Assembly (NCBI RefSeq): GCF_045037415.1
Contig: NZ_CP173438.1
DNA length: 64,000 nucleotides
Source of the DNA: Escherichia coli
GTDB taxonomy: Bacteria; Pseudomonadota; Gammaproteobacteria; Enterobacterales; Enterobacteriaceae
Reading direction: 5' to 3' (one strand)
Shown: positions 1 through 64,000 of the stretch, one piece after another
How the letters are laid out: every line of letters starts with the position of its first letter
How positions within the stretch are numbered: position 1 is the stretch's first letter
Program-made: the position numbers and the translations under genes
Notes under the pieces: generated by a model
What the model was told of the DNA's origin: nothing
Seen by the model: the letters and a program-made list of their open reading frames with translations, nothing else
The model's database searches: none

Positions 1-182
1 CCCTGGTTTTTCACTATGCCCTGACCGCGAATGGTGAGATTGAGAATATAACCTTTCATTCCCAGCGGTCGGTCGATAAAAAAATCGAGATAACCGTTGG
101 CCTCAATCGGCGTTAAACCCGCCACCAGATGGGCGTTAAACGAGTATCCCGGCAGCAGGGGATCATTTTGCGCTTCAGCCAT
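1..182 (-). CDS. araC: AraC arabinose operon regulator, N-terminal 60 codons only (gene continues beyond window start)
   Basis: Reverse complement of ~120-182 translates [20 protein letters not shown], the AraC N-terminus; divergent from araB as in the known ara locus. Confidence 0.9.
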
Positions 183-520
183 ACTTTTCATACTCCCGCC
201 ATTCAGAGAAGAAACCAATTGTCCATATTGCATCAGACATTGCCGTCACTGCGTCTTTTACTGGCTCTTCTCGCTGACCCAACCGGTAACCCCGCTTATT
301 AAAAGCATTCTGTAACAAAGCGGGACCAAAGCCATGACAAAAACGCGTAATAAAAGTGTCTATAATCACGGCAGAAAAGTCCACATTGATTATTTGCACG
401 GCGTCACACTTTGCTATGCCATAGCATTTTTATCCATAAGATTAGCGGATCCAGCCTGACGTTTTTTTTCGCAACTCTCTACTGTTTCTCCATACCCGTT
501 TTTTTGGATGGAGTGAAACG
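183..520. promoter_or_regulatory. Divergent araC / araBAD control region (pBAD, araI and araO operators, CRP site)
   Basis: Sequence 413-520 (ccatagcatttttatccataagattagcggatc ... ctctactgtttctccatacccgtttttttgg) is the classic pBAD/araI promoter directly upstream of araB ATG at 521. Confidence 0.75.
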
Positions 521-2221
521 ATGGCGATTGCAATTGGCCTCGATTTTGGCAGTGATTCTGTGCGAGCTTTGGCGGTGGAATGCGCCACTGGTGAAGAGAT
601 CGCCACCAGCGTAGAGTGGTATCCCCGTTGGCAGAACGGGCAATTTTGTGATGCCCCGAATAACCAGTTCCGTCATCATCCGCGTGACTACATTGAGTCA
701 ATGGAAGCGGCGCTGAAAACTGTGCTTGCAGAGCTTTGCGTCGAACAGCGCGCAGCTGTGGTCGGGATTGGCGTTGACACAACCGGCTCGACGCCCGCAC
801 CGATTGACGCCGACGGCAACGTGTTGGCGCTGCGCCCGGAGTTTGCCGAGAACCCGAACGCGATGTTCGTATTGTGGAAAGACCACACCGCGGTTGAAGA
901 AGCGGAAGAGATTACCCGCTTATGTCACACGCCGGGCAACGTTGACTACTCCCGCAATATTGGCGGTATTTATTCCAGCGAATGGTTCTGGGCAAAAATC
1001 CTGCATGTAACTCGCCAGGACAACGCCGTGGCACAATCTGCCGCATCATGGATTGAGCTGTGCGACTGGGTGCCAGCTCTGCTTTCCGGTACCACCCGCC
1101 CGCAGGATATTCGTCGCGGACGTTGCAGCGCCGGGCATAAATCTCTGTGGCACGAAAGCTGGGGTGGCCTGCCGCCAGCCAGTTTCTTTGATGAGCTGGA
1201 CCCGATCCTCAATCGCCATTTGCCTTCCCCGCTGTTCACTGATACCTGGACTGCCGATATTCCGGTGGGCACCTTATGCCCGGAATGGGCGCAGCGTCTC
1301 GGCCTGCCTGAAAGCGTAGTGATTTCCGGCGGCGCGTTTGACTGCCATATGGGCGCAGTTGGCGCAGGCGCACAGCCTAACGCACTGGTAAAAGTTATCG
1401 GTACTTCCACCTGTGACATTCTGATTGCCGACAAACAGAGCGTTGGCGAGCGGGCAGTGAAAGGTATTTGCGGTCAGGTTGATGGCAGCGTGGTGCCTGG
1501 ATTTATCGGTCTGGAAGCAGGCCAATCGGCGTTTGGGGATATCTACGCCTGGTTTGGTCGCGTACTCGGCTGGCCGCTGGAACAGCTTGCCGCCCAGCAT
1601 CCGGAACTGAAAGAGCAAATCAACGCCAGCCAGAAACAACTGCTTCCGGCGCTGACCGAAGTATGGGCTCAAAATCCGTCTCTGGATCACCTACCGGTGG
1701 TGCTCGACTGGTTTAACGGCCGCCGCACACCGAACGCTAACCAACGCCTGAAAGGGGTGATTACCGATCTGAACCTCGCTACCGACGCTCCGCTGCTGTT
1801 CGGCGGTTTGATTGCTGCCACCGCCTTTGGCGCACGCGCAATCATGGAGTGCTTTACCGATCAGGGGATCGCCGTCAATAACGTGATGGCGCTGGGCGGC
1901 ATCGCGCGGAAAAACCAGGTCATTATGCAGGCCTGCTGCGACGTGCTGAATCGCCCGCTGCAAATTGTTGCCTCTGACCAGTGCTGTGCGCTCGGTGCGG
2001 CGATTTTTGCTGCTGTCGCCGCGAAAGTGCACGCAGACATCCCATCAGCCCAGCAAAAAATGGCCAGTGCGGTAGAGAAAACCCTGCAACCGCGCAGCGA
2101 ACAGGCACAACGCTTTGAACAGCTTTATCGCCGCTATCAGCAATGGGCGATGAGCGCCGAACAACACTATCTTCCAACTTCCGCCCCGGCACAGGCTGCC
2201 CAGGCCGTTCCGACTCTATAA
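521..2221 (+). CDS. araB: L-ribulokinase
   Basis: 566-aa ORF, N-terminus [19 protein letters not shown]; length and sequence match AraB. Confidence 0.97.
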
Positions 2222-2231
2222 GGACACGACA

Positions 2232-3734
2232 ATGACGATTTTTGATAATTATGAAGTGTGGTTTGTAATTGGCAGCCAGCATCTTTACGGCCCGGAGACT
2301 CTGCGCCAGGTGACGCAACATGCGGAACACGTTGTTAATGCACTGAATACAGAAGCGAAGTTGCCCTGCAAACTGGTGCTGAAACCGCTGGGCACCACGC
2401 CGGATGAAATCACCGCTATTTGCCGCGACGCGAATTACGACGATCGTTGCGCTGGTCTGGTGGTGTGGCTGCACACTTTCTCCCCGGCCAAAATGTGGAT
2501 CAACGGCCTGACCATGCTCAACAAACCGTTGCTGCAATTCCACACCCAGTTCAACGCGGCGCTGCCGTGGGACAGCATCGACATGGACTTTATGAACCTG
2601 AACCAGACCGCGCATGGCGGTCGCGAGTTCGGCTTCATCGGCGCGCGTATGCGTCAGCAACATGCCGTTGTTACCGGTCACTGGCAGGATAAACAAGCAC
2701 ATGAGCGTATCGGCTCCTGGATGCGTCAGGCGGTCTCTAAACAGGATACCCGTCATCTGAAAGTCTGCCGTTTTGGCGATAACATGCGTGAAGTAGCGGT
2801 CACCGATGGCGATAAAGTTGCCGCACAGATCAAGTTTGGTTTCTCCGTCAATACCTGGGCGGTTGGCGATCTGGTGCAGGTGGTGAACTCCATCAGCGAC
2901 GGCGATGTTAACGCGCTGGTCGATGAGTACGAAAGCTGCTACACCATGACACCTGCCACACAAATCCACGGCGAAAAACGACAGAACGTGCTGGAAGCGG
3001 CGCGTATTGAGCTGGGGATGAAGCGTTTCCTGGAACAGGGTGGCTTCCACGCTTTCACTACTACCTTTGAAGATTTGCACGGCCTGAAACAGCTTCCTGG
3101 TCTGGCCGTACAGCGTCTGATGCAGCAGGGCTACGGCTTTGCGGGCGAAGGCGACTGGAAAACTGCCGCCCTGCTTCGCATCATGAAGGTGATGTCAACC
3201 GGTCTGCAGGGCGGCACCTCCTTTATGGAGGACTACACCTATCACTTCGAGAAAGGTAATGACCTGGTACTCGGCTCCCATATGCTGGAAGTCTGCCCGT
3301 CGATCGCTGTGGAAGAGAAACCGATCCTCGACGTTCAGCACCTTGGTATTGGCGGTAAAGACGACCCGGCTCGCCTGATCTTCAATACTCAAACTGGTCC
3401 GGCCATTGTCGCCAGCCTGATTGATCTCGGCGATCGTTATCGTCTGCTGGTTAACTGCATCGACACGGTGAAAACACCGCACTCCCTGCCGAAACTGCCG
3501 GTGGCGAATGCGCTGTGGAAAGCGCAACCGGATCTGCCGACCGCTTCCGAAGCGTGGATCCTTGCCGGTGGCGCGCACCATACCGTCTTCAGCCATGCGC
3601 TGAACCTCAACGATATGCGCCAGTTCGCCGAGATGCACGACATTGAAATCACGGTGATTGATAACGATACCCGCCTTCCAGCGTTTAAAGACGCGCTGCG
3701 CTGGAACGAAGTGTATTACGGATTTCGTCGCTAA
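2232..3734 (+). CDS. araA: L-arabinose isomerase
   Basis: 500-aa [23 protein letters not shown]...; matches AraA. Confidence 0.97.
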
Positions 3735-3848
3735 GTAGCCGCATCAGGTATGTAACGCCTGATGCGACGCCGACGCGTCTTATCAGGCCTACACGCTGCG
3801 ATTTTGTAGGCCGGATAAGCAAATCGCATCCGGCACGAAGGAGTCAAC
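3735..3848. repeat. REP/BIME-type intergenic palindromic repeats (araA-araD spacer)
   Basis: Contains gcctgatgcgacgc...gcgtcttatcaggcctac and gtaggccggataagc...gcatccggca REP motifs. Confidence 0.7.
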
Positions 3849-4544
3849 ATGTTAGAAGATCTCAAACGCCAGGTATTAGAAGCCAACCTGGCGCTGCCAA
3901 AACACAACCTGGTCACGCTCACCTGGGGCAACGTCAGCGCCGTTGATCGCGGGCGCGGCGTCTTTGTGATCAAACCTTCCGGCGTCGACTACAGCATCAT
4001 GACCGCTGACGATATGGTCGTGGTCAGCATCGAAACCGGTGAAGTGGTTGAAGGTACGAAAAAGCCCTCCTCCGACACGCCAACTCACCGGCTGCTCTAT
4101 CAGGCATTCCCGTCCATTGGCGGCATTGTGCACACACACTCGCGCCACGCCACCATCTGGGCGCAGGCGGGTCAGTCAATTCCGGCAACCGGTACCACCC
4201 ACGCCGACTATTTCTACGGTCCCATTCCCTGCACCCGCAAAATGACCGACGCAGAAATCAACGGTGAATATGAGTGGGAAACCGGTAACGTCATCGTAGA
4301 AACCTTCGAAAAACAGGGTATCGATGCAGCGCAAATGCCCGGCGTCCTGGTCCATTCTCACGGCCCATTTGCATGGGGCAAAAATGCCGAAGATGCGGTG
4401 CATAATGCCATCGTGCTGGAAGAGGTCGCTTATATGGGTATATTCTGCCGTCAGTTAGCGCCGCAGTTACCGGATATGCAGCAAACGCTGCTGGATAAAC
4501 ACTATCTGCGTAAGCATGGCGCGAAGGCATATTACGGGCAGTAA
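3849..4544 (+). CDS. araD: L-ribulose-5-phosphate 4-epimerase
   Basis: 231-aa [38 protein letters not shown]...; matches AraD. Confidence 0.97.
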
Positions 4545-4547
4545 TGA

Positions 4548-4563
4548 CTGTATAAAACCACAG
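4548..4563 (+). promoter_or_regulatory. LexA (SOS) box upstream of polB
   Basis: CTGTATAAAACCACAG fits the CTGT-N8-ACAG LexA consensus; polB (dinA) is a known SOS gene. Confidence 0.7.
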
Positions 4564-4576
4564 CCAATCAAACGAA

Positions 4577-4605
4577 ACCAGGCTATAATCAAGCCTGGTT
4601 TTTTA
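4577..4605 (+). terminator. Putative intrinsic terminator after araBAD
   Basis: 8-bp stem accaggct / agcctggt with 7-nt loop followed by T6 run; loop contains TATAAT hexamer. Confidence 0.5.
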
Positions 4606-4618
4606 TTGGATTTTCAGC

Positions 4619-6970
4619 GTGGCGCAGGCAGGTTTTATCTTAACCCGACACTGGCGGGACACCCCGCAAGGGACCGAAGTTTCCTTCTGGCTGGCGACGG
4701 ACAACGGGCCGTTGCAGGTTTTCCTTGCGCCGCAAGAGTCCGTGGCGTTTATTCCTGCCGATCAGGTTCCCCGCGCTCAGCATATTTTGCAGGGTGAACA
4801 AGGCTTTCGCCTGACGCCGCTGGCGTTAAAAGATTTTCACCGCCAGCCGGTGTATGGCCTTTACTGTCGCGCCCATCGCCAGTTGATGAATTACGAAAAG
4901 CGCCTGCGTGAAGGTGGCGTTACCGTCTACGAGGCCGATGTGCGCCCGCCAGAACGCTATCTGATGGAGCGATTTATCACCTCACCGGTGTGGGTCGAGG
5001 GTGATATGCGCAATGGCGCTATCGTTAATGCCCGTCTGAAACCGCATCCCGACTATCGTCCGCCGCTCAAGTGGGTTTCTATTGATATTGAAACCACCCG
5101 CCACGGTGAGCTGTACTGCATCGGCCTGGAAGGTTGCGGGCAGCGTATCGTTTATATGCTGGGGCCAGAGAATGGCGACGCCTCCGCGCTCGATTTTGAA
5201 CTGGAATACGTCGCCAGCCGCCCGCTGCTACTGGAAAAACTTAACGCCTGGTTTGCCAACTACGATCCTGATGTGATCATCGGTTGGAACGTGGTGCAGT
5301 TCGATCTGCGAATGCTGCAAAAACATGCCGAGCGTTACCGTATTCCGCTGCGGCTGGGGCGTGATAACAGTGAGCTGGAGTGGCGCGAGCACGGCTTTAA
5401 AAACGGTGTGTTTTTTGCTCAGGTTAAAGGTCGGCTAATTATCGACGGTATCGAGGCGCTGAAATCCGCGTTCTGGAATTTCTCTTCATTCTCGCTGGAA
5501 ACCGTCGCTCAGGAGTTATTAGGCGAAGGAAAATCTATCGATAACCCGTGGGATCGAATGGACGAAATTGACCGCCGTTTCGCCGAAGATAAACCTGCGC
5601 TGGCAACTTATAACCTGAAAGATTGCGAGCTGGTGACGCAGATCTTCCACAAAACTGAAATTATGCCGTTTTTGCTCGAACGGGCGACGGTGAACGGCCT
5701 GCCGGTGGATCGACACGGCGGTTCGGTGGCAGCGTTTGGTCATCTCTATTTTCCCCGTATGCATCGCGCTGGTTATGTCGCGCCTAATCTCGGCGAAGTG
5801 CCGCCGCACGCCAGCCCTGGCGGCTACGTGATGGATTCGCGACCTGGGCTTTATGATTCGGTGCTGGTGCTGGACTACAAAAGCCTGTACCCGTCGATCA
5901 TCCGCACCTTTCTGATTGATCCCGTCGGGCTGGTGGAAGGCATGGCGCAGCCTGATCCAGAGCACAGTACCGAAGGTTTTCTCGATGCGTGGTTCTCACG
6001 GGAGAAACATTGCCTGCCGGAGATTGTGACTAACATCTGGCACGGGCGCGATGAAGCCAAACGTCAGGGTAATAAGCCGCTTTCGCAGGCGCTGAAGATC
6101 ATTATGAATGCCTTTTATGGTGTGCTCGGCACCACCGCCTGCCGTTTCTTCGATCCACGCCTGGCATCGTCGATCACCATGCGTGGTCATCAGATCATGC
6201 GGCAAACCAAAACGTTGATTGAAGCGCAGGGCTATGACGTTATCTACGGCGATACCGACTCAACGTTTGTCTGGCTGAAAGGTGCACATTCGGAAGAAGA
6301 AGCAGCGAAAATCGGTCGTGCACTGGTGCAGCACGTTAACGCCTGGTGGGCGGAAACGCTGCAAAAACAACGGCTGACCAGCGCACTGGAACTGGAGTAT
6401 GAAACCCATTTCTGCCGTTTTCTGATGCCAACCATTCGCGGGGCCGATACCGGCAGCAAAAAGCGCTACGCCGGACTGATTCAGGAGGGCGACAAACAGC
6501 GGATGGTGTTTAAAGGGCTGGAAACCGTGCGCACCGACTGGACGCCACTGGCCCAGCAGTTTCAGCAGGAGCTTTACCTGCGTATCTTCCGCAACGAGCC
6601 ATATCAGGAATACGTGCGTGAAACCATCGACAAACTGATGGCGGGTGAACTGGATGCGCGGCTGGTTTACCGTAAACGCCTTCGCCGTCCGCTGAGCGAA
6701 TATCAGCGTAATGTGCCGCCTCATGTACGCGCCGCTCGCCTTGCCGATGAAGAAAACCATAAGCGCGGTCGCCCCTTGCAATATCAGAACCGCGGCACCA
6801 TTAAGTACGTATGGACCACCAACGGCCCGGAGCCGCTGGACTACCAACGTTCACCACTGGATTACGAACACTATCTGACCCGCCAGCTACAACCCGTAGC
6901 GGAGGGAATACTCCCTTTTATTGAGGATAATTTTGCTACACTTATGACCGGGCAACTTGGGCTATTTTGA
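4619..6970 (+). CDS. polB: DNA polymerase II
   Basis: 783-aa ORF, GTG start; contains polymerase motifs (YGDTDS); length matches Pol II. Confidence 0.95.
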
Positions 6971-7134
6971 GCAAAAAAAAGAGTTCGCCAGATACCATTT
7001 TGATGCGTGACGAATGCTTTGCCATCCAGTACCATAGCGCCCTTTCCATTCCTGGACCTGAATAACACCACTACCTCATAAGCACGGTAGCGGGTGGTTA
7101 TTGCCTGCAATTAAAGATATAGAGCCGAACACAT

Positions 7135-10041
7135 ATGCCTTTTACACTTGGTCAACGCTGGATCAGCGATACAGAAAGCGAATTGGGACTTGGAACCGTT
7201 GTCGCGGTGGATGCGCGAACTGTCACTTTACTTTTCCCATCTACTGGTGAAAACCGTCTGTACGCACGCAGTGATTCCCCCGTGACCCGCGTGATGTTCA
7301 ACCCTGGTGATACCATTACCAGCCATGACGGCTGGCAGATGCAAGTCGAAGAAGTAAAAGAAGAAAATGGCTTGCTGACCTATATCGGTACTCGCCTTGA
7401 TACTGAAGAGTCCGGCGTGGCCCTGCGTGAAGTTTTCCTTGATAGCAAACTGGTGTTCAGCAAACCGCAGGACCGTCTGTTTGCCGGGCAGATTGACCGT
7501 ATGGACCGCTTTGCGCTGCGTTATCGCGCGCGTAAGTATTCCAGCGAACAGTTCCGTATGCCGTACAGCGGCCTGCGCGGTCAGCGTACCAGCCTGATCC
7601 CGCACCAGCTCAACATCGCTCATGATGTTGGTCGCCGCCACGCGCCGCGCGTCCTGTTGGCTGACGAAGTGGGTTTAGGGAAAACCATTGAGGCCGGGAT
7701 GATCCTGCATCAGCAACTGCTCTCTGGCGCTGCTGAACGTGTGCTGATTATCGTCCCGGAAACCTTACAGCATCAGTGGCTGGTAGAAATGCTGCGCCGT
7801 TTCAACCTGCGCTTTGCTCTGTTTGATGATGAGCGTTATGCCGAAGCTCAGCACGATGCTTACAACCCGTTCGATACCGAGCAGCTGGTGATTTGCTCGC
7901 TGGATTTTGCCCGTCGTAGCAAACAGCGTCTGGAACATCTCTGTGAAGCCGAGTGGGATCTACTGGTGGTCGATGAAGCGCATCACCTGGTGTGGAGCGA
8001 AGATGCGCCGAGCCGTGAATATCAGGCCATTGAACAACTGGCAGAGCACGTGCCGGGCGTTCTGCTGCTGACCGCAACCCCGGAACAGCTGGGGATGGAA
8101 AGCCACTTCGCCCGTCTGCGTCTGCTGGACCCGAACCGTTTCCACGATTTTGCGCAATTCGTTGAAGAGCAGAAAAATTATCGTCCGGTTGCGGACGCCG
8201 TTGCCATGCTGCTGGCGGGTAACAAACTCAGCAATGACGAACTGAACATGCTCGGTGAGATGATCGGCGAGCAGGATATCGAGCCGCTGTTGCAAGCAGC
8301 AAACAGCGACAGCGAAGATGCCCAGAGCGCCCGTCAGGAACTGGTTTCGATGCTGATGGATCGCCACGGTACCAGCCGCGTGCTGTTCCGTAACACCCGT
8401 AACGGTGTGAAAGGCTTCCCGAAACGCGAGCTGCATACTATTAAGCTGCCACTGCCGACGCAGTATCAGACCGCTATTAAAGTCTCCGGCATTATGGGCG
8501 CACGCAAAAGTGCGGAAGATCGCGCTCGCGATATGCTCTATCCGGAGCGTATTTATCAGGAATTTGAAGGCGATAACGCCACCTGGTGGAACTTCGATCC
8601 GCGCGTTGAATGGCTGATGGGCTACCTGACCAGTCATCGCTCTCAGAAAGTGCTGGTGATCTGCGCCAAAGCGGCCACTGCGCTGCAACTGGAGCAGGTA
8701 CTGCGCGAACGTGAAGGTATTCGCGCCGCAGTGTTCCACGAAGGCATGTCGATTATCGAACGTGACCGCGCTGCCGCCTGGTTTGCTGAAGAAGACACCG
8801 GTGCGCAGGTACTGCTGTGCTCGGAAATCGGTTCTGAAGGACGTAACTTCCAGTTCGCCAGCCACATGGTGATGTTTGACCTGCCATTCAACCCGGATCT
8901 GCTGGAGCAGCGTATTGGGCGTCTGGATCGTATCGGTCAGGCGCACGATATTCAGATCCATGTGCCTTATCTGGAAAAAACGGCTCAGTCGGTGCTGGTG
9001 CGCTGGTATCACGAAGGTCTGGATGCGTTCGAGCACACCTGCCCGACCGGACGCACTATTTACGATAGCGTATACAACGATCTGATTAACTATCTGGCTT
9101 CACCGGATGAGACCGAAGGCTTTGACGATCTAATCAAAAACTGCCGCGAGCAGCACGAAGCGCTGAAAGCACAACTGGAACAGGGGCGTGACCGCCTGCT
9201 GGAGATCCATTCCAACGGTGGCGAAAAAGCCCAGGCACTGGCAGAAAGCATTGAAGAGCAGGATGACGATACCAATCTGATCGCCTTCGCCATGAACCTG
9301 TTCGATATTATCGGTATCAATCAGGACGATCGCGGCGACAACATGATCGTGCTGACGCCGTCCGATCATATGCTGGTGCCGGACTTCCCTGGCCTGTCGG
9401 AAGATGGCATCACCATCACCTTCGACCGTGAAGTGGCGCTGGCGCGTGAAGATGCACAGTTTATTACCTGGGAGCATCCGCTGATCCGCAACGGTCTGGA
9501 TCTGATCCTTTCTGGCGATACCGGTAGCAGCACGATTTCACTGTTGAAAAACAAAGCGTTGCCGGTAGGTACGCTGTTGGTGGAACTGATTTATGTGGTT
9601 GAAGCCCAGGCTCCGAAGCAGTTGCAGCTCAACCGCTTCCTGCCACCGACGCCGGTACGTATGCTGCTGGATAAAAACGGCAACAACCTGGCGGCGCAGG
9701 TAGAATTTGAAACCTTTAACCGTCAGCTTAACGCGGTTAACCGTCACACCGGCAGCAAGCTGGTTAACGCGGTGCAGCAGGATGTTCACGCTATCCTTCA
9801 GCTGGGGGAAGCGCAGATCGAGAAATCTGCCCGTGCATTGATTGATGCAGCGCGTAACGAAGCCGACGAAAAACTGTCTGCCGAGCTGTCTCGTCTGGAA
9901 GCGCTGCGTGCAGTTAACCCGAACATTCGTGACGACGAACTGACCGCCATTGAGAGCAACCGTCAGCAGGTAATGGAAAGCCTGGATCAGGCAGGCTGGC
10001 GTCTGGATGCCCTGCGTTTGATCGTTGTGACGCATCAGTAA
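7135..10041 (+). CDS. rapA: RNA polymerase-associated Swi2/Snf2 ATPase RapA (HepA)
   Basis: 968-aa [25 protein letters not shown]..., helicase motifs ([13 protein letters not shown]); matches RapA. Confidence 0.97.
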
Positions 10042-10052
10042 CGGAGCCGAAG

Positions 10053-10712
10053 ATGGGGATGGAAAACTACAATCCGCCGCAGGAACCCTGGCTGGTTGTC
10101 CTGTATCAGGATGACCATATTATGGTGGTCAACAAGCCGAGCGGTTTGTTGTCTGTGCCGGGTCGTCTGGAAGAGCACAAAGACAGCGTGATGACGCGCA
10201 TTCAGCGTGATTATCCGCAGGCAGAATCGGTGCATCGTCTGGATATGGCTACCAGCGGCGTGATTGTAGTGGCGCTGACCAAAGCCGCGGAGCGGGAGTT
10301 AAAACGCCAGTTCCGCGAGCGCGAGCCGAAAAAACAGTATGTGGCCCGCGTCTGGGGGCATCCATCCCCTGCGGAAGGTCTGGTGGATCTGCCGCTGATT
10401 TGCGACTGGCCAAACCGCCCGAAACAGAAAGTCTGTTACGAAACAGGTAAACCTGCGCAGACGGAGTATGAAGTGGTGGAATATGCGGCGGATAACACGG
10501 CAAGAGTGGTGTTAAAACCGATTACCGGGCGTTCGCATCAGCTGCGTGTGCATATGCTGGCGCTGGGTCATCCGATTCTCGGCGATCGTTTTTATGCATC
10601 ACCAGAAGCGAGAGCAATGGCACCGCGTTTGTTGCTACATGCAGAGATGCTGACGATTACCCATCCGGCGTATGGCAATAGTATGACGTTTAAAGCACCA
10701 GCGGATTTTTAA
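10053..10712 (+). CDS. rluA: Dual-specificity 23S rRNA / tRNA pseudouridine synthase
   Basis: 219-aa ORF; length and sequence match RluA. Confidence 0.95.
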   Translation: MGMENYNPPQEPWLVVLYQDDHIMVVNKPSGLLSVPGRLEEHKDSVMTRIQRDYPQAESVHRLDMATSGVIVVALTKAAERELKRQFREREPKKQYVARVWGHPSPAEGLVDLPLICDWPNRPKQKVCYETGKPAQTEYEVVEYAADNTARVVLKPITGRSHQLRVHMLALGHPILGDRFYASPEARAMAPRLLLHAEMLTITHPAYGNSMTFKAPADF

Positions 10713-10861
10713 TAGTCACGCTGGCGAAGTTCGGTAGGCCGGATAAGGCGTTCACGCCACATCCGGCAATTGTGCGCCGATTGTCTGATGCTGCTCGCCG
10801 GATGCGACGCTGGCGCGTCTTATCCGGCCTACCGCGTCTTATCAGGCCTACACGTTGAAAC
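10713..10861. repeat. REP/BIME cluster (rluA-djlA spacer)
   Basis: Several gccggatgcg...cgtcttatccggcctac REP units; occupies the position where K-12 carries yabP/yabQ. Confidence 0.7.
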
Positions 10862-11677
10862 TTATTTAAACCCTTTCTGCTGCTTTATCAGCTCATAGGC
10901 CTGCTGAATTTCCTGCGCTTTTTGCTTCGCCATCTCCATCATCTCAGGCGGCAAACCTTTCGCCACCAACTTATCGGGATGGTGTTCACTCATCAGCTTA
11001 CGGTAGGCACGTTTGATGGTGGTCGCATCATCCGTCGGCTTCACGCCCAGCACATTACAGGCATCTTCCAGCGTCGGGCCACGCTGCGCTTGCTGCCAGT
11101 TACCACTGCCAGATTGCTGCTGATAACCGCCGCCAAACTGTGCACCGCCCTGCATCATGCGCAAAAACTGGTCAAACTGGGCGCGGGAGATGCCTAACTC
11201 TTCGGCAATGACATACAGCACCGCCCGTTCATTCGGGTGCAGTGAACCATCAGCAAACGCCGCCTGAATCTGGATCTCCAGAAACATACGAATTAAGTCA
11301 AAACGACCAAAGCAGACACTGCGAAACTGGCGCATCTTTTCGCGCAGCGGGTAATTATCTGATTTTCCCACCCGGAACGCATTTTGCGCCGCAGTACGGG
11401 AAGCGCCATGAAGGTTCATTCGGTCCATCAACTGGCTGGCGATATGAATATCAGCCTCCGTGACGCGACCTTTGGATTTGGTTAAATGGCCCATCACTTC
11501 AAAAGTGGTGGCAAAAAACAGCGCCTGACGCTCACGCTGGTTGGCGAACCACGCCATTTTACGGCTACGGGCTTTATCAAACATATGGCCAATTAACAGA
11601 CCTAACACTACGCCCCAAAAGCCGCCGCCCATCAGTAAGGCCACGGCCACGCCAATGATTTTTCCCCAATACTGCAT
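10862..11677 (-). CDS. djlA: DnaJ-like co-chaperone DjlA
   Basis: Track ORF is 286 aa; internal Met [19 protein letters not shown] gives the 271-aa DjlA with C-terminal J-domain (HPDK). Confidence 0.9.
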
Positions 11678-11931
11678 ATATTCCCCAAATCGACACACGG
11701 ATATCAGGGCTATCTCCCACAATATAAAGGTGCTTTTACCGTTTTCCGGCTGCGGTCAATTGTGGGACATCGCCTATAATTTGCATTATCATACCTGTCA
11801 TTCAATGCCGTGCCTAACACCACTGACGCTATTCGGACAGGATTAACACTAGCGTAGAGATGACGAGTACGTTAGTCTCTGACCGTTTGTCACGCGCAAC
11901 GTTACCGATGATGGAACAATAAAATCAACGT

Positions 11932-14285
11932 ATGAAAAAACGTATCCCCACTCTCCTGGCCACCATGATTGCCACCGCCCTTTATAGTCAACAGGGACTG
12001 GCAGCCGACCTCGCCTCACAGTGCATGTTGGGCGTGCCAAGCTATGACCGTCCTCTGGTACAGGGCGATACCAATGACTTACCCGTGACTATCAATGCTG
12101 ACCACGCGAAAGGGGACTACCCGGATGACGCCGTGTTTACTGGCAGCGTGGATATCATGCAGGGTAACAGCCGTCTGCAGGCCGACGAAGTGCAGCTCCA
12201 TCAAAAGAGGCACCAGGACAACCGGAGCCGGTACGTACCGTTGATGCGCTCGGTAATGTCCATTACGACGATAACCAGGTGATCCTCAAAGGGCCGAAAG
12301 GCTGGGCGAATCTGAACACCAAAGATACCAACGTCTGGGAAGGTGATTACCAGATGGTGGGTCGCCAGGGGCGCGGTAAAGCGGACCTGATGAAACAACG
12401 TGGCGAAAACCGCTATACCATTCTGGATAACGGTAGCTTTACCTCCTGTCTGCCGGGTTCTGACACCTGGAGCGTGGTAGGTAGCGAAATTATTCATGAC
12501 CGCGAAGAACAAGTTGCGGAGATCTGGAACGCCCGCTTTAAGGTGGGTCCGGTACCGATCTTTTATAGCCCGTATTTGCAGTTGCCGGTGGGTGACAAAC
12601 GTCGCTCTGGTTTCTTGATCCCGAACGCCAAGTACACCACCACCAACTACTTTGAGTTCTACCTGCCATATTACTGGAACATCGCGCCAAATATGGATGC
12701 CACCATCACGCCGCATTATATGCATCGTCGTGGCAACATCATGTGGGAGAACGAATTCCGCTACCTCTCCCAGGCGGGCGCTGGCTTGATGGAACTGGAC
12801 TATCTGCCTTCAGATAAAGTCTATAAAGATGAACACCCGAACGATGACAGTTCACGTCGTTGGTTGTTCTACTGGAACCACTCCGGGGTCATGGATCAGG
12901 TGTGGCGTTTCAACGTCGACTACACCAAAGTCAGCGATCCTAGCTACTTCAATGACTTCGATAACAAATACGGTTCCAGTACCGACGGCTACGCAACGCA
13001 AAAATTCAGCGTTGGCTATGCGGTGCAAAACTTCAATGCCACCGTTTCAACCAAGCAGTTCCAGGTCTTCAGCGAGCAGAACACCAGTAGCTACTCGGCA
13101 GAGCCGCAGTTAGACGTTAACTACTACCAGAATGATGTTGGTCCGTTTGATACGCGTATTTACGGTCAGGCAGTGCACTTTGTTAACACCAGAGACGACA
13201 TGCCTGAAGCAACCCGTGTTCACCTGGAACCGACCATCAATCTGCCGCTCTCTAATAACTGGGGCAGCATCAATACCGAAGCGAAGTTGCTGGCAACCCA
13301 TTATCAGCAAACCAATCTTGACTGGTATAACTCCAGAAACACGACCAGGCTGGCAGAGTCCGCTAACCGTGTAATGCCGCAGTTCAAGGTAGACGGTAGA
13401 ATGGTCTTCGAGCGTGATATGGAAATGCTGGCGCCGGGCTATACCCAGACACTGGAACCACGCGCGCAGTATCTGTATGTGCCATATCGCGATCAGAGCA
13501 AAATCTATAACTACGACTCTTCGCTGCTGCAATCTGACTACTCCGGCCTGTTCCGGGACCGGACTTACGGCGGTCTTGACCGTATTGCCTCCGCTAACCA
13601 GGTGACGACCGGTGTCACATCTCGCATATATGATGATGCTGCCGTTGAACGTTTTAATATTTCCGTTGGTCAAATCTACTATTTCACGGAGTCTCGCACT
13701 GGCGATGACAACATAACATGGGAGAATGACGACAAAACGGGCTCACTGGTATGGGCAGGCGATACTTACTGGCGCATCTCCGATCGTTGGGGATTGCGTG
13801 GCGGGATTCAGTACGATACACGTCTGGATAACGTAGCGACCAGTAACTCCAGCATTGAATACCGTCGTGATGAAGACCGTCTGGTACAGCTGAATTACCG
13901 TTACGCCAGCCCGGAATATATTCAGGCTACGCTGCCTAAGTACTATTCCACTGCTGAGCAATATAAGAATGGTATTTCGCAGGTAGGTGCCGTCGCCAGC
14001 TGGCCAATTGCCGATCGTTGGTCCATTGTTGGGGCCTACTACTACGACACCAATGCGAACAAGCAAGCCGACTCTATGTTAGGTGTGCAATACAGCTCCT
14101 GCTGCTATGCGATTCGCGTCGGTTACGAGCGGAAGCTGAACGGTTGGGATAACGATAAACAACATGCGGTATATGACAACGCAATCGGCTTTAACATCGA
14201 ACTTCGCGGCCTGAGCTCCAACTACGGTCTGGGTACGCAAGAGATGCTGCGTTCGAACATTCTGCCGTATCAAAACACTTTGTGA
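11932..14285 (+). pseudogene. lptD: LPS-assembly outer-membrane protein LptD, reading frame interrupted near 12203-12210
   Basis: ORFs 11932..12282 (116 aa) and 12279..14285 (668 aa) together give the 784-aa LptD; the frame changes immediately after ...ADEVQLHQK. One extra A in the A-run (caaaag to caaaaag) restores ...[35 protein letters not shown]. Confidence 0.85.
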
Positions 14286-14337
14286 TTTGTTGATTTACCA
14301 CGTAATCCGCAGTGCGGTTAATTGAAATGGAAAAAGT

Positions 14338-17431
<3,094 letters not shown>

Positions 17432-17433
17432 CG

Positions 17434-17811
17434 ATGATCAATTCGCCCCGAGTGTGTATTCAGGTTCAAAGCGTCTACATTGAGGCCCAATCTTCACCTG
17501 ATAATGAACGTTACGTTTTTGCTTATACCGTAACCATACGCAATCTGGGGCGAGCGCCAGTGCAGTTGTTGGGGCGTTACTGGCTGATCACCAATGGCAA
17601 TGGCCGTGAAACCGAAGTCCAGGGCGAAGGAGTGGTTGGCGTCCAGCCACTTATCGCGCCTGGCGAAGAGTACCAGTACACCAGCGGTGCAATCATTGAA
17701 ACCCCGCTGGGCACCATGCAGGGTCACTACGAAATGATCGATGAAAATGGCGTCCCTTTCAGCATCGACATTCCCGTATTCCGACTCGCCGTTCCCACAC
17801 TCATTCATTAA
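17434..17811 (+). CDS. apaG: ApaG protein
   Basis: Internal Met [19 protein letters not shown]... gives the 125-aa ApaG; track ORF has an 18-codon upstream extension overlapping rsmA. Confidence 0.9.
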
Positions 17812-17817
17812 AAGAAT

Positions 17818-18666
17818 ATGGCGACATACCTTATTGGCGACGTTCATGGTTGTTACGATGAACTGATCGCATTGCTGCATAAAGTAGAATTTACCCCTGG
17901 GAAAGATACCCTCTGGCTGACGGGCGATCTGGTCGCGCGCGGCCCGGGTTCGCTGGATGTTCTGCGCTATGTGAAATCCTTAGGCGACAGCGTACGTCTG
18001 GTGCTGGGTAATCACGATCTGCATCTGCTGGCGGTATTTGCCGGGATCAGCCGCAATAAACCGAAAGATCGCCTGACACCGCTGCTGGAAGCGCCGGATG
18101 CCGACGAGCTGCTTAACTGGCTGCGTCGCCAGCCTTTGCTGCAAATCGACGAAGAGAAAAAGTTGGTGATGGCCCACGCCGGGATCACGCCGCAGTGGGA
18201 TCTGCAGACCGCCAAAGAGTGCGCGCGCGATGTAGAAGCGGTGCTGTCGAGTGACTCCTATCCCTTCTTCCTTGATGCCATGTACGGCGATATGCCAAAT
18301 AACTGGTCACCGGAATTGCGGGGGCTGGGAAGACTGCGTTTTATCACCAACGCCTTTACCCGTATGCGTTTTTGCTTCCCGAACGGTCAACTGGATATGT
18401 ACAGCAAAGAATCGCCGGAAGAGGCCCCTGCCCCACTGAAACCGTGGTTTGCGATTCCTGGCCCCGTCGCTGAAGAGTACAACATCGCCTTTGGTCACTG
18501 GGCATCGCTGGAAGGCAAAGGTACGCCGGAAGGTATTTACGCGCTGGATACCGGCTGCTGCTGGGGTGGTACATTAACCTGCCTGCGCTGGGAAGATAAA
18601 CAGTATTTTGTCCAGCCGTCGAACCGGCATAAGGATTTGAGTGAGGGAGAGGCGGTAGCGTCTTAA
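17818..18666 (+). CDS. apaH: Bis(5'-nucleosyl)-tetraphosphatase (symmetrical)
   Basis: 282-aa [19 protein letters not shown]...; matches ApaH, with a slightly different C-terminus from the K-12 protein as I recall it. Confidence 0.95.
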
Positions 18667-18692
18667 ATCCCGTCGAGCATAAAATCTAATGC

Positions 18693-18977
18693 TCATTTAA
18701 TCAACGTTCGGTGCGCGCTGGCATCGCAAAATTTCGTTCCCAGCGCGTTAACTGGAACAGTTGCAGTCTCATGCGTCATGAGCACATATTCTTTGCCGTC
18801 TATCAGTAAAAGGATTGGGTTAAGCCGTTCTGGTGGGCGAATACGGCTAAATCGTTCAATAGGTGTTAATGGAATAACGATACGGCGATTAATCTCACCA
18901 ATAATGTCGCTGGTAACATCAATAACAAAGGGAAACGCGGCGTTCCTGCCGCGACTGCGGTATACCGTAAATTGCAT
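18693..18977 (-). CDS. ccdB: CcdB-family toxin (DNA gyrase poison), chromosomal copy
   Basis: 94-aa ORF MQFTVYRSRGRNAAFPFVIDVTSDIIGEINRRIVIPL... resembles F-plasmid CcdB (MQFKVY...VDVQSDII...VIPL); sits 3 nt after the ccdA stop. Confidence 0.85.
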   Translation of the reverse strand: MQFTVYRSRGRNAAFPFVIDVTSDIIGEINRRIVIPLTPIERFSRIRPPERLNPILLLIDGKEYVLMTHETATVPVNALGTKFCDASAHRTLIK

Positions 18978-18979
18978 CG

Positions 18980-19213
18980 CTAGAAGCTCCGGTACTCATC
19001 AGAGAAACATCCGGTTTCATCAGCCAATTGATTTAACGCAGCGATAGCTTCTGCGTTCTCTTCACGCCAACGTGTTGCTGCATGTTTTTTAAGTTCAGCA
19101 TTGAGCGCAACCGTAAGGGTGGCGCTCATATTTAAGCCTGCATCACGAGCGCGATTGACTAACTCACGGTCGACGGTGACGGTCACACTTTGTGTGGTAC
19201 GTTTTGCAGTCAT
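18980..19213 (-). CDS. ccdA: CcdA-family antitoxin, chromosomal copy
   Basis: 77-aa ORF MTAKRTTQSVTVTVDRELVNRA...RWREENAEAIAALNQLADETGCFSDEYRSF resembles F CcdA (ITVTVD...RWKAENQEGM...F.DE.R); classic antitoxin-then-toxin order. Confidence 0.85.
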   Translation of the reverse strand: MTAKRTTQSVTVTVDRELVNRARDAGLNMSATLTVALNAELKKHAATRWREENAEAIAALNQLADETGCFSDEYRSF

Positions 19214-19298
19214 GATCTCGTGCTCCTGTACAATTTATACGTCTAGTATACACGGATATCTGCACGTATCAGTGATGCCGGAATTCTAATATACGAAA
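19214..19298 (-). promoter_or_regulatory. Putative ccd promoter / operator region
   Basis: Short palindromic elements (tgtacaatttatacgtctagtatacacgg) immediately upstream of ccdA; inferred from TA autoregulation. Confidence 0.35.
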
Positions 19299-21824
<2,526 letters not shown>

Positions 21825-21832
<8 letters not shown>

Positions 21833-22355
21833 GATGTGCCTCCTGCCATTCCAGCAGACGTTGCTTATAGTGCCGCGCCTGCCCTTCGAGGGTTTCGTCG
21901 TCACAAATAAAGGTGCAGTGCATGGCAAACGGTGGCAGCCAGTTCAGCCCGCAGTAGATTGCCGTCGCCTGTAGCGGCTGCGACAGCACATCAAAGCCCG
22001 GATGCGCACCAATCTCAAAATGGCTTTCCCCGCCGCCGGTCGTCACCGCCCACAGCAAATGTTTGCCGTGCAGCGCCGTGCCGCCGTGACCGTAAGCCCA
22101 GCCGTGCGAGAAAACTTTATCGATCCAAAGTTTAAGAAGCGGTGGAATGCTGTACCACTGCATCGGGTGCTGCCAGACGATCAGATCGGCACGAGACAGC
22201 GCCTCCTGTTCGGCGGCAATGTCGATATTGAAGTCAGGATAGAGTTGATAAAGAGAGCGAATTTCGACGCCTTCCAGCGTCCTTGCCTGTTCAAGCATCC
22301 GTTTATTCGCATGGGAATGATGCGGATATGGATGCGCATAAATTATAAGAATCAT
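21825..22355 (-). CDS. kefF: KefC ancillary flavoprotein / quinone oxidoreductase
   Basis: 176-aa [26 protein letters not shown]...; matches KefF. Confidence 0.95.
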
Positions 22356-22462
22356 AGGTAGCCCGCGTGATTACGCCTTTGTTTTCCCACAAAGTGTAGT
22401 CATATATTCACGCAGCTTATAGTCAATAATATTGATTCAGAAAAGAGAGAAATCTGAACAAA

Positions 22463-23794
22463 TTACCCCATTCTCTGCCCGCGGATCGTCATATTGCTGG
22501 TCTGCGCCAGTGACATCCCTCGAGTCTCCGGGGCAAACGCTACGGAAATCAACAAGCCAAATAGCGAGATACCCGCCCCCATTAGCATCGTGTTACTGAT
22601 ACCGTAATTATTGATAAAGATCGGCAGTGTCCAGGTCGATACAATAGTGCCAATACGGCTTAAGGACATAATCACGCCCACGGCAGAGGCGCGGATATCC
22701 GTCGGGAAGAGTTCATTAGGATAGAGCCACTGCAAATTACCCGGCCCGCCAGAGAAAAAGGCATACACCGCAAAGGCCATCACTACCAGCCAGATCCCCA
22801 TATCCGGGATCAGCCCCAAAACCGCCAGCGCCAGCGTCATCATGGCAAAGCTGCCAATCAACAATGGACGCCGTCCGGCAGTGTTTAGCCACAGCATCGG
22901 CGGAATACAGCCGAGCATAAAGAACAGGCTAATCACCACGTTCCCCAGTGCCGCGTTTTTGCCAACCCCCAATCCCAACAAACCAACGATTTGCGGGCCA
23001 AAGGTGTAAATGGCGAACATGGGGATCACCTGGCAGGTCCAGATAGCGGCAACAAACAGAACAAAAGGAAAATGGCGGCGATTAAACAGATCGCGAAAAC
23101 GGGTTTGCTGCGGCTGCTCTTCCTCGAAAGCCACCGGTTCGCCAAACAGTTTTATCATCATCTCTTCGCACTCTTTTACTCGCCCTTTGCGTAACAACCA
23201 GCGGGGAGATTCAGGCAGTTCGAATCGACCAATCAAAATCAACAAACAGGGAATCGCTGCGCTACCCAGCATCCAGCGCCAGCCGCCTTCCACATCATAA
23301 AGCCAATAGCCGACCAAATCGGCGCAGGTCGCGCCGACATACCACATCGCGGCAATAAAGCTGATGGAAAACGCCCGCTGACGGGTACTGGAGAACTCGG
23401 TGATCATTGAGGTGGCGATGGGATAATCCGCACCAATGACAATGCCGATAAGTACCCGCATCACCAACAGTTCGACGGGGGATGAGACAAACATCGTTGC
23501 CACCGATATCACGCCGATGGCGATGATATCAATGAGGAACATTTTGCGCCGTCCGACTTTATCGGAGATATAGCCAAACAGCGATGTGCCAACGAACAGC
23601 CCGGCGAGCGTTCCCGCGCCCAGCAAGCCAATCCAGTCAGCGTCCAGTTTCAGCGCCGGAGTCAGTTGCTCCAGCGCCACGCCAATCATTACCAGTACAT
23701 AACCATCCAGAAACGGACCACCGCTTCCCCACAGCAAAATGCGGCGGTGAATAGAGGAGAATTTAAGATCATCAAAGTTTCTGGACGGTTGCAT
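22463..23794 (-). CDS. yaaU: MFS-family transporter YaaU
   Basis: 443-aa multi-TM ORF; matches YaaU by position and sequence. Confidence 0.9.
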   Translation of the reverse strand: MQPSRNFDDLKFSSIHRRILLWGSGGPFLDGYVLVMIGVALEQLTPALKLDADWIGLLGAGTLAGLFVGTSLFGYISDKVGRRKMFLIDIIAIGVISVATMFVSSPVELLVMRVLIGIVIGADYPIATSMITEFSSTRQRAFSISFIAAMWYVGATCADLVGYWLYDVEGGWRWMLGSAAIPCLLILIGRFELPESPRWLLRKGRVKECEEMMIKLFGEPVAFEEEQPQQTRFRDLFNRRHFPFVLFVAAIWTCQVIPMFAIYTFGPQIVGLLGLGVGKNAALGNVVISLFFMLGCIPPMLWLNTAGRRPLLIGSFAMMTLALAVLGLIPDMGIWLVVMAFAVYAFFSGGPGNLQWLYPNELFPTDIRASAVGVIMSLSRIGTIVSTWTLPIFINNYGISNTMLMGAGISLFGLLISVAFAPETRGMSLAQTSNMTIRGQRMG

Positions 23795-23852
23795 GGGTTA
23801 TTCCTGTTTTTTTGCAATGAGAGTCAGTACGGCATTACGTATCAAACCAACA

Positions 23853-24140
23853 TCAGCCGTAACGGAACTCCACACCAAAGGTGCCGCGCGGGTATTCCCA
23901 CTGTTCCAGCGCCGACCCCAGCCCCAGAATGCGACAGGTGCCGCACTCCAGACATCCGGCGTAATCGAAGCGCACACTGCCGTCATCCCGCTTCTTGTAC
24001 AGACCTGCGGGGCACGCTTTCACCAGCAGCTCCAGGGCCTGTTTATCGGCATCGGCCTTCACAACAATGTGCGGATGCTCTTCATCGACATTGAATTTAT
24101 TGACGCCCAGTTTGACGTCCACATTGACGGGAGAAGTCAT
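23853..24140 (-). CDS. fixX: Ferredoxin-like protein FixX
   Basis: 95-aa ORF with Cys-rich ferredoxin motif (CLECGTC); 4-nt overlap with fixC. Confidence 0.93.
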   Translation of the reverse strand: MTSPVNVDVKLGVNKFNVDEEHPHIVVKADADKQALELLVKACPAGLYKKRDDGSVRFDYAGCLECGTCRILGLGSALEQWEYPRGTFGVEFRYG

Positions 24141-25423
24141 AAAACGGTCACTCCTTTCATGCCATCCTTGATCAGATTGATGAAGCCCACTTTCTTGCCG
24201 TGGCGGAGGATTTTCTTGCGCATCAGTTCCGGCGCACTGCCGTCAATGGTGAACAGGTCACGCGCCACGCCCACCGCCAGTTCCGGGTAGCCGTTAAACA
24301 TGCGTGGGTTATCAAGGAACGCCGGTAGTTTCTGGTACATGCGCATATCGCGCAGCGGGCCACTCTCAAGATGCTGACGATATTCCGCGAGTTTTTGCTT
24401 ACTGAAATCGTCGCTTTTCATCGCTGAAAGCACAGTTTTTGCTGCTGCTTCCCCGGCGGCAATCGCCAGATCCATACCGCGAATGGTAAAACCGAGGTTC
24501 ATACACATTCCGGCAGCATCACCGGCAATCAATACGCCGTCACCGACCAGCTCCGGCAGCATGTTGATGCCTGCTTCCGGCACTACGTGAGCGGAATATT
24601 CCACCAGCTTGCCGCCCGCGATCAGCGGTGCAACGGCCGGATGTTGTTTGAAATCTTCCAGCATTTGCGGCACCGATTTTTTTGCGTCATGCAGATGATG
24701 GAGACCACAAACCAGCCCCAGCGACAGGGTATTTTCATTGGTATAAAGGAAGCCACCGCCCATCAGGCCATCGGTGGGTGATCCCGCAAACAGGCAAGCC
24801 GCGCCCTGATTACCCTGCAACTGAAAACGGTCTTCAATAACCGACTTCGGTAACTCGATCAGTTCCTTCACGCCAACCGCCACATCCGTCGGTTTAACGC
24901 GTTTTGCCATCCCCAGCTTTTCGGCAAGGATGGAATTCACCCCATCAGCAAGGATCACCGTTTTCGCTTCAATCACATCGCCATCGGCTTCTACACCGAC
25001 GACTTTGCCATCGCGCTGTACGAGGTTATCGACGCGGATCCCGGTAATTAACTGCGCGCCCGCTTCTTCGGCCTGCTCCATCAGCCAGGCATCAAATTTA
25101 CTGCGCAAAACGGAGTAAGAACGCTGGGATGGAGAGGTTTCGTCGCCATTGCAGTAGTCCATAGTCATCGCTGACTTTTCCGTCATAAACGCAAGTTTTT
25201 CATGGGTGATCAGGCGTTCTACGGGGGCGGAGTCAGCGAAACCAGGAATAATGTGTTCCAGACTGTGGGCATAGAGACGCCCGCCAGTGACGTTCTTGGC
25301 ACCTGCGGAATTGCCTCGCTCGATAACTAACACTTGCGCACCTTCGCGGGCGAGCACCAGTGCGGCAACCGAACCGGCAAGCCCTGCACCGACGATGATG
25401 GCGTCAAAGATATCTTCGGACAT
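24137..25423 (-). CDS. fixC: Electron-transfer flavoprotein-quinone oxidoreductase FixC
   Basis: 428-aa ORF with N-terminal FAD-binding fold (DAIIVGAGLAGS); matches FixC. Confidence 0.95.
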   Translation of the reverse strand: MSEDIFDAIIVGAGLAGSVAALVLAREGAQVLVIERGNSAGAKNVTGGRLYAHSLEHIIPGFADSAPVERLITHEKLAFMTEKSAMTMDYCNGDETSPSQRSYSVLRSKFDAWLMEQAEEAGAQLITGIRVDNLVQRDGKVVGVEADGDVIEAKTVILADGVNSILAEKLGMAKRVKPTDVAVGVKELIELPKSVIEDRFQLQGNQGAACLFAGSPTDGLMGGGFLYTNENTLSLGLVCGLHHLHDAKKSVPQMLEDFKQHPAVAPLIAGGKLVEYSAHVVPEAGINMLPELVGDGVLIAGDAAGMCMNLGFTIRGMDLAIAAGEAAAKTVLSAMKSDDFSKQKLAEYRQHLESGPLRDMRMYQKLPAFLDNPRMFNGYPELAVGVARDLFTIDGSAPELMRKKILRHGKKVGFINLIKDGMKGVTVL

Positions 25424-25473
25424 AAGAGCTCCCTGTCAGCGGCAGGGCCGGAATGCAGCCCTGCCAGAGTGGA

Positions 25474-26415
25474 TCAACGCGCTAAAGCTGCGGTCAGTGC
25501 CGGAAGGATCTTCACGGCGTCGCCAACAATGCCGTAATCCGCGTACTGGAAGATCGGCGCATTTTTATCTTTGTTGATGGCGAAAATGGTTTGCGACGCA
25601 TTAGCGCCAACCATGTGCTGGATCTGCCCGGAGATCCCCACCGCCAGGTACAATTCAGGTTTCAGCATCAGGTTGGAGATACCGACATAGCGTTCGTGCT
25701 CCATCCATTTTTCGTTTTCCGCCACCGGACGAGAACAGGCCAACTCCGCACCTATCGCCTTACAAAGCTGTTCTGCCAGCGCAATGTTCTCTTTGCTGCC
25801 AATACCGCGACCGACGCTGACCACCAGGCGGGCTTTGTCGAGATCGACGCTGTTGCTCTGACGCGCCTGGGTTGCCGTGCGGGTAATCGCCACAGCCGGA
25901 GCCTGCCACTCCACGGTGTGCGTTTCGCCAGTGCGTGACGCGTCTGGCTGAGCCGCATCGAACGTGCCGCTGCTGATGGTCAGTACCGCATACGGCGTGG
26001 CAATGCGTTCTTCGCCAATCGCCAGACCGCCGTAAACCATGTGTTTCACTGTCGCTTTACCGTCCTGCACGCTAACAGCGCTGGCATCGTTAGACACCGC
26101 CGCGTTAAGGCGGTAACCCAGTTTCGCCGCCAGTAATTTGCCGCGACGGGTGTTTGGCAACAGCACCAGACCGTCTGCGCCGTGCTGGCGAATAGTGTCA
26201 GCCATGACACCGGCGTAATCTTCGATCATCCGCTCGTCTGGTTTGCCGCTTAATTTCCAGACATGATTAGCGCCGAGCTGGATTGCCTGTGCGCCGTCGG
26301 CATCATTGAGGACGAACGTGTTGATTTGATTAGCTAAAGCCTGCGCACCGTTCATCAGTTCCGGCAGACGAGAAGGGGTATCGCTGAATACCCAGACTTG
26401 AGAAAACGTGTTCAT
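25474..26415 (-). CDS. fixB: Electron-transfer flavoprotein alpha subunit homologue FixB
   Basis: 313-aa ORF; matches FixB. Confidence 0.95.
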
Positions 26416-26429
26416 AGCATCCCCTGTAA

Positions 26430-27200
26430 TTAAATGACTTTGCGAAGATTTTCAGCAAATGCGGCGATCTGTTCTTCGCCGTCGCCTTCAATCACGATGC
26501 GCTGACGCTCGCGCTGTTTCGGCGCGGCAACCTGTTGTTCTGACCAGGCTGCCTCTGCGTTAAAACCGATATCCGCCGCCGACCATACCTGGACTGGCTT
26601 TTTCGCCGCGCCGAGAATGGCTTTCATCGAAGGAATTTGTGGGGAGTTGATATCAGTGGAAACAGCAACAACCGCAGGCAGCGGAATGCTTAAGGTTTCT
26701 GTTTCATCTTCCAGTTCGCGCTCAACGGTGAGGGTATCTGCCGTCAGGGAGATAATTTTGCTGACGCCGTTAACTGCCGGAATATTAAGGATTTCGCCTA
26801 CCAGCAAACCAACCTGCTGGGCATAAAGGTCGGAAGAACCATCGCCACAGAGGATCAAATCAAAGCCTGCTTTCTGAGCGGCTGCAGCAAGTACGCTCGC
26901 CGTTTGTTGCGGCAGTGCCTGCTCGAACTGGTCATCAATCACCACAATCAGTTCATCCGGACCGCGCGATAGCACATCTTTACGCCCTTTGGCGTTGGTC
27001 AGGGCTTTACCGCCCACACTTAAGGCCGTCACCTGCGCCTCTGCTGCCTGTTGCTTTAGCTGGCAAGCCGCTTCAATAGCGTTGAGATCGTATTGGCTTA
27101 TTTTGGCATCGGCTTTGCTGAAGTCTAACGAACCATCAGCATTATTGACCGCAATATCCTGTTCATCAGGCACGCACTTATAGCAAGTAATAATCTTCAT
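26430..27200 (-). CDS. fixA: Electron-transfer flavoprotein beta subunit homologue FixA
   Basis: Internal Met [20 protein letters not shown]... gives the 256-aa FixA; track ORF is 21 codons longer. Confidence 0.93.
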
Positions 27201-27331
27201 TGCATCTCCAGAAATCATGAAGGAAACGTCGTTCATATCGGTGGTGTTAATTACAGATATCACGCCCTTTAATTTGGAAATAAAACTTTAATCACCAATA
27301 TTGAAAATGTCACACGCAGATAAATCCAACT

Positions 27332-27366
27332 TTCAATATTGTTAAGCTCCTCACCAATATTGAAAA
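27332..27366. promoter_or_regulatory. Inverted repeat TTTCAATATTG-N13-CAATATTGAAA, probable CaiF activator site
   Basis: Perfect 11-bp half-sites separated by 13 bp in the divergent cai/fix control region. Confidence 0.6.
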
Positions 27367-27388
27367 CATGGCGTAGCAAAAAGAAATT

Positions 27389-27423
27389 TTCAATATTGTT
27401 TTATGGATCACCAATATTGAAAG
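27389..27423. promoter_or_regulatory. Second inverted repeat TTTCAATATTG-N13-CAATATTGAAA, probable CaiF activator site
   Basis: Identical architecture to the site at 27332-27366; an additional orphan half-site lies at 27297-27307. Confidence 0.6.
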
Positions 27424-27517
27424 TCAGATGCTATTTTTTTACCCACAACAGAACATAACAAACTGATTAATAATCAAAATTAACAAAAAAATGCCCTCTA
27501 TTCACCCGAAACAAAAA

Positions 27518-27533
27518 TGTGACAACAATCACA
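27518..27533. promoter_or_regulatory. CRP binding site in caiT promoter
   Basis: TGTGA-caacaa-TCACA, a perfect match to the CRP half-site consensus, about 140 bp upstream of caiT. Confidence 0.65.
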
Positions 27534-27669
27534 GAATGCAGCTTATTGAATACCCATTATGAGTTAGCCATTAACGCGTCCACGAGGTTAATAATAATTA
27601 TATTAAATGTTAACAAAAATAAAACAAACGGGAACGCAAAATAAATATTCGTTTTCACAGTGGAATTAA

Positions 27670-29187
<1,518 letters not shown>

Positions 29188-29217
29188 TTAACCCCAAAAA
29201 TATCAAGAGGTTGAAAG

Positions 29218-30360
29218 ATGGATTTTAATTTAAATGATGAGCAGGAACTGTTTGTCGCCGGTATCCGCGAACTGATGGCCAGCGAAAACTGGGAGGCCTA
29301 TTTTGCCGAGTGCGACCGTGACAGCGTCTACCCGGAACGTTTTGTCAAAGCCCTGGCGGATATGGGTATCGACAGTCTGCTGATCCCTGAAGAGCACGGT
29401 GGTCTGGACGCGGGGTTTGTTACTCTCGCCGCCGTGTGGATGGAACTGGGTCGTCTGGGAGCGCCAACTTACGTGCTGTATCAGTTACCGGGCGGGTTTA
29501 ACACCTTCCTGCGTGAAGGTACGCAAGAGCAGATCGACAAGATCATGGCTTTCCGCGGCACCGGTAAGCAGATGTGGAACTCAGCGATTACCGAACCGGG
29601 CGCAGGCTCCGACGTGGGTAGCCTGAAAACGACTTATACCCGTAGAAATGGTAAGATTTATCTTAATGGTAGTAAGTGTTTTATTACCAGCAGCGCCTAC
29701 ACCCCGTACATCGTGGTGATGGCGCGCGACGGGGCTTCTCCGGACAAACCTGTCTACACCGAATGGTTTGTTGATATGAGCAAACCGGGCATCAAAGTGA
29801 CCAAACTTGAGAAGCTCGGTCTGCGTATGGATAGCTGCTGTGAAATCACCTTTGACGATGTGGAACTGGACGAGAAAGACATGTTCGGTCGGGAAGGTAA
29901 CGGCTTTAACCGCGTCAAAGAAGAGTTCGACCATGAACGTTTCCTGGTAGCCCTGACCAACTACGGTACGGCGATGTGCGCCTTTGAAGATGCGGCGCGC
30001 TACGCCAACCAGCGCGTGCAGTTTGGCGAGGCTATTGGTCGTTTCCAGTTGATTCAGGAAAAATTCGCCCACATGGCGATCAAATTAAACTCCATGAAAA
30101 ACATGCTGTATGAAGCAGCGTGGAAAGCAGACAACGGCACCATCACCTCTGGCGATGCAGCGATGTGCAAATACTTCTGCGCCAATGCGGCATTTGAAGT
30201 GGTGGATAGCGCAATGCAGGTGCTGGGCGGTGTCGGGATTGCGGGTAATCACCGCATCAGCCGCTTCTGGCGTGACCTGCGTGTAGACCGCGTTTCCGGA
30301 GGATCTGACGAAATGCAGATCCTGACGCTGGGCCGCGCGGTGCTGAAGCAATACCGCTAA
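29218..30360 (+). CDS. caiA: Crotonobetainyl-CoA reductase (acyl-CoA dehydrogenase family)
   Basis: 380-aa [23 protein letters not shown]...; matches CaiA. Confidence 0.96.
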
Positions 30361-31706
<1,346 letters not shown>

Positions 31707-31778
31707 ACGCGTGGCGTCAGTCAGCTTGCCTGACTAGTGCCCGCTCAATAACAAACGAACAAAATGGATAGAGGTGCA

Positions 31779-33332
31779 ATGGATATCATTGGCGGACAAC
31801 ATCTACGTCAAATGTGGGACGATCTGGCGGACGTTTACGGTCATAAAACGGCGCTGATTTGTGAATCCAGCAGCGGAGTCGTTAACCGGTATAGTTATCT
31901 TGAGTTAAATCAGGAGATTAACCGCACGGCAAACCTGTTTTATACGCTGGGGATTCGCAAAGGCGACAAGGTTGCTCTACATCTCGACAACTGCCCGGAA
32001 TTTATCTTTTGCTGGTTCGGGTTGGCAAAAATTGGCGCGATTATGGTGCCGATTAACGCCCGCCTGTTGCGCGAAGAAAGCACGTGGATCCTGCAAAATA
32101 GCCAGGCGTGCCTGCTGGTGACCAGTGCGCAATTTTATCCTATGTATCAACAGATTCAGCAGGAAGATGCCTCTCAGTTGCGGCACATTTGCCTGACAGA
32201 TATGGCACTTCCCGCTGATGATGGCGTGAGTTCGTTTACTCAACTGAAAAATCAACAACCTGCCACCTTGTGCTATGCACCGCCGCTATCGACTGACGAT
32301 ACGGCGGAAATTCTCTTCACCTCCGGCACCACCTCCCGACCGAAAGGGGTGGTGATAACTCATTACAACCTGCGCTTCGCTGGATATTACTCCGCCTGGC
32401 AGTGCGCACTGCGTGATGATGACATCTACCTGACGGTAATGCCTGCATTTCATATCGATTGCCAGTGTACTGCGGCAATGGCGGCATTTTCTGCCGGGGC
32501 CACCTTTGTGCTGGTCGAGAAATACAGCGTCCGCGCCTTCTGGGGGCAGGTACAGAAGTACCGTGCCACCGTTACCGAATGTATTCCGATGATGATCCGT
32601 ACCCTGATGGTACAACCACCTTCTGTGAATGACAGGCAACACTGCCTGCGGGAAGTGATGTTTTATCTCAACCTGTCAGAGCAGGAAAAAGACGCTTTTT
32701 GTGAACGCTTCGGCGTCCGCTTGCTGACGTCTTACGGGATGACGGAAACCATTGTTGGCATTATCGGCGATCGCCCTGGCGATAAACGACGCTGGCCGTC
32801 AATTGGTCGGGCGGGGTTTTGCTACGAAGCGGAGATCCGCGACGATCACAATCGCCCGCTCCCGGCAGGTGAAATCGGTGAAATCTGTATTAAAGGCGTA
32901 CCAGGGAAAACCATCTTCAAAGAGTATTTTCTCAACCCGAAAGCCACTGCGAAAGTGCTGGAAGCCGATGGCTGGCTACATACCGGCGATACCGGATACC
33001 GCGACGAAGAGGGCTTTTTTTATTTCGTCGATCGCCGCTGCAATATGATCAAACGCGGTGGCGAGAATGTCTCCTGCGTGGAGCTCGAAAATATCATCGC
33101 CACCCATCCCAAAATTCAGGATATCGTGGTTGTGGGTATTAAAGATTCGATTCGCGATGAAGCCATCAAAGCATTTGTGGTGCTGAATGAAGGTGAAACA
33201 TTGAGCGAAGAGGAATTTTTCCGCTTCTGCGAACAAAATATGGCGAAATTTAAAGTGCCCTCTTATCTGGAGATCAGAAAAGATCTGCCACGTAATTGCT
33301 CGGGGAAAATAATTAGAAAGAATCTGAAATAA
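31779..33332 (+). CDS. caiC: Crotonobetaine/carnitine-CoA ligase
   Basis: Acyl-CoA synthetase family ORF; start chosen at [13 protein letters not shown] (517 aa); an in-frame ATG 5 codons upstream (31764) is an alternative. Confidence 0.9.
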
Positions 33333-33440
33333 ATGAAACGGCAGGGAACTACCCTGTCAGCTAATAATCACGCTCTAAAACAATATGCATTTTTTGCAGG
33401 GATGTTGTCGTCCCTGAAAAAGCAAAAATGGAGAAAAGGA

Positions 33441-34226
33441 ATGAGTGAATCATTACATCTGACCCGCAATGGATCAATTCTGGAAATTACCCTTGATCGT
33501 CCAAAAGCGAATGCTATTGATGCAAAAACCAGCTTTGAAATGGGCGAAGTATTTCTAAATTTCCGTGACGATCCGCAATTACGTGTCGCCATTATTACCG
33601 GTGCCGGAGAGAAATTCTTTTCCGCGGGCTGGGATTTAAAAGCGGCAGCAGAAGGCGAAGCACCGGATGCTGACTTTGGCCCGGGAGGTTTTGCGGGATT
33701 AACCGAAATTTTCAATCTCGACAAACCGGTCATCGCCGCTGTGAACGGCTATGCCTTTGGCGGCGGCTTTGAACTGGCGCTGGCGGCAGATTTTATTGTT
33801 TGTGCCGATAACGCCAGCTTCGCCCTACCGGAAGCCAAACTGGGCATCGTTCCTGACAGCGGCGGCGTGCTGCGTCTGCCGAAGATCCTGCCGCCTGCCA
33901 TCGTCAATGAAATGGTGATGACCGGCAGACGAATGGGCGCAGAAGAGGCGCTGCGTTGGGGGGTAGTCAACCGCGTGGTTAGCCAGGCGGAACTGATGGA
34001 TAACGCCCGCGAACTGGCGCAGCAGCTGGTTAACAGCGCTCCGCTGGCGATTGCGGCGCTGAAAGAGATCTACCGCACCACCAGCGAAATGCCGGTAGAA
34101 GAAGCGTATCGCTATATTCGCAGCGGCGTGTTGAAACACTATCCATCGGTTCTGCATTCGGAAGATGCCATTGAAGGGCCGCTGGCGTTTGCCGAGAAGC
34201 GCGATCCAGTGTGGAAAGGACGTTAA
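33441..34226 (+). CDS. caiD: Carnitinyl-CoA dehydratase (crotonase family)
   Basis: Start chosen at [25 protein letters not shown] (261 aa) with RBS aaagga upstream; track ORF from 33333 is a 36-codon extension without RBS. Confidence 0.88.
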
Positions 34227-34231
34227 CAACC

Positions 34232-34822
34232 GTGAGCTATTACGCCTTTGAGGGGTTAATTCCGGTTGTTCACCCGACGGCGTTTGTCCATCCCAGTGCA
34301 GTATTGATTGGCGATGTGATTGTGGGAGCCGGTGTCTACATCGGCCCACTCGCCTCACTGCGTGGTGACTACGGGCGGTTGATCGTGCTAGCGGGAGCCA
34401 ATATTCAGGATGGCTGCATTATGCATGGCTACTGCGACACTGACACCATCGTTGGGGAAAACGGTCATATCGGGCACGGAGCGATCCTGCATGGTTGTGT
34501 GATTGGTCGCGATGCACTGGTCGGGATGAACAGCGTGATTATGGATGGCGCGGTCATTGGCGAAGAGAGCATTGTTGCCGCTATGAGCTTTGTCAAAGCG
34601 GGCTTTCGCGGCGAGAAACGCCAGTTGTTGATGGGTACGCCAGCCCGCGCTGTACGCAGCGTGAGTGACGACGAGTTACACTGGAAACGGTTGAATACCA
34701 AAGAGTATCAGGATCTTGTCGGGCGCTGTCATGCATCGTTACATGAAACGCAGCCACTGAGGCAAATGGAGGAAAATCGCCCCCGTTTGCAGGGGACGAC
34801 GGATGTGACGCCGAAACGGTGA
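34232..34822 (+). CDS. caiE: Carnitine operon protein CaiE (hexapeptide-repeat family)
   Basis: GTG start giving [24 protein letters not shown]... (196 aa); alternative GTG at 34211. Confidence 0.85.
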
Positions 34823-34940
34823 TCTTGCCGGATGCGGCGTAAACGCCTTATCCGACCTGGCTGGAAAGCAACCGTAGGCCGGATAAGATGCGCCAGCATC
34901 GCATCCGGCAACCAGGCTGCGTGGTATCAACGAAATGACA
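34823..34940. repeat. REP/BIME repeats (caiE-caiF spacer)
   Basis: gccggatgcggcgtaaacgccttatccg and gtaggccggataagatgcgccagcatcgcatccggca motifs. Confidence 0.7.
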
Positions 34941-35336
34941 TTAACGACGCATACTCTTTGACAACATCATCTGCCACTTCTGCTCGCGGTTAAGTTCCGT
35001 GAGCGGAACGGCAGGAATACGCGGCGTCTTTCTTACGCCGACTAATTTATCCCGGCTGTTATTGCGCAGACGCGCGTAAATTTGCTCATCGATATCAACC
35101 ACTTTAACCAGTCGCTGACACTGGCATCCCCGCCCTTCCAGCTTATTAGGGATCATCTTAACTTCGCAGCTTATTTCTGTGACTTCCGACAGAATATAAG
35201 TCAGGGTATTAACCGCCTTGCTGTGTTCAATATCGAAATGAATAGAGATCTCTCTTGCTATCACCCACCGATTTTCAGCCATCATCCATTCGGCGATTAA
35301 CAAGTAGAGTGGTTTTTCAACATATCCTTCACACAT
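34941..35336 (-). CDS. caiF: Transcriptional activator of cai/fix operons
   Basis: Internal Met MCEGYVEKPLYLLIAEWMMAENRWVIAREISIHF... gives the 131-aa CaiF; track ORF is 5'-extended. Confidence 0.9.
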   Translation of the reverse strand: MCEGYVEKPLYLLIAEWMMAENRWVIAREISIHFDIEHSKAVNTLTYILSEVTEISCEVKMIPNKLEGRGCQCQRLVKVVDIDEQIYARLRNNSRDKLVGVRKTPRIPAVPLTELNREQKWQMMLSKSMRR

Positions 35337-35596
35337 ACGAACTCCAGTTTCACAAATTAAAAGACTGGCTATGACTCGTTTTGCAGCAATTAAACAAGGC
35401 CATATTAAAATTGTGGATATATCGATAGTATGCAACTTCACCGTCGATAAGTGTGAGCTAAATCCTGCTTATGTCATCAAAAATATCGATTCCCCAAAAG
35501 ATTTACTTAATGGGCAAAAAAAACGGTCCTCATCAGAGAACCGTATTAGTTATTTGATCAAATTAGCGGATGAAAAATATCCGCCATGACACGCTA

Positions 35597-38818
<3,222 letters not shown>

Positions 38819-38835
38819 GGCTCTTTTACTCCTGA

Positions 38836-39984
38836 TTACTTAGCGGTTTTACGGTACTGCTCAATTAACGCGATAAAGTGGTCAAACAACGGCGCGGCGT
38901 CGTGTGGACCAGGGCTGGCTTCCGGGTGTCCCTGGAAGCTGAACGCCGGTTTATCGGTACGATGAATGCCCTGTAACGTACCGTCGAACAGGGATTTATG
39001 TGTGACACGCAGGTTTGCAGGTAATGTTGCTTCATCCACCGCAAAACCGTGGTTCTGGGCGGTGATCATCACCACATTTTTCTCAACATCTTTAACCGGA
39101 TGGTTGCCGCCGTGGTGACCAAATTTCATTTTGACAGTCTTCGCACCGCTCGCCAGCGCCAGCAGCTGATGGCCGAGGCAGATGCCGAATACCGGAATAT
39201 CGGTTTCGAGGAATTTCTGGATGGCGGTAATGGCGTAATCGCACGGGGCCGGGTCGCCAGGACCGTTGGAGAGGAAGATGCCGTCTGGATTCATTTTCAG
39301 CACATCTTCCGCAGAAGTTTGCGCCGGAACGATGGTCAGACGACAGCCTCTATCCACCAGCATCCGCAGGATGTTGCGCTTGGCACCAAAATCATAAGCC
39401 ACGACGTGGTACGGCAGCTCGTCTTCTTTTTTCGCTTCTGGCAGACCGCCGGTCAGCGTCCAGCTCCCTTGTGTCCAGCTATAGGGTTCTGCGGTAGTCA
39501 CTTCTTTTGCCAGATCCATGCCATTCAGGCCAGGGAACGCGCGGGCTTTTTCTAACGCCAGCGCCGCATCCGGGTTATCGCCTGCGATAATGCAGCCATT
39601 CTGTGCGCCTTTCTCGCGCAGTAAACGCGTCAGCTTACGGGTATCGATATCGGCAATCGCCACGATGTTATGGCGCTTCAGGTAAGAAGAGAGGTCTTCG
39701 GTATTACGAAAGTTGCTGGCAATCAGCGGCAGGTCGCGAATCACCAGACCTTGGGCATGTACCTGAGAAGATTCTTCATCGGCGTCATTAGTGCCGACAT
39801 TGCCAATATGGGGATAAGTAAGAGTAACGATTTGACGAGAATAGGAAGGATCAGTGAGGATTTCTTGATAACCGGTCATTGAAGTATTGAAAACGACTTC
39901 CCCAACCGCCGAACCTGTTGCCCCTATGGCCCGACCGTGAAACTGGGTTCCGTCTTCCAGAACCAATAGCGCTGACTTAATCAA
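38836..39984 (-). CDS. carA: Carbamoyl-phosphate synthase small (glutamine amidotransferase) subunit
   Basis: 382-aa protein [21 protein letters not shown]... from the TTG start at 39984 (carA is known to use UUG); track ORF starts 9 codons upstream at a GTG. Confidence 0.93.
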
Positions 39985-40011
39985 AACACCCTCCAGAGAA
40001 TATTCACTCAC

Positions 40012-40400
40012 TTTATTTGCATATTAATTCACAATGATGACGTAAATCAATGCAAATCTGCTTACCGACGAATTTCTGGCAAACGGCGGCATTCTGGAGA
40101 TATGGGAGCTAAAAGTCAACTTAATGGCGGGATTTTTTATATTATTTTGTGGCTCATGCATGTTTTACAGGCATTAAGCGACAAAAAGATCATATAACAT
40201 GTTCTGGAAAACGCTTGCGCAGCAAGAAGATTGCATGAAATCAAAATGAGTAGAAAAAAGTGGACCAAATGGTCAAAATTTACATTAAAACAACAAAAAC
40301 AGAATACAAAACATGTAACTTTCAGCATTTGCATTAAATTTAAAAACATAACACCAAAAATAAAAGGGCCAAAAATTAAAGCCCTTTATATTCAATGAAT
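40012..40400 (-). promoter_or_regulatory. carAB upstream control region (tandem promoters; very AT-rich)
   Basis: About 400 bp AT-rich spacer upstream of carA, where the pyrimidine/arginine-regulated carAB promoters lie; individual sites not mapped here. Confidence 0.5.
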
Positions 40401-40439
40401 TAAATGTGTTATTTTTGCATCATTATAAATATTTTGTGG

Positions 40440-41276
<837 letters not shown>

Positions 41277-41421
41277 TTAATTTGCATAGACCGTTTTCAG
41301 AGTAACCAGCGCATCGCTACGCCGCCAGCCAAAAACGCTGATAATTAGAAATTAATGATAAACAGGGAGGGATATCAGTGAAAGGCATGACGCAGAAAGT
41401 GATGCGTCATACCCTCTGGCA

Positions 41422-41787
41422 TTATGCCTGGTCTTGTGACTTTGACGGCAGGCAGCACAGTATAAGCAGAATTACGCCCGTAACAGGGATCAACACGACA
41501 ATGGTAACCCACCACCCTGAATATCCGATATCGTGCATCCTTCTGACGGCTAACGCTATCGCCGGTACGGCAAAAATCAACGTTAAAATAAATGACGCGG
41601 GCAGCGCAAAAAAAATGAAAACACCATAGTCATTGTTAATTGTTACCGCTAACCACCAACATAAAAGCGGAAGCAGACAGATAACGCCACTACCAATCAT
41701 AAACGACCAGAACTCGAAGCGATTGGAAACACCTTCATAATTAAAGATGTTTTTCCACCCTTCCAGATACGCTTCTCCATACGTCAT
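41422..41787 (-). CDS. Small inner-membrane protein, DUF805-like (YhaH/YhaI-type), accessory
   Basis: 121-aa ORF with three or four predicted TM segments and the motif RRMHDIGYSGWW resembling the DUF805 signature; not expected at this junction in K-12. Confidence 0.6.
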   Translation of the reverse strand: MTYGEAYLEGWKNIFNYEGVSNRFEFWSFMIGSGVICLLPLLCWWLAVTINNDYGVFIFFALPASFILTLIFAVPAIALAVRRMHDIGYSGWWVTIVVLIPVTGVILLILCCLPSKSQDQA

Positions 41788-41809
41788 AGAACACTTCCTT
41801 GTTTTATTA

Positions 41810-42724
41810 TTAGAGCGCCAGGGCCAGCACCTCAGCCACCCACTGCTGGAAGCCTTTCACATCCAGATCCAGCGCCACCTGTACATTGGCTGGTTTGCCC
41901 AGGCAACCGTCGATATCAACAACCGTCGTGCCTGAGGTAAATTCACCCTGAGTTTCTACCGCGACAAAACACGGTTTGAGTGTGAACAATTCCGGGCGCA
42001 CCAGCCAGGCGATAGCGCAAAGATCGTGCATACGTAGTCCACTTTGCATACTGCCGCTACGGTAGTGGCTAAACAGGGCGTGTAGCATTTTTCCGGTGCG
42101 ATTCAACTCCGGCAAAGTAGCGAGATAGTCAGGGGTTAATATTGCCTGATTGGTGACATCCAGACCGCACATGACGATTTCGATGCCGCTACGGAAGACA
42201 CAGGCTGCCGCTTCTGGATCGGCAGCGATATTAAACTCGGCGTTTGGTGTGCAGTTGCCGCGACCAGCAGAACCGCCCATGATCACCAGACGGCGAATAT
42301 ACGGCTTACATTCCGGGCATTGTGAAAGTAACAGCGCAATATTGGTTAACGGACCGATAGCCACCAGGGTAACGGGCTCTGGCGCACGCATCAGGGCATC
42401 ACGAATTGCCAGAAACGCCGGTATACCCAGTGGCTGACGGTTGTGTTCAACAAAGTTATAGCCAGCCATTCCCGATTCACCGTGTACAGATGCCGCATCG
42501 CGCGGCGCACGAACCAGTGGTACGGCAGCGCCCTGGGCAAGCGGAATATCCACATTCCAGAAATGCAGCAGTTGCAGGGCGTTGCGGGTGGTTTTCTCTA
42601 CCGAAACATTACCCGCGACTGTGGTCATCAGTTGCAGATCGAGTTCGGGGGTAAAAATCGCGGCGGCAATGGCAACGGCATCGTCAATGCCGGGGTCTGT
42701 ATCGAGGAAGATAGGTAAATGCAT
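41810..42724 (-). CDS. rihC: Non-specific ribonucleoside hydrolase
   Basis: 304-aa [27 protein letters not shown]... (nucleoside hydrolase DTDPGIDD motif); matches RihC. Confidence 0.95.
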
Positions 42725-42789
42725 GTTTTCTCCATAAAAAATGCCGGTAACAAGACCGGCATTTTCGCATAACTTAGACTACTAATGAC

Positions 42790-43740
42790 TTAATCGACTT
42801 CACGAATATCGACACGCAGCTCTTTCGGCACTTCGAAGACGATATTTTCTTCGCGGCCTTCCAGCGGAATGGCTTCGCCACCGCCAAGCTGCTGCAAGCG
42901 TGCCACCACATTCTGCACCAGAATATCCGGAGCCGATGCGCCCGCAGTCACGCCGACGCATTTAACCTCTTTCACCCACTCTTCCTGGATATCTTTCGCA
43001 TCGTCAATCAAAAATGCGCGTTTGCCCATACGCTGGGCCAGTTCCGCCAGACGGTTGGAGTTGGAGGAGTTTTTCGAACCAACCACCAGTACTACTTCCG
43101 CCTGCTCTGCCAGGGCGCGTACCGCTTCCTGACGGTTAGTCGTGGCGTAGCAGATGTCATCTTTGCGCGGACCGACAATTTTCGGGAAGCGTTTACGCAG
43201 CGCGTCGATCACATCAGACGTGTCATCCACCGACAGCGTGGTTTGGGTCATAAAGGAGAGCTTCTCTTCATTTTTGACCGTCAGTTTCCACACATCGTCT
43301 GGCGATTCGACCAGATACATTCCCCCTTCCGGGTTGCTGTACTGGCCCATCGTCCCTTCCACTTCCGGGTGCCCGGCGTGACCGATGAGAATAGATTCTT
43401 CACCACGACGGCTGGCGCGGGCGACTTCCATATGCACTTTGGTCACCAGCGGACAGGTGGCATCAAACACCGTCAAATCGCGGCTTTTCGCTTCGTTACG
43501 TACTGCCTGAGAAACACCGTGTGCGGAGAAAATCAGGATCGCGCCGTCCGGTACTTCGCTAATCTGCTCAATAAAGATAGCCCCACGCTCGCGCAGGCTA
43601 TCGACCACGTAGCGGTTATGCACCACTTCGTGACGGACATATATCGGTGCGCCGTAAATGGCCAGCGCGTTTTCAACAATGCTGATAGCGCGGTCTACCC
43701 CGGCACAAAAACCACGCGGGTTGGCCAACAGGATCTGCAT
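42790..43740 (-). CDS. ispH: 4-hydroxy-3-methylbut-2-enyl diphosphate reductase
   Basis: Internal Met [23 protein letters not shown]... gives the 316-aa IspH; track ORF is 28 codons longer. Confidence 0.95.
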
Positions 43741-43741
43741 G

Positions 43742-44191
43742 TTACGCCTCCAGTGCCGGATCGATTTCCAGCACTTCAATATCAAAATGAACGGTCTGCC
43801 CGGCCAGCGGATGGTTGAAATCAACGGTAATGGAGTCGCCGTTAATTTCGCGGATCACGCCAGGCATCTCACTGCCATCCATTGCGGTAAAAAGCATGAT
43901 TGCGCCAATTTCTGGCTCGCCTGCATCCATAAATTCACGGCGGGAGAAGTACTGAATCAGGTCCGGTGACGGCACGCCAAACGCCGCATCTGGCTCCAGC
44001 GAGAAGGTGGTTTTATCGCCCACTTTCAGCCCCAGCAGGTGTTGCTCCAGCCCTTCAGAAAGAGAAGCATCACCCAGGCGGAACAGCGCCGGTTTACCGT
44101 TGTTGCGGGTAGACTCAGCGGTGGTGCCATCATCGAGTTTCAGCGTGAAGTGCACCAGGACGGCGCTATTGCTCTGTACAGATTCAGACAT
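43742..44191 (-). CDS. fkpB: FKBP-type peptidyl-prolyl cis-trans isomerase
   Basis: 149-aa [31 protein letters not shown]...; matches FkpB. Confidence 0.95.
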
Positions 44192-44298
44192 GCAGGTTTG
44201 CTCTTATATTTTGAGGATTTTTGCCGGATGCGGCCTACGATTTCGCAGCAATCTGTAGGCCGGATAAGATGCGTCAGCATCGCATCCGGCAGGGTTTA
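44192..44298. repeat. REP/BIME repeats (fkpB-lspA spacer)
   Basis: gccggatgcggcctac...gtaggccggataagatgcgtcagcatcgcatccggca. Confidence 0.7.
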
Positions 44299-44793
44299 TT
44301 ATTGTTTTTTCGCTTTAGAAGGTAAAAAACCTTCCAGCACAATCAGTGCCGCACCGACACAAATGGCAGTATCGGCAAGGTTGAAGGTGGCGAAGTGCCA
44401 GTCGCCGACGTAGAAGTCGATCATATCGACAACGAAGCCGTGCCACAGGCGGTCGAACAGGTTGCCCAGCGCGCCGCCAATAATCAGCGCGTAAGCGATA
44501 TTGTTTAGCTTCTGCGCGGCCTTCGAGCGATACATCATCACTACCAGGATCACGCTAATACCAATCGCAATACCGGCAAAGAACCAACGCTGCCAGCCGC
44601 CGCTATCGGCAAGGAAACTAAACGCCGCGCCATAGTTACGCGCATAATGCAGATTAAGCGACGGGAACAGCGGGACCGTATCCCCCAGAGCAAAGTTCTG
44701 GAGGATCAGGTATTTGCTGCCCAGATCGATAATCAGCACGACTACCACCAGCCACAGCCAGCGTAGCCCTGTTGAACAGATCGATTGACTCAT
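44299..44793 (-). CDS. lspA: Lipoprotein signal peptidase II
   Basis: 164-aa multi-TM ORF; matches LspA; start overlaps ileS stop. Confidence 0.96.
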
Positions 44794-47609
44794 CAGGCAA
44801 ACTTACGTTTTTCACCGTCACCGGCGACGTTGCTGACACAGCGGCCGCAGATTTCTGCGTGTTCCGCCACCTTGCCGACATCCTGGGTGTAGTGCCAGCA
44901 GCGAGGGCACTTCTCACCTTCGGCTTTACTCAACGCGACTTTCAGCCCTTTGAGGACTTCGCTCTGCTGGGCATCAGCAGGTGCGTCGTTATAGTCTGCA
45001 ACGGTAGCGCCGGAGGTCAACAGGACAAATCGTAATTCATCGCCCAGCGCGGTCAGTTTCGCCGCCAGTTCCGGTTCTGCATACAAGGTTACTGCAGCTT
45101 CCAGCGAGCCGCCCACTTTCTTATCGGCACGCGCTTGCTCAATGACTTTGTTCACTTCGCCACGCACTTTCAACAGCTCGTCCCAGAACGCATCGTTCAT
45201 TGCTTCACTGTCTGCCAGACCAAACAGGCCTTCGTACCACTCGCCGGTGAAGACGTATTTTTCACGTTCGCCCGGCAGGTAGCCCCACACTTCATCAGCG
45301 GTGAAGGAGAGGATTGGTGCCATCCAGCGAACCAGCGCTTCTGCGATGTGATACAGCGCAGTCTGGCAGCTACGACGCGCCACGCTGTCCGCTTTGGCGG
45401 TATACTGACGGTCTTTGATGATGTCGAGGTAGAAGGAACCCATCTCAACGGAGCAGAAGCGCATCAGACGCTGTACCACTTCGTGGAAATCGTATGCTTC
45501 GTACGCCTTGAGGATGTCTTCCTGTGCCGCTTTCGCACAACCTACGGCCCAGCGATCCAGTACCACCATCTCTTCCGGTTTCACCATATCTTTTGCCGGA
45601 TCAAAACCGTTCAGGTTTGCCAGCAGGAAGCGCGCGGTGTTACGGATACGACGATAGCTGTCGGCAGCACGTTTCAGAATCTCGTCAGAAACAGCCATTT
45701 CGCCGGTGTAGTCGGTTGATGCCACCCACAGACGCAGAATATCCGCACCCAGTTTGTTCATCACATCCTGCGGCGAAACGGTGTTACCGATGGATTTAGA
45801 CATCTTGCGACCCTGACCATCCACGGTAAAGCCGTGAGTCAGTACCTGACGATATGGCGCTTTGCCCTTCATCGCGGTAGAGATCATCAGGGAAGACATG
45901 AACCAGCCACGGTGTTGGTCAGAACCTTCCAGATACATGTCCGCTGCGTGACCGGCAAATTCCGGACGCACATCAACAACGGAAGAGTGGGTAGATCCGG
46001 AGTCAAACCATACATCCAGCGTATCCGGTACTTTCACATACTGGTCAGCTTCGTCGCCGAGGATCTCTTTCGCATCGAGATCCCACCACGCCTGGATGCC
46101 GTCAACTTCAACGCGTTTTGCCACTTCTTCCATCAGTTCGAGAGTACGCGGATGCAGTTCTTCTGTGTCTTTGTGCACGAACAGTGACATCGGCACGCCC
46201 CAGGTACGCTGACGAGAGATACACCAGTCAGGACGGTTAGCAACCATCGACTCGATACGCGCCTGGCCCCAGTCAGGGATCCACTGCACGCCTTTGATCT
46301 CTTTCAGTGACTGCGCACGCAGACCTTTCTGATCCATGCTGACGAACCACTGCGGCGTCGCGCGGAAGATGATCGGCGTTTTATGACGCCAGCAGCACGG
46401 ATAGCTGTGTTGCATTTTCTCAACGTGCAACAGTGCGCCTTTTTCCTGCAACAACGCAATGACAATATCGTTCGCTTTGAAGACGTTAACGCCATCCAGA
46501 GTCGGGTAAGTACCCGGCAGATAAGTGCCGTCCGGGCCAACCGGGTTAGCGGTTTCCAGACCATATTTTTGACCGATCACATAGTCGTCCGGACCGTGGC
46601 CTGGCGCGGTATGAACGGCACCGGTACCGGCATCCAGCGTAACGTGGTCGCCAAGAATTGCCGGAACATCGAAGTCCATAAACGGATGGGTAAAGCGCAA
46701 CAGTTCCAGCTCAGCACCTTTCACCGTGCCAAGAATGGTGTAATCGCTAACGCCGATACGCTGCATTACGCTTTCAACCAGATCTTTCGCCAGAATCACG
46801 GCCTGACCGTCGATTTGCACCAGCGCATAATCAAAATCAGGTGCAATGGAGATTGCGCGGTTAGCAGGCAGCGTCCACGGCGTGGTGGTCCATATAACCA
46901 GCGAAATTGGGCCGTTAACATTGCTTACGCCAAATTTCGTTTTCAGCGCATCCTGATCGACCGCCTGGAAAGCGACGTCGATGGACGGAGAAGTTTTGTC
47001 GTAATACTCAACTTCCGCTTCTGCCAGTGCAGAACGGCAGTCAACGCACCAGTGCACCGGCTTCGCGCCTTTGTGCAGGTGACCGTTGCCGATGATTTTG
47101 CCCAGCGCGCGGATGATGTTGGCTTCAGTTTTGAAGTCCATGGTCAGGTACGGGTGCGACCAGTCGCCCAGCACGCCCAGACGGATAAAGTCTTTGCGCT
47201 GACCGTCAACCTGGGTCGCAGCGTATTCGCGGCACTTGGCGCGGAACTCAGCGGCGGTGAATTTCTCCCCCGGCTTACCGTATTCTTGCTCTACTTTCAG
47301 TTCGATTGGCAGACCATGACAGTCCCAGCCAGGCACATACGGCGAGTCATATCCAGAAAGCCCTTTGGACTTAATGATAATGTCTTTCAGAATCTTGTTA
47401 ACCGAGTGACCAATATGAATGCTGCCATTCGCATAAGGAGGGCCATCATGCAGAATGAAGGTTTTTTTGCCTTTTTTAGCTGCACGAATGATGCCGTACA
47501 GATCATCATCAGTCCAACGCGCCAGCATTCCCGGTTCGCGCTTGGCGAGATCGCCACGCATCGGGAACCCTGTTTCCGGCAAATTCAGGGTTGATTTATA
47601 GTCACTCAT
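44793..47609 (-). CDS. ileS: Isoleucyl-tRNA synthetase
   Basis: 938-aa ORF with HIGH ([11 protein letters not shown]) and KMSKS motifs; matches IleS. Confidence 0.98.
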
Positions 47610-47651
47610 CAGATTCTCGGTTCCGTATTTCGGTTTGATTACATAACAGGC

Positions 47652-48593
47652 TTAAGCCGGTTTTGTTAGCCCAAAAAATTCGCGGGCGGTTAATTCATCA
47701 CGCGCAATCTGCGCTTTCAGTTCGTCCAGCGATGCAAATCGCTGCTCATTGCGTATTTTTTTACGCAGCACTACTTGTATATGGCGACCATAAAGGTCCA
47801 TTGCAACATCTAACAAATGCACTTCCAGTTGCTGGCGAATACCGGCAACCGTTGGGCGTGTTCCGATGTTTGCAACGCCGGGTAACGGCTTTTCGCCAAG
47901 GCCCAACACTTCTACCGCATAAACCCCTTTCACCGGGGAAACCTGACGGCGTAGCGGTACATTCGCCGTCGGGAAACCTATAGTGCGCCCTAATTCATCA
48001 CCGTGGACTACACGCCCGGAGATGGCAAACGGGTGCCCCAGTAAACTTTCTGCCAGAGCCAGATTGTCATCCGCCAGCGCCTGACGCACGGCGGTGCTGC
48101 TGATACGCACGCCACCTTCGCAAAAAGTTTGCGTGCTGGTGATATCGAAGCCGTATTCCATACCCGCTTTCTGTAATAACAAGAAATCGCCTTCACGACC
48201 AGCGCCAAAGCGGAAATCGTCACCTACGGCAAGAAATTTTACCCGCAAGTGCTTCACCAGAAGATCACTGATGAAGTTTTGCGCGGTTAACGCCGCAAAA
48301 CGCCTGTCAAAACGCACGCACAGCACGTAATCAACGCCACACTCTGCAAGATAACGCAGTTTTTCCCGCAGCCGGGTCAGCCGTGCCGGGGCTTTATCAG
48401 TAGCAAACAGTTCCAGTGGTTGAGGTTCAAAAAGCATCACCATCACCGGTAAGTTGCGCTTGCGCCCTTCTTCCTGCAAGCCCTGTAACAGCGCGCGATG
48501 ACCGCGATGCACGCCGTCGAAATTACCAATAGTCAGCACACACCCTTCTTGCGGGGCCTGGCTGAGATTATGTATGCCGCGTATCAGCTTCAT
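47652..48593 (-). CDS. ribF: Bifunctional riboflavin kinase / FMN adenylyltransferase
   Basis: 313-aa ORF MKLIRGIHNLSQAPQEGCVLTIGNFDGVHRGH...; matches RibF. Confidence 0.96.
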   Translation of the reverse strand: MKLIRGIHNLSQAPQEGCVLTIGNFDGVHRGHRALLQGLQEEGRKRNLPVMVMLFEPQPLELFATDKAPARLTRLREKLRYLAECGVDYVLCVRFDRRFAALTAQNFISDLLVKHLRVKFLAVGDDFRFGAGREGDFLLLQKAGMEYGFDITSTQTFCEGGVRISSTAVRQALADDNLALAESLLGHPFAISGRVVHGDELGRTIGFPTANVPLRRQVSPVKGVYAVEVLGLGEKPLPGVANIGTRPTVAGIRQQLEVHLLDVAMDLYGRHIQVVLRKKIRNEQRFASLDELKAQIARDELTAREFFGLTKPA

Positions 48594-48600
48594 GTCTGGC

Positions 48601-48819
48601 TCAAAACAGTGAAAATCGTCCGAGTATACCTTGTACAGCGGTCAAGGTTAACCGGCGATTGAGTACCGAAATCAGAAAGAAGTGGCTTTTCATTGCTATG
48701 GCGCAAATCATGGGAAGAAACTGACCGCCTACTGCAATTTTTCTCGCGGAAAAGCTGTATTCACACCCCGCAAGCTGGTAGAATCCTGCGCCATCACTAC
48801 GTAACGAGTGCCGGCACAT
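48601..48819 (-). CDS. yaaY: Small ORF YaaY (72 aa), doubtful protein
   Basis: Matches the annotated K-12 yaaY ORF in the rpsT-ribF spacer; coding status is uncertain. Confidence 0.4.
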   Translation of the reverse strand: MCRHSLRSDGAGFYQLAGCEYSFSARKIAVGGQFLPMICAIAMKSHFFLISVLNRRLTLTAVQGILGRFSLF

Positions 48820-48900
48820 TAACGGCGCTTATTTGCACAAATCCATTGACAAAAGAAGGCTAAAAGGGCATATTCCTCGGCCTTTGAATTGTCCATATAG

Positions 48901-49185
<285 letters not shown>

Positions 49186-49208
49186 TTGCCTGTTGTTGTC
49201 AGCTTTGT

Positions 49209-49237
49209 AAAAAAACCCGCTCTGGCGGGTTTTTTTA
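49209..49237 (+). terminator. Intrinsic terminator of rpsT (A-run, GC hairpin, T-run; possibly bidirectional)
   Basis: aaaaaaacccgc-tctg-gcgggttttttt about 25 nt after the rpsT stop. Confidence 0.75.
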
Positions 49238-49573
49238 TGCCTGCGGAAGTTACCGTTAATCGATTATATATTTTCTCCATGAATACATCATAAATATAAT
49301 TGATGCTTTTTCATTGTGAAAGATAAAATATTTCATTTGGCTGTAAAACGTGAACTGTATAACAAATAGCAGGAAAACTGAATAAAAAACTAATTAACGC
49401 AACCTTAAAACGAAAAATTATAATTGTCGCTCTTCCCCACTTTAATTACTCTCATTGCCACAACGTTGCTTTACATCATTAATAAATACGCATCAAGGAT
49501 AGTTAGCATGTATTTGCTTAGAAAGTAAAAGTCGTTTTTCTGAGCCAGGCATTCTTGTTCTGGAGAGAATATA

Positions 49574-50947
49574 ATGAGTTCCGTACTTGAAACTGATAAA
49601 TCATCCGCATCCGATTCACTGCCTTTAATACAACGGATCAGCTATGGTTCGCTGGATGTTGCAGGTAATCTGCTCTACTGTTTTGGCTCCACCTACATTC
49701 TCTATTTCTACACTGACGTGGCGGGCATAAGCCTTGCCGTAGCTGGCATCATCCTGCTACTGGCGCGTATTGTAGACGGTATCGATGCCCCGGTATGGGG
49801 GATTATTATTGATAAAACGCATTCCCGCTACGGTAAATGTCGGCCGTGGTTTTTATGGTTGCCATTACCTTTTGCTGTATTTAGCGCACTCTCATTCTGG
49901 TCGCCAGATATCAGTATGACAGGTAAAACCATATATTCAGCAATATCGTACATGTTAGCCAGCATTCTTTTTACCGGTTTAAACACGCCGCTAAGCGCAA
50001 TATTACCTTTGATGACGTTATCACCAAAAGAACGGTTGGTATTAAACTCTTACCGGATGACCGGCGGGCAAATTGGCGTGTTATTAATGAATGCGACGGC
50101 GCTACCGTTAGTGGCTTTTCTTGGAAACGGTAATGATAAGGCAGGATTTATTTATACTGCTATCGTCTTTTCCGTAATCTCCTGTGCGCTAACGCTATTT
50201 GCCTTCAAAAATATTCGAGAACTGGATACCGACAAAATACAGCAGGAACCACGTCTGCCGATGAAAAAGAGCTTTTCGGCAATGAAAGGCAACTGGCCGT
50301 GGATCCTGATGGTGCTGGCAAATCTCATCTTCTGGATTGCCTTACAGCAGCGCAACACAACCATTGTTTACTATTTAACCTACAACCTGGATCGCAAAGA
50401 TTTAGTTCCCTTGATCAACAGCCTCGCCACCATTCAGATTTTGTTTATCATCGCAATTCCGTTTTTCAGCCGTTACCTCTCCAAAACCTGGATTTGGATC
50501 ACCGGCCTGCTGGTCGCCATGTTCGGCGGAGGACTGATGTGGCTGGCTGGAGACAATATTCCTTTGATGATTGCCGCCTGGATGCTGGCGAATATTGGCA
50601 GTGGCATTGCCTGCTCTATGCCCTTCGCCATGCTTGGTTTCGCGGTTGATTTTGGTCGCTGGAAAACAGGGATTAAAGCTACCGGCATTCTAATCGCCTT
50701 CGGCAGTACCTTCTGCATCAAGATGGGCAGTGGTATCGGCACCGCCTTCGCCGCCTGGATTATGAACAGCTTTGGCTATATTCCCAACCAGCCACAAACT
50801 GCCGCCGGTCTGGACGGTATTAGCTGGGCGTTTATCTGGGTGCCAGCCGTGCTCTTTGCACTCGCCGCCATTCCACTGCTCTTCTTTCGTAAATATGAAG
50901 CGATGGAAGAGTGCATCCAACACGATTTGCAAGTTCATAACCCTTAA
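49574..50947 (+). CDS. Glycoside-pentoside-hexuronide (GPH/MFS_2) family cation symporter, accessory
   Basis: 457-aa ORF with about 12 TM segments and GPH-like N-terminus (similar to YicJ/YagG/melibiose-type carriers); not at this position in K-12. Confidence 0.8.
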   Translation: MSSVLETDKSSASDSLPLIQRISYGSLDVAGNLLYCFGSTYILYFYTDVAGISLAVAGIILLLARIVDGIDAPVWGIIIDKTHSRYGKCRPWFLWLPLPFAVFSALSFWSPDISMTGKTIYSAISYMLASILFTGLNTPLSAILPLMTLSPKERLVLNSYRMTGGQIGVLLMNATALPLVAFLGNGNDKAGFIYTAIVFSVISCALTLFAFKNIRELDTDKIQQEPRLPMKKSFSAMKGNWPWILMVLANLIFWIALQQRNTTIVYYLTYNLDRKDLVPLINSLATIQILFIIAIPFFSRYLSKTWIWITGLLVAMFGGGLMWLAGDNIPLMIAAWMLANIGSGIACSMPFAMLGFAVDFGRWKTGIKATGILIAFGSTFCIKMGSGIGTAFAAWIMNSFGYIPNQPQTAAGLDGISWAFIWVPAVLFALAAIPLLFFRKYEAMEECIQHDLQVHNP

Positions 50948-50974
50948 ACATGTCACAAGCTCCTGGAGGAAATT

Positions 50975-53014
50975 ATGTCGTTTATTAAGCAAGATCCCCA
51001 TCGTCTGGTCTGGCAACAAGACGATCGTTATCTCTGGATTGAAGCATGGGGTGAGAACAGTTTACGTGTGCGTAGCGGTCGCCATCTGCCGATGATGCGC
51101 AATGAAAACTGGGCATTAACAGAAGAAAAAGGTGATGCTGTCGCCTATATCACATATGAAGAAAAGCAGGCAACACTACAAAACGGCAAAATCACCGCCA
51201 TTGTTAATCTGCAGGGTCAGATCTCTTTCTGGCGTAATGCAGAAAAATGCCTGCTGCAGGAGTTCTGGCGTCAGCGCGGCGAAATTGGCGAAGATGAGTC
51301 GGCCCACGGTCAGTATGTCAGCGCCCTGAATTTACAGGCCCGCGAGTTCAAACCGATTCCCGGCGGGAAATACACAATCAAGGCGCGGTTCGAAGCCAAC
51401 GATGGCGAAAAGTTGTTTGGCATGGGGCAGTACCAGCAGCCAAATCTGGATTTAAAAGGCTGTATGCTAGAGCTGGCGCAGCGTAATTCTCAGGCATCGG
51501 TTCCCTTCCTGCTTTCTAATCGCGGCTATGGTTTTCTGTGGAATAACCCAGCGGTGGGTCGCGTCACTTTCGCGCAAAATGGCACGGAATGGGTGGCAGA
51601 AGTTAGCGAACAGTTGGACTACTGGGTTACCGCAGGGGATACTCCCGCAGAAATCAGCGCCGCCTATGCACGTGTTACCGGTACGCCGCCAATGATGCCC
51701 GATTACGCCATGGGATTCTGGCAGTGCAAGTTGCGCTACCGTAATCAGCAAGAGTTACTAGAAGTTGCACGTGGCTACAAGCAGCGTAATTTGCCTATTT
51801 CGGTGATTGTCATCGATTTCTTCCATTGGCCGAATCAGGGTGACTGGATGTTCGATCTGCGCGACTGGCCCGATCCCGATGCCATGATTGCCGAACTAAA
51901 AGAGATGGGCATTGAACTGATGGTCTCCTTCTGGCCCACGGTTGATAACCGTACCGAGAGTTATCGGGAGATGAAAGAAAACGGCTGGCTGGTCCACACC
52001 GAGCGTGGTTTGCCTATCAATATGGATTTCCTTGGCAACACCACGTTCTTTGATGCTACCCATCCTGGCGCACGGGAATATGTCTGGAACAAAGCCAAAC
52101 GCAATTATTACGATAAAGGCGTGAAACTGTTCTGGCTGGATGAAGCCGAGCCAGAGTTCGGTGTTTACGATTATGACAACTATCGTTACTACGCAGGGCC
52201 TGTGCTGGAAGTCGGTAATATCTATCCGCGTATGTACGCCAAAACGTTCTTCGATGGTATGACCGCGGCTGGTGAAAAGCAGGTGATTAACCTGCTGCGC
52301 TGTGCCTGGGCTGGCAGTCAGAAATATGGCGCTCTGGTGTGGTCAGGCGATATTCACTCCTCTTTCCGTTCTTTGCGTAATCAGTTTGCCGCTGGCTTGA
52401 ACATGGGAATTGCCGGGATCCCGTGGTGGACAACCGATATTGGTGGTTTCCACGGCGGTAATATTCACGATCCGAAATTCCATGAACTGTTAATTCGCTG
52501 GTTCCAGTGGGGGGTATTCAGCCCAGTAATGCGTTTACATGGCAACCGCGACCCGCAGGTTTTGCCTGAACAACCCTATCGTGATGGCATAGCACAATGT
52601 CCGACTGGCGCGCCGAATGAAGTCTGGAGCTATGGTGAAGAAACCGGTGAAATTCTCACTTCCTGCCTGCAGTTGCGTGAAAAACTGAAATCTTATATCA
52701 GTAAAATTATGGCTGAGACGCACGAGAAGAACAGCCCGATAATGCGCACGATGTTCTTTGAATTTCCTGACCAGGCAGAAAGCTGGAATATTTATGATCA
52801 GTACTGCTTTGGCCCAGACCTTCTCGTTGCCCCTGTAATGCACGAAGGTACACGTTCACGTGATGTCTGGTTGCCTGCTGGAGAGACATGGATCGATTTT
52901 TATACCCATGAACACTACGCGGGTGGGCAAACGCTTCATCATTGCGCACCGCTGCACCAGATACCGGTATTCATTCGCGAGAAAGGGAAATATCGCCAGA
53001 TATTTCCCGTTTAA
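50975..53014 (+). CDS. Glycoside hydrolase family 31 (alpha-glycosidase), accessory
   Basis: 679-aa ORF with GH31-like catalytic motifs (LFWLDEAEPE nucleophile-region-like; WSGDIHS acid/base-like); 27 nt downstream of the transporter gene. Confidence 0.8.
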   Translation: MSFIKQDPHRLVWQQDDRYLWIEAWGENSLRVRSGRHLPMMRNENWALTEEKGDAVAYITYEEKQATLQNGKITAIVNLQGQISFWRNAEKCLLQEFWRQRGEIGEDESAHGQYVSALNLQAREFKPIPGGKYTIKARFEANDGEKLFGMGQYQQPNLDLKGCMLELAQRNSQASVPFLLSNRGYGFLWNNPAVGRVTFAQNGTEWVAEVSEQLDYWVTAGDTPAEISAAYARVTGTPPMMPDYAMGFWQCKLRYRNQQELLEVARGYKQRNLPISVIVIDFFHWPNQGDWMFDLRDWPDPDAMIAELKEMGIELMVSFWPTVDNRTESYREMKENGWLVHTERGLPINMDFLGNTTFFDATHPGAREYVWNKAKRNYYDKGVKLFWLDEAEPEFGVYDYDNYRYYAGPVLEVGNIYPRMYAKTFFDGMTAAGEKQVINLLRCAWAGSQKYGALVWSGDIHSSFRSLRNQFAAGLNMGIAGIPWWTTDIGGFHGGNIHDPKFHELLIRWFQWGVFSPVMRLHGNRDPQVLPEQPYRDGIAQCPTGAPNEVWSYGEETGEILTSCLQLREKLKSYISKIMAETHEKNSPIMRTMFFEFPDQAESWNIYDQYCFGPDLLVAPVMHEGTRSRDVWLPAGETWIDFYTHEHYAGGQTLHHCAPLHQIPVFIREKGKYRQIFPV

Positions 53015-53071
53015 AGGACATCGTTTGTTCATTAGCACGCCCCGTATGTAGCGGGGCGTGAGTTTTAATAG

Positions 53072-53977
53072 CTATCGTGAGGCGGGAGAAAACAACGAAG
53101 AATAATCCGTATTGCAGATTCGCTGTACCGCCGGGTGCTGAATCATCCGCTCAGCAAAAATAGCATGGTACTCTTCCATCACATTCTCGACGCGACCAAT
53201 TTCTACGACAGTTTTATCGGCATAAAAGTCATATGCATAAAGCGTTGGAGCAACGAAGATTGCATTGTGCATCGCACCAAAAGCTTTCATCAACGCGGCA
53301 TCATCAAACTCGCCAAGGATTTCTACGTTTAATCCCTGGGAGTTAAACCAGTTAAGCAATTTGCGCCCTAACATTGAACGTCGCCCAGGAATCAAAAGCC
53401 GCCGTTCTTCCAGACAAGCCGGGAACGGTTTTTCCGGTGGTGGATTTGTACACCAGAAACTCACGCCACATTCGCCAATTCTCACGGAGAACAGGCCTTC
53501 CTGCTGCGTAGAATCTATCGGACAGTCGGAAATGATCATATCCAGTTTATGCTGACTTAATTGCTCCAGCAGCATTTCGTGGGTGGATTCGAAGCAGCGA
53601 AGATGAATCGGCTCGCCTTCTACCACTGCGGCGTTAAGTACGCTACTGACCAGACGTTTGGAAAGTGCATCTGCCACACCAACATCAAACAATAAGTTGG
53701 ACTCTTTGCGATAGTTGACGATATCCAGCATTTCCTGGCTTAAGGTGAACATTTTATCGGCATAGCGATAGACCAGTTCCCCCAGTTCGCTGGGTTCCAG
53801 ACCACGTCCTTTACGCTTAAATAGTTTCCCTTGCAGGCGCTCTTCCAGCGCCCGGATCTGCCCGGTAATGGTTTGTGGTGTTAAATAAAGCGCCTCCGCT
53901 GCGCCAACCACAGAACCTTCTTTGTAGACATGCCAGAAGTAATACAAGTGGTTGTAATTGATATGAGACATGCTCAT
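53072..53977 (-). CDS. nhaR: LysR-family activator of nhaA
   Basis: Internal Met [30 protein letters not shown]... gives the 301-aa NhaR. Confidence 0.95.
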
Positions 53978-54036
53978 TTCTCTCCCTGATAACAATGAAA
54001 AGGGAGCCGTTTATGGCTCCCCAGTACATCGTCCTG

Positions 54037-55203
54037 TCAAACTGATGGACGTAAACGAACGCGTAACCAGCTATATCCAATTACCGCCGAAGAAATTGAA
54101 CCGACAAGGATACCTAATTTTGCCCAGTTAATCAGTTCTGGATCTACGCTACCAAATGCCAGGCTGGCAATAAAGATAGACATAGTAAAACCGATACCGC
54201 ACAGGATACCAACCGCCATAATTTGCTGGTAAGTCGTTCCCTCTGGCAGATGTGCCAGTTTCAAACGCAGCGCCAACCAGCAGAACAGACTAATACCCAG
54301 TGGCTTGCCAATCAGCAAACCAGCGATGATCCCTAATGGCAGAATGGAGGTCAAACCTTCCAGCGTGACACCTTGCAGTGAAACGCCAGCATTAGCAAAT
54401 GCAAACAGCGGCAAAATCAGATACGCCACCCATGGATGCAAAACATGCTCCAGACGTTTAGCCGGAGAGCGCCCATGCTTCTCTTTTAACGGAATAAAGA
54501 AGCCGACAATGACGCCAGCCAGCGTTGCATGGACACCTGATTTCAACACCGCTGTCCACAGCACCACGCCAACCAGAATATAAACGCCCGTGCGGCGTAC
54601 ACCACACAGATTCAATACCGCGAGTACCGCAATTGCTACAGCCGCGACGCCAAGAGAGGCCATCGATAAGTCATTAGTGTAGAACAATGCGATGATAATG
54701 ATGGCCCCAAGATCGTCGATAATAGCCAGAGCCATCAAAAAGATCTTCAGCGCTAACGGAACACGACTTCCCAACAGCGCCAACACACCAAGTGCAAAGG
54801 CAATGTCAGTCGCCGCCGGGATTGCCCAGCCTTCGCGAGTGATAGGATCGGCATAGTTAAAAGCCAGATAGAGCAATGCCGGGACAATCATCCCGCCGAT
54901 TGCGGCAATAACAGGAAATGCCGCCTGGCGCAGACTGGCCAGCGAACCTTGCATCAGCTCGCGTTTAACTTCCAGACCAACCAACAGGAAAAATACCGCC
55001 ATCAGAGCGTCATTGATCCATAGCAGCATGTTCTTGTTGATCTCAAGTGTCCCAACCCGGAGCTGAACCGGCGTCTCAAGAAAGTCGTGATACCATCCAC
55101 TGGTTGCACCGCTGTTGGCCATAATCATCGCTAATACAGCGGCAATAATGAGAATAATGCCTCCCGAGGCATCACTGCTAAAGAATCGATGCAGATGTTT
55201 CAC
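54037..55203 (-). CDS. nhaA: Na+/H+ antiporter NhaA
   Basis: 388-aa [34 protein letters not shown]...; matches NhaA. Confidence 0.97.
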
Positions 55204-55437
55204 TTTTTATTTCTCTTCAGGTGAATAGATCGTTTTCACGATTTTACCCCGCACGAATCATCGTTAAAATCAGATTATAGTGTAGGAATAGCTCGCTTTT
55301 TACGATCTATTAAAAGAATTGCGCCATCAGCGAGAGATGAGTTTTTGATGCCCGAAAGCGGCGGCTGATGACCTTAAACCCCATTAATCATAGTCTAATG
55401 TCAAGATTTCTGAAGAAATTATTCGGAAAAGTAATAA

Positions 55438-56703
55438 TTAAATTGTTCCATGCTCTAGTTTTTTATTCCACAGATGTTTGAGGATATCTAATGTAGAAAC
55501 GACATTCGCAGGAGACATTCGGTTCAATGATATAAGGAAAGGATGGTTCTCCACAAAGTGGATAAAACGCGTCGCACTGTTCAATGTTGCATGCCGCATC
55601 TCGCGGACTTTCTTACTGCCAGTGAGATTGCATACAGCCATTGAATAATTGCGGTTAGAAAATGCACGCCAGACATTATTTCGTACCCCACCACTAAGGA
55701 ATAATCGCGGCGGAAAATCAATGGTGGCGGGTGCCACACCGCGCTCTTTGACAAAGGAAATATGGCAGCGACCTTGATGAATATGCTGCAAATTAGCCAT
55801 CAGGCAGCCGCCCAATATAAAGCATTCGTGATCAAGGTAATGCTGAACGTTGTTGGAATGCTCATCGGTCAGTATTCTGACCAGTTCAAAATGACGATAT
55901 GCCGGAAGAACCGGTTTTACCAACATTCCCGGATCGTTTTGATGTAAAACTGCCGGGCCGTAATCAATATCAAACAAGGTATCCCGCCGCATAGTAAGTA
56001 ACTCTTTGCGCTGGACATGATGTGCCAGCGTCCCTGGAGACATACGCTCTTCATAGTTCGATGTGTATTGATAATGTTGCTCTACGGCAGATGGGGAGTA
56101 ATTGGTTGAGATGGCAACCACCCTGCCGCTTTGTTCTTCTGCGGTAACAAGAGCATAAAGAGAGTTATTGCTACCATTATACTTGACGCGAAAAGCGCGG
56201 GTACTCAGGGTAATATCAGAAGCTGGGAAACACTGTCGACTTTCTTTATAGTTTGCTTCACGCGCTAATTTTAACAGTTCACGGCTAAGTCCAGTGCTGT
56301 TAAGAAGTAATGACTTTCTGATATCCGCAAGTGCCTCCCCTTGCTCAATCATCAATGCTAACTGGGCTCCTCGTGGTGTGGTAATTACATGTTCCAGAGT
56401 GATAAATGTTTTCTCACAATGATGGCAATACATTCTTCTCTGGCCTTGTGCAGAATATCCATATTTTTTGAGGGACGTGCCTCCGCAAGTTGAACATTGG
56501 CAAATCAAACCTCTCCAGGAGTGATTCACAATATTACGATAAATATTAAGCGACTGTTCAGATATCACTGGAAACAAGTAACCACATTCACGGCATAAAA
56601 TATTTTTACCCTGTGCGACATAATCCTGGCTATTCAGCAACCCCAGGTTTTTACATCCTGGTGTTTTGCAACAATCAACATTTACGTTGGTAAACATATC
56701 CAC
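55438..56703 (-). CDS. Cys-rich 421-aa protein with N-terminal zinc-ribbon motifs (IS1 InsA-like signature), function unknown, accessory
   Basis: N-terminal 100 aa carry four Cys pairs; CQCSTCGG...YGYSAQGQRRMYCHHCEKTF closely resembles the InsA zinc finger CPSCSA...[20 protein letters not shown]. No CxxxCxxC radical-SAM motif. AT-rich gene. Confidence 0.5.
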   Translation of the reverse strand: MDMFTNVNVDCCKTPGCKNLGLLNSQDYVAQGKNILCRECGYLFPVISEQSLNIYRNIVNHSWRGLICQCSTCGGTSLKKYGYSAQGQRRMYCHHCEKTFITLEHVITTPRGAQLALMIEQGEALADIRKSLLLNSTGLSRELLKLAREANYKESRQCFPASDITLSTRAFRVKYNGSNNSLYALVTAEEQSGRVVAISTNYSPSAVEQHYQYTSNYEERMSPGTLAHHVQRKELLTMRRDTLFDIDYGPAVLHQNDPGMLVKPVLPAYRHFELVRILTDEHSNNVQHYLDHECFILGGCLMANLQHIHQGRCHISFVKERGVAPATIDFPPRLFLSGGVRNNVWRAFSNRNYSMAVCNLTGSKKVREMRHATLNSATRFIHFVENHPFLISLNRMSPANVVSTLDILKHLWNKKLEHGTI

Positions 56704-56741
56704 TCCCTGCGAATAGCCGTATCTTGATATTGTTCAACGCG

Positions 56742-56780
56742 AAAAGAACCTGATTCAATGCGTAGCACTGAATCAGGCGG
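56742..56780 (-). terminator. Putative intrinsic terminator after the sulfatase gene
   Basis: Perfect 9-bp inverted repeat cctgattca-N11-tgaatcagg followed on the minus strand by ttcttttcgc. Confidence 0.45.
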
Positions 56781-56825
56781 GCATAGCCCTAAATGGCATA
56801 CATTACATTTATTATGATTATCAGG

Positions 56826-58319
56826 TTAGCCCCAGGTCACCGCTTCTGGTTTATCACCTCTGGCTTTCATTAGAGAATCATTATCAATATCAGTTTTATA
56901 TTTTAAAAACTTACCATACATCTGTTTTTCAATATCTGGTTTTTTACCGATCAGATTAAGTGTTTCATAACGATCAGATTTCAGATTGTAGAGATATTTC
57001 GGTTTATTATTGCGATCGATAATCATCTTCCAGTCACCATCACGGATCGCCCATTCATCGGTTGGATCATCCTGGAATGGCATATCAATCCCGAAAATTA
57101 ATGGCTTTTCGCGTTTCAATGCTTTTTGCTCAAGAACAGGAACCAGCGATTCACCATCGAAAGTACGGTCTGTAGGTAATTTGAAGTTCATCATTTTCGC
57201 TAAAGTAGGCATCCAGTCCAGACCATAAACGGGTGTATCTGAAACCATTCCCTGTGGTAGATGTTTACCATATTTAATAATGGCTGGAACACGAATTCCG
57301 CCTTCCCAAAGGTTATCCTTGCGACCGCGTAATCCATCCGTTTCCCCTGCCAAATTCAGCTCATACACTTTGCGCGCTTCACGCGTTACCGGACCGTTAT
57401 CACTGGTAAAAATAACGATTGTGTTATCTTCTTCACCCACAGCTTTGATTTTATCCAGCACTTTTCCAACCTGTGCATCCAGATAGCTGATATTGGCATA
57501 ATATTCCCCCACACCACGCCAGGGTTTGTCTGCCCAGTCGCCATAAAATAAATCAGGATGCTGCTTCTGATACGCGCTCATATATTGTGAGTACATATCG
57601 AGGTATTTTTTGGGCGAAGCCAGGGGGCTATGCACTTCGGTAAAAGCAACATAGAGGAAGAAAGGCTTGCTGTCCTTTTTGTTATCCAGCCAGTTGACGA
57701 CTTCCGAACTGACATACTCACCGCTCATTTTATCGGCTCGTGGAGTGGGTTGCCCGTTACGTAGCCAGCCTGTCGGGTAAACCATGCCATAACGCGGGCG
57801 TTCTTTAGCGTTATCCAGCGTGGCGTCGGTAACAAAGCCCGCCGTATTAACCAGTGAGTAATCAAAGCCCATATCTTGTGCTTGTGGCTGATCGGTGCGA
57901 TCGCTGCCTGCATTCAGATGCAGCTTACCCATCATTGCCGTGTCGTACCCTTGCGCTTTGAGTAGATTAGCAATCGTGAGTTCGTTACGCCCTAAGGCAA
58001 CATCTTTGCCTGAAGGAATCCATGAGCGAATTCCAGTACGAAATGGCATCCGGCCGGTTAATAGCCCTGCGCGTGAAGGTGAACTTAAAGGAGCGGGGGC
58101 ATAGTAGTCAGTAAATTTGACCCCTTCCTGGGCAAGCCTGTCGATATTAGGTGTTTTAACGATCTGATGACCATATGTTGCTAAATCGCCATAACCTAAA
58201 TCATCCGCCATAATAATGACTAAATTAGGTTGTTTAGCCTCTGCGGCTAAGGCAGGACTAAAAGCATTCCCTGTGCAAACTGCAAGGCCGATCAAACTGG
58301 CCATTAACGTTTTCTGCAT
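56826..58319 (-). CDS. Periplasmic arylsulfatase-family hydrolase, Ser-type (signature SSPSRAGLLTG), accessory
   Basis: 497-aa ORF with Sec signal peptide and the sulfatase active-site signature [C/S]-x-P-x-R-x4-TG with Ser at the formylglycine position. Confidence 0.85.
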   Translation of the reverse strand: MQKTLMASLIGLAVCTGNAFSPALAAEAKQPNLVIIMADDLGYGDLATYGHQIVKTPNIDRLAQEGVKFTDYYAPAPLSSPSRAGLLTGRMPFRTGIRSWIPSGKDVALGRNELTIANLLKAQGYDTAMMGKLHLNAGSDRTDQPQAQDMGFDYSLVNTAGFVTDATLDNAKERPRYGMVYPTGWLRNGQPTPRADKMSGEYVSSEVVNWLDNKKDSKPFFLYVAFTEVHSPLASPKKYLDMYSQYMSAYQKQHPDLFYGDWADKPWRGVGEYYANISYLDAQVGKVLDKIKAVGEEDNTIVIFTSDNGPVTREARKVYELNLAGETDGLRGRKDNLWEGGIRVPAIIKYGKHLPQGMVSDTPVYGLDWMPTLAKMMNFKLPTDRTFDGESLVPVLEQKALKREKPLIFGIDMPFQDDPTDEWAIRDGDWKMIIDRNNKPKYLYNLKSDRYETLNLIGKKPDIEKQMYGKFLKYKTDIDNDSLMKARGDKPEAVTWG

Positions 58320-58339
58320 AATTATTCCCTGATAAAAAA

Positions 58340-59101
58340 TTAGAAATCATAACCAAGCATATAAATCATTTGATCGCCAAAGCCATCGTAGCCCAGCTTA
58401 TTATCGAAATAACGCCACGTCACACTGGCTTTCCAGCGAGGATAGAACTTCCAGGCAATAGTTAAACCGCCATTTAACCCGTTCCGGCCAAATTGCTGCT
58501 CCGTGTAAGCATCGTTCCTGTCCAGTTCTATTTCATTCCAGTTAGATAAAACAAATTTTTCGTCAAATAACGTAAATGGTAATACTGCTGTCCAGCCAAC
58601 AACATAACCATTCCAACCATTCGTTTGACCATATTTAGCTGATACGTAGTCACCAGATTGATTATGTAATCCAATATACGGTTTAAAAAAGCCCCACTCG
58701 CCGTTCCAGCCGAGGTAACCGAATCCATAAAACATGTCCAGATCGTCACCCCATGAGTTATCCCATTGGCCATAAATTTTGCCAAAGAATGTCATATCAG
58801 AGTCAAAGAGTCTGACATGCGTCATTACTGAAACCGTATGATTTCGCCCTGCTACAGCATGATTGAGTACATTACTTTCATAAAATGAGTAAAATTCTGC
58901 TTCTTTAAAATTTACCCCAAAATCCGCAGTCACTTTCCATACTTCACCACGGTGAGTGTTTACAAATCCACTATTCCAGTCTGCATAACCCGCATTTATT
59001 GAACCAAAGGTTCCTTTATATTCTAATGAAGAATATGCAGGAAAATGATAGATAGCTGTTATCAGGGTACACGCAATAAGAAGTCGTCTTTTGGCAGACA
59101 T
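58340..59101 (-). CDS. Outer-membrane beta-barrel channel, Tsx-like, accessory
   Basis: 253-aa ORF rich in W/Y/G/D/N with alternating beta-strand pattern and C-terminal ...MLGYDF (terminal aromatic, as in Tsx ...VVGYNF); stop lies 20 bp before the sulfatase start. Confidence 0.6.
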   Translation of the reverse strand: MSAKRRLLIACTLITAIYHFPAYSSLEYKGTFGSINAGYADWNSGFVNTHRGEVWKVTADFGVNFKEAEFYSFYESNVLNHAVAGRNHTVSVMTHVRLFDSDMTFFGKIYGQWDNSWGDDLDMFYGFGYLGWNGEWGFFKPYIGLHNQSGDYVSAKYGQTNGWNGYVVGWTAVLPFTLFDEKFVLSNWNEIELDRNDAYTEQQFGRNGLNGGLTIAWKFYPRWKASVTWRYFDNKLGYDGFGDQMIYMLGYDF

Positions 59102-59611
59102 ATAATATGTTCTCCATTCATTGTTTTTATGATTCCATAGGAATTAATACACCAGACAATTCATTTTTATTAAGAATGACCAGGCCAGTATATTTAAAGA
59201 TGACTATCGAAGCGTGATGAAGATCGCAGATTACTTTTGCGAACGGGCGGAGGGATATCGTGTTTCAGAAAATGTGTCTGTTTTAAATATCACCCTTTGA
59301 TTTATAGGCATTTTTCATGATGAACTTAGCATTGGCTGCTGAACGTATTTCTTTGTCTCTCTATAGTATTACACTAACCTTTAATAATTAATTTCCTTTA
59401 GCCATTCACTTTTGATAGAGGAAAACACCTTTTTTGTGAATCCCTGGATATATTTAAGTTAAATAAATTGATGTATTGAAATATTATTCCGCAAAAATGC
59501 GAGGCGTCTTCAGAAAAAGAATTGATAAAACAGAAGTGAATTAAAAGCGCAGTATAATAGCGGCGGGTGCTTGAGGCTGTCTGTCTCAGGCATTGGCTGA
59601 ACGGCAGATAG

Positions 59612-59666
59612 AGAAAAGCCCCGAGTGATATTTTACCATCAACCCGAGGCCCCCTATATGCAGAAC
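59612..59666 (-). ncRNA. sokC: Probable SokC antisense RNA (type I antitoxin of hokC)
   Basis: Placed by the known hok/sok architecture (antisense to the mokC start region); boundaries estimated, not confirmed from promoter or terminator signals. Confidence 0.4.
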
Positions 59667-59867
59667 ACATGTAGAGTGCCTCTTACTGACCGAAAGGTCA
59701 AGGAGAAGAGAGCAATGAAGCAGCATAAGGCGATGATTGTCGCCCTGATCGTCATCTGTATCACCGCCGTAGTGGCGGCGCTGGTAACGAGAAAAGACCT
59801 CTGTGAGGTTCACATCCGAACTGGCCAGACGGAGGTTGCTGTTTTCACGGCTTACGAATCCGAGTAA
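59658..59867 (+). CDS. mokC: MokC, translational-coupling reading frame for hokC
   Basis: MQNTCRVPLTDRKVKEKRAMKQHKAMIVAL... overlaps and is in frame with hokC, as in the known hokC locus. Confidence 0.7.
   Translation: MQNTCRVPLTDRKVKEKRAMKQHKAMIVALIVICITAVVAALVTRKDLCEVHIRTGQTEVAVFTAYESE
59715..59867 (+). CDS. hokC: HokC (Gef) type I toxin, small membrane peptide
   Basis: 50-aa MKQHKAMIVALIVICITAVVAALVTRKDLCEVHIRTGQTEVAVFTAYESE, identical to HokC/Gef as remembered. Confidence 0.9.
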   Translation: MKQHKAMIVALIVICITAVVAALVTRKDLCEVHIRTGQTEVAVFTAYESE

Positions 59868-59970
59868 GAGCAACGGCGGGGAGTGATCCCCGCCACTTTA
59901 CAGGTGCTCGCATATCTTCAACGCACCCTTTTTTTTACCTGGCCTGCCCACGGGCAGGCTTTTGGGGAGG

Positions 59971-61101
59971 TTAGCGAGTCAGGTCGTCGAAAAACTTCTT
60001 CACACCATCAAAGAAGCTCTTTGAGCGCGGGCTGTTGTGCTCGCCGGTTGGGCCACCAAAGCTTTCTTGCAGCTCTTGCAGCAGCTGTTTCTGCTTCTCG
60101 TTCAGGCCTACCGGTGTTTCGACGACAACGCGGCACAGCAAATCACCCTGTGCGCCGCCGCGGACAGACTTGACGCCTTTACCACGCATACGGAACAGCT
60201 TACCGGTCTGGGTTTCGCCAGGAACTTTCAGTTTAACGCGACCATCAAGGGTCGGCACTTCGATTTCGCCGCCCAGCGCCGCCATAGCGAAGTTGATCGG
60301 GACTTCGCAATACAGGTTGTTGCCTTCACGCTCGAAAATCGGGTGCTGTTTAACCTGAACCTGAACGTACAGGTCGCCTGCCGGTGCGCCGTGTTCGCCC
60401 GCTTCACCTTCGCCCGCAAGACGGATGCGGTCTCCAGTGTCCACCCCTGCCGGGATTTTAACGGACAGCGTTTTGCTGCGCTCAACACGACCATGACCAT
60501 GACATTTGTTGCACGGATCTTTGATCAGCGTACCGCGGCCCTGACAGTGTGGACAGGTCTGCTGCACGGCAAAGAAACCCTGGCGCATCTGCACCTGGCC
60601 AGAACCATGACAGGTCGGACAGGTCTGCGGCTGTGTACCTGGTTTTGCACCGCTACCGTGGCAAACGTCACACTCTTCCAGAGTCGGAATGCGGATCTCT
60701 TTGGTCACGCCACGTACAGCTTCTTCGAGGGTGAGCTCCATGTTATAGCGTAAATCAGCACCGCGCGCCGCACGTTGACGACCACGTCCGCCGCCAAAAA
60801 TATCGCCGAAAACGTCACCAAAAATATCGCTGAAGTCTGCGCCGCCGCCAAAACCGCCGCCGCCCATGCCGCCTTGCTCAAACGCAGCATGACCATACTG
60901 ATCGTATGCCGCACGTTTTTGCGAGTCGGTCAGAACTTCATAAGCTTCCTTGATCTCTTTAAATTTCGCCTCGGCCTCTTTGTCACCCTGGTTACGGTCC
61001 GGGTGGTATTTCATGGCCAGGCGTTTGTAGGCCTTTTTGATTTCACGCTCTTCCGCTGTTTTGGAAACGCCTAAAATCTCGTAATAATCTTGCTTAGCCA
61101 T
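59971..61101 (-). CDS. dnaJ: Chaperone DnaJ (Hsp40)
   Basis: Internal Met [40 protein letters not shown]... gives the 376-aa DnaJ with four CxxCxGxG zinc-finger repeats. Confidence 0.97.
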
Positions 61102-61189
61102 CTTTTTTGATTTGCCCCTAGATGAATGCACGGGCGGAGAGGAAATTCCCCTTCGCCCGTGTCAGTATAATTACCCGTTTATAGGGCGA

Positions 61190-63106
61190 TTATTTTTTGT
61201 CTTTGACTTCTTCAAATTCAGCGTCGACAACATCGTCATCTTTCGCGTTGTTTGCAGAAGCATCAGCACCGGCAGTCTGCTGCTGGGCATGTTGCTGCTG
61301 GGCGATTTCCATCAGTTTCTGGGAAACCTGTGCCAGTTCCTGCATTTTCGCTTCGATAGCGGCTTTGTCTTCACCTTTCAGAGCAGTTTCCAGTGCAGTC
61401 AGCGCAGACTCGATAGCAGTTTTGTCGTCAGCCGGCAGTTTGTCGCCTGCTTCTTCAACCTGCTTACGGGTGCTGTGCAGCAGATGGTCGCCCTGGTTGC
61501 GAGTCTGTACCAGCTCTTCAAACTTACGGTCAGCTTCGGCGTTAGCTTCTGCGTCGCGTACCATTTTCTGGATTTCATCTTCGTTCAGACCAGAAGAAGC
61601 CTTGATAGTGATCTTCTGCTCTTTACCGCTGTTTTTGTCTTTCGCGGAAACGTGCAGGATACCGTCAGCATCGATATCGAAGGTAACTTCGATCTGCGGC
61701 ATGCCGCGCGGTGCCGGGTTGATACCATCCAGGTTGAACTGACCCAGAGATTTGTTATCAGCCGCACGTTTACGTTCACCCTGCAGCACATGGATGGTTA
61801 CCGCAGACTGGTTGTCTTCAGCGGTAGAGAACACCTGGCTGTGCTTGGTCGGGATAGTGGTGTTTTTCGCGATCAGCGTGGTCATCACACCGCCCATGGT
61901 TTCGATACCCAGAGACAGCGGGGTAACGTCCAGCAGCAGTACGTCTTTTACGTCACCAGTCAGAACACCACCCTGAACAGCAGCACCGATGGCTACAGCT
62001 TCGTCCGGGTTAACATCTTTACGCGGCTCTTTACCAAAGAATTCAGCAACTTTCTTCTGAACCATTGGCATACGAGTCTGACCACCAACGAGGATAACGT
62101 CGTCGATATCAGATACGGACAGGCCAGCGTCCTGCAGTGCAACTTTCAGCGGCTCAATGGAACGGTTTACCAGATCTTCAACCAGGCTTTCCAGTTTCGC
62201 ACGAGTCACTTTGATGTTCATGTGTTTCGGACCGGTCGCGTCTGCAGTGATGTACGGCAGGTTAACGTCGGTCTGCTGAGCGGAAGACAGTTCGATTTTC
62301 GCTTTTTCTGCCGCTTCTTTCAGGCGCTGCATTGCCAGCGGATCGTTGCGCAGGTCAATGCCCTGATCTTTCTTGAATTCTTCAACCAGATAGTTGATCA
62401 GACGGCTGTCGAAGTCTTCACCACCCAGGTGGGTATCACCGTTGGTTGCCAGAACTTCGAAGGTTTTTTCGCCGTCAACTTCGTCGATTTCGATAATGGA
62501 AATATCGAAAGTACCACCACCCAGGTCATAAACCGCGATAGTACGGTTGCCAGTACCTTTGTCCAGACCGTAAGCCAGCGCAGCTGCGGTCGGTTCGTTG
62601 ATGATACGTTTTACTTCCAGACCAGCGATACGGCCTGCGTCTTTGGTTGCCTGACGCTGAGCATCGTTAAAGTATGCCGGTACGGTAATAACAGCTTCAG
62701 TTACCGGTTCACCCAGGTAATCTTCAGCGGTTTTCTTCATTTTTTTCAGCACTTCAGCAGAGATCTGCGGCGGTGCCATTTTCTGGCCTTTAACTTCGAC
62801 CCATGCGTCGCCGTTATCAGCAGCAATAATTTTGAACGGCATGATGGAAACATCACGCTGTACTTCTTCGTCCTGGAAGCGGCGGCCAATCAGGCGTTTA
62901 ATCGCAAACAGGGTGTTTTGCGGGTTCGTCACTGCCTGACGTTTAGCCGGCTGACCAACCAGAGTTTCACCATCCTGGGTATAGGCAATGATAGAAGGCG
63001 TGGTGCGATCGCCTTCGGCGTTCTCCAGTACACGAGGAGTGGTGCCATCCATAATCGCTACACAAGAGTTGGTAGTACCCAGGTCGATACCAATTATTTT
63101 ACCCAT
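61190..63106 (-). CDS. dnaK: Chaperone DnaK (Hsp70)
   Basis: 638-aa [46 protein letters not shown]...; matches DnaK. Confidence 0.98.
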
Positions 63107-63149
63107 CTAAACGTCTCCACTATATATTCGGTCATCATGTGGTTGTGAG

Positions 63150-63260
63150 TCTGTAATAGGGGCGAAACGTCTGGTTTCAACTGCCCAATTTCATTTTTTT
63201 GCAGACTCACTCACTGCGGTTGACTACTAAATGGGGTCGTAACCCACGTCATCAAGGGGG
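63150..63260 (-). promoter_or_regulatory. Sigma-32 heat-shock promoters P1 and P2 of dnaK
   Basis: Minus strand shows CTTGATGAC...CCCCATTT (P1) and TTGAAA...CCCCTATT (P2), matching the sigma-32 consensus. Confidence 0.75.
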
Positions 63261-63476
63261 AGATGCAAAAATTTTTTGTGCTTTTGCGCAGAAATTTCGC
63301 GATATGGCAGGACAAGACGTGAAACTGACAGCAATTTTATTCATATAAAGAATGAATCGCAGCAAGGCATTCATCAAAAAATTGTAATAAAAAGAAAATA
63401 TTACGTGCCTGAAACTTCTCTTTATCAGCGGTAAACTAGTTTCATCCCCTTACCCCTCCCCACCAAGAGAATCCTT

Positions 63477-63881
63477 ATGAAATCCGTTATTACGATTTCC
63501 GCCAGCCTGGCGATTAGCCTGATGCTGTGCTGCACGGCGCAGGCAAACGACCATAAAATCCTCGGCGTCATTGCAATGCCGCGAAACGAAACCAACGATC
63601 TGGCGCTGAAACTTCCTGTTTGTCGCATTGTTAAACGCATACAACTCTCAGCCGACCATGGCGATTTGCAGTTAAGCGGTGCATCGATTTATTTCAAAGC
63701 CACCCGAAGCGCCAGTCAGACCCTGAATATTCCTTCAGAAATAAAAGAAGGGCAAACCACTGACTGGATCAACATTAACAGCGATAACGACAACAAACGC
63801 TGCGTCTCAAAAATCACCTTTTCCGGTCATACAGTGAACTCATCGGATATGGCCACGCTGAAAATTATCGGCGACGACTAA
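63477..63881 (+). CDS. yaaI: Secreted protein of unknown function YaaI
   Basis: 134-aa ORF with signal peptide [23 protein letters not shown]; matches YaaI. Confidence 0.9.
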
Positions 63882-63906
63882 CGCCAGAATATAGAAACCA
63901 CAAAAA

Positions 63907-64000
63907 ATGAATGTTAATTACCTGAATGATTCAGATCTGGATTTTCTCCAGCATTGTAGTGAGGAACAGTTGGCAAATTTCGCCCGGCTGCTCACCCATA
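63907..64000 (+). CDS. yaaW: YaaW, 5' fragment (gene continues beyond window end)
   Basis: MNVNYLNDSDLDFLQHCSEEQLANFARLLTH... matches the YaaW N-terminus; truncated by the window edge. Confidence 0.75.
   Translation, partial: MNVNYLNDSDLDFLQHCSEEQLANFARLLTH

Follow-up and report, generated by a model that had tools for sequence, protein, structure and literature searches.

The araD–polB intergenic region

The window analysed here, a 64,000-nt stretch of Escherichia coli DNA (contig NZ_CP173438.1), carries the end of the arabinose operon immediately followed by the gene for DNA polymerase II. The 601 bases around the junction are 100% identical to several complete E. coli chromosomes in which they are annotated as araD and then polB, and in the identical strain E. 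coli SK1144 the genes run araC / araB-araA-araD-polB-rapA; all those from araB to rapA lie on the plus strand of the window, and araC is divergent. Open reading frames and annotation place the araD stop codon TAA, which ends the araBAD coding sequence, at 4542–4544 (plus strand; ORF 3849–4544) and polB, with a GTG start, at 4619–6970 (plus strand), leaving positions 4545–4618 as the complete intergenic gap of 74 bp. Its counterpart in K-12 MG1655 lies at 65781–65854 on the minus strand, and throughout the analysis MG1655 coordinates were obtained as 70399 minus the window position. A weak Shine–Dalgarno-like GGA at 4608–4610 (plus strand), 8 nt 5′ of the GTG, is the candidate ribosome-binding sequence of polB, and in other genera purine-rich GGGA or GAGA occupies the equivalent place. 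Further downstream, near the 3′ end of polB and upstream of rapA, a polB-internal RNA 3′ end maps to MG1655 63552 on the minus strand (window position ~6847), and the supplement of Adams et al. 2021 lists this position among the 3′ ends altered by inhibition of Rho.

The first regulatory feature of the spacer is a LexA (SOS) box, CTGTATAAAACCACAG, at 4548–4563 on the plus strand, an exact CTGT-N8-ACAG of the gammaproteobacterial type with an AT-rich spacer; the corresponding 20-mer LexA footprint covers 4546–4565, or −50 to −31 when counted from the mapped polB start site described below. Two matches to CTGT-N8-ACAG were found in the 64 kb, against 0.67 expected; the other one, CTGTGACTTCCGACAG at 35177–35192, has a GC-rich spacer, unlike genuine LexA sites, and probably matches by chance. 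Across 79 aligned sequences the CTGTA and CAG half-sites of the polB box showed no variation. LexA footprint and ChIP evidence is reportedly contained in the studies of Lewis 1994, Fernandez de Henestrosa 2000 and Wade 2005. The preliminary description of this DNA, made from its letters, had called CTGTATAAAACCACAG a LexA-consensus box, and it is indeed the polB SOS box already on record, located 47 nt ahead of the polB transcript that UV induces (PMC3009722); polB also appears in the list of LexA/SOS regulon genes (PMC6590174). The region is the same element as the E. coli polB (dinA) SOS operator–promoter: GACTGTATAAAACCACAGCC upstream of polB is identical to that of K-12, so that the operator is without differences, whereas the −10 hexamer (TATAAT in the window, TATACT in K-12) and two bases in the tail of the T-run differ.

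The araBAD terminator hairpin

Folding of the spacer revealed a hairpin that begins 31 nt 3′ of the araD stop codon and is co-directional with the operon. Its 5′ arm, AAACCAGGCT, occupies 4575–4584, a 7-nt loop, ATAATCA, follows at 4585–4591, and the 3′ arm, AGCCTGGTTT, occupies 4592–4601, all on the plus strand. The hairpin RNA folds with −16.2 kcal/mol (z = −4.7 against shuffled sequences), UUUUUUAUU directly follows the stem, and the spacer as a whole also folds better than shuffled sequence (z = −4.3). The T-run TTTTTTATT at 4599–4607 (plus strand), in which T residues at 4599–4604 are followed by ATT, would provide the U-tract of a terminator. Read as promoter DNA, the same bases correspond to the spacer between −21 and −12, including a C at −13 (5′ arm), to positions −5 to +6 (3′ arm) and to positions +4 to +12 of the polB leader (T-run). 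The stem comprises 10 bp, or 11 with a closing G–U pair; an earlier reading of these letters as a hairpin with a T-run was right, and the 8-bp stem given with it was too short.

An automated covariation count across loci found 84% of the cells paired and no excess covariation, because the almost invariant stem hardly varies. Folds of individual sequences nevertheless revealed a fully compensated stem in two Buttiauxella species, where AAGTGGTC/GACCACTT replaces AACCAGGC/GCCTGGTT; the automated count missed this compensation because the Buttiauxella loop is 1 nt shorter. One-sided stem changes in several genera produce G–U pairs (GTCTGG, CCAGGT), which are tolerated only in plus-strand RNA, and Siccibacter carries a matched one-pair deletion in the stem (CCAGC/GCTGG). 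The T-rich tail was conserved in all loci with an intact hairpin. A search of Rfam identified no family at this place; its only match was sub-threshold, to the C0465 sRNA on the minus strand at 4568–4685 (23.5 bits against a gathering threshold of 40, E = 0.045), and probably reflects generic hairpin resemblance. We also considered the hairpin as a minus-strand terminator and rejected it, because the U-tract that it would have on that strand, CGTTTGATTG, is poor and the hairpin has no gene converging on it.

The polB promoter and start site

The hexamer TATAAT lies at 4584–4589 on the plus strand, its first T being the last base of the 5′ arm and the other five bases belonging to the loop. The preliminary description had proposed it as a possible polB −10, to be compared with mapped transcription start sites, and the mapped sites bear the proposal out. 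The supplementary start-site table of Kim et al. 2012 (PMC3415461) assigns to polB a start at MG1655 65803 on the minus strand, with the upstream sequence GACTGTATAAAACCACAGCCAATCAAACGAAACCAGGCTATACTCAAGCCT, which corresponds to a T at window position 4596 (plus strand) and to a 23-nt leader. This start is 7 nt after the hexamer and within the 3′ arm of the hairpin, a position compatible with the loop hexamer as −10. For Klebsiella pneumoniae the same source gives a polB start at 69499 on the minus strand, with a 24-nt 5′ UTR and an upstream sequence ending in GGCTATAATCAGGCCTG (PMC3415461), which is the orthologous position, 8 nt after the hexamer. Support amounts to 2 reads in E. coli and 4 in Klebsiella, low counts that arise because polB was repressed by LexA under the conditions used. 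A UV tiling array (PMC3009722) independently placed the induced polB start at ~4594, in agreement with 4596; the Cappable-seq and ROSE supplements held no entry at 65800–65805 and none for polB. The polB leader RNA beginning at 4596 is U-rich and without structure (z = +1.1).

Upstream of the hexamer, the position of the −10 and of the start site points to CAGCCA at 4561–4566 (plus strand) as a weak −35-like hexamer, overlapped by the LexA site. It matches TTGACA at three of six positions across a 17-bp spacer, and nothing near TTGACA was found at the 16–18 bp expected of a −35 element. A simple promoter scan accordingly found no −35/−10 pair in the spacer because the −35 is poor. TATAAT itself is not above chance in the window (17 occurrences against 22.5 expected), and the significance of this hexamer therefore comes from its conservation and from start-site mapping, not from the match itself. 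Five of the 17 occurrences cluster within ~310 bp at 49263–49575, which suggests, from base composition, a very AT-rich intergenic or foreign segment there. TATAAA within the LexA box was tried as an alternative −10 and rejected, as no start is mapped for it and such a transcript would self-terminate at the hairpin.

A second low-count start (2 reads) was assigned to polB in the same data set, at MG1655 65946 on the minus strand, or window position 4453, in the 3′ end of araD (Kim et al. 2012, PMC3415461). Just upstream of it the window reads GGGTATATT and K-12 reads GGGGATATT.

Insulation of polB from arabinose induction

The hairpin had been taken for the araBAD terminator, and both the literature and expression data back this assignment. 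According to what is cited in a bioRxiv preprint (10.1101/2020.03.05.979765), the element was named as the araBAD terminator by Lee et al. 1986 and its strength was measured in Chen et al. 2013. In RNA-sequencing of enterohaemorrhagic E. coli (EHEC) with and without L-arabinose (PMC11127945, Supplementary Data 1), araD rose 98-fold, araA 59-fold and araB 43-fold, whereas polB, directly downstream, rose 1.65-fold. The same data set contains an internal contrast, as ygeA downstream of araE was co-induced 149-fold (PMC11127945). These values are indirect evidence that transcription stops here in vivo, probably exactly at this hairpin. The Term-seq supplement of Adams et al. 2021 holds no araD 3′ end because the ara operon was uninduced there.

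In the reporter assay cited in the same preprint (bioRxiv 10.1101/2020.03.05.979765), the araBAD terminator fell in the lowest-strength quartile, which sits awkwardly with strong insulation in vivo. An embedded polB promoter that inflates the downstream reporter signal could explain the low apparent strength, and reporter measurements of this 'natural terminator' are thus likely to be confounded by the promoter that it contains.

Conservation across Enterobacteriaceae

We collected 80 Enterobacteriaceae loci by a scan with the PolB N-terminus. The upstream neighbour was araD in nearly all 80, with spacers ranging from 74 bp to ~1.5 kb. The −10 hexamer was TATAAT in 63/80 and TATACT in the other 17/80, with nothing else seen; it was separated from the LexA box by exactly 20 nt in 77/80, and lay 29–33 nt from the start codon in the 76/80 loci for which the start-codon pattern was correctly located. 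Within the loop the hexamer bases were invariant and the other bases varied among species. Insertions always fell between the araD stop codon and the LexA box, so that LexA box, hexamer and start codon move as one block; spacers of up to 220 bp contained REP-like elements and those of 300–1,500 bp contained whole genes.

Several of these insertions are worth recording in themselves. GC-rich palindromes of the REP/BIME kind (for example GCCGGATAAGCGCAGCGCCATCCGGC) were repeatedly inserted just 3′ of the araD stop codon and never inside the LexA–hairpin–polB block (loci L030, L035, L036, L039, L045, L055, L056, L063, L069, L070 and L074). A plus-strand ORF of ~210 aa lies between araD and polB in L012, L020, L024, L025 and L038, and in Superficieibacter the 3′ end of the ~210-aa ORF extends across the LexA box as far as roughly the −10 hexamer. 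Two rare E. coli loci, in EC42405 (L083, 370–1800) and SCU-301 (L084, 368–1800), have araD and the polB LexA box set apart by a ~1.4-kb island that contains three genes on the minus strand, one of them annotated SMI1/KNR4. A strong hairpin terminator belonging to araD itself is present in both; their LexA box, CTGTACAAAATATCAG, is a variant of the Citrobacter/Salmonella-like kind, and TATAAT and the hairpin of polB both remain intact. In Siccibacter turicensis (L072, ~2430–2470) the gap between LexA box and hexamer is shortened to 10 nt by a deletion of 10 bp.

The state of the hairpin followed the distance between araD and polB. All 52 loci in which araD abuts (spacer ≤230 bp) had an intact hairpin, as against 9 of the 25 loci with a spacer of ≥300 bp, the hairpin being degraded in the other 16 of these (Fisher p = 1.5e-10, a value not corrected for phylogeny). 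Degraded hairpins were found in Salmonella, Phytobacter/Kosakonia, Pseudocitrobacter, Superficieibacter and some Citrobacter. In the long-spacer loci araD usually had its own hairpin and T-run just after the stop codon; the hexamer and the LexA box were kept in all of them, the 5′ arm was mostly kept, and the 3′ arm was the part that decays. Conservation of the 5′ arm exceeded 90% in the 79 sequences, including those with a decayed 3′ arm. Because the hexamer is kept despite decay of the hairpin, the −10 is selected independently of the hairpin. As judged from these alignments, the persistence of the 5′ arm would fit a role as promoter spacer, including the C at −13, and selection on the 3′ arm would seem to act chiefly in loci where transcription arriving from upstream leads directly into polB. 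The 3′ arm appears to be selected only for its terminator function; the intact hairpins in nine long-spacer loci and in the rare E. coli indicate that termination of araBAD may not be the only role of the hairpin as a whole.

Alleles of the −10 hexamer

K-12 MG1655 differs from the window at three positions of the spacer, one of which turns the hexamer into TATACT. The 'perfect TATAAT' of the preliminary description is therefore present in the window, yet it is one allele of an A/C polymorphism at window position 4588, which is −8 relative to the start site. Counts in complete E. coli genomes, made with a 35-nt query and every 28-mer seed covering the polymorphic base, gave 2,396 with TATAAT and 2,927 with TATACT (about 44% versus 54%). 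The tail of the T-run is likewise polymorphic (ATT or GAT, at 4605–4606), and all four combinations of hexamer and tail alleles occur, O157:H7 having TATAAT with GAT and F11 having TATACT with ATT. Both hexamer alleles were found within each of the genera Escherichia, Citrobacter, Raoultella, Lelliottia and Pluralibacter, and at least five genera besides Escherichia show the A/C toggle, indicating that the switch happened repeatedly.

According to work of the Hengge laboratory, a C at −13 together with TATACT characterizes −10 elements preferred by sigma-S. The K-12 allele, GCTATACT, fits this pattern, whereas the window allele, GCTATAAT, combines the C at −13 with the sigma-70 consensus hexamer. 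The A/C difference at −8 may tune the use of sigma-70 versus sigma-S. In K-12, polB reportedly reaches full expression only with RpoS (Dapa 2017, as summarised in PMC6590174). Differences between lineages in Pol II levels, whether basal or RpoS-dependent, and with them in stress-associated mutagenesis, could have this polymorphism as their source, a possibility that is cheap to test.

A probable double reading, as RNA and as DNA

Taken together, these data make it very probable that the 74-bp spacer is a compact dual-use module, which acts as the araBAD terminator when read as RNA and as the LexA-controlled polB promoter when read as DNA. The preliminary description had suggested overlapping terminator and promoter functions, and the start site within the 3′ arm, the named araBAD terminator and the insulation of polB from arabinose induction show that suggestion to be correct. 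In RNA arriving from upstream, 4575–4607 would form a Rho-independent terminator of araBAD, a GC-cored hairpin followed by a U-tract, which would keep the very strong arabinose-induced transcription out of polB. In DNA, the 5′ arm would be the promoter spacer and the −10 would consist of the last stem base together with the loop; initiation would take place inside the 3′ arm. The polB mRNA that begins at 4596 is without the 5′ arm and so cannot form the terminator; transcripts of araBAD, or those from K-12 65946, carry both arms and the U-tract and would be expected to terminate. The LexA box, at about −48 to −33 from the start at 4596, overlaps the polB promoter including its weak −35, and LexA bound there would block the −35 region and keep initiation repressed until DNA damage triggers LexA cleavage; LexA presumably acts by occlusion of that region.

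Other explanations of the same features have to be weighed against this dual reading. The hairpin might be solely the araBAD terminator, with an incidental TATAAT in its loop and polB transcribed from a promoter further upstream, for instance inside araD, or by read-through. The chance-level frequency of the hexamer in the window, the missing good −35 and the low-count start within araD at window position 4453 would all be explained in this way, but an incidental hexamer would hardly be kept in 80/80 loci, including the 16 with a decayed hairpin, while the other loop bases vary, or be followed 7–8 nt later by mapped starts in two genera. A transcript starting inside araD would, moreover, contain the complete terminator, and read-through is minimal, at 1.65-fold for polB against 98-fold for araD, and we therefore regard an incidental TATAAT as very unlikely. 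A different relation between hairpin and gene, attenuation as at frd/ampC, would place the polB start upstream of the hairpin, which would then tune polB. Such a start could use the TATAAA at 4551–4556 in the LexA box, which matches five of the six −10 consensus positions, and attenuation would account for the persistence of the hairpin in some loci in which araD has its own terminator. Yet no start is mapped at ~4563 in either E. coli or Klebsiella, where the mapped starts fall within the 3′ arm, and Salmonella, Phytobacter/Kosakonia, Pseudocitrobacter and Superficieibacter have lost the hairpin and kept the LexA box and hexamer; an attenuator required by polB would not be expected to decay like this, and attenuation is extremely unlikely to explain the junction.

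The inverted repeat could also have been selected as DNA rather than for termination in RNA, as a cruciform or a protein-binding palindrome that forms part of the polB promoter. Conservation of the 5′ arm where the 3′ arm has decayed, and retention of the hairpin in the rare E. coli that have a separate araD terminator, are in keeping with a function in DNA. The one-sided stem changes, however, yield G–U pairs in plus-strand RNA, A–C mismatches on the other strand and a mismatch in a DNA palindrome; intact stems are always followed by a T-run, integrity tracks abutting araD transcription, and the element is known in the literature as the araBAD terminator. Against this evidence, selection as a DNA palindrome is exceedingly improbable. 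The dual reading of terminator and promoter might, finally, extend to a functional coupling, in which RNA polymerase released at the araBAD terminator would stay DNA-bound and start again from the polB −10, located in the hairpin that had just stopped it, the 1.65-fold rise of polB would represent hand-off and not read-through, and the recurrent A/C change at −8 would tune how sigma-70 and sigma-S share the promoter between lineages. We consider such coupling unlikely; if it were true, arabinose catabolism would mildly raise Pol II expression.

Discussion

Earlier work had already described each of the three features, LexA box, terminator and start site, and the locus is in this respect known. 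What the present analysis adds is a comparative case that terminator and promoter functions are separately selected, the recognition of the perfect TATAAT as one allele of a balanced, recurrent A/C polymorphism, and a caution on reporter measurements of the araBAD terminator. The element is conserved yet ordinary compact gene regulation and its practical value is modest. It offers a teaching example of one 33-bp sequence that is read twice, as an RNA terminator and as a DNA promoter, with a downstream mRNA that is immune to the terminator. In engineered strains, the control of polB can be changed by a deletion running from araD across the spacer, as in Δ(araD-polB), or by one with an endpoint close to it.

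Compared with the araBAD terminator of the literature, the element has the same hairpin and U-tract just after araD, and the literature as cited in the preprint mentioned above treats it as a terminator only. Overlap of terminator and promoter is also found at the phiX174 T_H terminator and pA promoter, where it likewise confounds the measurement of termination strength; that phage element is unrelated in sequence and is without a repressor operator. The closest analogue is probably the overlap of the frd terminator with the ampC promoter–attenuator in E. coli, reportedly described by Grundstrom and Jaurin in 1982, in which one hairpin at a co-directional junction likewise is said to serve as the terminator of the upstream operon and as part of the control region of the downstream gene. 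At frd/ampC, transcription starts upstream of the hairpin, which attenuates ampC, whereas at araD–polB it starts inside the 3′ arm and the polB mRNA escapes the hairpin.

Follow-up and report, generated by a model that had tools for sequence, protein, structure and literature searches.

The essential gene lptD, which is read as two open reading frames in the 64,000-nt stretch of Escherichia coli DNA analyzed here (the window), is very probably intact in the organism, and its split is best understood as a recurrent, systematic under-call of a homopolymer rather than as biology. We favor this reading because the missing base is the only difference from the ST131 strain EC958 in 64 kb, because the same deletion recurs on unrelated backgrounds without inheritance, because the A-run lies in an error-prone context, and because the gene is essential by TraDIS. 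The same findings strengthen the initial annotation, made from the sequence alone, which had proposed a homopolymer sequencing or assembly error as the most likely cause.

The biological weight of the split is small, since lptD is almost certainly intact in the strain. Its value is for curation: exactly this base reproducibly gives rise to a false frameshift, which is present in at least five RefSeq complete E. coli genomes and in about 300 public contigs. The resulting false "frameshifted" pseudogene call lands on a gene that is both essential and a drug target, even in assemblies that look clean, and the base should be masked or repaired in pseudogene counts, inferences of gene loss, screens for resistance to LptD-directed drugs, and core-genome alignments. 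A literature search found no published report of an lptD frameshift or of this site as an error hot spot.

Reading frames of lptD

The whole gene, encoding the LPS assembly protein LptD, occupies positions 11932 to 14285 on the plus strand, which is one base below the intact length of 2,355 nt. The first reading frame, ORF1 (116 aa, ATG start, positions 11932 to 12282, plus strand), encodes the signal peptide and LptD residues 1-92, followed by a 24-residue out-of-frame tail and a TGA codon, and the second, ORF2 (668 aa, positions 12279 to 14285, plus strand), begins in the ORF listing at an internal GTG corresponding to Val117. The initial annotation had read lptD as these two ORFs, and both are present at exactly those coordinates. 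Translation from position 11932 through 12207 gives 92 codons ending in ...ADEVQLHQK, which confirms the earlier placement of the frame break right after these residues, at caaaag (12202 to 12207). From position 12207 the shifted frame encodes residues E93-L784 in 692 codons plus a stop, unbroken up to the lptD stop codon at 14285 (plus strand). The site of the missing base is a run of four A's (hereafter A4) at positions 12203 to 12206 of the plus strand, which is a run of five (A5) in EC958; positions 12200 to 12219 of the window read at-c-aaaa-g-ag-gcaccaggac, and a CCAGG sequence, a Dcm methylation motif, is located 6 nt downstream of the run (12213 to 12217, plus strand). Both reading frames are open over a stretch of 37 codons between positions 12168 and 12279 of the plus strand.

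The initial annotation had also pointed out that the two ORFs sum exactly to the 784-aa protein. The arithmetic is right (116 + 668 = 784), but the agreement is a numerical coincidence, because the TGA of ORF1 overlaps the GTG of ORF2 as GTGA at 12279-12282, and the ORFs do not tile wild-type LptD. The true tiling of wild-type residues across the break is 92 + 692, and residues 93-116 are in the correct frame in neither ORF. No Shine-Dalgarno sequence is found upstream of the ORF2 GTG (..GATAACCAG GTG), and ORF2 has no signal peptide.

With the base restored, the lptD product belongs to the LptD equivalog family as an ordinary member. When compared with NCBIfam NF002997, for which the curated cut-off is 683 bits, the repaired 784-aa product scored 1388.5 bits in a match that covers residues 1-784 and positions 1-781 of the 783 in the profile, while ORF1 alone scored 132 bits, under the cut-off, and ORF2 alone 1200 bits, over profile positions 117-781. 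The repaired product and EC958 LptD (WP_000746171.1, 784 aa) have 100% identical sequences, and solved LptD structures (PDB 4Q35, 4RHB, 9I9Z) align to the product over residues 1-784. Barrel-only LptD crystal constructs begin near residue 200 in the structure alignment, and therefore the break at residue 92/93 falls within the N-terminal periplasmic domain, roughly residues 25-200. The neighborhood, with djlA divergent and then lptD-surA-pdxA-rsmA-apaG-apaH, is preserved, since the window is identical to EC958, where the genes are annotated in that order. Thus, the repaired product resembles the essential E. coli LPS translocon LptD (Imp/OstA) in its full length and its synteny, but the deposited frame breaks after codon 92, and lptD as deposited is not a single continuous ORF that opens with a signal peptide.

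Comparison with EC958 and other ST131 genomes

The whole window was aligned to positions 10500-76000 of the E. coli ST131 strain EC958 (NZ_HG941718.1). Over 64,000 nt there were no mismatches and only one gap, caused by an extra A in EC958 between window positions 12206 and 12207, so that the change is a single-base length difference within a homopolymer (A5 to A4) with unchanged flanks, as expected of a systematic error. EC958 has five A's in the run and an intact 784-aa LptD. The earlier statement that one inserted A restores the protein is therefore literally true. Positions 1-25000 of the window also match dozens of ST131 complete genomes (EC958, JJ1886, JJ1887, ZH193, and others), where the matching records span 25,001 nt at 100.0% identity, which indicates the same single gap relative to those genomes. 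The initial annotation had suggested comparison with other assemblies of the same strain; EC958 and the ST131 genomes show A5 and an intact lptD. The source organism is an ST131 isolate indistinguishable from EC958 across these 64 kb.

None of the EC958 coding sequences that overlap the window region, lptD included, carries a pseudogene flag, and since the window otherwise matches EC958 base for base, this bears out the earlier claim that every other core gene in the window is intact. The lptD gene itself displays no further decay, the rest of it being 100% identical to the functional EC958 allele. The reservation of the initial annotation about a genuine lesion still holds, at a low probability, but its suggestion that the isolate might be laboratory-passaged or suppressor-bearing gained no support, with no other change anywhere in the 64 kb. 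A genuine pseudogene, which would be shared by descent or carry further lesions, was considered and rejected: the occurrences described below are singletons without inheritance, and the remainder of the gene is unchanged.

Essentiality of lptD

The allele lptD4213 (imp4213) is an in-frame deletion and, to our knowledge, the known viable lptD alleles are all missense or in-frame, with no frameshift among them. All seven Lpt proteins are described as essential for growth of E. coli, and the known adaptive lptD alleles are missense, for example LptD G580S (Kaito et al., 2020, PMC7179839). The window shares with these adaptive alleles (PMC7179839; lptD4213/imp4213) the finding of lptD changes in evolved or clinical strains, but differs from them in that its lesion is a frameshift. 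In EC958 itself, the essentiality on which the initial annotation relied is borne out by TraDIS, since lptD received 8 inserts in 2,303 bp compared with 94 in the adjoining 1,268-bp surA; the gene is flagged essential in EC958 (is.essential = Y), in Keio (Y), and in EcoGene (Y) (Phan et al., 2013, PMC3789825 Table S1).

Recurrence of the A4 allele on unrelated backgrounds

Of 5,426 RefSeq complete E. coli genomes, 5,425 were matched by a 601-nt query spanning the site, the remaining genome having no match to the lptD region. The best matches were at 99.8% identity with a span of 602 nt, so that the deletion is absent from every RefSeq genome that has this 601-mer. A 50-nt probe (12180-12229), with 23 nt on either side of the four A's, was also used; an A5 genome cannot supply the 28-nt exact seed required for a match. 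Five of the 5,426 genomes matched this probe, all at 100%: YSP8-1 (pig, China), C51 (cattle, Russia), HS-01 (human, Indonesia), 755 (CP183129; urine, Taiwan), and UID2309220007 (CM142668; urine, Thailand). PGAP labels lptD "frameshifted" in all five, and the other 5,420 of the 5,425 genomes matching the region have a single in-frame lptD at the site.

The five carriers have five different polB protein alleles and are themselves 2.4-2.5% divergent from the window, and A4 is shared by no ST131 complete genome and by no close relative. Counting the window, A4 is therefore on at least six independent backgrounds, and all of the occurrences are singletons without shared ancestry. When unrelated lineages lose the same base and none of them passes the loss on, the pattern is that expected of a systematic error. 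A real allele would be inherited, yet all occurrences are singletons, and A4 is unlikely to be one.

The exact 116-aa truncated product was also searched for in a large protein collection, where it occurred in 374 index blocks representing 303 contigs (NCBI, ENA, and Logan) of up to 5.4 Mb, with ST131 as well as other backgrounds among them. Four A's were confirmed locus by locus in L003-L005, L007-L022, and L033-L037; L006 also codes for this 116-aa product but has no match to the exact flanking string. All 20 loci fetched via ORF1 or ORF2 (L003-L022) contained other indels relative to the window, ranging from 1 to more than 100 in 8-22 kb.

Error profile of the carrier assemblies

Twelve loci from the ORF1 and ORF2 look-ups were aligned to the window and their indels typed. 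Eight of them were ST131-identical, with 0-1 mismatches in 11-22 kb plus 3-34 extra indel events. Indel events across the twelve ranged from 0.12 to 1.54 per kb and were nearly all deletions, with an error rate that was 0.6% for homopolymers of 3 nt, 2.1% for 4 nt, 13.5% for 5 nt, 67% for 6 nt, 60% for 7 nt, and 100% for 8 nt. Recurrent error sites in the carrier loci included C-runs within CCWGG; YSP8-1 had 2-nt deletions at three CCWGG motifs and two T5 deletions, and C51 had a CCCCCCAGG deletion in surA, at a Dcm motif. Errors of the same class were thus present in L003-L022, YSP8-1, and C51, borderline in HS-01, and absent from the window, 755, and UID2309220007 over 64-74 kb.

ONT consensus errors fall mainly into two classes, those at homopolymers and those at Dcm motifs (Wick et al., 2019, PMC6591954), and systematic nanopore errors that remain uncorrected are mainly homopolymer indels that lead to frameshifts (Huang et al., 2021, "Homopolish", PMC8011154). 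The lptD lesion resembles such systematic under-calls (PMC6591954, PMC8011154) in being a 1-nt homopolymer deletion that creates a frameshift "pseudogene" at the same site in independent projects, and in that most A4 carriers have other homopolymer and CCWGG deletions while their close relatives are intact. It differs from them in that the run is just 5 nt long and in being the sole such error in 64-74 kb of the window and of two RefSeq genomes.

Sequence context of the A-run

The context of the lptD site is TC-AAAAA-GAGG. Under-calling of A5 and T5 runs according to context was evaluated in eight error-rich assemblies (0.3-1.5 indels per kb) that are otherwise ST131-identical to the window. 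C-AAAAA-G runs were under-called in 10 of 23 cases (43%) in these eight loci, and runs of A5 followed by G in 13 of 57, compared with 7 of 203 (about 3%) when A5 was followed by C or T (Fisher p = 1.8e-5). The lptD A-run belongs to the most under-called class of 5-runs, and its context is one of raised error (C-A5-G 10/23 vs 7/203). Runs within 10 nt of a CCWGG motif were more error-prone when they were 4 nt (7/66 vs 25/1250) or 6 nt long; proximity to Dcm motifs had no significant effect on 5-runs (3/29 near CCWGG vs 50/288). The CCAGG located 6 nt downstream of the lptD run is a possible contributor to a nanopore miscall.

Two observations stand against a simple form of the error model. The window is not error-rich, and a length-dependent error model would strike runs of 6-8 nt first. 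The window contains 235 homopolymers of at least 5 nt (179 of 5 nt, 36 of 6, 14 of 7, and 6 of 8), and only the lptD A5 differs from EC958; no errors were found at the five other CAAAAAGA sites of the window. Similarly, 755 and UID2309220007 are clean over about 74 kb, with no other frame-breaking indels in coding sequences in 24 kb and no "frameshifted" coding sequences in a further 50 kb. The initial annotation had proposed to look for other homopolymer indels, and the outcome is divided: none is seen in the 235 runs of the window, and they are present in most of the other carrier assemblies. Because the longer runs and the like-context sites of the window are correct and the two RefSeq carriers are clean, we conclude that the lptD site probably has a specific miscall propensity of its own.

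We infer both the error in the window's own assembly and the platform used, most likely nanopore. The deposited consensus would have under-called the five-A run by one base, and the lptD of the isolate would have five A's. TC-AAAAA-GAGG with the nearby CCAGG would then be the site of a recurrent, context-dependent error that arises when a consensus is called from long reads. A wrong run length may form the majority in the reads at sites of this kind and survive polishing; if it dominates the reads, the error may stand alone in an otherwise clean assembly.

Alternative explanations

The solitary position of the deletion in otherwise clean assemblies is also what would be seen if the deletion were genuine and the cell survived by −1 slippage, with tRNA-Lys on A_AAG (12204-12207) re-pairing with AAA while the rare codon AGG occupies the A site. 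The deletion does create an in-frame A_AAG at 12204-12207, followed by AGG, and this is the only Z_ZZN motif between 12168 and 12279. Among the Z_ZZN tetramers of E. coli, A_AAG is the one most prone to shifting (Sharma et al., 2014, PMC4066793), slipping by −1 at this position restores ...HQK-EAPGQ... without any change, and the two frames are both open over the 37 codons described above, so that slippage would yield LptD with precisely the wild-type sequence, although at no more than a few per cent of its normal level. In two test proteins, non-programmed suppression of deletions of 1 bp reached an aggregate of 1-10% (Springstein et al., 2024, PMC10861913), and the probability of rescue by slippage is therefore above zero, though nothing positively supports it. 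However, a tetramer that lacks a stimulator shifts at about 0.15%, no more than background, and A_AAG needs a strong pseudoknot to reach 5.6% (PMC4066793). The lptD site has only the tetramer and no slippery heptamer X_XXY_YYZ, the P-site codon CAA cannot re-pair, and the folding energy of the next 83 nt, -21 kcal/mol, is no better than that of shuffled sequences (mean -20.98, z = -0.01). Hence the site resembles known −1 frameshifting on A_AAG (PMC4066793) and non-programmed suppression (PMC10861913) in its in-frame A_AAG and in the wild-type product of a slip, but differs from the former in that it is not conserved and lacks both a heptamer and a pseudoknot or stem-loop, with an expected efficiency at the background level of about 0.15%. 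Against survival by slippage there is also the tolerance of almost no insertions by lptD in EC958 (PMC3789825), the fact that most carriers are demonstrably error-rich assemblies, and the failure of A4 to be inherited on any of its six backgrounds, and we regard a genuine deletion rescued in this way as very unlikely. That a viable ST131 isolate truly carries A4, as 755 and UID2309220007 perhaps would too, with LptD made only by non-programmed −1 slippage on A_AAG-AGG, is extremely unlikely. If true, it would mean a natural, drastically LptD-depleted outer membrane, recurrent at a mutational hot spot, and would be remarkable as an instance in which nothing but translational error sustains an essential envelope protein.

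It is equally hard to credit that the deletion was real DNA and yet not the genotype of the viable clone, such as a minority or late variant, or damage from preparation or amplification, that won the consensus. Slippage by a single base in an A-run is a common polymerase error, and the deletion is isolated in the window, as such a variant would be, but a lethal allele cannot become the majority in a growing culture, and recurrence at the same base in hundreds of projects needs a systematic process, at which point this explanation collapses into that of a systematic under-call. The probability that lptD has evolved into a split gene making two polypeptides, or is expressed by programmed frameshifting, is negligible. 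The GTGA overlap between ORF1 and ORF2 superficially resembles translational coupling, but ORF2 has neither a signal peptide nor a ribosome-binding site and therefore could not reach the outer membrane, the break at residue 92 lies inside the N-terminal periplasmic domain, and the region is a single ORF at this site in 5,420 of the 5,425 matching RefSeq genomes. Considered on its own as a programmed −1 frameshift site, the sequence was rejected on heptamer, downstream stimulator, and conservation (5,420/5,425 single-frame) alike.

Other fragments in the lptD neighborhood

Loci that had been picked on a different error, the 49-aa fragment of rapA, provide a view of the lptD site: two of ten carried the lptD A4 and, although the sample is small, this rate is compatible with the 13.5% average for 5-runs or with a somewhat higher value. 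Other artefact fragments from the same neighborhood have contig counts comparable to the 303 of the lptD fragment: the rapA fragment of 49 aa was found in 542 contigs, a folA fragment of 106 aa in 232, and a pdxA fragment of 179 aa in 122.

Sequence context of run-length errors, and further deletions

In the error-rich long-read assemblies (eight loci identical to the ST131 background of the window), under-calling of A5 runs varied strongly with the flanking bases. The context C-AAAAA-G was miscalled in 43% of observations, whereas runs followed by C or T were miscalled in only ∼3% (3′ G versus C/T, p = 1.8e-5). Examples of A5/T5 runs in the window lie at 17031-17035 in rsmA and at 6458-6462 in polB. 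Such dependence on the flanking bases offers a possible criterion for marking frameshifts as suspect.

A deletion from C5 to C4 in rapA, at the site corresponding to window positions 7277-7281, cuts RapA to 49 amino acids in 542 public contigs (seen here in loci L028, L030 and L031); in the window itself, C5 is present and the gene is intact. The C4 carriers include the otherwise clean complete genomes CP042947.1, CP026834.1 and CP027352.1, in each of which rapA is the sole broken gene within 16 kb. In contrast to lptD, rapA is non-essential, and for this reason its C4 allele could be either a second hot spot of systematic error or a real pseudogene that is recurrent or lineage-specific.

In the YSP8-1 assembly, which is labeled complete in RefSeq, araD and lptD lack 2 nt precisely at each of three CCAGG/CCTGG motifs (equivalent to window positions 3871, 3893 and 13225). 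These deletions are a basecalling signature of Dcm methylation that has persisted into RefSeq, and they create several false pseudogenes within 24 kb.

Additional observations on lptD and the folA-apaH interval

At the junction of the two lptD ORFs, the TGA stop of ORF1 and an internal GTG of ORF2 overlap as GTGA (window 12279-12282), imitating a translationally coupled gene pair, and because of this overlap the ORF lengths sum exactly to 784 amino acids. A designed junction was rejected, GTGA being a coincidence that arises from the shifted frame. When the 601-nt lptD query was run against 5,426 RefSeq complete E. coli genomes, one had no match whatever; one possibility is that the lptD region is absent or badly garbled in that assembly.

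A chromosomal ccdA/ccdB toxin-antitoxin pair (EC958_RS00270/RS00275; window ∼18690-19215), flanked by apaH and folA, is present in the ST131 background of the window. The pair is missing between folA and apaH in several other lineages, namely L009-L011 (loci fetched through the lptD ORF products) and the A4-allele genomes YSP8-1, C51, HS-01 and 755; in UID2309220007, another A4-allele genome, ccdB contains an internal stop.

Follow-up and report, generated by a model that had tools for sequence, protein, structure and literature searches.

The DNA between apaH and folA in the window (the whole 64,000-nucleotide stretch of Escherichia coli DNA analysed here) very probably holds a decayed ccdO157 islet in its ST131 form, with an intact, expressed antitoxin gene (ccdA), a toxin gene (ccdB) disabled by a nonsense mutation and no remaining addiction module. 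Both the element and the kind of defect are already known and the reading is consistent with Mine et al. 2009 and the Kim et al. 2021 preprint; current understanding is left unchanged by it. The locus is a good illustration from nature of the decay already documented for a chromosomal toxin-antitoxin (TA) islet, in which the toxin is lost first and the antitoxin kept, and it sits in the lineage for which a link between loss of CcdB and gyrase-based quinolone resistance has been proposed.

The islet fills a spacer of 632 bp (18667-19298), flanked on the left by apaH on the plus strand (17818-18666; ORFs and RefSeq) and on the right by folA on the minus strand (19299-19778; 480 nt in RefSeq), which ends at 19299 and lies directly upstream of ccdAB on the same strand. 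In the list of open reading frames, ccdA (18980-19213, minus strand) encodes an intact antitoxin of 77 amino acids with its stop codon TAG at 18982-18980, and ccdB (18693-18977, minus strand) encodes a product cut to 94 amino acids by the nonsense codon. A GGAG Shine-Dalgarno sequence for ccdB (18987-18990, minus strand) can be read within the 3' end of ccdA, and the ccdA stop is separated from the ccdB ATG by a 2-nt gap (18978-18979). The preliminary description had listed two small overlapping minus-strand ORFs of 77 and 94 codons; the ORFs, their positions and their lengths stand, but they do not overlap, since ccdA ends at 18980 and the ATG of ccdB begins at 18977.

The corresponding spacer of a K-12 derivative is 77 bp long and is largely taken up by a REP hairpin (predicted energy -27 kcal/mol), in keeping with the short, REP-containing folA-apaH spacer described for K-12 (PMC7232551; PMC7167474). 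The earlier estimate of about 630 bp against less than 100 bp in K-12 was therefore close. Comparison of the junctions placed the islet at the same folA-apaH site in O157:H7 and confirmed its absence from K-12, so that ccdA-ccdB takes the place of the K-12 REP spacer. A 6-nt indel just before the apaH stop (about 18641-18666) makes ApaH 282 amino acids long in ccd-positive strains, as in the window, against 280 in K-12. The stop of full-length ccdB overlaps that of apaH (18663-18666), so that the two convergent genes share their termini with no hairpin between them, where K-12 has the REP hairpin. An Rfam scan of 18400-19500 at E-values up to 1 matched no family, indicating that no known sRNA or riboswitch lies there, and neither CcdA nor CcdB was matched by the defence-system models of PADLOC.

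It is clear that both products belong to the expected families. CcdA matches Pfam PF07362 over profile positions 2-71 of 71 (E = 1.3e-26; 93.1 bits against a cut-off of 22.4), a full-length match that takes in the N-terminal RHH and the C-terminal toxin-binding region, and a PDB sequence search aligned it to residues 3-70 of the F CcdA structure 2ADL. CcdB scores well above the curated cut-off of PF01845 (E = 4.3e-27; 94.8 bits against 28.6) but only over profile positions 1-92 of 101; the complete domain, with its C-terminal helix and the terminal residues that contact GyrA, is not present. Similarity to both families is thus far beyond chance, as the original assignment required. The CcdB/MazF-like fold was recovered with the full-length sister allele (99% identical) rather than with the 94-amino-acid product. 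An AF2 model of this sister CcdB had a mean pLDDT of 87 and a pTM of 0.81, and Foldseek gave TM scores of 0.86-0.90 to the CcdB:GyrA14 complexes 4ELZ and 1X75.

The F/pO157 ccdAB system (CcdA 72 and CcdB 101 amino acids) has the same two-gene layout, with a junction gap of 1 nt there and 2 nt here. It also shares the folds (at the TM scores just given), an RHH antitoxin with a disordered toxin-binding tail, and upstream hexamers of the GTATAC type. However, identity to the F/pO157 proteins is only 36% for CcdB and 31% for CcdA, and the F equivalog cut-offs of NCBIfam are not reached (CcdB 51.8 against 147 for NF010262; CcdA 38.6 against 100 for NF010264). Unlike F ccdAB, the window locus is chromosomal and has no role in plasmid maintenance. 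Among solved structures, the best sequence match (E = 6.5e-14) is the chromosomal CcdB of Vibrio fischeri (PDB 2KMT, 3JRZ and 4ELZ), which also gives the best structural match (TM 0.89); it is about 35% identical and, in contrast to the window product, is a full-length, active gyrase poison.

A far closer relative is ccdO157 of O157:H7 (Wilbaux et al. 2007; Mine et al. 2009), which is alike in site, gene order and strand. The DNA is 98.1% identical over 851 bp, CcdA is 100% and CcdB 97% identical (the latter over 94 amino acids), and the leader is nearly identical. The preliminary description was thus right in recognizing a chromosomal ccdO157-type locus between apaH and folA. Where it erred was in treating the pair as an intact TA module with a 94-amino-acid toxin, as the native length is 104 amino acids and the window gene stops at Gly95. 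The O157:H7 toxin has 104 residues and is reported to be active; the window ccdB differs from it by Gly95-to-stop and V59I. With this nonsense codon the locus would no longer encode a functional ccdO157 pair and appears to fall into the 'inactive toxin, intact antitoxin' class described for E. coli.

Alignment shows the premature TGA at codon 95 of ccdB (18693-18695, minus strand), where the plus strand has A at 18695 and intact alleles have C (GGA, Gly). This C-to-A change is the sole difference at codon 95 from O157:H7, Nissle, LH85-a and SE15 and in a comparison of 12 loci; the second change in ccdB, V59I, lies at 18803. In-frame translation beyond the TGA reveals an untranslated remnant (18663-18692, minus strand) comprising codons 96-104 (ALDFMLDGI) and the original TAA, which overlaps the apaH stop. 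The window ORF and the remnant together are equivalent to the span annotated as CcdB (104 amino acids, 315 nt) in O157:H7, Nissle 1917 and SE15. The same length is kept well outside E. coli: among the matches listed at 53-74% identity, from Klebsiella, Salmonella, Xenorhabdus, Dickeya, Yersinia, Morganella and others, 32 of 35 homologues have exactly 104 amino acids.

The missing tail is not a dispensable extension. In an alignment of 37 CcdB sequences, the motif (G/A)A(I/L)DF(L/M)xDG(I/V) is among the best-conserved segments, with G103 invariant and A96, D98, F99 and D102 each at least 90% conserved. Residues 87-102 form the sole long helix of the modelled full-length protein, which a stop at codon 95 cuts in half. 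The lost decapeptide aligns to N92-I101 of F/pO157 CcdB. GyrA is contacted by C-terminal residues of CcdB (PMC3460896), and in F CcdB the substitutions N95L/R, W99C and G100A abolish gyrase binding while expression and CcdA binding are kept (bioRxiv 10.1101/2022.05.18.492574). As the decapeptide includes the counterparts of N95, W99 and G100, loss of toxicity is strongly suggested and the 94-amino-acid CcdB is most likely non-toxic. The family tail ends in DG[IV] (DGI in the window remnant) and the F tail in WGI, with Asp in place of F Trp99, so that we infer function across this difference when F mutational data are carried over to CcdB of the ccdO157 type; the same caveat on the Trp99 data was raised in PMC7232551.

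The 85-nt leader between folA and ccdA (19214-19298, minus strand) contains the putative ccd promoter/operator and, 9 nt before the ccdA ATG, a putative ribosome-binding site, AGGAG (19227-19223). A consensus scan placed a sigma-70-like promoter at 19245-19272 on the minus strand, with a -35 of CTGATA (19272-19267), a 16-nt spacer and a -10 of TATACT (19250-19245). It was the single match in 1 kb, where 1.4 are expected by chance, and so it is position, not statistics, that speaks for it. As a scan found no terminator-like site between folA and ccdA, read-through from folA is likely. Only 4 of the 85 leader sites vary among the ccd-positive strains compared (12 loci).

A palindrome scan of the leader found a perfect GTATAC (19246-19251) overlapping the -10, and there are two copies with one mismatch each (GTATAA, 19240-19235; GTATAT, 19294-19289). 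The centre of the F operator likewise has one perfect and two imperfect GTATAC palindromes, and F CcdA binds single sites weakly, CcdB dimers bridging the CcdA dimers into a repressing chain (PMC5389731). It is plausible that the GTATAC-type hexamers serve as the ccd operator, the resemblance to F being suggestive. Only 0.09% of 85-nt segments across the 64 kb reach three GTATAC-like hexamers, but shuffling this AT-rich leader with dinucleotides preserved gives a P of about 0.09. An 85-bp upstream region with short palindromes had been put forward as an autoregulatory operator; its length and the palindromes (TGTACA, GTATAC, GATATC and GAATTC) were verified, but their number is not significantly above chance, with four hexamer palindromes observed and 2.3 expected (P = 0.19; dinucleotide shuffles of the leader). 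A plasmid homologue with 47% identity has CACGTG repeats instead of the GTATAC type. In LH85-a, EC21Z-144, 7CC and YL3, a T-to-A change at 19249 (plus-strand base) breaks the perfect GTATAC and turns the putative -10 from TATACT into TTTACT; in three of the four strains of this clade ccdB is dead as well, through a frameshift or an internal stop.

These features can be assembled into a simple course of decay. In the ancestral form, ccdA and ccdB would have been co-transcribed from the leader promoter and probably also by read-through from folA. The 104-amino-acid CcdB would have poisoned DNA gyrase, and CcdA would have bound and neutralised it through its disordered C-terminal half. The C-to-A change at 18695, making Gly95 a TGA, would then yield a product without its last ten residues and the second half of its only long helix, leaving CcdA without a dangerous partner and the locus in the neutral decay documented for the ccdO157 islet. 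In this scheme we infer the loss of toxicity, the assignment of promoter and operator and the fate of the shortened product. It is slightly more probable that the 94-amino-acid CcdB is unstable than that it persists as a CcdA-binding co-repressor, and ccdA would be only weakly repressed if it is unstable, because F CcdA alone binds its operator poorly. Low-level read-through of the UGA could in principle still give traces of full-length CcdB.

Persistence of the shortened protein would allow a different role, that of a non-toxic CcdA partner and co-repressor in a regulated, antitoxin-only cassette, possibly guarding against incoming toxins of the ccdO157 type. The residues of F CcdB that contact CcdA (Y8, S12, R13, P35, L42, V46, M64, T66 and A69; bioRxiv 10.1101/2022.05.18.492574) all have their counterparts upstream of the stop at codon 95. 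C-terminal mutants of F CcdB keep CcdA binding, F CcdA alone is a poor repressor that needs the CcdB bridge (PMC5389731), and the CcdA of this islet is extremely conserved. However, loss of half the helix, including the hydrophobic residues corresponding to F99, M100 and L101, would probably destabilise the fold, and there is little to protect against because toxins of the ccdO157 type are all but missing from true plasmids. When 72,556 plasmids were searched with tblastn for a ccdO157-type copy, only one match at 96% came up, the next best being 45% identical. The 96% match (CP054241.1) is an 834-kb E. coli 'plasmid' record that also carries apaH beside its ccdO157-type ccdB, and most likely represents a piece of chromosome or a wrongly assigned replicon, not plasmid-borne ccdO157. 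A plasmid origin of the ccdO157 type, which was also considered, found no support in this search, as the sole close match is probably chromosomal DNA.

Nor would such a cassette be expected to counter the F toxin. Neutralisation works one way only: CcdA-F acts on CcdB-O157, but CcdA-O157 has no such effect on CcdB-F (PMC3460896; PMC10305079). In the ST131 strain EC958 the plasmid ccdA is indispensable and protected from transposon insertion (PMC4398462), as expected if the chromosomal antitoxin cannot replace it. Taken together, the antitoxin-only role is possible but doubtful. The same evidence weakens the suggestion in the preliminary description that the locus is relevant to cross-talk with plasmid ccd; little of this can remain with the chromosomal toxin truncated.

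Decay of the toxin gene alone fits the pattern of variation across E. coli. Thirteen of the 14 annotated E. coli loci compared share one CcdA protein, WP_000125566.1, while ccdB occurs in at least nine states among the compared loci, including a 13-nt deletion, a +1 frameshift and another internal stop. In the 12 aligned loci, 2 of 234 sites vary in ccdA against 18 of 315 in ccdB, in addition to the 13-nt deletion (Fisher P = 0.002). Further Escherichia CcdB variants in the protein database range from 63 to 111 amino acids and reflect independent nonsense, frameshift and in-frame deletion events. Mine et al. 2009 reportedly found ccdB-O157 to evolve neutrally. About 30% of ccdO157 toxins are defective and the chromosomal toxin is under no selection to keep it, according to PMC7280312, which cites Mine et al. 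2009. A 'degenerative process' of ccdO157 (PMC2654758) and defective ccdO157 genes in some strains (PMC3184786) have also been described.

The particular allele in the window can be assigned to a lineage. With an 851-bp query, 2,021 of 5,426 complete E. coli genomes (37%) were seen to carry the islet between apaH and folA, the others having the short junction. By contrast, the exact 61-mer centred on the TGA occurs in 412 complete genomes and its counterpart with at least one mismatch in 1,612. The 94-amino-acid CcdB corresponds to RefSeq WP_001160964.1, found in SK1144 and in the ST131 strain 4993, and over 22 kb spanning the locus the window matches the ST131 references EC958, JJ1886 and JJ1887 at 100% identity. 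SE15, which we take to be ST131 clade A, has C at 18695 and an intact 104-amino-acid CcdB, with CcdA, ApaH, FolA and KefC proteins identical to those of the window. The 3.7 kb surrounding the locus contain six differences between the window and SE15; two are protein-changing substitutions in ccdB, and ccdA, the leader and folA are free of differences.

Judged from these genomes, the TGA allele is the ST131 allele, and its presence in other ST131 strains with an intact gene in SE15 indicates that the stop arose, or was imported, within ST131. It was suggested earlier that the islet marks the strain background; the islet itself does so only loosely, being present in 37% of complete genomes, and the TGA allele does so better. 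The TGA at 18695 may serve as a simple lineage marker, since 412 of the 5,426 complete genomes carry it, the ST131 references among them, and SE15 does not.

The position of the allele in ST131 raises the question of selection. Among 352 ExPEC genomes, Kim et al. described a CcdB cluster as 'partially truncated, 95 amino acids' and found that CcdB truncation arose repeatedly and is associated with GyrA-S83X (bioRxiv 10.1101/2021.09.24.461737). Their 'cluster 2, 95 amino acids' resembles the window allele in its moderate C-terminal truncation and in its lineages with QRDR mutations. The preprint gives lengths only and no allele sequence; from length and lineage, the window allele almost certainly belongs to this cluster, counted with the stop position. 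It has been proposed on this basis that full-length chromosomal CcdB is incompatible with the gyrA/parC mutations conferring quinolone resistance, so that truncation would have been positively selected as a permissive step in fluoroquinolone-resistant ST131. If true, the Gly95-stop allele helped the fluoroquinolone-resistant pandemic clade to emerge, although this would be confirmation of the idea in the preprint and not a discovery.

Support for such selection comes from the preprint itself, in which GyrA-S83X is much more frequent in sequence types whose CcdB is truncated than in those with the full-length protein, and moderate (95-amino-acid) truncation has a positive model coefficient. In addition, EC958, identical to the window over 22 kb, has gyrA S83L/D87N and multiple parC changes. 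The clade A strain SE15 retains an intact ccdB, and two of the six differences between it and the window fall in ccdB and change the protein. However, phylogeny confounds the link to GyrA-S83X, a point made in the preprint itself, two differences out of six is not significant, and the chromosomal toxin is considered not to be under selection (PMC7280312). The SE15 result fits neutral and selected loss alike. Positive selection for the truncation is regarded as unlikely.

It is far less probable still that the pair remains an intact, functional TA module in which the 94-amino-acid CcdB continues to poison gyrase and has to be kept under control by CcdA. Both ORFs are open and tightly linked with Shine-Dalgarno sequences, the Pfam score of CcdB is high, RefSeq attaches no pseudogene flag, and the counterparts of the N-terminal gyrase contacts I24 and I25 of F are kept. 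Against this, the stop removes the conserved decapeptide together with half of the C-terminal helix, and in F one substitution at any of three equivalent positions is enough to abolish gyrase binding. Nearly all of the distant homologues listed keep exactly 104 amino acids, and ccdO157 variants of this kind are counted as defective in published surveys (PMC7280312; bioRxiv 2021.09.24.461737). A sequencing or assembly error behind the stop codon, for which nothing speaks beyond its being a single-base difference, can be dismissed with near certainty and was rejected because 412 independent complete genomes, EC958, JJ1886 and SK1144 among them, contain the identical 61-mer.

A decayed islet with a probably dead toxin is easily overlooked in automated annotation. 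RefSeq (PGAP) records the 94-amino-acid allele as an ordinary 'CcdB family protein' CDS, and records frameshifted or internally stopped ccdB alleles as pseudogenes. Surveys of TA presence or absence would accordingly count ST131 as having a functional chromosomal ccd, as pipelines label the 94-amino-acid ORF an ordinary CcdB.

Within the first 15 codons of ccdB there is a terminator-like hairpin (18936-18953, minus strand), with the stem CGCGGC-loop-GCCGCG followed by TTTCCCTTTG, which might lower expression of ccdB relative to ccdA. The hairpin is not strictly conserved, since its stem is mismatched in the O157:H7 allele.

Synonymous diversity (piS) was compared between the islet (18663-19298) and its flanks (18467-18662 and 19299-19375) among eight non-frameshifted alleles. 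In this small sample it was 0.005 for ccdA and 0.032 for ccdB, against 0.15-0.17 in the adjacent ends of apaH and folA. From its low diversity, the islet looks much younger than the backgrounds in which it is found, or may have spread across them by recombination. Further to the right, the 8 kb that begin at kefC (20828-29000) hold 66 differences between the window and SE15, compared with six in the 3.7 kb of apaH-ccd-folA, a hint that a recombination boundary between ST131 clades may lie near kefC.

What the first reader, a model, noticed from the sequence alone, without database searches (positions are those of the whole stretch)
27293..27423. Five copies of a CAATATTG-core motif, forming two perfect 11-bp/13-bp-spacer inverted repeats, in the cai/fix divergent promoter
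TTTCAATATTG-N13-CAATATTGAAA occurs twice (27332-27366 and 27389-27423), with an extra half-site at 27297-27307. This matches the architecture reported for CaiF activator binding sites, so it is probably known biology. The strict periodicity, with alternating orientation about every 21-36 bp, is nonetheless striking and should not be mistaken for a CRISPR-like array. A perfect CRP site lies about 100 bp further toward caiT, and an FNR-like half-palindrome ctgattaataatcaa lies near 27462-27478.
Basis: partly seen in the sequence, partly recalled or inferred. Interest (0 to 1): 0.3.

Follow-up and report, generated by a model that had tools for sequence, protein, structure and literature searches.

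The report
Known CaiF activator sites, cai–fix promoter
The repeats are the already published binding sites of the carnitine regulator CaiF between the E. coli caiT and fixA genes, so the finding is ordinary; the one less familiar point is that the fifth, unpaired copy sits inside the fix promoter and is the most widely conserved copy among related bacteria.

Summary
TTTCAATATTG-N13-CAATATTGAAA occurs exactly twice (27331-27365 and 27388-27422). A fifth CAATATTGAAA lies at 27296-27306. All lie in the 472-bp caiT/fixA intergenic region of an E. coli chromosome, and caiF is 7 kb away.

The sequence equals, letter for letter, the published CaiF sites F1 and F2 (Buchet et al. 1999, as quoted in PMC12083890 and PMC3680233). 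The perfect CRP core is confirmed at 27518-27533. The "FNR-like" element has the wrong spacing (N5) and an unconserved right half.

Comparative work added three points:
- In 25 Escherichia/Citrobacter/Salmonella-type species the five half-sites are conserved islands between variable linkers.
- The number of palindromes varies by genus from 0 to 3. One E. coli O127:H6 record has lost F1 through a 59-bp repeat-mediated deletion.
- The unpaired copy (TTCAATATTGGTGA plus an A/T-rich block) is present in 53 of 54 Enterobacterales cai-fix loci. It overlaps the fix core promoter.

This suggests, but does not prove, that the unpaired copy is the ancestral primary CaiF operator. The accessible literature does not mention it.

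The parts
27331..27365 (.). CaiF site F1: TTTCAATATTG-N13-CAATATTGAAA, the palindrome nearer fixA. Its centre is at 27348, which is -69.5/-70 from the inferred fix start.
   Evidence: Exact match. Identical to the published CaiF site sequence (PMC12083890). Both arms are about 100% conserved in 25 species while the 6 central spacer bases vary.
27388..27422 (.). CaiF site F2: the second exact copy of the same palindrome, 57 bp from F1. Its centre is at 27405, which is -126.5/-127 from the fix start and about -162 from the cai start.
27292..27306 (.). Fifth, unpaired CaiF-type half-site, TCACCAATATTGAAA. On the fix strand it reads TTTCAATATTGGTGA. It lies inside the fix core promoter.
   Evidence: The 15-mer is identical to the right arms of F1 and F2. 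No left-arm partner exists: the best match is 6/11 at any spacer from 9 to 17. It lies within the 17-bp spacer of the promoter-like site found. It is conserved in 53 of 54 Enterobacterales cai-fix loci.
27285..27313 (-). fix promoter-like element: GTGACA (27313-27308), a 17-bp spacer, then TAAAGT (27290-27285). The inferred fix mRNA start is near 27278.
   Evidence: Promoter scan. GTGACA is 100% conserved in the Escherichia/Citrobacter/Salmonella group. The start position is deduced from published relative positions recalled from memory and is consistent. Alternative -10 candidates lie 5 or 8 nt further downstream.
27340..27355 (.). Weak CRP-like core TGTTA-N6-TCACC nested in the F1 spacer, concentric with F1.
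   Evidence: 2 mismatches to TGTGA-N6-TCACA, centre 27347.5. This corresponds to CRP site 2 at -69.5 of fix in my recollection of Buchet 1998.
27397..27412 (.). Weaker CRP-like core TGTTT-N6-TCACC nested in the F2 spacer.
   Evidence: 3 mismatches, centre 27404.5, which is -126.5 from 27278.
27518..27533 (.). Perfect CRP core TGTGACAACAATCACA, centred 41.5 bp upstream of the inferred cai start (about 27567).
   Evidence: The only 0-mismatch match in the window. Both halves are conserved in 25 species. caiT and fixA are listed as CRP targets served by separate CRP molecules (PMC3105977).
27555..27560 (+). cai -10-like hexamer CATTAT inside the fully conserved block TGAATACCCATTATGAGTTA.
   Evidence: Sequence and conservation. 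Its position fits a start near 27567, which also reproduces the FNR positions -90.5 and -41.5 quoted in PMC3680233.
27463..27477 (.). It is not a canonical FNR site.
   Evidence: It gives 1 mismatch only with the non-canonical 5-bp spacer, and 3 mismatches in the N4 register. TGATT is conserved in relatives but the right half is not.
26430..27200 (-). fixA coding sequence (electron transfer flavoprotein subunit).
   Evidence: Pfam ETF, E 1e-37. Annotated as fixA in E. coli genomes. The start codon is visible.
27673..29187 (+). caiT coding sequence (carnitine/gamma-butyrobetaine antiporter).
   Evidence: ORF. Pfam BCCT, E 3e-119. Annotation.
34941..35336 (-). caiF, 131 aa, the activator that recognises the repeats.
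   Evidence: The translation contains MCEGYVEKPLY...SMRR. Pfam CaiF_GrlA 28.3 bits against a cutoff of 25. Its only relative in the PDB is GrlA, 4KT5.

Best explanation
This is the shared control region of the divergent E. coli operons caiTABCDE and fixABCX.

Shown by published work: the two perfect palindromes are the published operators F1 and F2 of CaiF. CaiF is a small helix-turn-helix activator of the CaiF/GrlA family. It is made anaerobically and is switched on by a carnitine-derived CoA ester. CRP is also required for induction.

Read from the sequence: the 13-bp spacer of each palindrome holds a weak CRP-like core concentric with it. A separate perfect CRP site sits at -41.5 of the cai promoter.

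Inferred: CaiF at F1/F2 and CRP together switch on both promoters when carnitine is present and oxygen and glucose are absent.

Also inferred: the fifth copy is a single CaiF-type site inside the fix core promoter. It lies in the -35/-10 spacer if the mapped start is used, or over the -35 position under the alternative -10 assignments. I infer that one CaiF molecule binds there and helps RNA polymerase directly at fix. F1 and F2 would then be upstream enhancer-like copies that arose by duplication of a 57-59-bp unit. I put about 0.6 on the fifth copy being a working CaiF site.
For: - Exact sequence identity with the published F1/F2 consensus.
- Correct genomic context, with caiF nearby.
- The region lies between the two divergent transcription starts, so it acts as DNA rather than RNA. 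No Rfam family matches.
- Phylogenetic footprint: all five half-sites, the CRP1 halves and the two -10 regions are about 100% conserved in 25 species, while the linkers between them vary.
- Within E. coli, all 5,388 matches to the 138 bp holding the five sites are at least 95% identical. The neighbouring 138 bp falls to 90-95% in 3,148 of 4,600 matches and fails to match in about 800 genomes.
- For the fifth copy, its 15-mer is identical to the F1/F2 right arms.
- It lies inside the promoter-like GTGACA-17-TAAAGT on the fix strand.
- TTCAATATTGGTGA is the most informative block in an alignment of 20 genera. It is present in 53 of 54 loci whatever the number of palindromes, which ranges from 0 to 3.
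- Edwardsiella has only this single copy, and Edwardsiella tarda EIB202 is reported to carry caiF (PMC2764856).
- Proteus CaiF is only 51% identical to the E. coli protein (PMC2131755), yet Proteus has seven half-sites of the same sequence.
- The homologue GrlA is reported to activate LEE1 P1 from within the promoter spacer at a target that lacks dyad symmetry (PMC4730234).
Against: - No binding experiment on the fifth copy is accessible to me. The primary papers (Buchet 1998, 1999) could not be read, so I cannot say whether their footprints covered it.
- The fix start position (27278) rests on my recollection of the 1998 abstract. It is internally consistent with the sequence, but only the cai side is corroborated by an accessible paper.
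- Across genera the best conserved -10-like hexamer lies 5-8 nt downstream of the E. coli TAAAGT. The exact position of the site relative to -35 and -10 is therefore uncertain.
- Conservation of the fifth copy could partly reflect its role as core promoter sequence.
- One genus, Entomohabitans, has lost its core.
Confidence: 0.9

Rival explanations
1. The fifth copy is not a CaiF site. It is conserved only because it is fix core promoter DNA, or it is the inert remnant of a truncated third palindrome unit.
For: - The whole block 27260-27316 is conserved in close relatives, not just the motif.
- Its spacing to F1 (35 bp between half-site starts) equals the inter-unit spacing in Proteus, as expected for the leftover arm of a repeat array.
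- The literature as quoted names only two sites.
Against: - Across 20 genera the motif itself is more conserved than the -35 position or any -10 candidate.
- It persists in genera that have no palindrome from which it could be a remnant.
- An inert remnant would not stay identical to the working arms across several families of Enterobacterales.
Confidence: 0.25
2. The repeats act as RNA hairpins (attenuator or terminator) or as a cruciform rather than as protein-binding sites.
For: They are perfect 11-bp inverted repeats. The repeat finder also reports a longer imperfect 43-nt inverted pair spanning F1 and F2.
Against: - They lie upstream of both inferred transcription starts (27278 leftward, 27567 rightward), so they are not transcribed.
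- Only the arms are conserved, and the unpaired copy has no partner.
- No Rfam match approaches any family threshold.
- The published data are protein footprints.
Confidence: 0.02
3. The array is a CRISPR-like or mobile-element repeat (REP/MITE-type) unrelated to carnitine regulation.
For: Regular spacing, and copy-number change by recombination between repeats.
Against: - The repeat units are 11-16 bp in alternating orientation within 130 bp.
- In the 54 Enterobacterales loci, all picked by caiT homology and not by the motif, the motif lies in the region between caiT and fixA.
- There are no further copies in the 64-kb window beyond chance.
Confidence: 0.01
4. The palindromes are primarily CRP (or FNR/ArcA) sites, and the CAATATTG arms are incidental flanks.
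For: CRP-like cores are concentric with F1 and F2. CRP is required for induction (PMC2131755). caiT and fixA are CRP targets.
Against: - The CRP-like cores are weak (2-3 mismatches), and their left halves degrade further in other genera (TGCCA, TGCTA), while the CAATATTG arms stay exact.
- The central 6 bases vary.
- The literature as quoted assigns the arms to CaiF.
Confidence: 0.03

Closest known systems
CaiF operator sites F1 and F2 of the E. coli cai-fix regulatory region (Buchet, Nasser, Eichler & Mandrand-Berthelot 1999, Mol Microbiol 34:562)
   Same: Identical sequence (TTTCAATATTG-N13-CAATATTGAAA), the same number of sites (two), the same locus and the same regulator gene nearby. K-12 MG1655 carries the same five half-sites.
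   Different: Nothing differs for F1/F2. The fifth unpaired copy is not part of the two-site description as quoted in accessible papers.
GrlA activation of the LEE1 (ler) P1 promoter in EHEC/EPEC (Islam et al. 2011, as summarised in PMC4730234)
   Same: GrlA is the characterised homologue of CaiF (Pfam CaiF_GrlA; PDB 4KT5; PMC9979310). It is reported to act from within the -35/-10 spacer at a target without dyad symmetry. This resembles the position and unpaired nature of the fifth CaiF-type site in the fix promoter.
   Different: The LEE1 P1 spacer is 18 bp and activation is thought to compensate for suboptimal spacing. The fix spacer predicted here is 17 bp. No CaiF binding at this position has been shown. 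GrlA is controlled by GrlR, whereas CaiF is controlled by a CoA-ester co-activator.
CRP-dependent divergent promoters with separate CRP sites (class II at -41.5, upstream sites at -69.5 and beyond)
   Same: A perfect CRP core at -41.5 of cai and weaker cores nearer fix. caiTABCDE-fixABCX is listed among divergent pairs served by different CRP molecules (PMC3105977).
   Different: Here two of the CRP-like cores are nested concentrically inside the operators of a second activator.

Membership tests
CaiF binding sites F1/F2 (E. coli cai-fix region) | Sequence TTTCAATATTG-N13-CAATATTGAAA (11-bp perfect inverted repeat, 13-bp spacer) | tested here: met
   Two 0-mismatch matches at 27331-27365 and 27388-27422. 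The consensus is as quoted in PMC12083890.
CaiF binding sites F1/F2 (E. coli cai-fix region) | Two sites located in the intergenic region between the divergent caiT and fixA genes | tested here: met
   fixA ends at 27200 and caiT starts at 27673. Annotation in E. coli genomes agrees.
CaiF binding sites F1/F2 (E. coli cai-fix region) | Cognate regulator gene caiF present | tested here: met
   A 131-aa CaiF is encoded at 34941-35336 on the minus strand.
CaiF binding sites F1/F2 (E. coli cai-fix region) | Physical protection by purified CaiF (gel shift or DNase I footprint) | not testable with these tools
   Taken from the literature as quoted. The primary paper is not held.
CaiF binding sites F1/F2 (E. 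coli cai-fix region) | Conservation of the sites wherever the cai-fix system with CaiF occurs | tested here: inconclusive
   The half-site motif is present in 54 of 54 Enterobacterales loci, but full palindromes number 0, 1, 2 or 3 depending on genus. One E. coli record lacks F1.
Fifth copy as a CaiF operator | Same recognition sequence as proven arms | tested here: met
   The 15-mer TCACCAATATTGAAA is identical to the right arms of F1 and F2.
Fifth copy as a CaiF operator | Bound by CaiF and required for activation | not testable with these tools
   No accessible data. Only comparative conservation is available.
FNR binding site | TTGAT-N4-ATCAA dyad with a 4-bp spacer | tested here: not met
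   27463-27477 fits only with a 5-bp spacer. All N4 registers in the intergenic region have 3 or more mismatches. The right half is not conserved.
CRP binding site (site 1) | TGTGA-N6-TCACA | tested here: met
   0 mismatches at 27518-27533, unique in the window.
CRISPR array | Direct repeats of 23-50 bp in one orientation separated by unique spacers of similar length | tested here: not met
   The units are 11-16 bp, alternate in orientation, number five, and span 130 bp.

The most novel reading that the evidence does not exclude
The unpaired fifth half-site, not F1/F2, is the ancestral and primary CaiF operator. A single CaiF molecule bound inside the fix core promoter would activate in the way reported for its homologue GrlA at LEE1 P1, or by substituting for -35 recognition. 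The palindromes F1/F2 would be lineage-specific upstream amplifications of a 57-59-bp unit, gained or lost by recombination (0 to 3 copies per genus). This would revise the two-site model used in databases and in current CaiF biosensor design.
Probability: 0.35. Interest if true: 0.45.

Novelty: already known. Interest (0 to 1): 0.2.

Why it matters
As handed over, the finding restates a 1999 result and needs no further attention as a discovery. The comparative result has modest practical value. Carnitine biosensors and production strains are built on the fix promoter and on the two-site model of CaiF binding (PMC12083890, PMC3680233). If the promoter-embedded single site is the core operator, then promoter engineering, AlphaFold modelling of CaiF as a dimer on one palindrome, and database annotation of the CaiF regulon would all need adjusting. 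It would also give a second example of spacer or core-promoter activation in the CaiF/GrlA family.

Tried and rejected
- Primary papers. I tried to read Buchet 1998, Buchet 1999 and Alsharif 2015. None is held. Transcription-start positions therefore rest partly on my memory of the 1998 abstract, cross-checked against the sequence and against the FNR positions quoted in PMC3680233.
- Literature searches. One search was swamped because 'fixA' matched 'fixation'. Another was rejected for syntax. PMC8085414 yielded no match for CaiF, intergenic or promoter.
- Left-arm partner for the fifth half-site. I tested spacers of 9-17 bp. The best match was 6/11 with no CAATATTG core, so it is truly unpaired.
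- RNA explanation. The Rfam scan gave only chance matches far below threshold.
- Counting the 59-bp deletion in E. coli. A junction query failed because BLAST pieces from intact genomes are joined and rank the same. Only an upper bound of 28 genomes with under 80% single-place coverage is available.
- CaiF autoregulation. No CaiF-type site lies near caiF: no exact CAATATTG core lies there and no match to the 15-mer within 3 mismatches.
- Fixing the fix -10 element by cross-genus conservation. Three candidate hexamers at offsets 5, 10 and 13 from the motif remain possible.
- Not attempted: CaiF structure prediction (no DNA can be modelled here) and a whole-genome scan for the motif (only the 64-kb window is available).

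Full report
**1. The observation**

The window between 27200 and 27673 is the intergenic region of two divergent genes. fixA lies on the minus strand, with its ATG at 27200-27198 (Pfam ETF). caiT lies on the plus strand, with its ATG at 27673 (Pfam BCCT).

CAATATTG occurs eight times in 64 kb. Five copies start at 27296, 27334, 27355, 27391 and 27412. Shuffles give 1.6 copies per window, and a Poisson estimate for five in one 130-bp span is about 1e-12.

The 35-bp pattern TTTCAATATTG-N13-CAATATTGAAA matches exactly at 27331-27365 and 27388-27422. It matches nowhere else even with three mismatches allowed. A fifth CAATATTGAAA lies at 27296-27306.

The spacings are 38, 21, 36 and 21 bp.

The three right-hand copies share a longer 15-16-mer, (A)TCACCAATATTGAAA, spaced 59 and 57 bp apart. 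The left arms and their outer flanks are also repeated at 57 bp. The structure therefore looks like a duplicated 57-59-bp unit.

**2. Identity**

The 601 bases around the finding match 5,394 of 5,426 complete E. coli genomes, always between genes annotated caiT and fixA. K-12 MG1655 carries the same five half-sites. caiF, encoding the 131-aa activator, lies at 34941-35336 on the minus strand.

Two open-access papers summarise the footprinting work of Buchet et al. 1999:
[quoted passage not shown] 5'-TTTCAATATTG-N13-CAATATTGAAA-3'" (PMC12083890).

This is letter for letter what the window contains.

**3. Other elements of the region**

The perfect CRP core TGTGACAACAATCACA is at 27518-27533 and is the only zero-mismatch match in the window.

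Weak CRP-like cores lie concentrically inside the spacers of F1 (27340-27355, two mismatches) and F2 (27397-27412, three mismatches).

From my recollection of the abstract of Buchet et al. 1998, which I could not retrieve, the layout is as follows:
- CRP site 1 is at -41.5 of cai.
- CRP sites 2 and 3 are at -69.5 and -126.5 of fix.
- The two transcription starts are 289 bp apart.

Placing the cai start at 27567 and the fix start at 27278 satisfies all four numbers simultaneously. The cai start also reproduces the FNR positions -90.5 and -41.5 quoted in PMC3680233. The hexamer CATTAT at 27555-27560 fits as the cai -10 element.

Its right half is not conserved in relatives. I do not regard it as an FNR site. 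According to the reviews read, oxygen control acts mainly through caiF expression.

All five repeats lie between the two divergent starts, so they are not transcribed. Rfam gives nothing.

**4. Conservation**

I fetched 80 caiT loci, one per species.

In 25 Escherichia, Citrobacter, Salmonella, Pseudocitrobacter, Phytobacter and Intestinirhabdus species the intergenic region shows a classic phylogenetic footprint. The conserved parts are the five half-sites, GTGACA at 27308-27313, the CRP1 halves and the cai -10 block, all close to 100%. The linkers 27317-27328, 27366-27383 and 27423-27515, and the six central bases of each palindrome spacer, vary.

Within E. coli, all 5,388 matches to the 138 bp holding the sites are at least 95% identical. 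The adjacent 138 bp drops to 90-95% in 3,148 of 4,600 matches and is not matched at all in about 800 genomes.

**5. What the comparison added**

The number of palindromes is not fixed:

| Palindromes | Genera |
|---|---|
| 3 | Proteus (59-bp period, seven half-sites in all) |
| 2 | Escherichia group |
| 1 | Yokenella, Trabulsiella, Atlantibacter, Pluralibacter, Providencia and others |
| 0 | Edwardsiella, Hafnia, a Serratia, Budvicia, Limnobaculum, Leminorella |

One E. coli record, an O127:H6 E2348/69 derivative, has a 59-bp deletion that fuses the fifth copy to the right arm of F1. This removes F1 by recombination between the direct repeats.

By contrast the unpaired copy is almost invariant. 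Read on the fix strand as TTCAATATTGGTGA(Y)-N3-GGT(W)TTATTTT, it is the most informative block in a 20-genus anchored alignment. It is present in 53 of 54 Enterobacterales loci, and only Entomohabitans has lost the core.

Edwardsiella tarda EIB202, from one of the genera with only this site, is reported to carry caiF (PMC2764856). Proteus CaiF is only 51% identical to the E. coli protein (PMC2131755), yet the motif is unchanged in Proteus.

caiT homologues in Shewanella, Campylobacter, Ferrimonas and others have no such motif upstream. In the three I inspected, no divergent fixA start was found upstream of caiT.

**6. Position of the fifth copy**

A consensus scan finds GTGACA (27313-27308), a 17-bp spacer and TAAAGT (27290-27285) on the fix strand. 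This fits a start at 27278 and puts the fifth copy entirely inside the -35/-10 spacer.

Across genera, the best conserved -10-like hexamers lie 5 or 8 nt further downstream (TTTTAT/TATTAT, or TATTTT). Under those assignments the motif would fall over the -35 position.

In every reading it overlaps the fix core promoter. It has no left-arm partner: the best match is 6/11.

The palindromes are themselves asymmetric in all genera. Right arms carry TCAC next to the core, and left arms carry YYA. The fifth copy is of the extended right-arm type. Because TCAC persists where no CRP partner half exists, it is more likely part of the CaiF target than a CRP half-site (inference).

**7. Mechanism**

Shown by others:
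- CaiF binds F1 and F2.
- CRP is required for induction.
- H-NS and RpoS repress.
- caiF itself is under CRP and FNR control.
- Crotonobetainyl-CoA is the co-activator.

Inferred here:
- The half-site centres are 24 bp apart with a CRP-like core between them. Two 15-kDa CaiF molecules probably bind as separate monomers flanking CRP rather than as a compact dimer.
- A lone half-site is therefore a plausible target for one CaiF molecule.
- The homologue GrlA (Pfam CaiF_GrlA; PDB 4KT5; PMC9979310) is reported to activate LEE1 P1 from within the promoter spacer at a non-symmetric target, in a MerR-like way (PMC4730234 citing Islam et al. 2011).
- By analogy, I propose that the fifth copy is the promoter-proximal CaiF site for fix, and that F1/F2 are upstream copies serving both promoters.

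I put about 0.6 on the fifth copy being a real CaiF site. I put about 0.35 on the stronger claim that it is the ancestral primary operator. The main rival is that it is conserved merely as promoter DNA or as a repeat remnant.

**8. Verdict**

The interest of the finding as given is low. The only non-textbook points are three:
- the near-universal conservation and promoter-internal position of the fifth half-site;
- the 0-3 copy-number variation of the palindromes between genera;
- a natural-looking 59-bp deletion of F1 in one E. coli lineage.

None of these could be checked against the primary papers, which are not held.

Noticed in passing
L082:2400-2830 (E. coli O127:H6 EPEC1, NZ_LT903847.1); corresponds to window 27292-27365: The caiT-fixA intergenic region is 413 bp instead of 472 bp. 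A 59-bp deletion joins the 16-mer of the fifth copy to the right arm of F1, leaving the single site plus F2 only. It looks like recombination between the direct repeats. Up to 28 E. coli genomes show under 80% single-place coverage of this block and may be similar.
   Followed up: partly
L026-L033, L044 (Proteus), about -505 to -318 relative to caiT: Proteus species carry seven half-sites: the single promoter-type site plus three palindromes with a strict 59-bp period. Genera such as Yokenella and Trabulsiella have one palindrome. Edwardsiella, Hafnia and Limnobaculum have none.
   Followed up: yes
window 27253-27264 (fix strand CGTGATATCTGT, about +15 to +26 of the fix leader): A second block, consensus c.tg.Ta..T.Tatt, is conserved across 20 genera in the fix 5' leader, about 30 nt downstream of the fifth half-site. 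It is often followed by ATTGCCG. Its function is unknown. It could be a leader RNA element or another protein site.
   Followed up: no
L047 (Budvicia aquatica), about -400 to -355 relative to caiT: A tandem direct duplication, with a 27-bp period, of the promoter-type unit TTTCAATATTGGTGAT..AGGTATT. This gives two same-orientation sites instead of a palindrome.
   Followed up: no
window 27464-27471 and the equivalent positions in L001, L008, L014, L025: A short TTGATTTA-like motif about 95-100 bp upstream of the cai start is conserved in several genera although its surroundings vary. It might be a half-site for some regulator; ArcA and FNR sites are listed near here in PMC3680233.
   Followed up: partly
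L043, L048, L049, L021, L042, about -275 to -255 relative to caiT: In the genera without palindromes, the site at the -41.5-type position of the cai promoter reads TTTGATTAAGATCAC(A/G). This matches both the CRP and the FNR consensus at about 9 of 10 positions. The global regulator used there may differ from E. coli.
   Followed up: no
window 34941-35441 and 26430-27263: The mechanical ORFs for caiF (166 aa, GTG start) and fixA (277 aa, GTG start) are longer than the real genes (131 aa and 256 aa). The fixA extension would run through the fix promoter and the fifth half-site, so it is an artefact of ORF calling.
   Followed up: yes
window 34941-35336 (caiF): CaiF scores only 28.3 bits against Pfam CaiF_GrlA (cutoff 25), and only residues 4-61 of the 131-aa protein (39-96 of the 166-aa ORF queried) align. 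The family model barely covers its founding member outside the helix-turn-helix region. One paper (PMC5806209) instead calls CaiF a degenerate AraC-type factor, which the Pfam scan does not support.
   Followed up: partly
E. coli genome collection: Three of the 5,398 matches to the cai-fix control region are on records annotated as plasmids rather than chromosomes.
   Followed up: no
L055-L080 (Campylobacter, Shewanella, Ferrimonas, Desulfovibrio, Malaciobacter): Close caiT homologues (68-74% identity) occur outside Enterobacterales with no CaiF-type motif upstream. In the three inspected (L055, L058, L076) no divergent fixA start was detected upstream of caiT. Their regulation must differ.
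   Followed up: no

Follow-up and report, generated by a model that had tools for sequence, protein, structure and literature searches.

The rpsT–nhaR interval and its regulatory sequences

The stretch of E. coli DNA analysed here (64,000 nucleotides, hereafter the window) carries two genes between rpsT and nhaR, one for a transporter of the GPH family and, downstream of it, one for a glycoside hydrolase of family GH31 (Table 1). The ORF list agrees with a preliminary description of this interval in placing a two-gene module here with a spacer of 27 nt (50948–50974); a GGAGG ribosome-binding site lies 7 nt upstream of the GH31 ATG. A terminator scan scored no terminator between the two genes. 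Between the convergent stops of the GH31 gene and nhaR lies a GC-rich hairpin, which the junction alignment showed to be kept also in a second E. coli allele of the module (allele B, described below) and in E. whittamii. We read the symporter and GH31 genes as an intact two-gene operon. Other features of that description held as well: the AT-rich upstream region, put at about 390 bp, measures 388 bp with 33% GC; the ORFs between 49186 and 53071 include no regulator gene, the neighbouring nhaR belonging to nhaA; and the base composition is roughly that of E. coli, with 47.5% and 50.5% GC in the two genes (GC3 54–55%) and 51.7% GC in the window.

Table 1. Features of the rpsT–nhaR interval and its flanks, with positions in the window.
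Feature	Position	Strand	Basis
rpsT (ribosomal protein S20), conserved left flank	48922–49185	+	ORF list; annotation in identical genomes
AT-rich operon leader/promoter region	49186–49573	+	composition; nine-sequence alignment
rpsT intrinsic terminator (A-run, CCCGC/GCGGG stem, T-run)	49209–49236	+	sequence; junction alignment
CRP-like site cGTGAactgtaTaACA (putative)	49349–49364	+	conserved column block, nine-sequence alignment
TATAAT hexamer within conserved block ATAATTG (candidate -10, inferred)	49419–49424	+	alignment; poor -35
Inverted repeat CTTAGAAA-N12-TTTCTGAG in presumed 5' UTR	49517–49544	+	kept in Escherichia, Citrobacter, Salmonella
GPH-family (MFS_2) glycoside:cation symporter, 457 aa	49574–50947	+	ORF list; Pfam; TIGR00792
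GH31 (subfamily 4-like) predicted alpha-xylosidase, 679 aa	50975–53014	+	ORF list; Pfam; MeXyl31 match
Recombined patch: last ~550 bp of GH31 gene and 3' ~600 bp of nhaR	52480–53670		sliding-window identities
GC-rich hairpin, 10 bp stem, then T-rich tract; likely bidirectional terminator	53036–53060	+	terminator scan; junction alignment
nhaR (LysR-type activator of nhaA), right flank	53072–53971	-	ORF list; annotation; junction alignment

In the nine-sequence alignment, the proximal ~230 bp of the leader contains blocks kept from Escherichia to Salmonella and Citrobacter. One block holds the putative CRP site, which reads TGTGA-N6-TAGCA in Citrobacter and Salmonella, and another the candidate -10 hexamer. 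The poor -35 of this hexamer suggests an activator-dependent promoter, and explains why the hexamer is missing from the output of a simple promoter scan. That scan returned 8 sites, where 7.4 were expected from shuffled sequence, so it is conservation across genera that underlies the proposed promoter, as it does the putative CRP site and UTR repeat. The inverted repeat, which matched no Rfam family, may act as an operator or fold into an RNA hairpin. We considered whether the leader contains a known sRNA or riboswitch and dropped the idea, as two Rfam scans placed no family there: a scan of 48600–53400 at E ≤ 1 gave sub-threshold matches only (STnc370, STnc130, istR and others), attributable to the rpsT terminator, and at the gathering threshold no family matched in the leaders of the loci from Salmonella, Citrobacter, allele B and E. 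whittamii.

The symporter and the GH31 enzyme

Both family assignments in the preliminary description were borne out. The first protein matches TIGR00792 (gph) at 359.9 bits over residues 21–453, far above the cut-off of 231.35 and indicating a full-length GPH (TC 2.A.2) protein with the 12-helix MFS_2 architecture, and Pfam MFS_2 (PF13347) with E = 1e-77 over residues 23–438. It scores below the cut-offs of the named equivalogs (YagG, 246 bits against 610; glucuronide transporter, 221 against 528; MelB, 214 against 456; PRK11462, 176 against 836). Its best solved relative is MelB (E = 9e-42); in an alignment to 7L16, Asp stands at position D55, Asp at N58 and Ala at D59.

The second protein contains all three GH31 domains above their gathering scores: the N-terminal beta-sandwich, the (beta/alpha)8 catalytic barrel and the C-terminal beta-sandwich (PF13802, E = 1.5e-8; PF01055, E = 1.2e-78; PF21365, E = 1.8e-27). 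GH31 enzymes carry a nucleophile Asp in W-x-D-x-x-E and an acid/base Asp in W-x-G-D; here the putative nucleophile is D389 (FWLDEAEP) and the putative acid/base D459 (VWSGD). There is no obvious N-terminal signal sequence. The best match is MeXyl31 (PDB 5ZN6; 1026 bits, 63.8% identity over 663 aa), in which both motifs are identical in the HMMER alignment. The next four solved relatives, from A. niger (6DRU), X. citri (7KMP), B. ovatus (5JOU) and C. japonicus (2XVG), are likewise alpha-xylosidases, the five spanning 1026 to 290 bits, and the best NCBIfam match is an alpha-xylosidase model. Judged by these solved relatives, the protein is GH31_4-like and groups with the characterised members of that subfamily. 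[quoted passage not shown] It has been placed in GH31_4, as have XylS, BoYicI and CjXyl31A, and cleaves pNP-alpha-xyloside but is reported to act poorly on isoprimeverose and xyloglucan oligosaccharides (PMC10792220). At 64% identity to this assayed enzyme, the E. coli protein is predicted to be an alpha-xylosidase, in line with one of the two substrate types expected in the preliminary description.

It is improbable that the enzyme is an alpha-glucosidase or has some other GH31 activity, such as that of a sulfoquinovosidase. Many GH31 members are alpha-glucosidases, the protein has partial, sub-threshold NCBIfam matches to the alpha-glucosidase MalA and to PRK10426, and the poor action of MeXyl31 on natural xylosides leaves room for another true substrate of that enzyme; yet the first non-xylosidase among the solved relatives scores only 212 bits, well behind five alpha-xylosidases, YihQ scores 105 bits, and no NCBIfam model outranks the alpha-xylosidase one.

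Like MeXyl31 (687 aa), the E. coli enzyme has three domains in the same layout and no PA14 insert; MeXyl31 differs from the E. coli protein, known here from its sequence, in coming from a soil organism with no reported genomic context. The comparison with YicI and YihQ proposed in the preliminary description found both to be distant relatives. YicI/YicJ of E. coli also join a GPH symporter gene to a gene for a cytoplasmic GH31 alpha-xylosidase, but YicI (772 aa) scores 162 bits against 1026 for MeXyl31, and the new protein reaches 242 bits against the cut-off of 606 for the YicI equivalog NF007940, which makes it a YicI paralogue rather than an orthologue. The sulfoquinovosidase YihQ, a GH31 enzyme of similar length, is paired with the GPH transporters YihO and YihP; in contrast to that system, the present transporter scores far below the cut-off of the PRK11462 model and no sulfoglycolysis genes lie nearby. 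The GH31_4 enzymes of xyloglucan loci (CjXyl31A, BoGH31A and X. citri XylS) match at 290–313 bits over the catalytic and C-terminal domains, but they are ~950–1020 aa long and sit in large polysaccharide-utilisation loci. Some enzymes of such loci carry a PA14 domain that binds large xyloglucan oligosaccharides (PMC10792220). The short E. coli enzyme is accompanied by a symporter alone, which points to a small substrate. Next to distant Firmicutes orthologues lie genes for an ABC sugar transporter, for a sensor kinase and for a response regulator of AraC type, in some cases with another GH31 gene; such a neighbourhood is typical of oligosaccharide loci and offers no pointer to the substrate.

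Distribution and replacement of the module

Four Citrobacter genomes and Superficieibacter show the order rpsT–GPH–GH31–nhaR–nhaA, as do a Salmonella-cluster contig, E. whittamii and other Escherichia. Klebsiella spallanzanii has the same pair at the site, with the rpsT side outside coverage. The recurrence of one pair at one site in Salmonella, Citrobacter, K. spallanzanii, Superficieibacter and E. whittamii indicates an old enterobacterial locus. The Salmonella enterica pair is orthologous, with the same order at the same site and a GH31 protein 83% identical; its LT2 counterparts are presumably STM0041 and STM0042, of which STM0041 would be the GH31 gene. The Salmonella GH31 cluster has ~7,400 member sequences, whereas carriage in E. 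coli is limited: the module is present in 638 of 5,426 complete genomes (~12%; a collection without UMN026, NC_011751.1), with both genes intact and annotated. Searches of the literature by locus tag, and with ST131 plus enzyme terms, returned no functional study of the E. coli or Salmonella proteins.

Two alleles account for this carriage. Allele A, that of the window, occurs in 565 genomes of ST131-type B2 strains including SE15, the label coming from strain names (one strain is named ST-131) and from MNCRE44 and SE15 being ST131. Allele B, 87% identical to it, occurs in 74 genomes of phylogroup F such as SMS-3-5, and tracks E. whittamii, from which it differs by a dS of 0.10–0.13, similar to flanking genes. 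Between alleles A and B, the dS of the GPH gene is 1.0–1.1, against 0.04–0.30 in the flanks. Sliding-window identities resolve allele A further. The patch covering the end of the GH31 gene and the 3' part of nhaR is 96–99% identical to phylogroup F and K-12-type sequence; left of it the module is ~84% identical to the other allele, and right of it the sequence is of B2 type, 99–100% identical to a CFT073-like genome. By these identities, the allele in the window is a mosaic, deeply diverged, whose breakpoints lie near 52480 and 53670. Allele A may be either an old balanced allele or a re-import from an unsampled relative. For the pair and its site across genera, the preliminary description was right to favour an ancestral locus over a recent import, but the window's copy is not simply vertical.

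Elsewhere in E. coli the site is occupied differently. Among the 5,426 genomes, ~4,300 have an espX1-fimbrial island or its remnants, which occupies the rpsT–nhaR site in O157:H7, IAI39 and 042, and in 557, all of them B2, the site is "empty" and the 3' end of nhaR is foreign. The replaceable segment has a sharp left edge: similarity to all other E. coli stops at ~49238–49245, just past the rpsT terminator, other genomes' matches ending at query position 339–345 on the rpsT side. At the other edge, the junction alignment showed that the last ~25 nt of nhaR vary with the cassette occupying the site. A mobile genomic island was considered and rejected: there are no integrase, transposase or IS ORFs between rpsT and nhaR, the junction alignment shows no direct repeats at the module junctions, and GC3 is not atypical, resembling that of neighbouring core genes.

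We regard it as possible but doubtful that ST131-type strains acquired the module recently as a horizontally transferred islet instead of inheriting the locus. Close B2 relatives such as CFT073 are empty at the site with flanks 99–100% identical, and allele A is both mosaic and ~16% diverged in DNA (dS ~1) from the Escherichia-typical allele. However, the module sits at the exact ancestral site and in the ancestral orientation, its terminator hairpin is that of allele B and E. whittamii, and mobility genes and repeats are absent. The "empty" B2 state was itself brought in from outside, as the 3' 600 bp of nhaR there is only 81% identical to every Escherichia allele, so the module could be the older state in B2. 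Homologous re-import from a related lineage through the flanks would also fit the explanation we favour, an old locus that is repeatedly exchanged. Far less credible is that the genes are decaying relics without function in present E. coli. Most E. coli do without both, no regulator adjoins them, the AT-rich leader may be silenced, and the single paper found to mention STM0041 lists it with genes truncated by mutation in Paratyphi A; but the ORFs are intact in all listed genomes, the promoter-proximal blocks are kept across genera, and dN/dS is 0.03–0.05 for both genes in every comparison, even where dS exceeds 1. The module is under strong purifying selection.

The absence of the module from K-12 requires a separate account. 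The preliminary description had stated that K-12 has IS1 at this junction and lacks both genes, which is correct: BW25113 has IS1A exactly between rpsT and nhaR. It had further proposed that an IS1-associated deletion removed the module, a reading that the position of IS1A and the ancestry of the module at genus level and above would favour. We now consider a module once present in the K-12 lineage and lost in this way very unlikely. The K-12 IS1A abuts a 138-bp C-terminal remnant of a fimbrial gene of the espX1-fimbrial island; K-12 matches both ends of the O157 island at 99.3% identity; strain 042 has an IS1A inserted in that same gene while keeping the rest of the island; and neither the K-12 nor the O157 version of the site contains module sequence at E ≤ 1e-5. 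The K-12 lineage had therefore swapped the module for the island before the IS1 deletion, which removed most of the island and not the module.

A proposed alpha-xyloside operon and its significance

We consider it likely that the pair is a two-gene operon for alpha-xyloside uptake and hydrolysis, an old resident of the rpsT–nhaR site that has been repeatedly swapped in E. coli. The symporter would couple the entry of a cation to that of a small alpha-xylosyl glycoside or oligosaccharide, and a cytoplasmic GH31_4-type retaining alpha-xylosidase would free xylose and the aglycone or sugar for central metabolism. Transcription probably begins in the conserved part of the leader, at an activator-dependent CRP-type promoter, and would end at the hairpin common to nhaR; a specific regulator, if any, would be encoded elsewhere. 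The pair has long resided at this site in the Salmonella/Citrobacter/Escherichia group, and in E. coli homologous recombination has repeatedly swapped the segment from the rpsT terminator to the nhaR 3' end, giving four states. In E. whittamii and part of phylogroup F the module is present as the Escherichia-typical allele; in the window and ST131-type B2 it is the deeply diverged mosaic allele; phylogroups E, D, A and B1, with part of F, have the espX1-fimbrial island, of which K-12 keeps an IS1-deleted remnant; and in most B2 strains the site is "empty" and nhaR ends in foreign sequence on its 3' side.

A bolder proposal, which we think rather unlikely, is that module, island and empty site form a long-lived three-way polymorphism maintained by selection and not by drift. 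If so, ST131-type strains, some of phylogroup F and Salmonella would gain an alpha-xyloside closed to other E. coli, with dietary xyloglucan fragments released by Bacteroides or host alpha-xylosylated glycans as candidate substrates, and selection would have left its footprints in the deep allele (dS ~1) and in the crossovers that recur at the same two boundaries.

The biochemistry of the module is unsurprising, because both families are well known and RefSeq annotates both genes generically; what is unusual is how replaceable its chromosomal site is. The history of a much-used K-12 landmark is corrected, IS1A lying in the wreck of the espX1-fimbrial island rather than of the module. E. coli gains a third, uncharacterised GH31 system, one that sets the pandemic ST131 lineage apart from the rest of B2; given this split and the very large Salmonella cluster, the module could be tried cheaply in assays of growth and colonisation. 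For the short GH31_4 clade (MeXyl31 and A. oryzae AxyC), whose natural substrate is an acknowledged question, a genetically tractable host with a dedicated transporter would help to identify it.

A GPH symporter and a GH31 enzyme between rpsT and nhaR

The window carries the gene order ileS-ribF-rpsT, then an insert, then nhaR-nhaA, and the insert is a two-gene operon encoding a transporter and a glycoside hydrolase. The ORF list and the sequence bear out the coordinates and layout given in the preliminary description, and profile matches of both proteins confirm the GPH and GH31 families that it named. We looked for mobility genes and repeats in the rpsT-nhaR segment and found none. Both ORFs are intact in all genomes listed as carriers. 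Each pairwise comparison gave a dN/dS of 0.03-0.05 for either gene, even where dS was >1; the pair is under purifying selection.

Features of the rpsT-nhaR segment (window coordinates)
Feature	Position	Description	Basis
Insert limits	49185 to 53072	rpsT stop to nhaR stop; nhaR on minus strand	ORF list
Leader	between rpsT and transporter ORF	388 bp, 33% GC	composition
CRP-like site	49349-49364	cGTGA-N6-TaACA; candidate	conservation
Conserved block	leader	AAAAAC-AAT-AACGCAA; candidate	conservation
Promoter element	49419-49424	TATAAT, poor -35; candidate	conservation
Inverted repeat	49517-49544	CTTAGAAA-N12-TTTCTGAG, ~30 nt upstream of transporter start codon	conservation
Transporter ORF	49574-50947	457 aa	ORF list
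Intergenic spacer	between the two module ORFs	27 nt, with GGAGG	sequence
GH31 ORF	50975-53014	679 aa	ORF list
Hairpin	53036-53060	10-bp GC-rich stem and T-rich tail, between convergent GH31 and nhaR stops	

The transporter is a GPH-family symporter (PF13347, E=1e-77; TIGR00792, 360 bits against a cut-off of 231 bits) that falls under the cut-off of each named model: YagG, the glucuronide transporter, MelB and PRK11462. Among solved structures it is closest to MelB (E=9e-42), and alignment of the MelB cation-site positions revealed that D55 is kept, N58 is replaced by Asp and D59 by Ala, a combination that does not specify the coupling ion. All three GH31 domains were detected in the enzyme, whose top PDB match is MeXyl31, a cloned alpha-xylosidase of soil-metagenome origin (1026 bits, 63.8% identity over 663 aa). 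Matches 2-5 are alpha-xylosidases too (A. niger 6DRU, X. citri 7KMP, B. ovatus 5JOU and C. japonicus 2XVG), so that the five best solved relatives all support the alpha-xyloside type, one of the two substrate types expected earlier. Against the score of MeXyl31, the E. coli paralogues YicI and YihQ reached 162 and 105 bits in the PDB search, ruling out a copy of either and indicating that the species has a third lineage of GH31 enzymes. The putative nucleophile and acid/base signatures of GH31, FWLD389EAEP and VWSGD459, are identical in MeXyl31.

MeXyl31 belongs to subfamily GH31_4 and prefers pNP-alpha-xyloside, with isoprimeverose and xyloglucan oligosaccharides being poor substrates; the natural substrates of MeXyl31-like enzymes are unknown according to the authors (PMC10792220). 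No signal sequence was obvious by eye at the N-terminus of the module enzyme (MSFIKQDPHRLVW...), suggesting that it is probably cytoplasmic. We infer the enzymatic activity and the transported substrate: most likely, the symporter would import a small alpha-xyloside, which the cytoplasmic GH31 enzyme would then hydrolyse.

Aligning the leader revealed blocks that Escherichia, Citrobacter and Salmonella have in common within its promoter-proximal ~230 bp, and it is from this conservation that we infer regulation. The inverted repeat, which is kept in these three genera and absent from Superficieibacter and from another contig (L094), might act as an operator or form an RNA hairpin. An Rfam scan of the module leader matched zero families, and a generic promoter scan performed no better than on shuffled sequence. 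Sub-threshold Rfam matches to STnc370 (33.5 bits, cut-off 54) and STnc130 lie on the minus strand at 49204-49361, across the bidirectional rpsT terminator. Because both also fall below threshold in a Salmonella-cluster locus (L087), we rejected these sRNAs as probably chance, terminator-driven matches.

Occurrence of the pair in related genera

When one genome per species was scanned, the closest copies, with 80-84% protein identity, turned up in four Citrobacter genomes (C. werkmanii, Citrobacter sp. FP75 and two C. youngae), Klebsiella spallanzanii and Superficieibacter electus. The order rpsT-GPH-GH31-nhaR-nhaA held wherever both flanks were covered, the K. spallanzanii locus stopping short of rpsT and the Superficieibacter locus short of nhaR. 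Salmonella enterica forms an 83%-identical cluster of ~7,400 sequences with the same gene order in the one contig examined, and Escherichia whittamii and other non-coli Escherichia carry the pair at the same rpsT-nhaR site. This shared site indicates that the pair is an old occupant in the Salmonella/Citrobacter/Escherichia group, as proposed when the locus was first described as ancestral. Remoter orthologues (~55-64% identity) occur in Lachnospiraceae, Blautia, Bacillaceae, Sphingomonas and others; the GH31 orthologue is paired with a distant GPH gene in Alphaproteobacteria, and in Firmicutes it accompanies an ABC sugar transporter, a sensor kinase and an AraC-type regulator.

Site states within E. 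coli and the K-12 deletion

The module is present in 638 of 5,426 complete E. coli genomes, chromosomal in every case. In 565 of these, including SE15, MNCRE44 and a strain named ST-131, it is >=99% identical to the window (allele A). All 565 share a B2-type rpsT flank found in 1,127 genomes, a total close to these 565 plus the 557 genomes in an empty, CFT073-like state with 95 bp from rpsT to nhaR. A second allele (B), with 87% DNA identity, occupies the same site in 74 genomes, its proteins being identical to those of the phylogroup F strain SMS-3-5. Another ~4,300 genomes match an island of espX1 and chaperone-usher fimbrial genes or its remnants; the island is full length in 1,193 genomes and internally deleted in many, with examples in O157:H7, IAI39 (F) and 042 (D).

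K-12 does carry IS1 at this junction and lacks both genes, as the preliminary description stated: in BW25113, a C-terminal fimbrial-gene remnant of 138 bp separates IS1A from nhaR, and the position of IS1A between nhaAR and rpsT is confirmed (PMC12428005). The proposal that an IS1-associated deletion removed the module from K-12 is wrong, however. Of the espX1-fimbrial island, K-12 strains retain matches to the two ends alone, at 99.3% identity, and E. coli 042 has IS1A within the last fimbrial gene of an otherwise complete island (L097:5747-7427). We could detect no module sequence in the K-12 and O157 versions of the site. Together, these results indicate that the IS1-associated deletion in K-12 took espX1 and the fimbrial genes, the module having already been displaced in that lineage. 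The fimbrial gene hit in 042 is the same one whose remnant flanks IS1A in K-12, which suggests either a common inherited IS1 target or a hot spot for insertion.

Allele history and replacement in the neighbourhood

Allele B and E. whittamii share 97% identity at a dS of 0.10-0.13, close to that of flanking ileS and ribF (0.13-0.17); allele B thus looks vertically inherited within Escherichia. The transporter genes of alleles A and B are 84% identical with a dS of 1.0-1.1, which approaches E. coli-Salmonella core-gene distances; flanking genes in the same strains have a dS of 0.04-0.30. Judged by identity along the segment, allele A is a mosaic: from ~52480 to ~53670 (the GH31 gene end and the nhaR 3' 600 bp) it matches allele B and K-12-type sequence at 96-99% identity, and rightwards of 53670 it matches CFT073-like B2 at 99-100%. 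Allele A may be a long-standing B2 allele, or it may have come back in from a relative that is not among the sampled genomes; either reading fits the data.

The empty B2 state did not arise by clean deletion. The 3' 600 bp of its nhaR (L003:5382-5980, corresponding to window 53072-53670) share only ~81% identity with all other Escherichia alleles and are about as distant as Citrobacter. This divergence indicates that nhaR there, an essential-looking regulator, is chimeric, one segment having come from a distant donor among the enterobacteria; the gene is 906 bp versus 900 bp elsewhere.

Across nhaA and the nhaR 5' end (window 53972-55203), identity falls to 85-90% in 100-bp windows; nhaA is unusually diverged between phylogroups (dS 0.30-0.34 for the window versus K-12 or phylogroup F, and 0.04-0.19 for ribF and ileS), and the B2 allele is nearer E. 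whittamii than K-12. In an Escherichia metagenome scaffold with an E. whittamii-type module, ribF (L092:2651-3589) is only ~80% identical to all other Escherichia ribF, and ileS and rpsT are normal; this ribF is another local replacement.

On the minus strand at window 55438-59101, between nhaA and the hok/mok-dnaJ region, a further variable block encodes a 421-aa protein, a sulfatase and an OmpK/Tsx-like channel, with GC3 low (35-42%) in all three genes. B2, phylogroup F and E. whittamii carry the block; K-12, O157 and 042 lack it. The 421-aa protein, annotated 'hypothetical' or 'IS1/IS1595 N-terminal zinc-binding domain protein', shows only 83% identity between its B2 and F versions. A ~65% homologue in a Salmonella-cluster contig adjoins an arylsulfotransferase gene and a radical-SAM/SPASM gene, and Citrobacter and K. 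spallanzanii have further ~65% homologues.

All site states part ways just after the rpsT terminator (~49245) and within the last ~25 nt of nhaR. The rpsT-nhaR segment has evidently been swapped several times by homologous recombination in its flanks. The module proteins are new members of known families, at a site that is notably replaceable.

Follow-up and report, generated by a model that had tools for sequence, protein, structure and literature searches.

Does the hokC locus of this Escherichia coli chromosome retain the complete architecture of a hok/sok-type toxin-antitoxin system, and is it likely to be active? The locus adjoins dnaJ in the 64,000-nucleotide stretch of DNA analyzed here (contig NZ_CP173438.1, to be referred to as the window), in which an earlier note had pointed out that the IS186 element of K-12 is missing. 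The locus is very probably an uninterrupted hokC/mokC/sokC type I toxin-antitoxin system of the ancestral type, with every cis-element of the hok/sok family in place. The evidence in hand consists of sequence identity, the integrity of the elements, a predicted conformational switch and the frequency of this arrangement in the population. The locus is the same entity as the IS-free hokC/sokC described earlier, and is thus already known.

The complete hokC transcription unit covers positions 59565-59963 on the plus strand, and contains hokC, the in-frame mokC and the antisense sokC. The coding regions of the locus and its neighbors are as follows.

59715-59867, plus strand: hokC toxin coding sequence, 50 amino acids, with a Pfam match and the peptide of K-12 HokC
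59658-59867, plus strand: mokC reading frame of 69 codons, in phase with hokC and sharing its stop codon; the counterpart of K-12 b0018
59971-61131, minus strand: dnaJ, with its stop codon at 59971-59973; the hokC ORF is convergent with it
61190-63106, minus strand: dnaK, from the ORF listing
58340-59101, minus strand: Tsx/OmpK-like porin gene, on the other flank of hokC
56826-58319, minus strand: sulfatase gene, on the same flank as the porin gene and past it

The HokC peptide shows no differences from that of K-12, and it matches the full Pfam model PF01848 (HOK_GEF, positions 1-42) with 85.5 bits (E 1.8e-24, cut-off 22). The mokC frame is a 19-codon N-terminal extension of hokC, and its sole change relative to K-12 MokC is L2Q. 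Its ATG at position 59658 has its own Shine-Dalgarno (SD) sequence, GAGG, located 8 nt 5' of the ATG. As in the rest of the family, translation of hok would be coupled to that of mok. The earlier note had described an intact hokC ORF overlapped by mokC, followed after about 100 bp by the dnaJ stop, with two GC hairpins in between (59873-59893 and 59939-59954). This description holds: the two frames overlap in the same phase, the hokC stop (59867) and the stop codon of dnaJ are separated by 103 bp, and the hairpins are located at 59875-59894 and 59941-59960, within a few bases of the earlier positions. The order of elements 3' of hokC is hairpin 1, a 21-nt spacer, the fold-back inhibition element (fbi), a U8 run, hairpin 2, and UUUU.

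The Rfam sok model (RF01794) matches end to end over positions 59565-59717, with 116 bits (gathering score 59, E 1.7e-27). The match falls on the hok-sense strand, so that the model in effect describes the hok leader and the Sok-target region. The 399-nt RNA (59565-59963) has a minimum free energy (MFE) of -168.5 kcal/mol, with z = -7.2 relative to shuffled sequences. With this Rfam score and this z value, the resemblance to a hokC locus is not due to chance. Elsewhere in the window, Rfam matches above the gathering score were found for three established sRNA families of E. coli, namely ES003 (40032-40084, minus strand), tpke11 in the dnaK-dnaJ intergenic region (61102-61179, minus strand), and naRNA4 (10737-10829, plus strand), and tRNA genes are absent from the window. 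A minus-strand match (59835-59960) to the rpsL leader of Pseudomonas was rejected, as its 19.6 bits (gathering score 70, E 0.28) reflect chance, due to the two hairpins.

The site at which K-12 is interrupted is located in the first of the two hairpins.

59875-59894, plus strand: hairpin 1, GGCGGGGA-GUGA-UCCCCGCC, with an 8-bp stem and a GUGA loop
59941-59963, plus strand: hairpin 2 and UUUU, GGCCUGCC-CACG-GGCAGGCU, with the stem-loop at 59941-59960

There is no IS186 in the window at this site, in agreement with the earlier note, and the sequence equals that of K-12 minus IS186A and minus one target duplication. The K-12 element, which the note had placed here, is IS186A at NC_000913.3 15387-16731 (1,345 bp), starting 19 bp after the hokC stop. 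Its junctions are located inside hairpin 1, and GGAGTGATCCC is duplicated there. When the element and one duplicate are removed from the K-12 sequence, the resulting 399-nt unit is colinear with that of the window, and the two units have their hairpins and the sequence of fbi in common. Hairpin 1 of the window holds the segment GGGG-AGTGAT-CCCC (59878-59891), which is the motif for IS186 insertion, unoccupied here. The target of IS186, 5'-GGGG(N6/N7)CCCC-3', was defined in mutation-accumulation lines; the genome contains few such sites, and the element enters them in either orientation (PMC5009759). By this target-site logic the uninterrupted form is ancestral. The K-12 state is derived, the insertion of IS186 into the motif of hairpin 1 having severed fbi and the terminator from the gene. 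The hairpin 1 site in the window is an unoccupied hot spot for this element.

The frequency of the two states was determined with a 291-bp query spanning hokC to dnaJ (59700-59990) against 5,426 complete E. coli genomes. A one-piece match, indicating an uninterrupted locus, was found in 3,814 of these genomes (~70%). The match is interrupted in about 1,611 genomes (~30%), K-12 derivatives and BL21 among them, with the break at query position 191, which corresponds to position 59890 of the window, inside hairpin 1. IS186 is present at hokC in both orientations, with junctions that are 100% identical, in 829 genomes for the K-12 type and in 937 for the opposite type (as in strain TW10598). These orientation counts, from 300-nt junction queries, are approximate, as their sum of 1,766 exceeds the 1,611 interrupted genomes; the 300-nt queries replaced 100-nt ones, which were confounded by other hok-IS186 junctions, for example that of the cysH-cas3 locus. 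The uninterrupted form is therefore the majority state and no peculiarity of this strain, and the K-12 insertion is the exception. The 869-bp stretch of the window that contains the locus is 100% identical in strains such as SK1144. In the RefSeq/PGAP annotation of SK1144, the identical 50-residue hokC coding sequence is called 'mokC: type I toxin-antitoxin system toxin MokC', and neither the longer mokC frame nor sokC is included, a naming that is inconsistent with that of K-12.

The regulatory elements of the hok mRNA that surround the coding region are as follows.

59565-59576, plus strand: tac (translational activator), GGGUGCUUGAGG, which pairs with fbi in the full-length RNA
59616-59622, plus strand: ucb (upstream complementary box, anti-SD), AAGCCCC
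59646-59649, plus strand: SD sequence of mokC, GAGG, masked by ucb in the fold of the full-length RNA and part of the SD/dcb hairpin in that of the truncated RNA
59678-59682, plus strand: dcb (downstream complementary box), GCCUC, which pairs with the SD region in the truncated RNA
59916-59928, plus strand: fbi, CUUCAACGCACCC, which pairs with nucleotides 1-12 of the mRNA
59929-59936, plus strand: U8 run directly 3' of fbi, seen in the sequence and a possible alternative 3' end

In the MFE structure of the full-length 399-nt RNA, nucleotides 1-12 (tac) are paired with nucleotides 352-364 (fbi), forming 12 base pairs with one bulged C. The pair probabilities for tac/fbi in the ensemble are 0.94-1.0, and the GCCCC segment of ucb is paired with the mok SD region with probabilities of 0.97-0.99. 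A 331-nt RNA, cut just after hairpin 1, folds differently. In this RNA tac is paired with ucb (0.96-0.99) and the SD (59646-59650) is paired with dcb (59678-59682; 0.92-0.98), while the ucb/SD pairing has a probability near 0. The switch of the family, from ucb/SD to tac/ucb plus SD/dcb, is thus predicted for this RNA, each pairing having a probability of at least 0.92 in its own state and ~0 in the alternative state. In the published hok mechanism, the closed mRNA has the tac/fbi and ucb/SD pairings and the processed mRNA has tac/ucb and SD/dcb, and the processed RNA can be translated and can also be bound by Sok (PMC9841398). The switch predicted for the window matches this mechanism. The dcb element overlaps the -10 hexamer of sokC in the window, as dcb does for sok in R1 (PMC9841398).

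The specificity of the long-range pairing was assessed with a shuffle control, in which the 44-nt 3' segment was permuted in 200 trials and scored for at least 8 pairs to nucleotides 1-12. Such pairing to the 3' region was obtained in 12 of the 200 trials, so that the fold of a single sequence is only moderately specific, and the weight is placed on conservation and covariation. Seven other hok RNAs were folded independently. The tac/fbi long-range pairing was found in all seven, with compensatory changes, and in each intact hok locus the 5' end is paired with a segment located 35-37 nt from the 3' end. For hokC of O157:H7, 94EC and IS-excised K-12, tac/fbi is present in the MFE structure and fbi is identical to that of the window. 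The tac/fbi pair is GGCGCUU/AAGCGCC in R1-type hok and F flm, and GGGUGUCUG/CAGACACCC in F srnB, the latter being fully compensated relative to the hokC pair given above. The hok homologue of an IncY plasmid has CCUCAAUGCACCC at the place of fbi. In the K-12 RNA read into IS186, the tac/fbi pairing is lost, tac has no 3' partner, and tac/ucb is formed from the start. The conservation and covariation observed here reproduce what the family is already known for. The suggestion in the earlier note that the fold-back elements are intact is borne out by the comparison with K-12 and R1 and by the structure prediction.

Hairpin 1 is positionally homologous to the hairpin GGCGGGC-GCAG-GCCCGCC of R1, and a GC stem-loop follows the hok stop codon here as elsewhere in the family, in the R1, flm, srnB and IncY loci. 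The post-stop stem-loop is the protected 3' end of the processed hok mRNA (PMC9841398). By analogy, hairpin 1 would be the 3' stem-loop of a processed hokC mRNA of ~330 nt. Hairpin 2 is terminator-like and oriented for the hokC transcript. It is located only 8 bp from the dnaJ stop, however, and in K-12 it still adjoins dnaJ, beyond IS186, which could suggest that both GC hairpins simply terminate transcription of dnaJ and play no part in the regulation of hokC. This explanation is very improbable, given that the homologues of hairpin 1 follow the hok stop with no dnaJ near any of them, that the U-run after hairpin 2 is present only on the hokC strand (the dnaJ strand has CAGGUAAAAAAAA), and that the fbi element between the two hairpins is paired with the 5' end of the mRNA. 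A bidirectional dnaJ/hokC terminator was also considered for hairpin 2; with the U-run on one strand only, hairpin 2 is taken as terminator-like for hokC, and any role for dnaJ would be hypothetical. The ends of the transcripts and the antisense gene are placed as follows.

59553-59558, plus strand: -10 hexamer TATAAT of the hokC mRNA promoter, from the sequence and conserved in K-12; the -35 is poor and the promoter weak
59565-59963, plus strand: full-length hokC mRNA unit, with a length of 399 nt for a presumed 3' end at the hairpin 2 terminator
59666 to 59608, minus strand: sokC antisense RNA, 59 nt, by base-for-base transfer of the K-12 sokC annotation (16952-17010)
59673-59701, minus strand: sokC promoter, with -35 TTGACC (59701-59696), a 17-nt spacer, and -10 CACTCT (59678-59673)

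The hokC mRNA probably starts with the G at position 59565. The Rfam sok/hok-leader model has its first position at this base, and in alignment the base coincides with the 5' end of R1-type hok, GGCGCUUGAGG. The 3' end of the hokC mRNA could alternatively be located in the U8 run, which together with a local GGUGC...GCACC stem could provide an end just past fbi. This run is uninterrupted in the allele of the window, whereas K-12 and O157 have UAUUUUU and 94EC has UAAUUUU at the same place.

The SokC RNA has a single-stranded 5' tail, followed by a stem-loop and UUUUCUCU (-23.1 kcal/mol, z = -3.9). Both hexamers of the sokC promoter are the same in K-12, where sokC is an annotated ncRNA, and the promoter aligns with the R1 Sok promoter TTGCGC...TATCCT. 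On the sequence level, therefore, an antisense Sok with a promoter and a terminator stem-loop is located over the mok initiation region, as in the rest of the family. The -35 of hokC and the -10 of sokC are poor matches to the consensus. A generic sigma-70 and terminator scan of 59050-60050 missed the hokC promoter, the sokC promoter and hairpin 2; it returned only chance hits at a level below expectation, and is uninformative for weak or non-canonical signals. The sokC promoter was missed because of its weak -10, and hairpin 2 was missed by the simple terminator scan because it is followed by only 4 U.

Homology with plasmid R1 hok/sok suggests how transcripts, processing, SokC action and toxicity may be connected in this strain. 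The weak promoter (-10 at 59553) would produce a stable mRNA of ~370-400 nt, in which the 5' tac is clamped to the 3' fbi. In this closed mRNA ucb would mask the SD of mokC, and as a result the RNA would be neither translated nor bound by SokC. Slow 3' exonucleolytic trimming to hairpin 1 would remove fbi, after which tac and ucb would pair and the SD would enter the SD/dcb target hairpin. Two fates are expected for the resulting RNA of ~330 nt. The abundant but unstable antisense SokC may bind it, and the duplex would then be destroyed. In cells short of SokC, translation of mokC and of the coupled hokC would follow, giving the 50-residue inner-membrane toxin.

The closest known system is hokC/sokC of strain ECOR24, which, as far as it is described in the papers that cite it, resembles the locus in the window in its dnaJ-adjoining chromosomal site, in the absence of IS186 and in the retention of fbi. 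According to PMC3562002, the IS186 downstream of K-12 gef/hokC probably interferes with fbi and with normal processing of the mRNA; the paper also refers to the analysis of hokC/sokC from ECOR24. The ECOR24 transcript is given there as ~330 nt (citing Pedersen & Gerdes 1999, Mol Microbiol 32:1090), which fits the 331-nt species predicted to end at hairpin 1. The chromosomal hok loci tested by Pedersen & Gerdes (1999), as cited in bioRxiv 10.1101/2025.08.07.668861, were hokA of E. coli C, hokB of K-12 and hokC of ECOR24. According to the same account, the IS-free ECOR24 hokC gave no post-segregational killing and no activation by rifampicin. The function of chromosomal hokC has thus been examined in the field and, so far as these citing papers report, answered negatively. 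As a consequence of the negative ECOR24 assays, intact elements are no proof of biological activity, and the potential functionality considered in the earlier note is conjectural.

These assays raise the possibility that the locus is intact in sequence but an inert relic, kept by the youth of the lineage or by neighboring constraints, and that it never kills or arrests cells naturally. Loss of the locus is evidently tolerated: the same point is occupied by an IS in ~1,600 of the 5,426 genomes, some of which, such as TW10598, have a further IS in the leader. On the other hand, divergent phylogroups have retained the peptide, all the paired elements and both hairpins, at 93-100% identity, and fbi is invariant in the alleles inspected. 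Moreover, overexpression of HokC is toxic (bioRxiv 10.1101/2025.08.07.668861), and a chromosomal copy of R1 hok kills once Sok is removed (PMC9841398). On balance we consider an inert relic possible, though somewhat unlikely.

An opposite proposal is that IS186 is a recurrent, lineage-independent agent that disarms hok loci, and that the intact form, rather than being a relic, is kept by selection, with phage defence, persistence or anti-addiction as conceivable reasons. This proposal is suggested by the insertions at hokC in both orientations, in ~30% of E. coli genomes, together with those at the cysH-cas3 and IncY loci. The recurrence of IS186 in the 3' hairpins of hok loci is partly shown, while the selection and the function are conjecture, and we regard the proposal as a whole as doubtful. 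The conserved post-stop hairpin of hok loci happens to fit the target motif of IS186, and IS186/IS421 is also present in the equivalent hairpin of the chromosomal cysH-cas3 hok locus of strain M2 and of an IncY plasmid hok locus. In ETEC TW10598, the end of the IS21-like element ISEc62 falls within the hok leader, 80 bp before the hokC ATG, and the locus is doubly disrupted, by ISEc62 upstream and IS186/IS421 downstream.

The reading as an intact, ancestral-type locus can be compared further with the known systems. Alignment to hokC (gef)/mokC/sokC (sof) of K-12 MG1655 (b4412/b0018/b4413) is collinear, with 93.7% DNA identity, and the HokC peptide, tac, ucb, SD, dcb and the sokC hexamers are the same. 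K-12 differs in that IS186A in hairpin 1 parts fbi and hairpin 2 from the gene, that its predicted RNA is tac/ucb-paired from the outset, and that it lacks the 4.0-kb island of the window (see below). Relative to the other alleles inspected, the allele of the window is distinguished by MokC L2Q, the U8 run 3' of fbi, and a single base of the loop by dcb. The plasmid systems hok/mok/sok (parB) of R1, flm of F and srnB of F share the order of elements with the window, namely 5' tac, ucb, SD-mok, Sok target and promoter, dcb, and hok, followed on the 3' side by the post-stop GC hairpin, fbi at ~35-37 nt from the 3' end, and the terminator hairpin. On the other hand, the locus in the window is chromosomal and that of R1 is plasmid-borne; the mean column identity to the R1-type sequence is 75%, the 5' hairpin is shorter in the window, and mokC of the window is in frame with hokC. 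In contrast to R1, flm and srnB, no plasmid-stabilization role is known for the chromosomal locus, for which the published tests were negative.

The window contains the wild-type form of a textbook type I toxin-antitoxin locus, while the reference strain K-12 is atypical and IS-disrupted. Studies of chromosomal hok should use an allele like that of the window rather than that of K-12. Beyond correct annotation, the significance is small. One further site in the coding region is the following.

59853-59855, plus strand: Tyr47 codon UAC, within GCUUACGAAUCC (59850-59861), a putative context here for TadA A-to-I editing

Editing of hokC, by which TadA converts Tyr to Cys in hok genes through A-to-I editing, is described in bioRxiv 10.1101/2025.08.07.668861. 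The motif GCUUACGAAUCC is also present in R1 hok and is intact in the window.

The region upstream of the locus has a different origin. The earlier note had regarded it as very AT-rich, and positions 59102-59564 indeed have 32.6% GC, compared to 51.7% for the whole window. The note had also assigned to it the role of a promoter region shared with the neighboring sulfatase island, and this part needs qualification. Homology with K-12 is confined to 59447-59890 (K-12 17170-16728), and 59102-59446 belongs to the island itself. Where K-12 has 72 bp between the sokC side and nhaA, the window has a 4.0-kb segment (55448-59446) instead, which is present in 933 of the 5,426 complete genomes. As 59102-59446 is inside this segment, the 345 bp upstream of the porin gene came with the island, which brings its own upstream region. 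The promoter region proper of hokC is the conserved 118 bp (59447-59564).

The island encodes, all on the minus strand, the Tsx/OmpK-like porin, the sulfatase with the motif SSPSR, and a 419-residue Cys-rich protein (55438-56697), and no sulfatase-maturase gene is evident in it. The 419-residue protein is annotated as hypothetical, with no Pfam match at E≤0.001. Residues 68-99 show a borderline match to an N-terminal zinc-ribbon of the IS1/IS1595 type (NCBIfam NF050000, 28.1 bits, cut-off 28), and the protein could be transposase-derived or DNA-binding.
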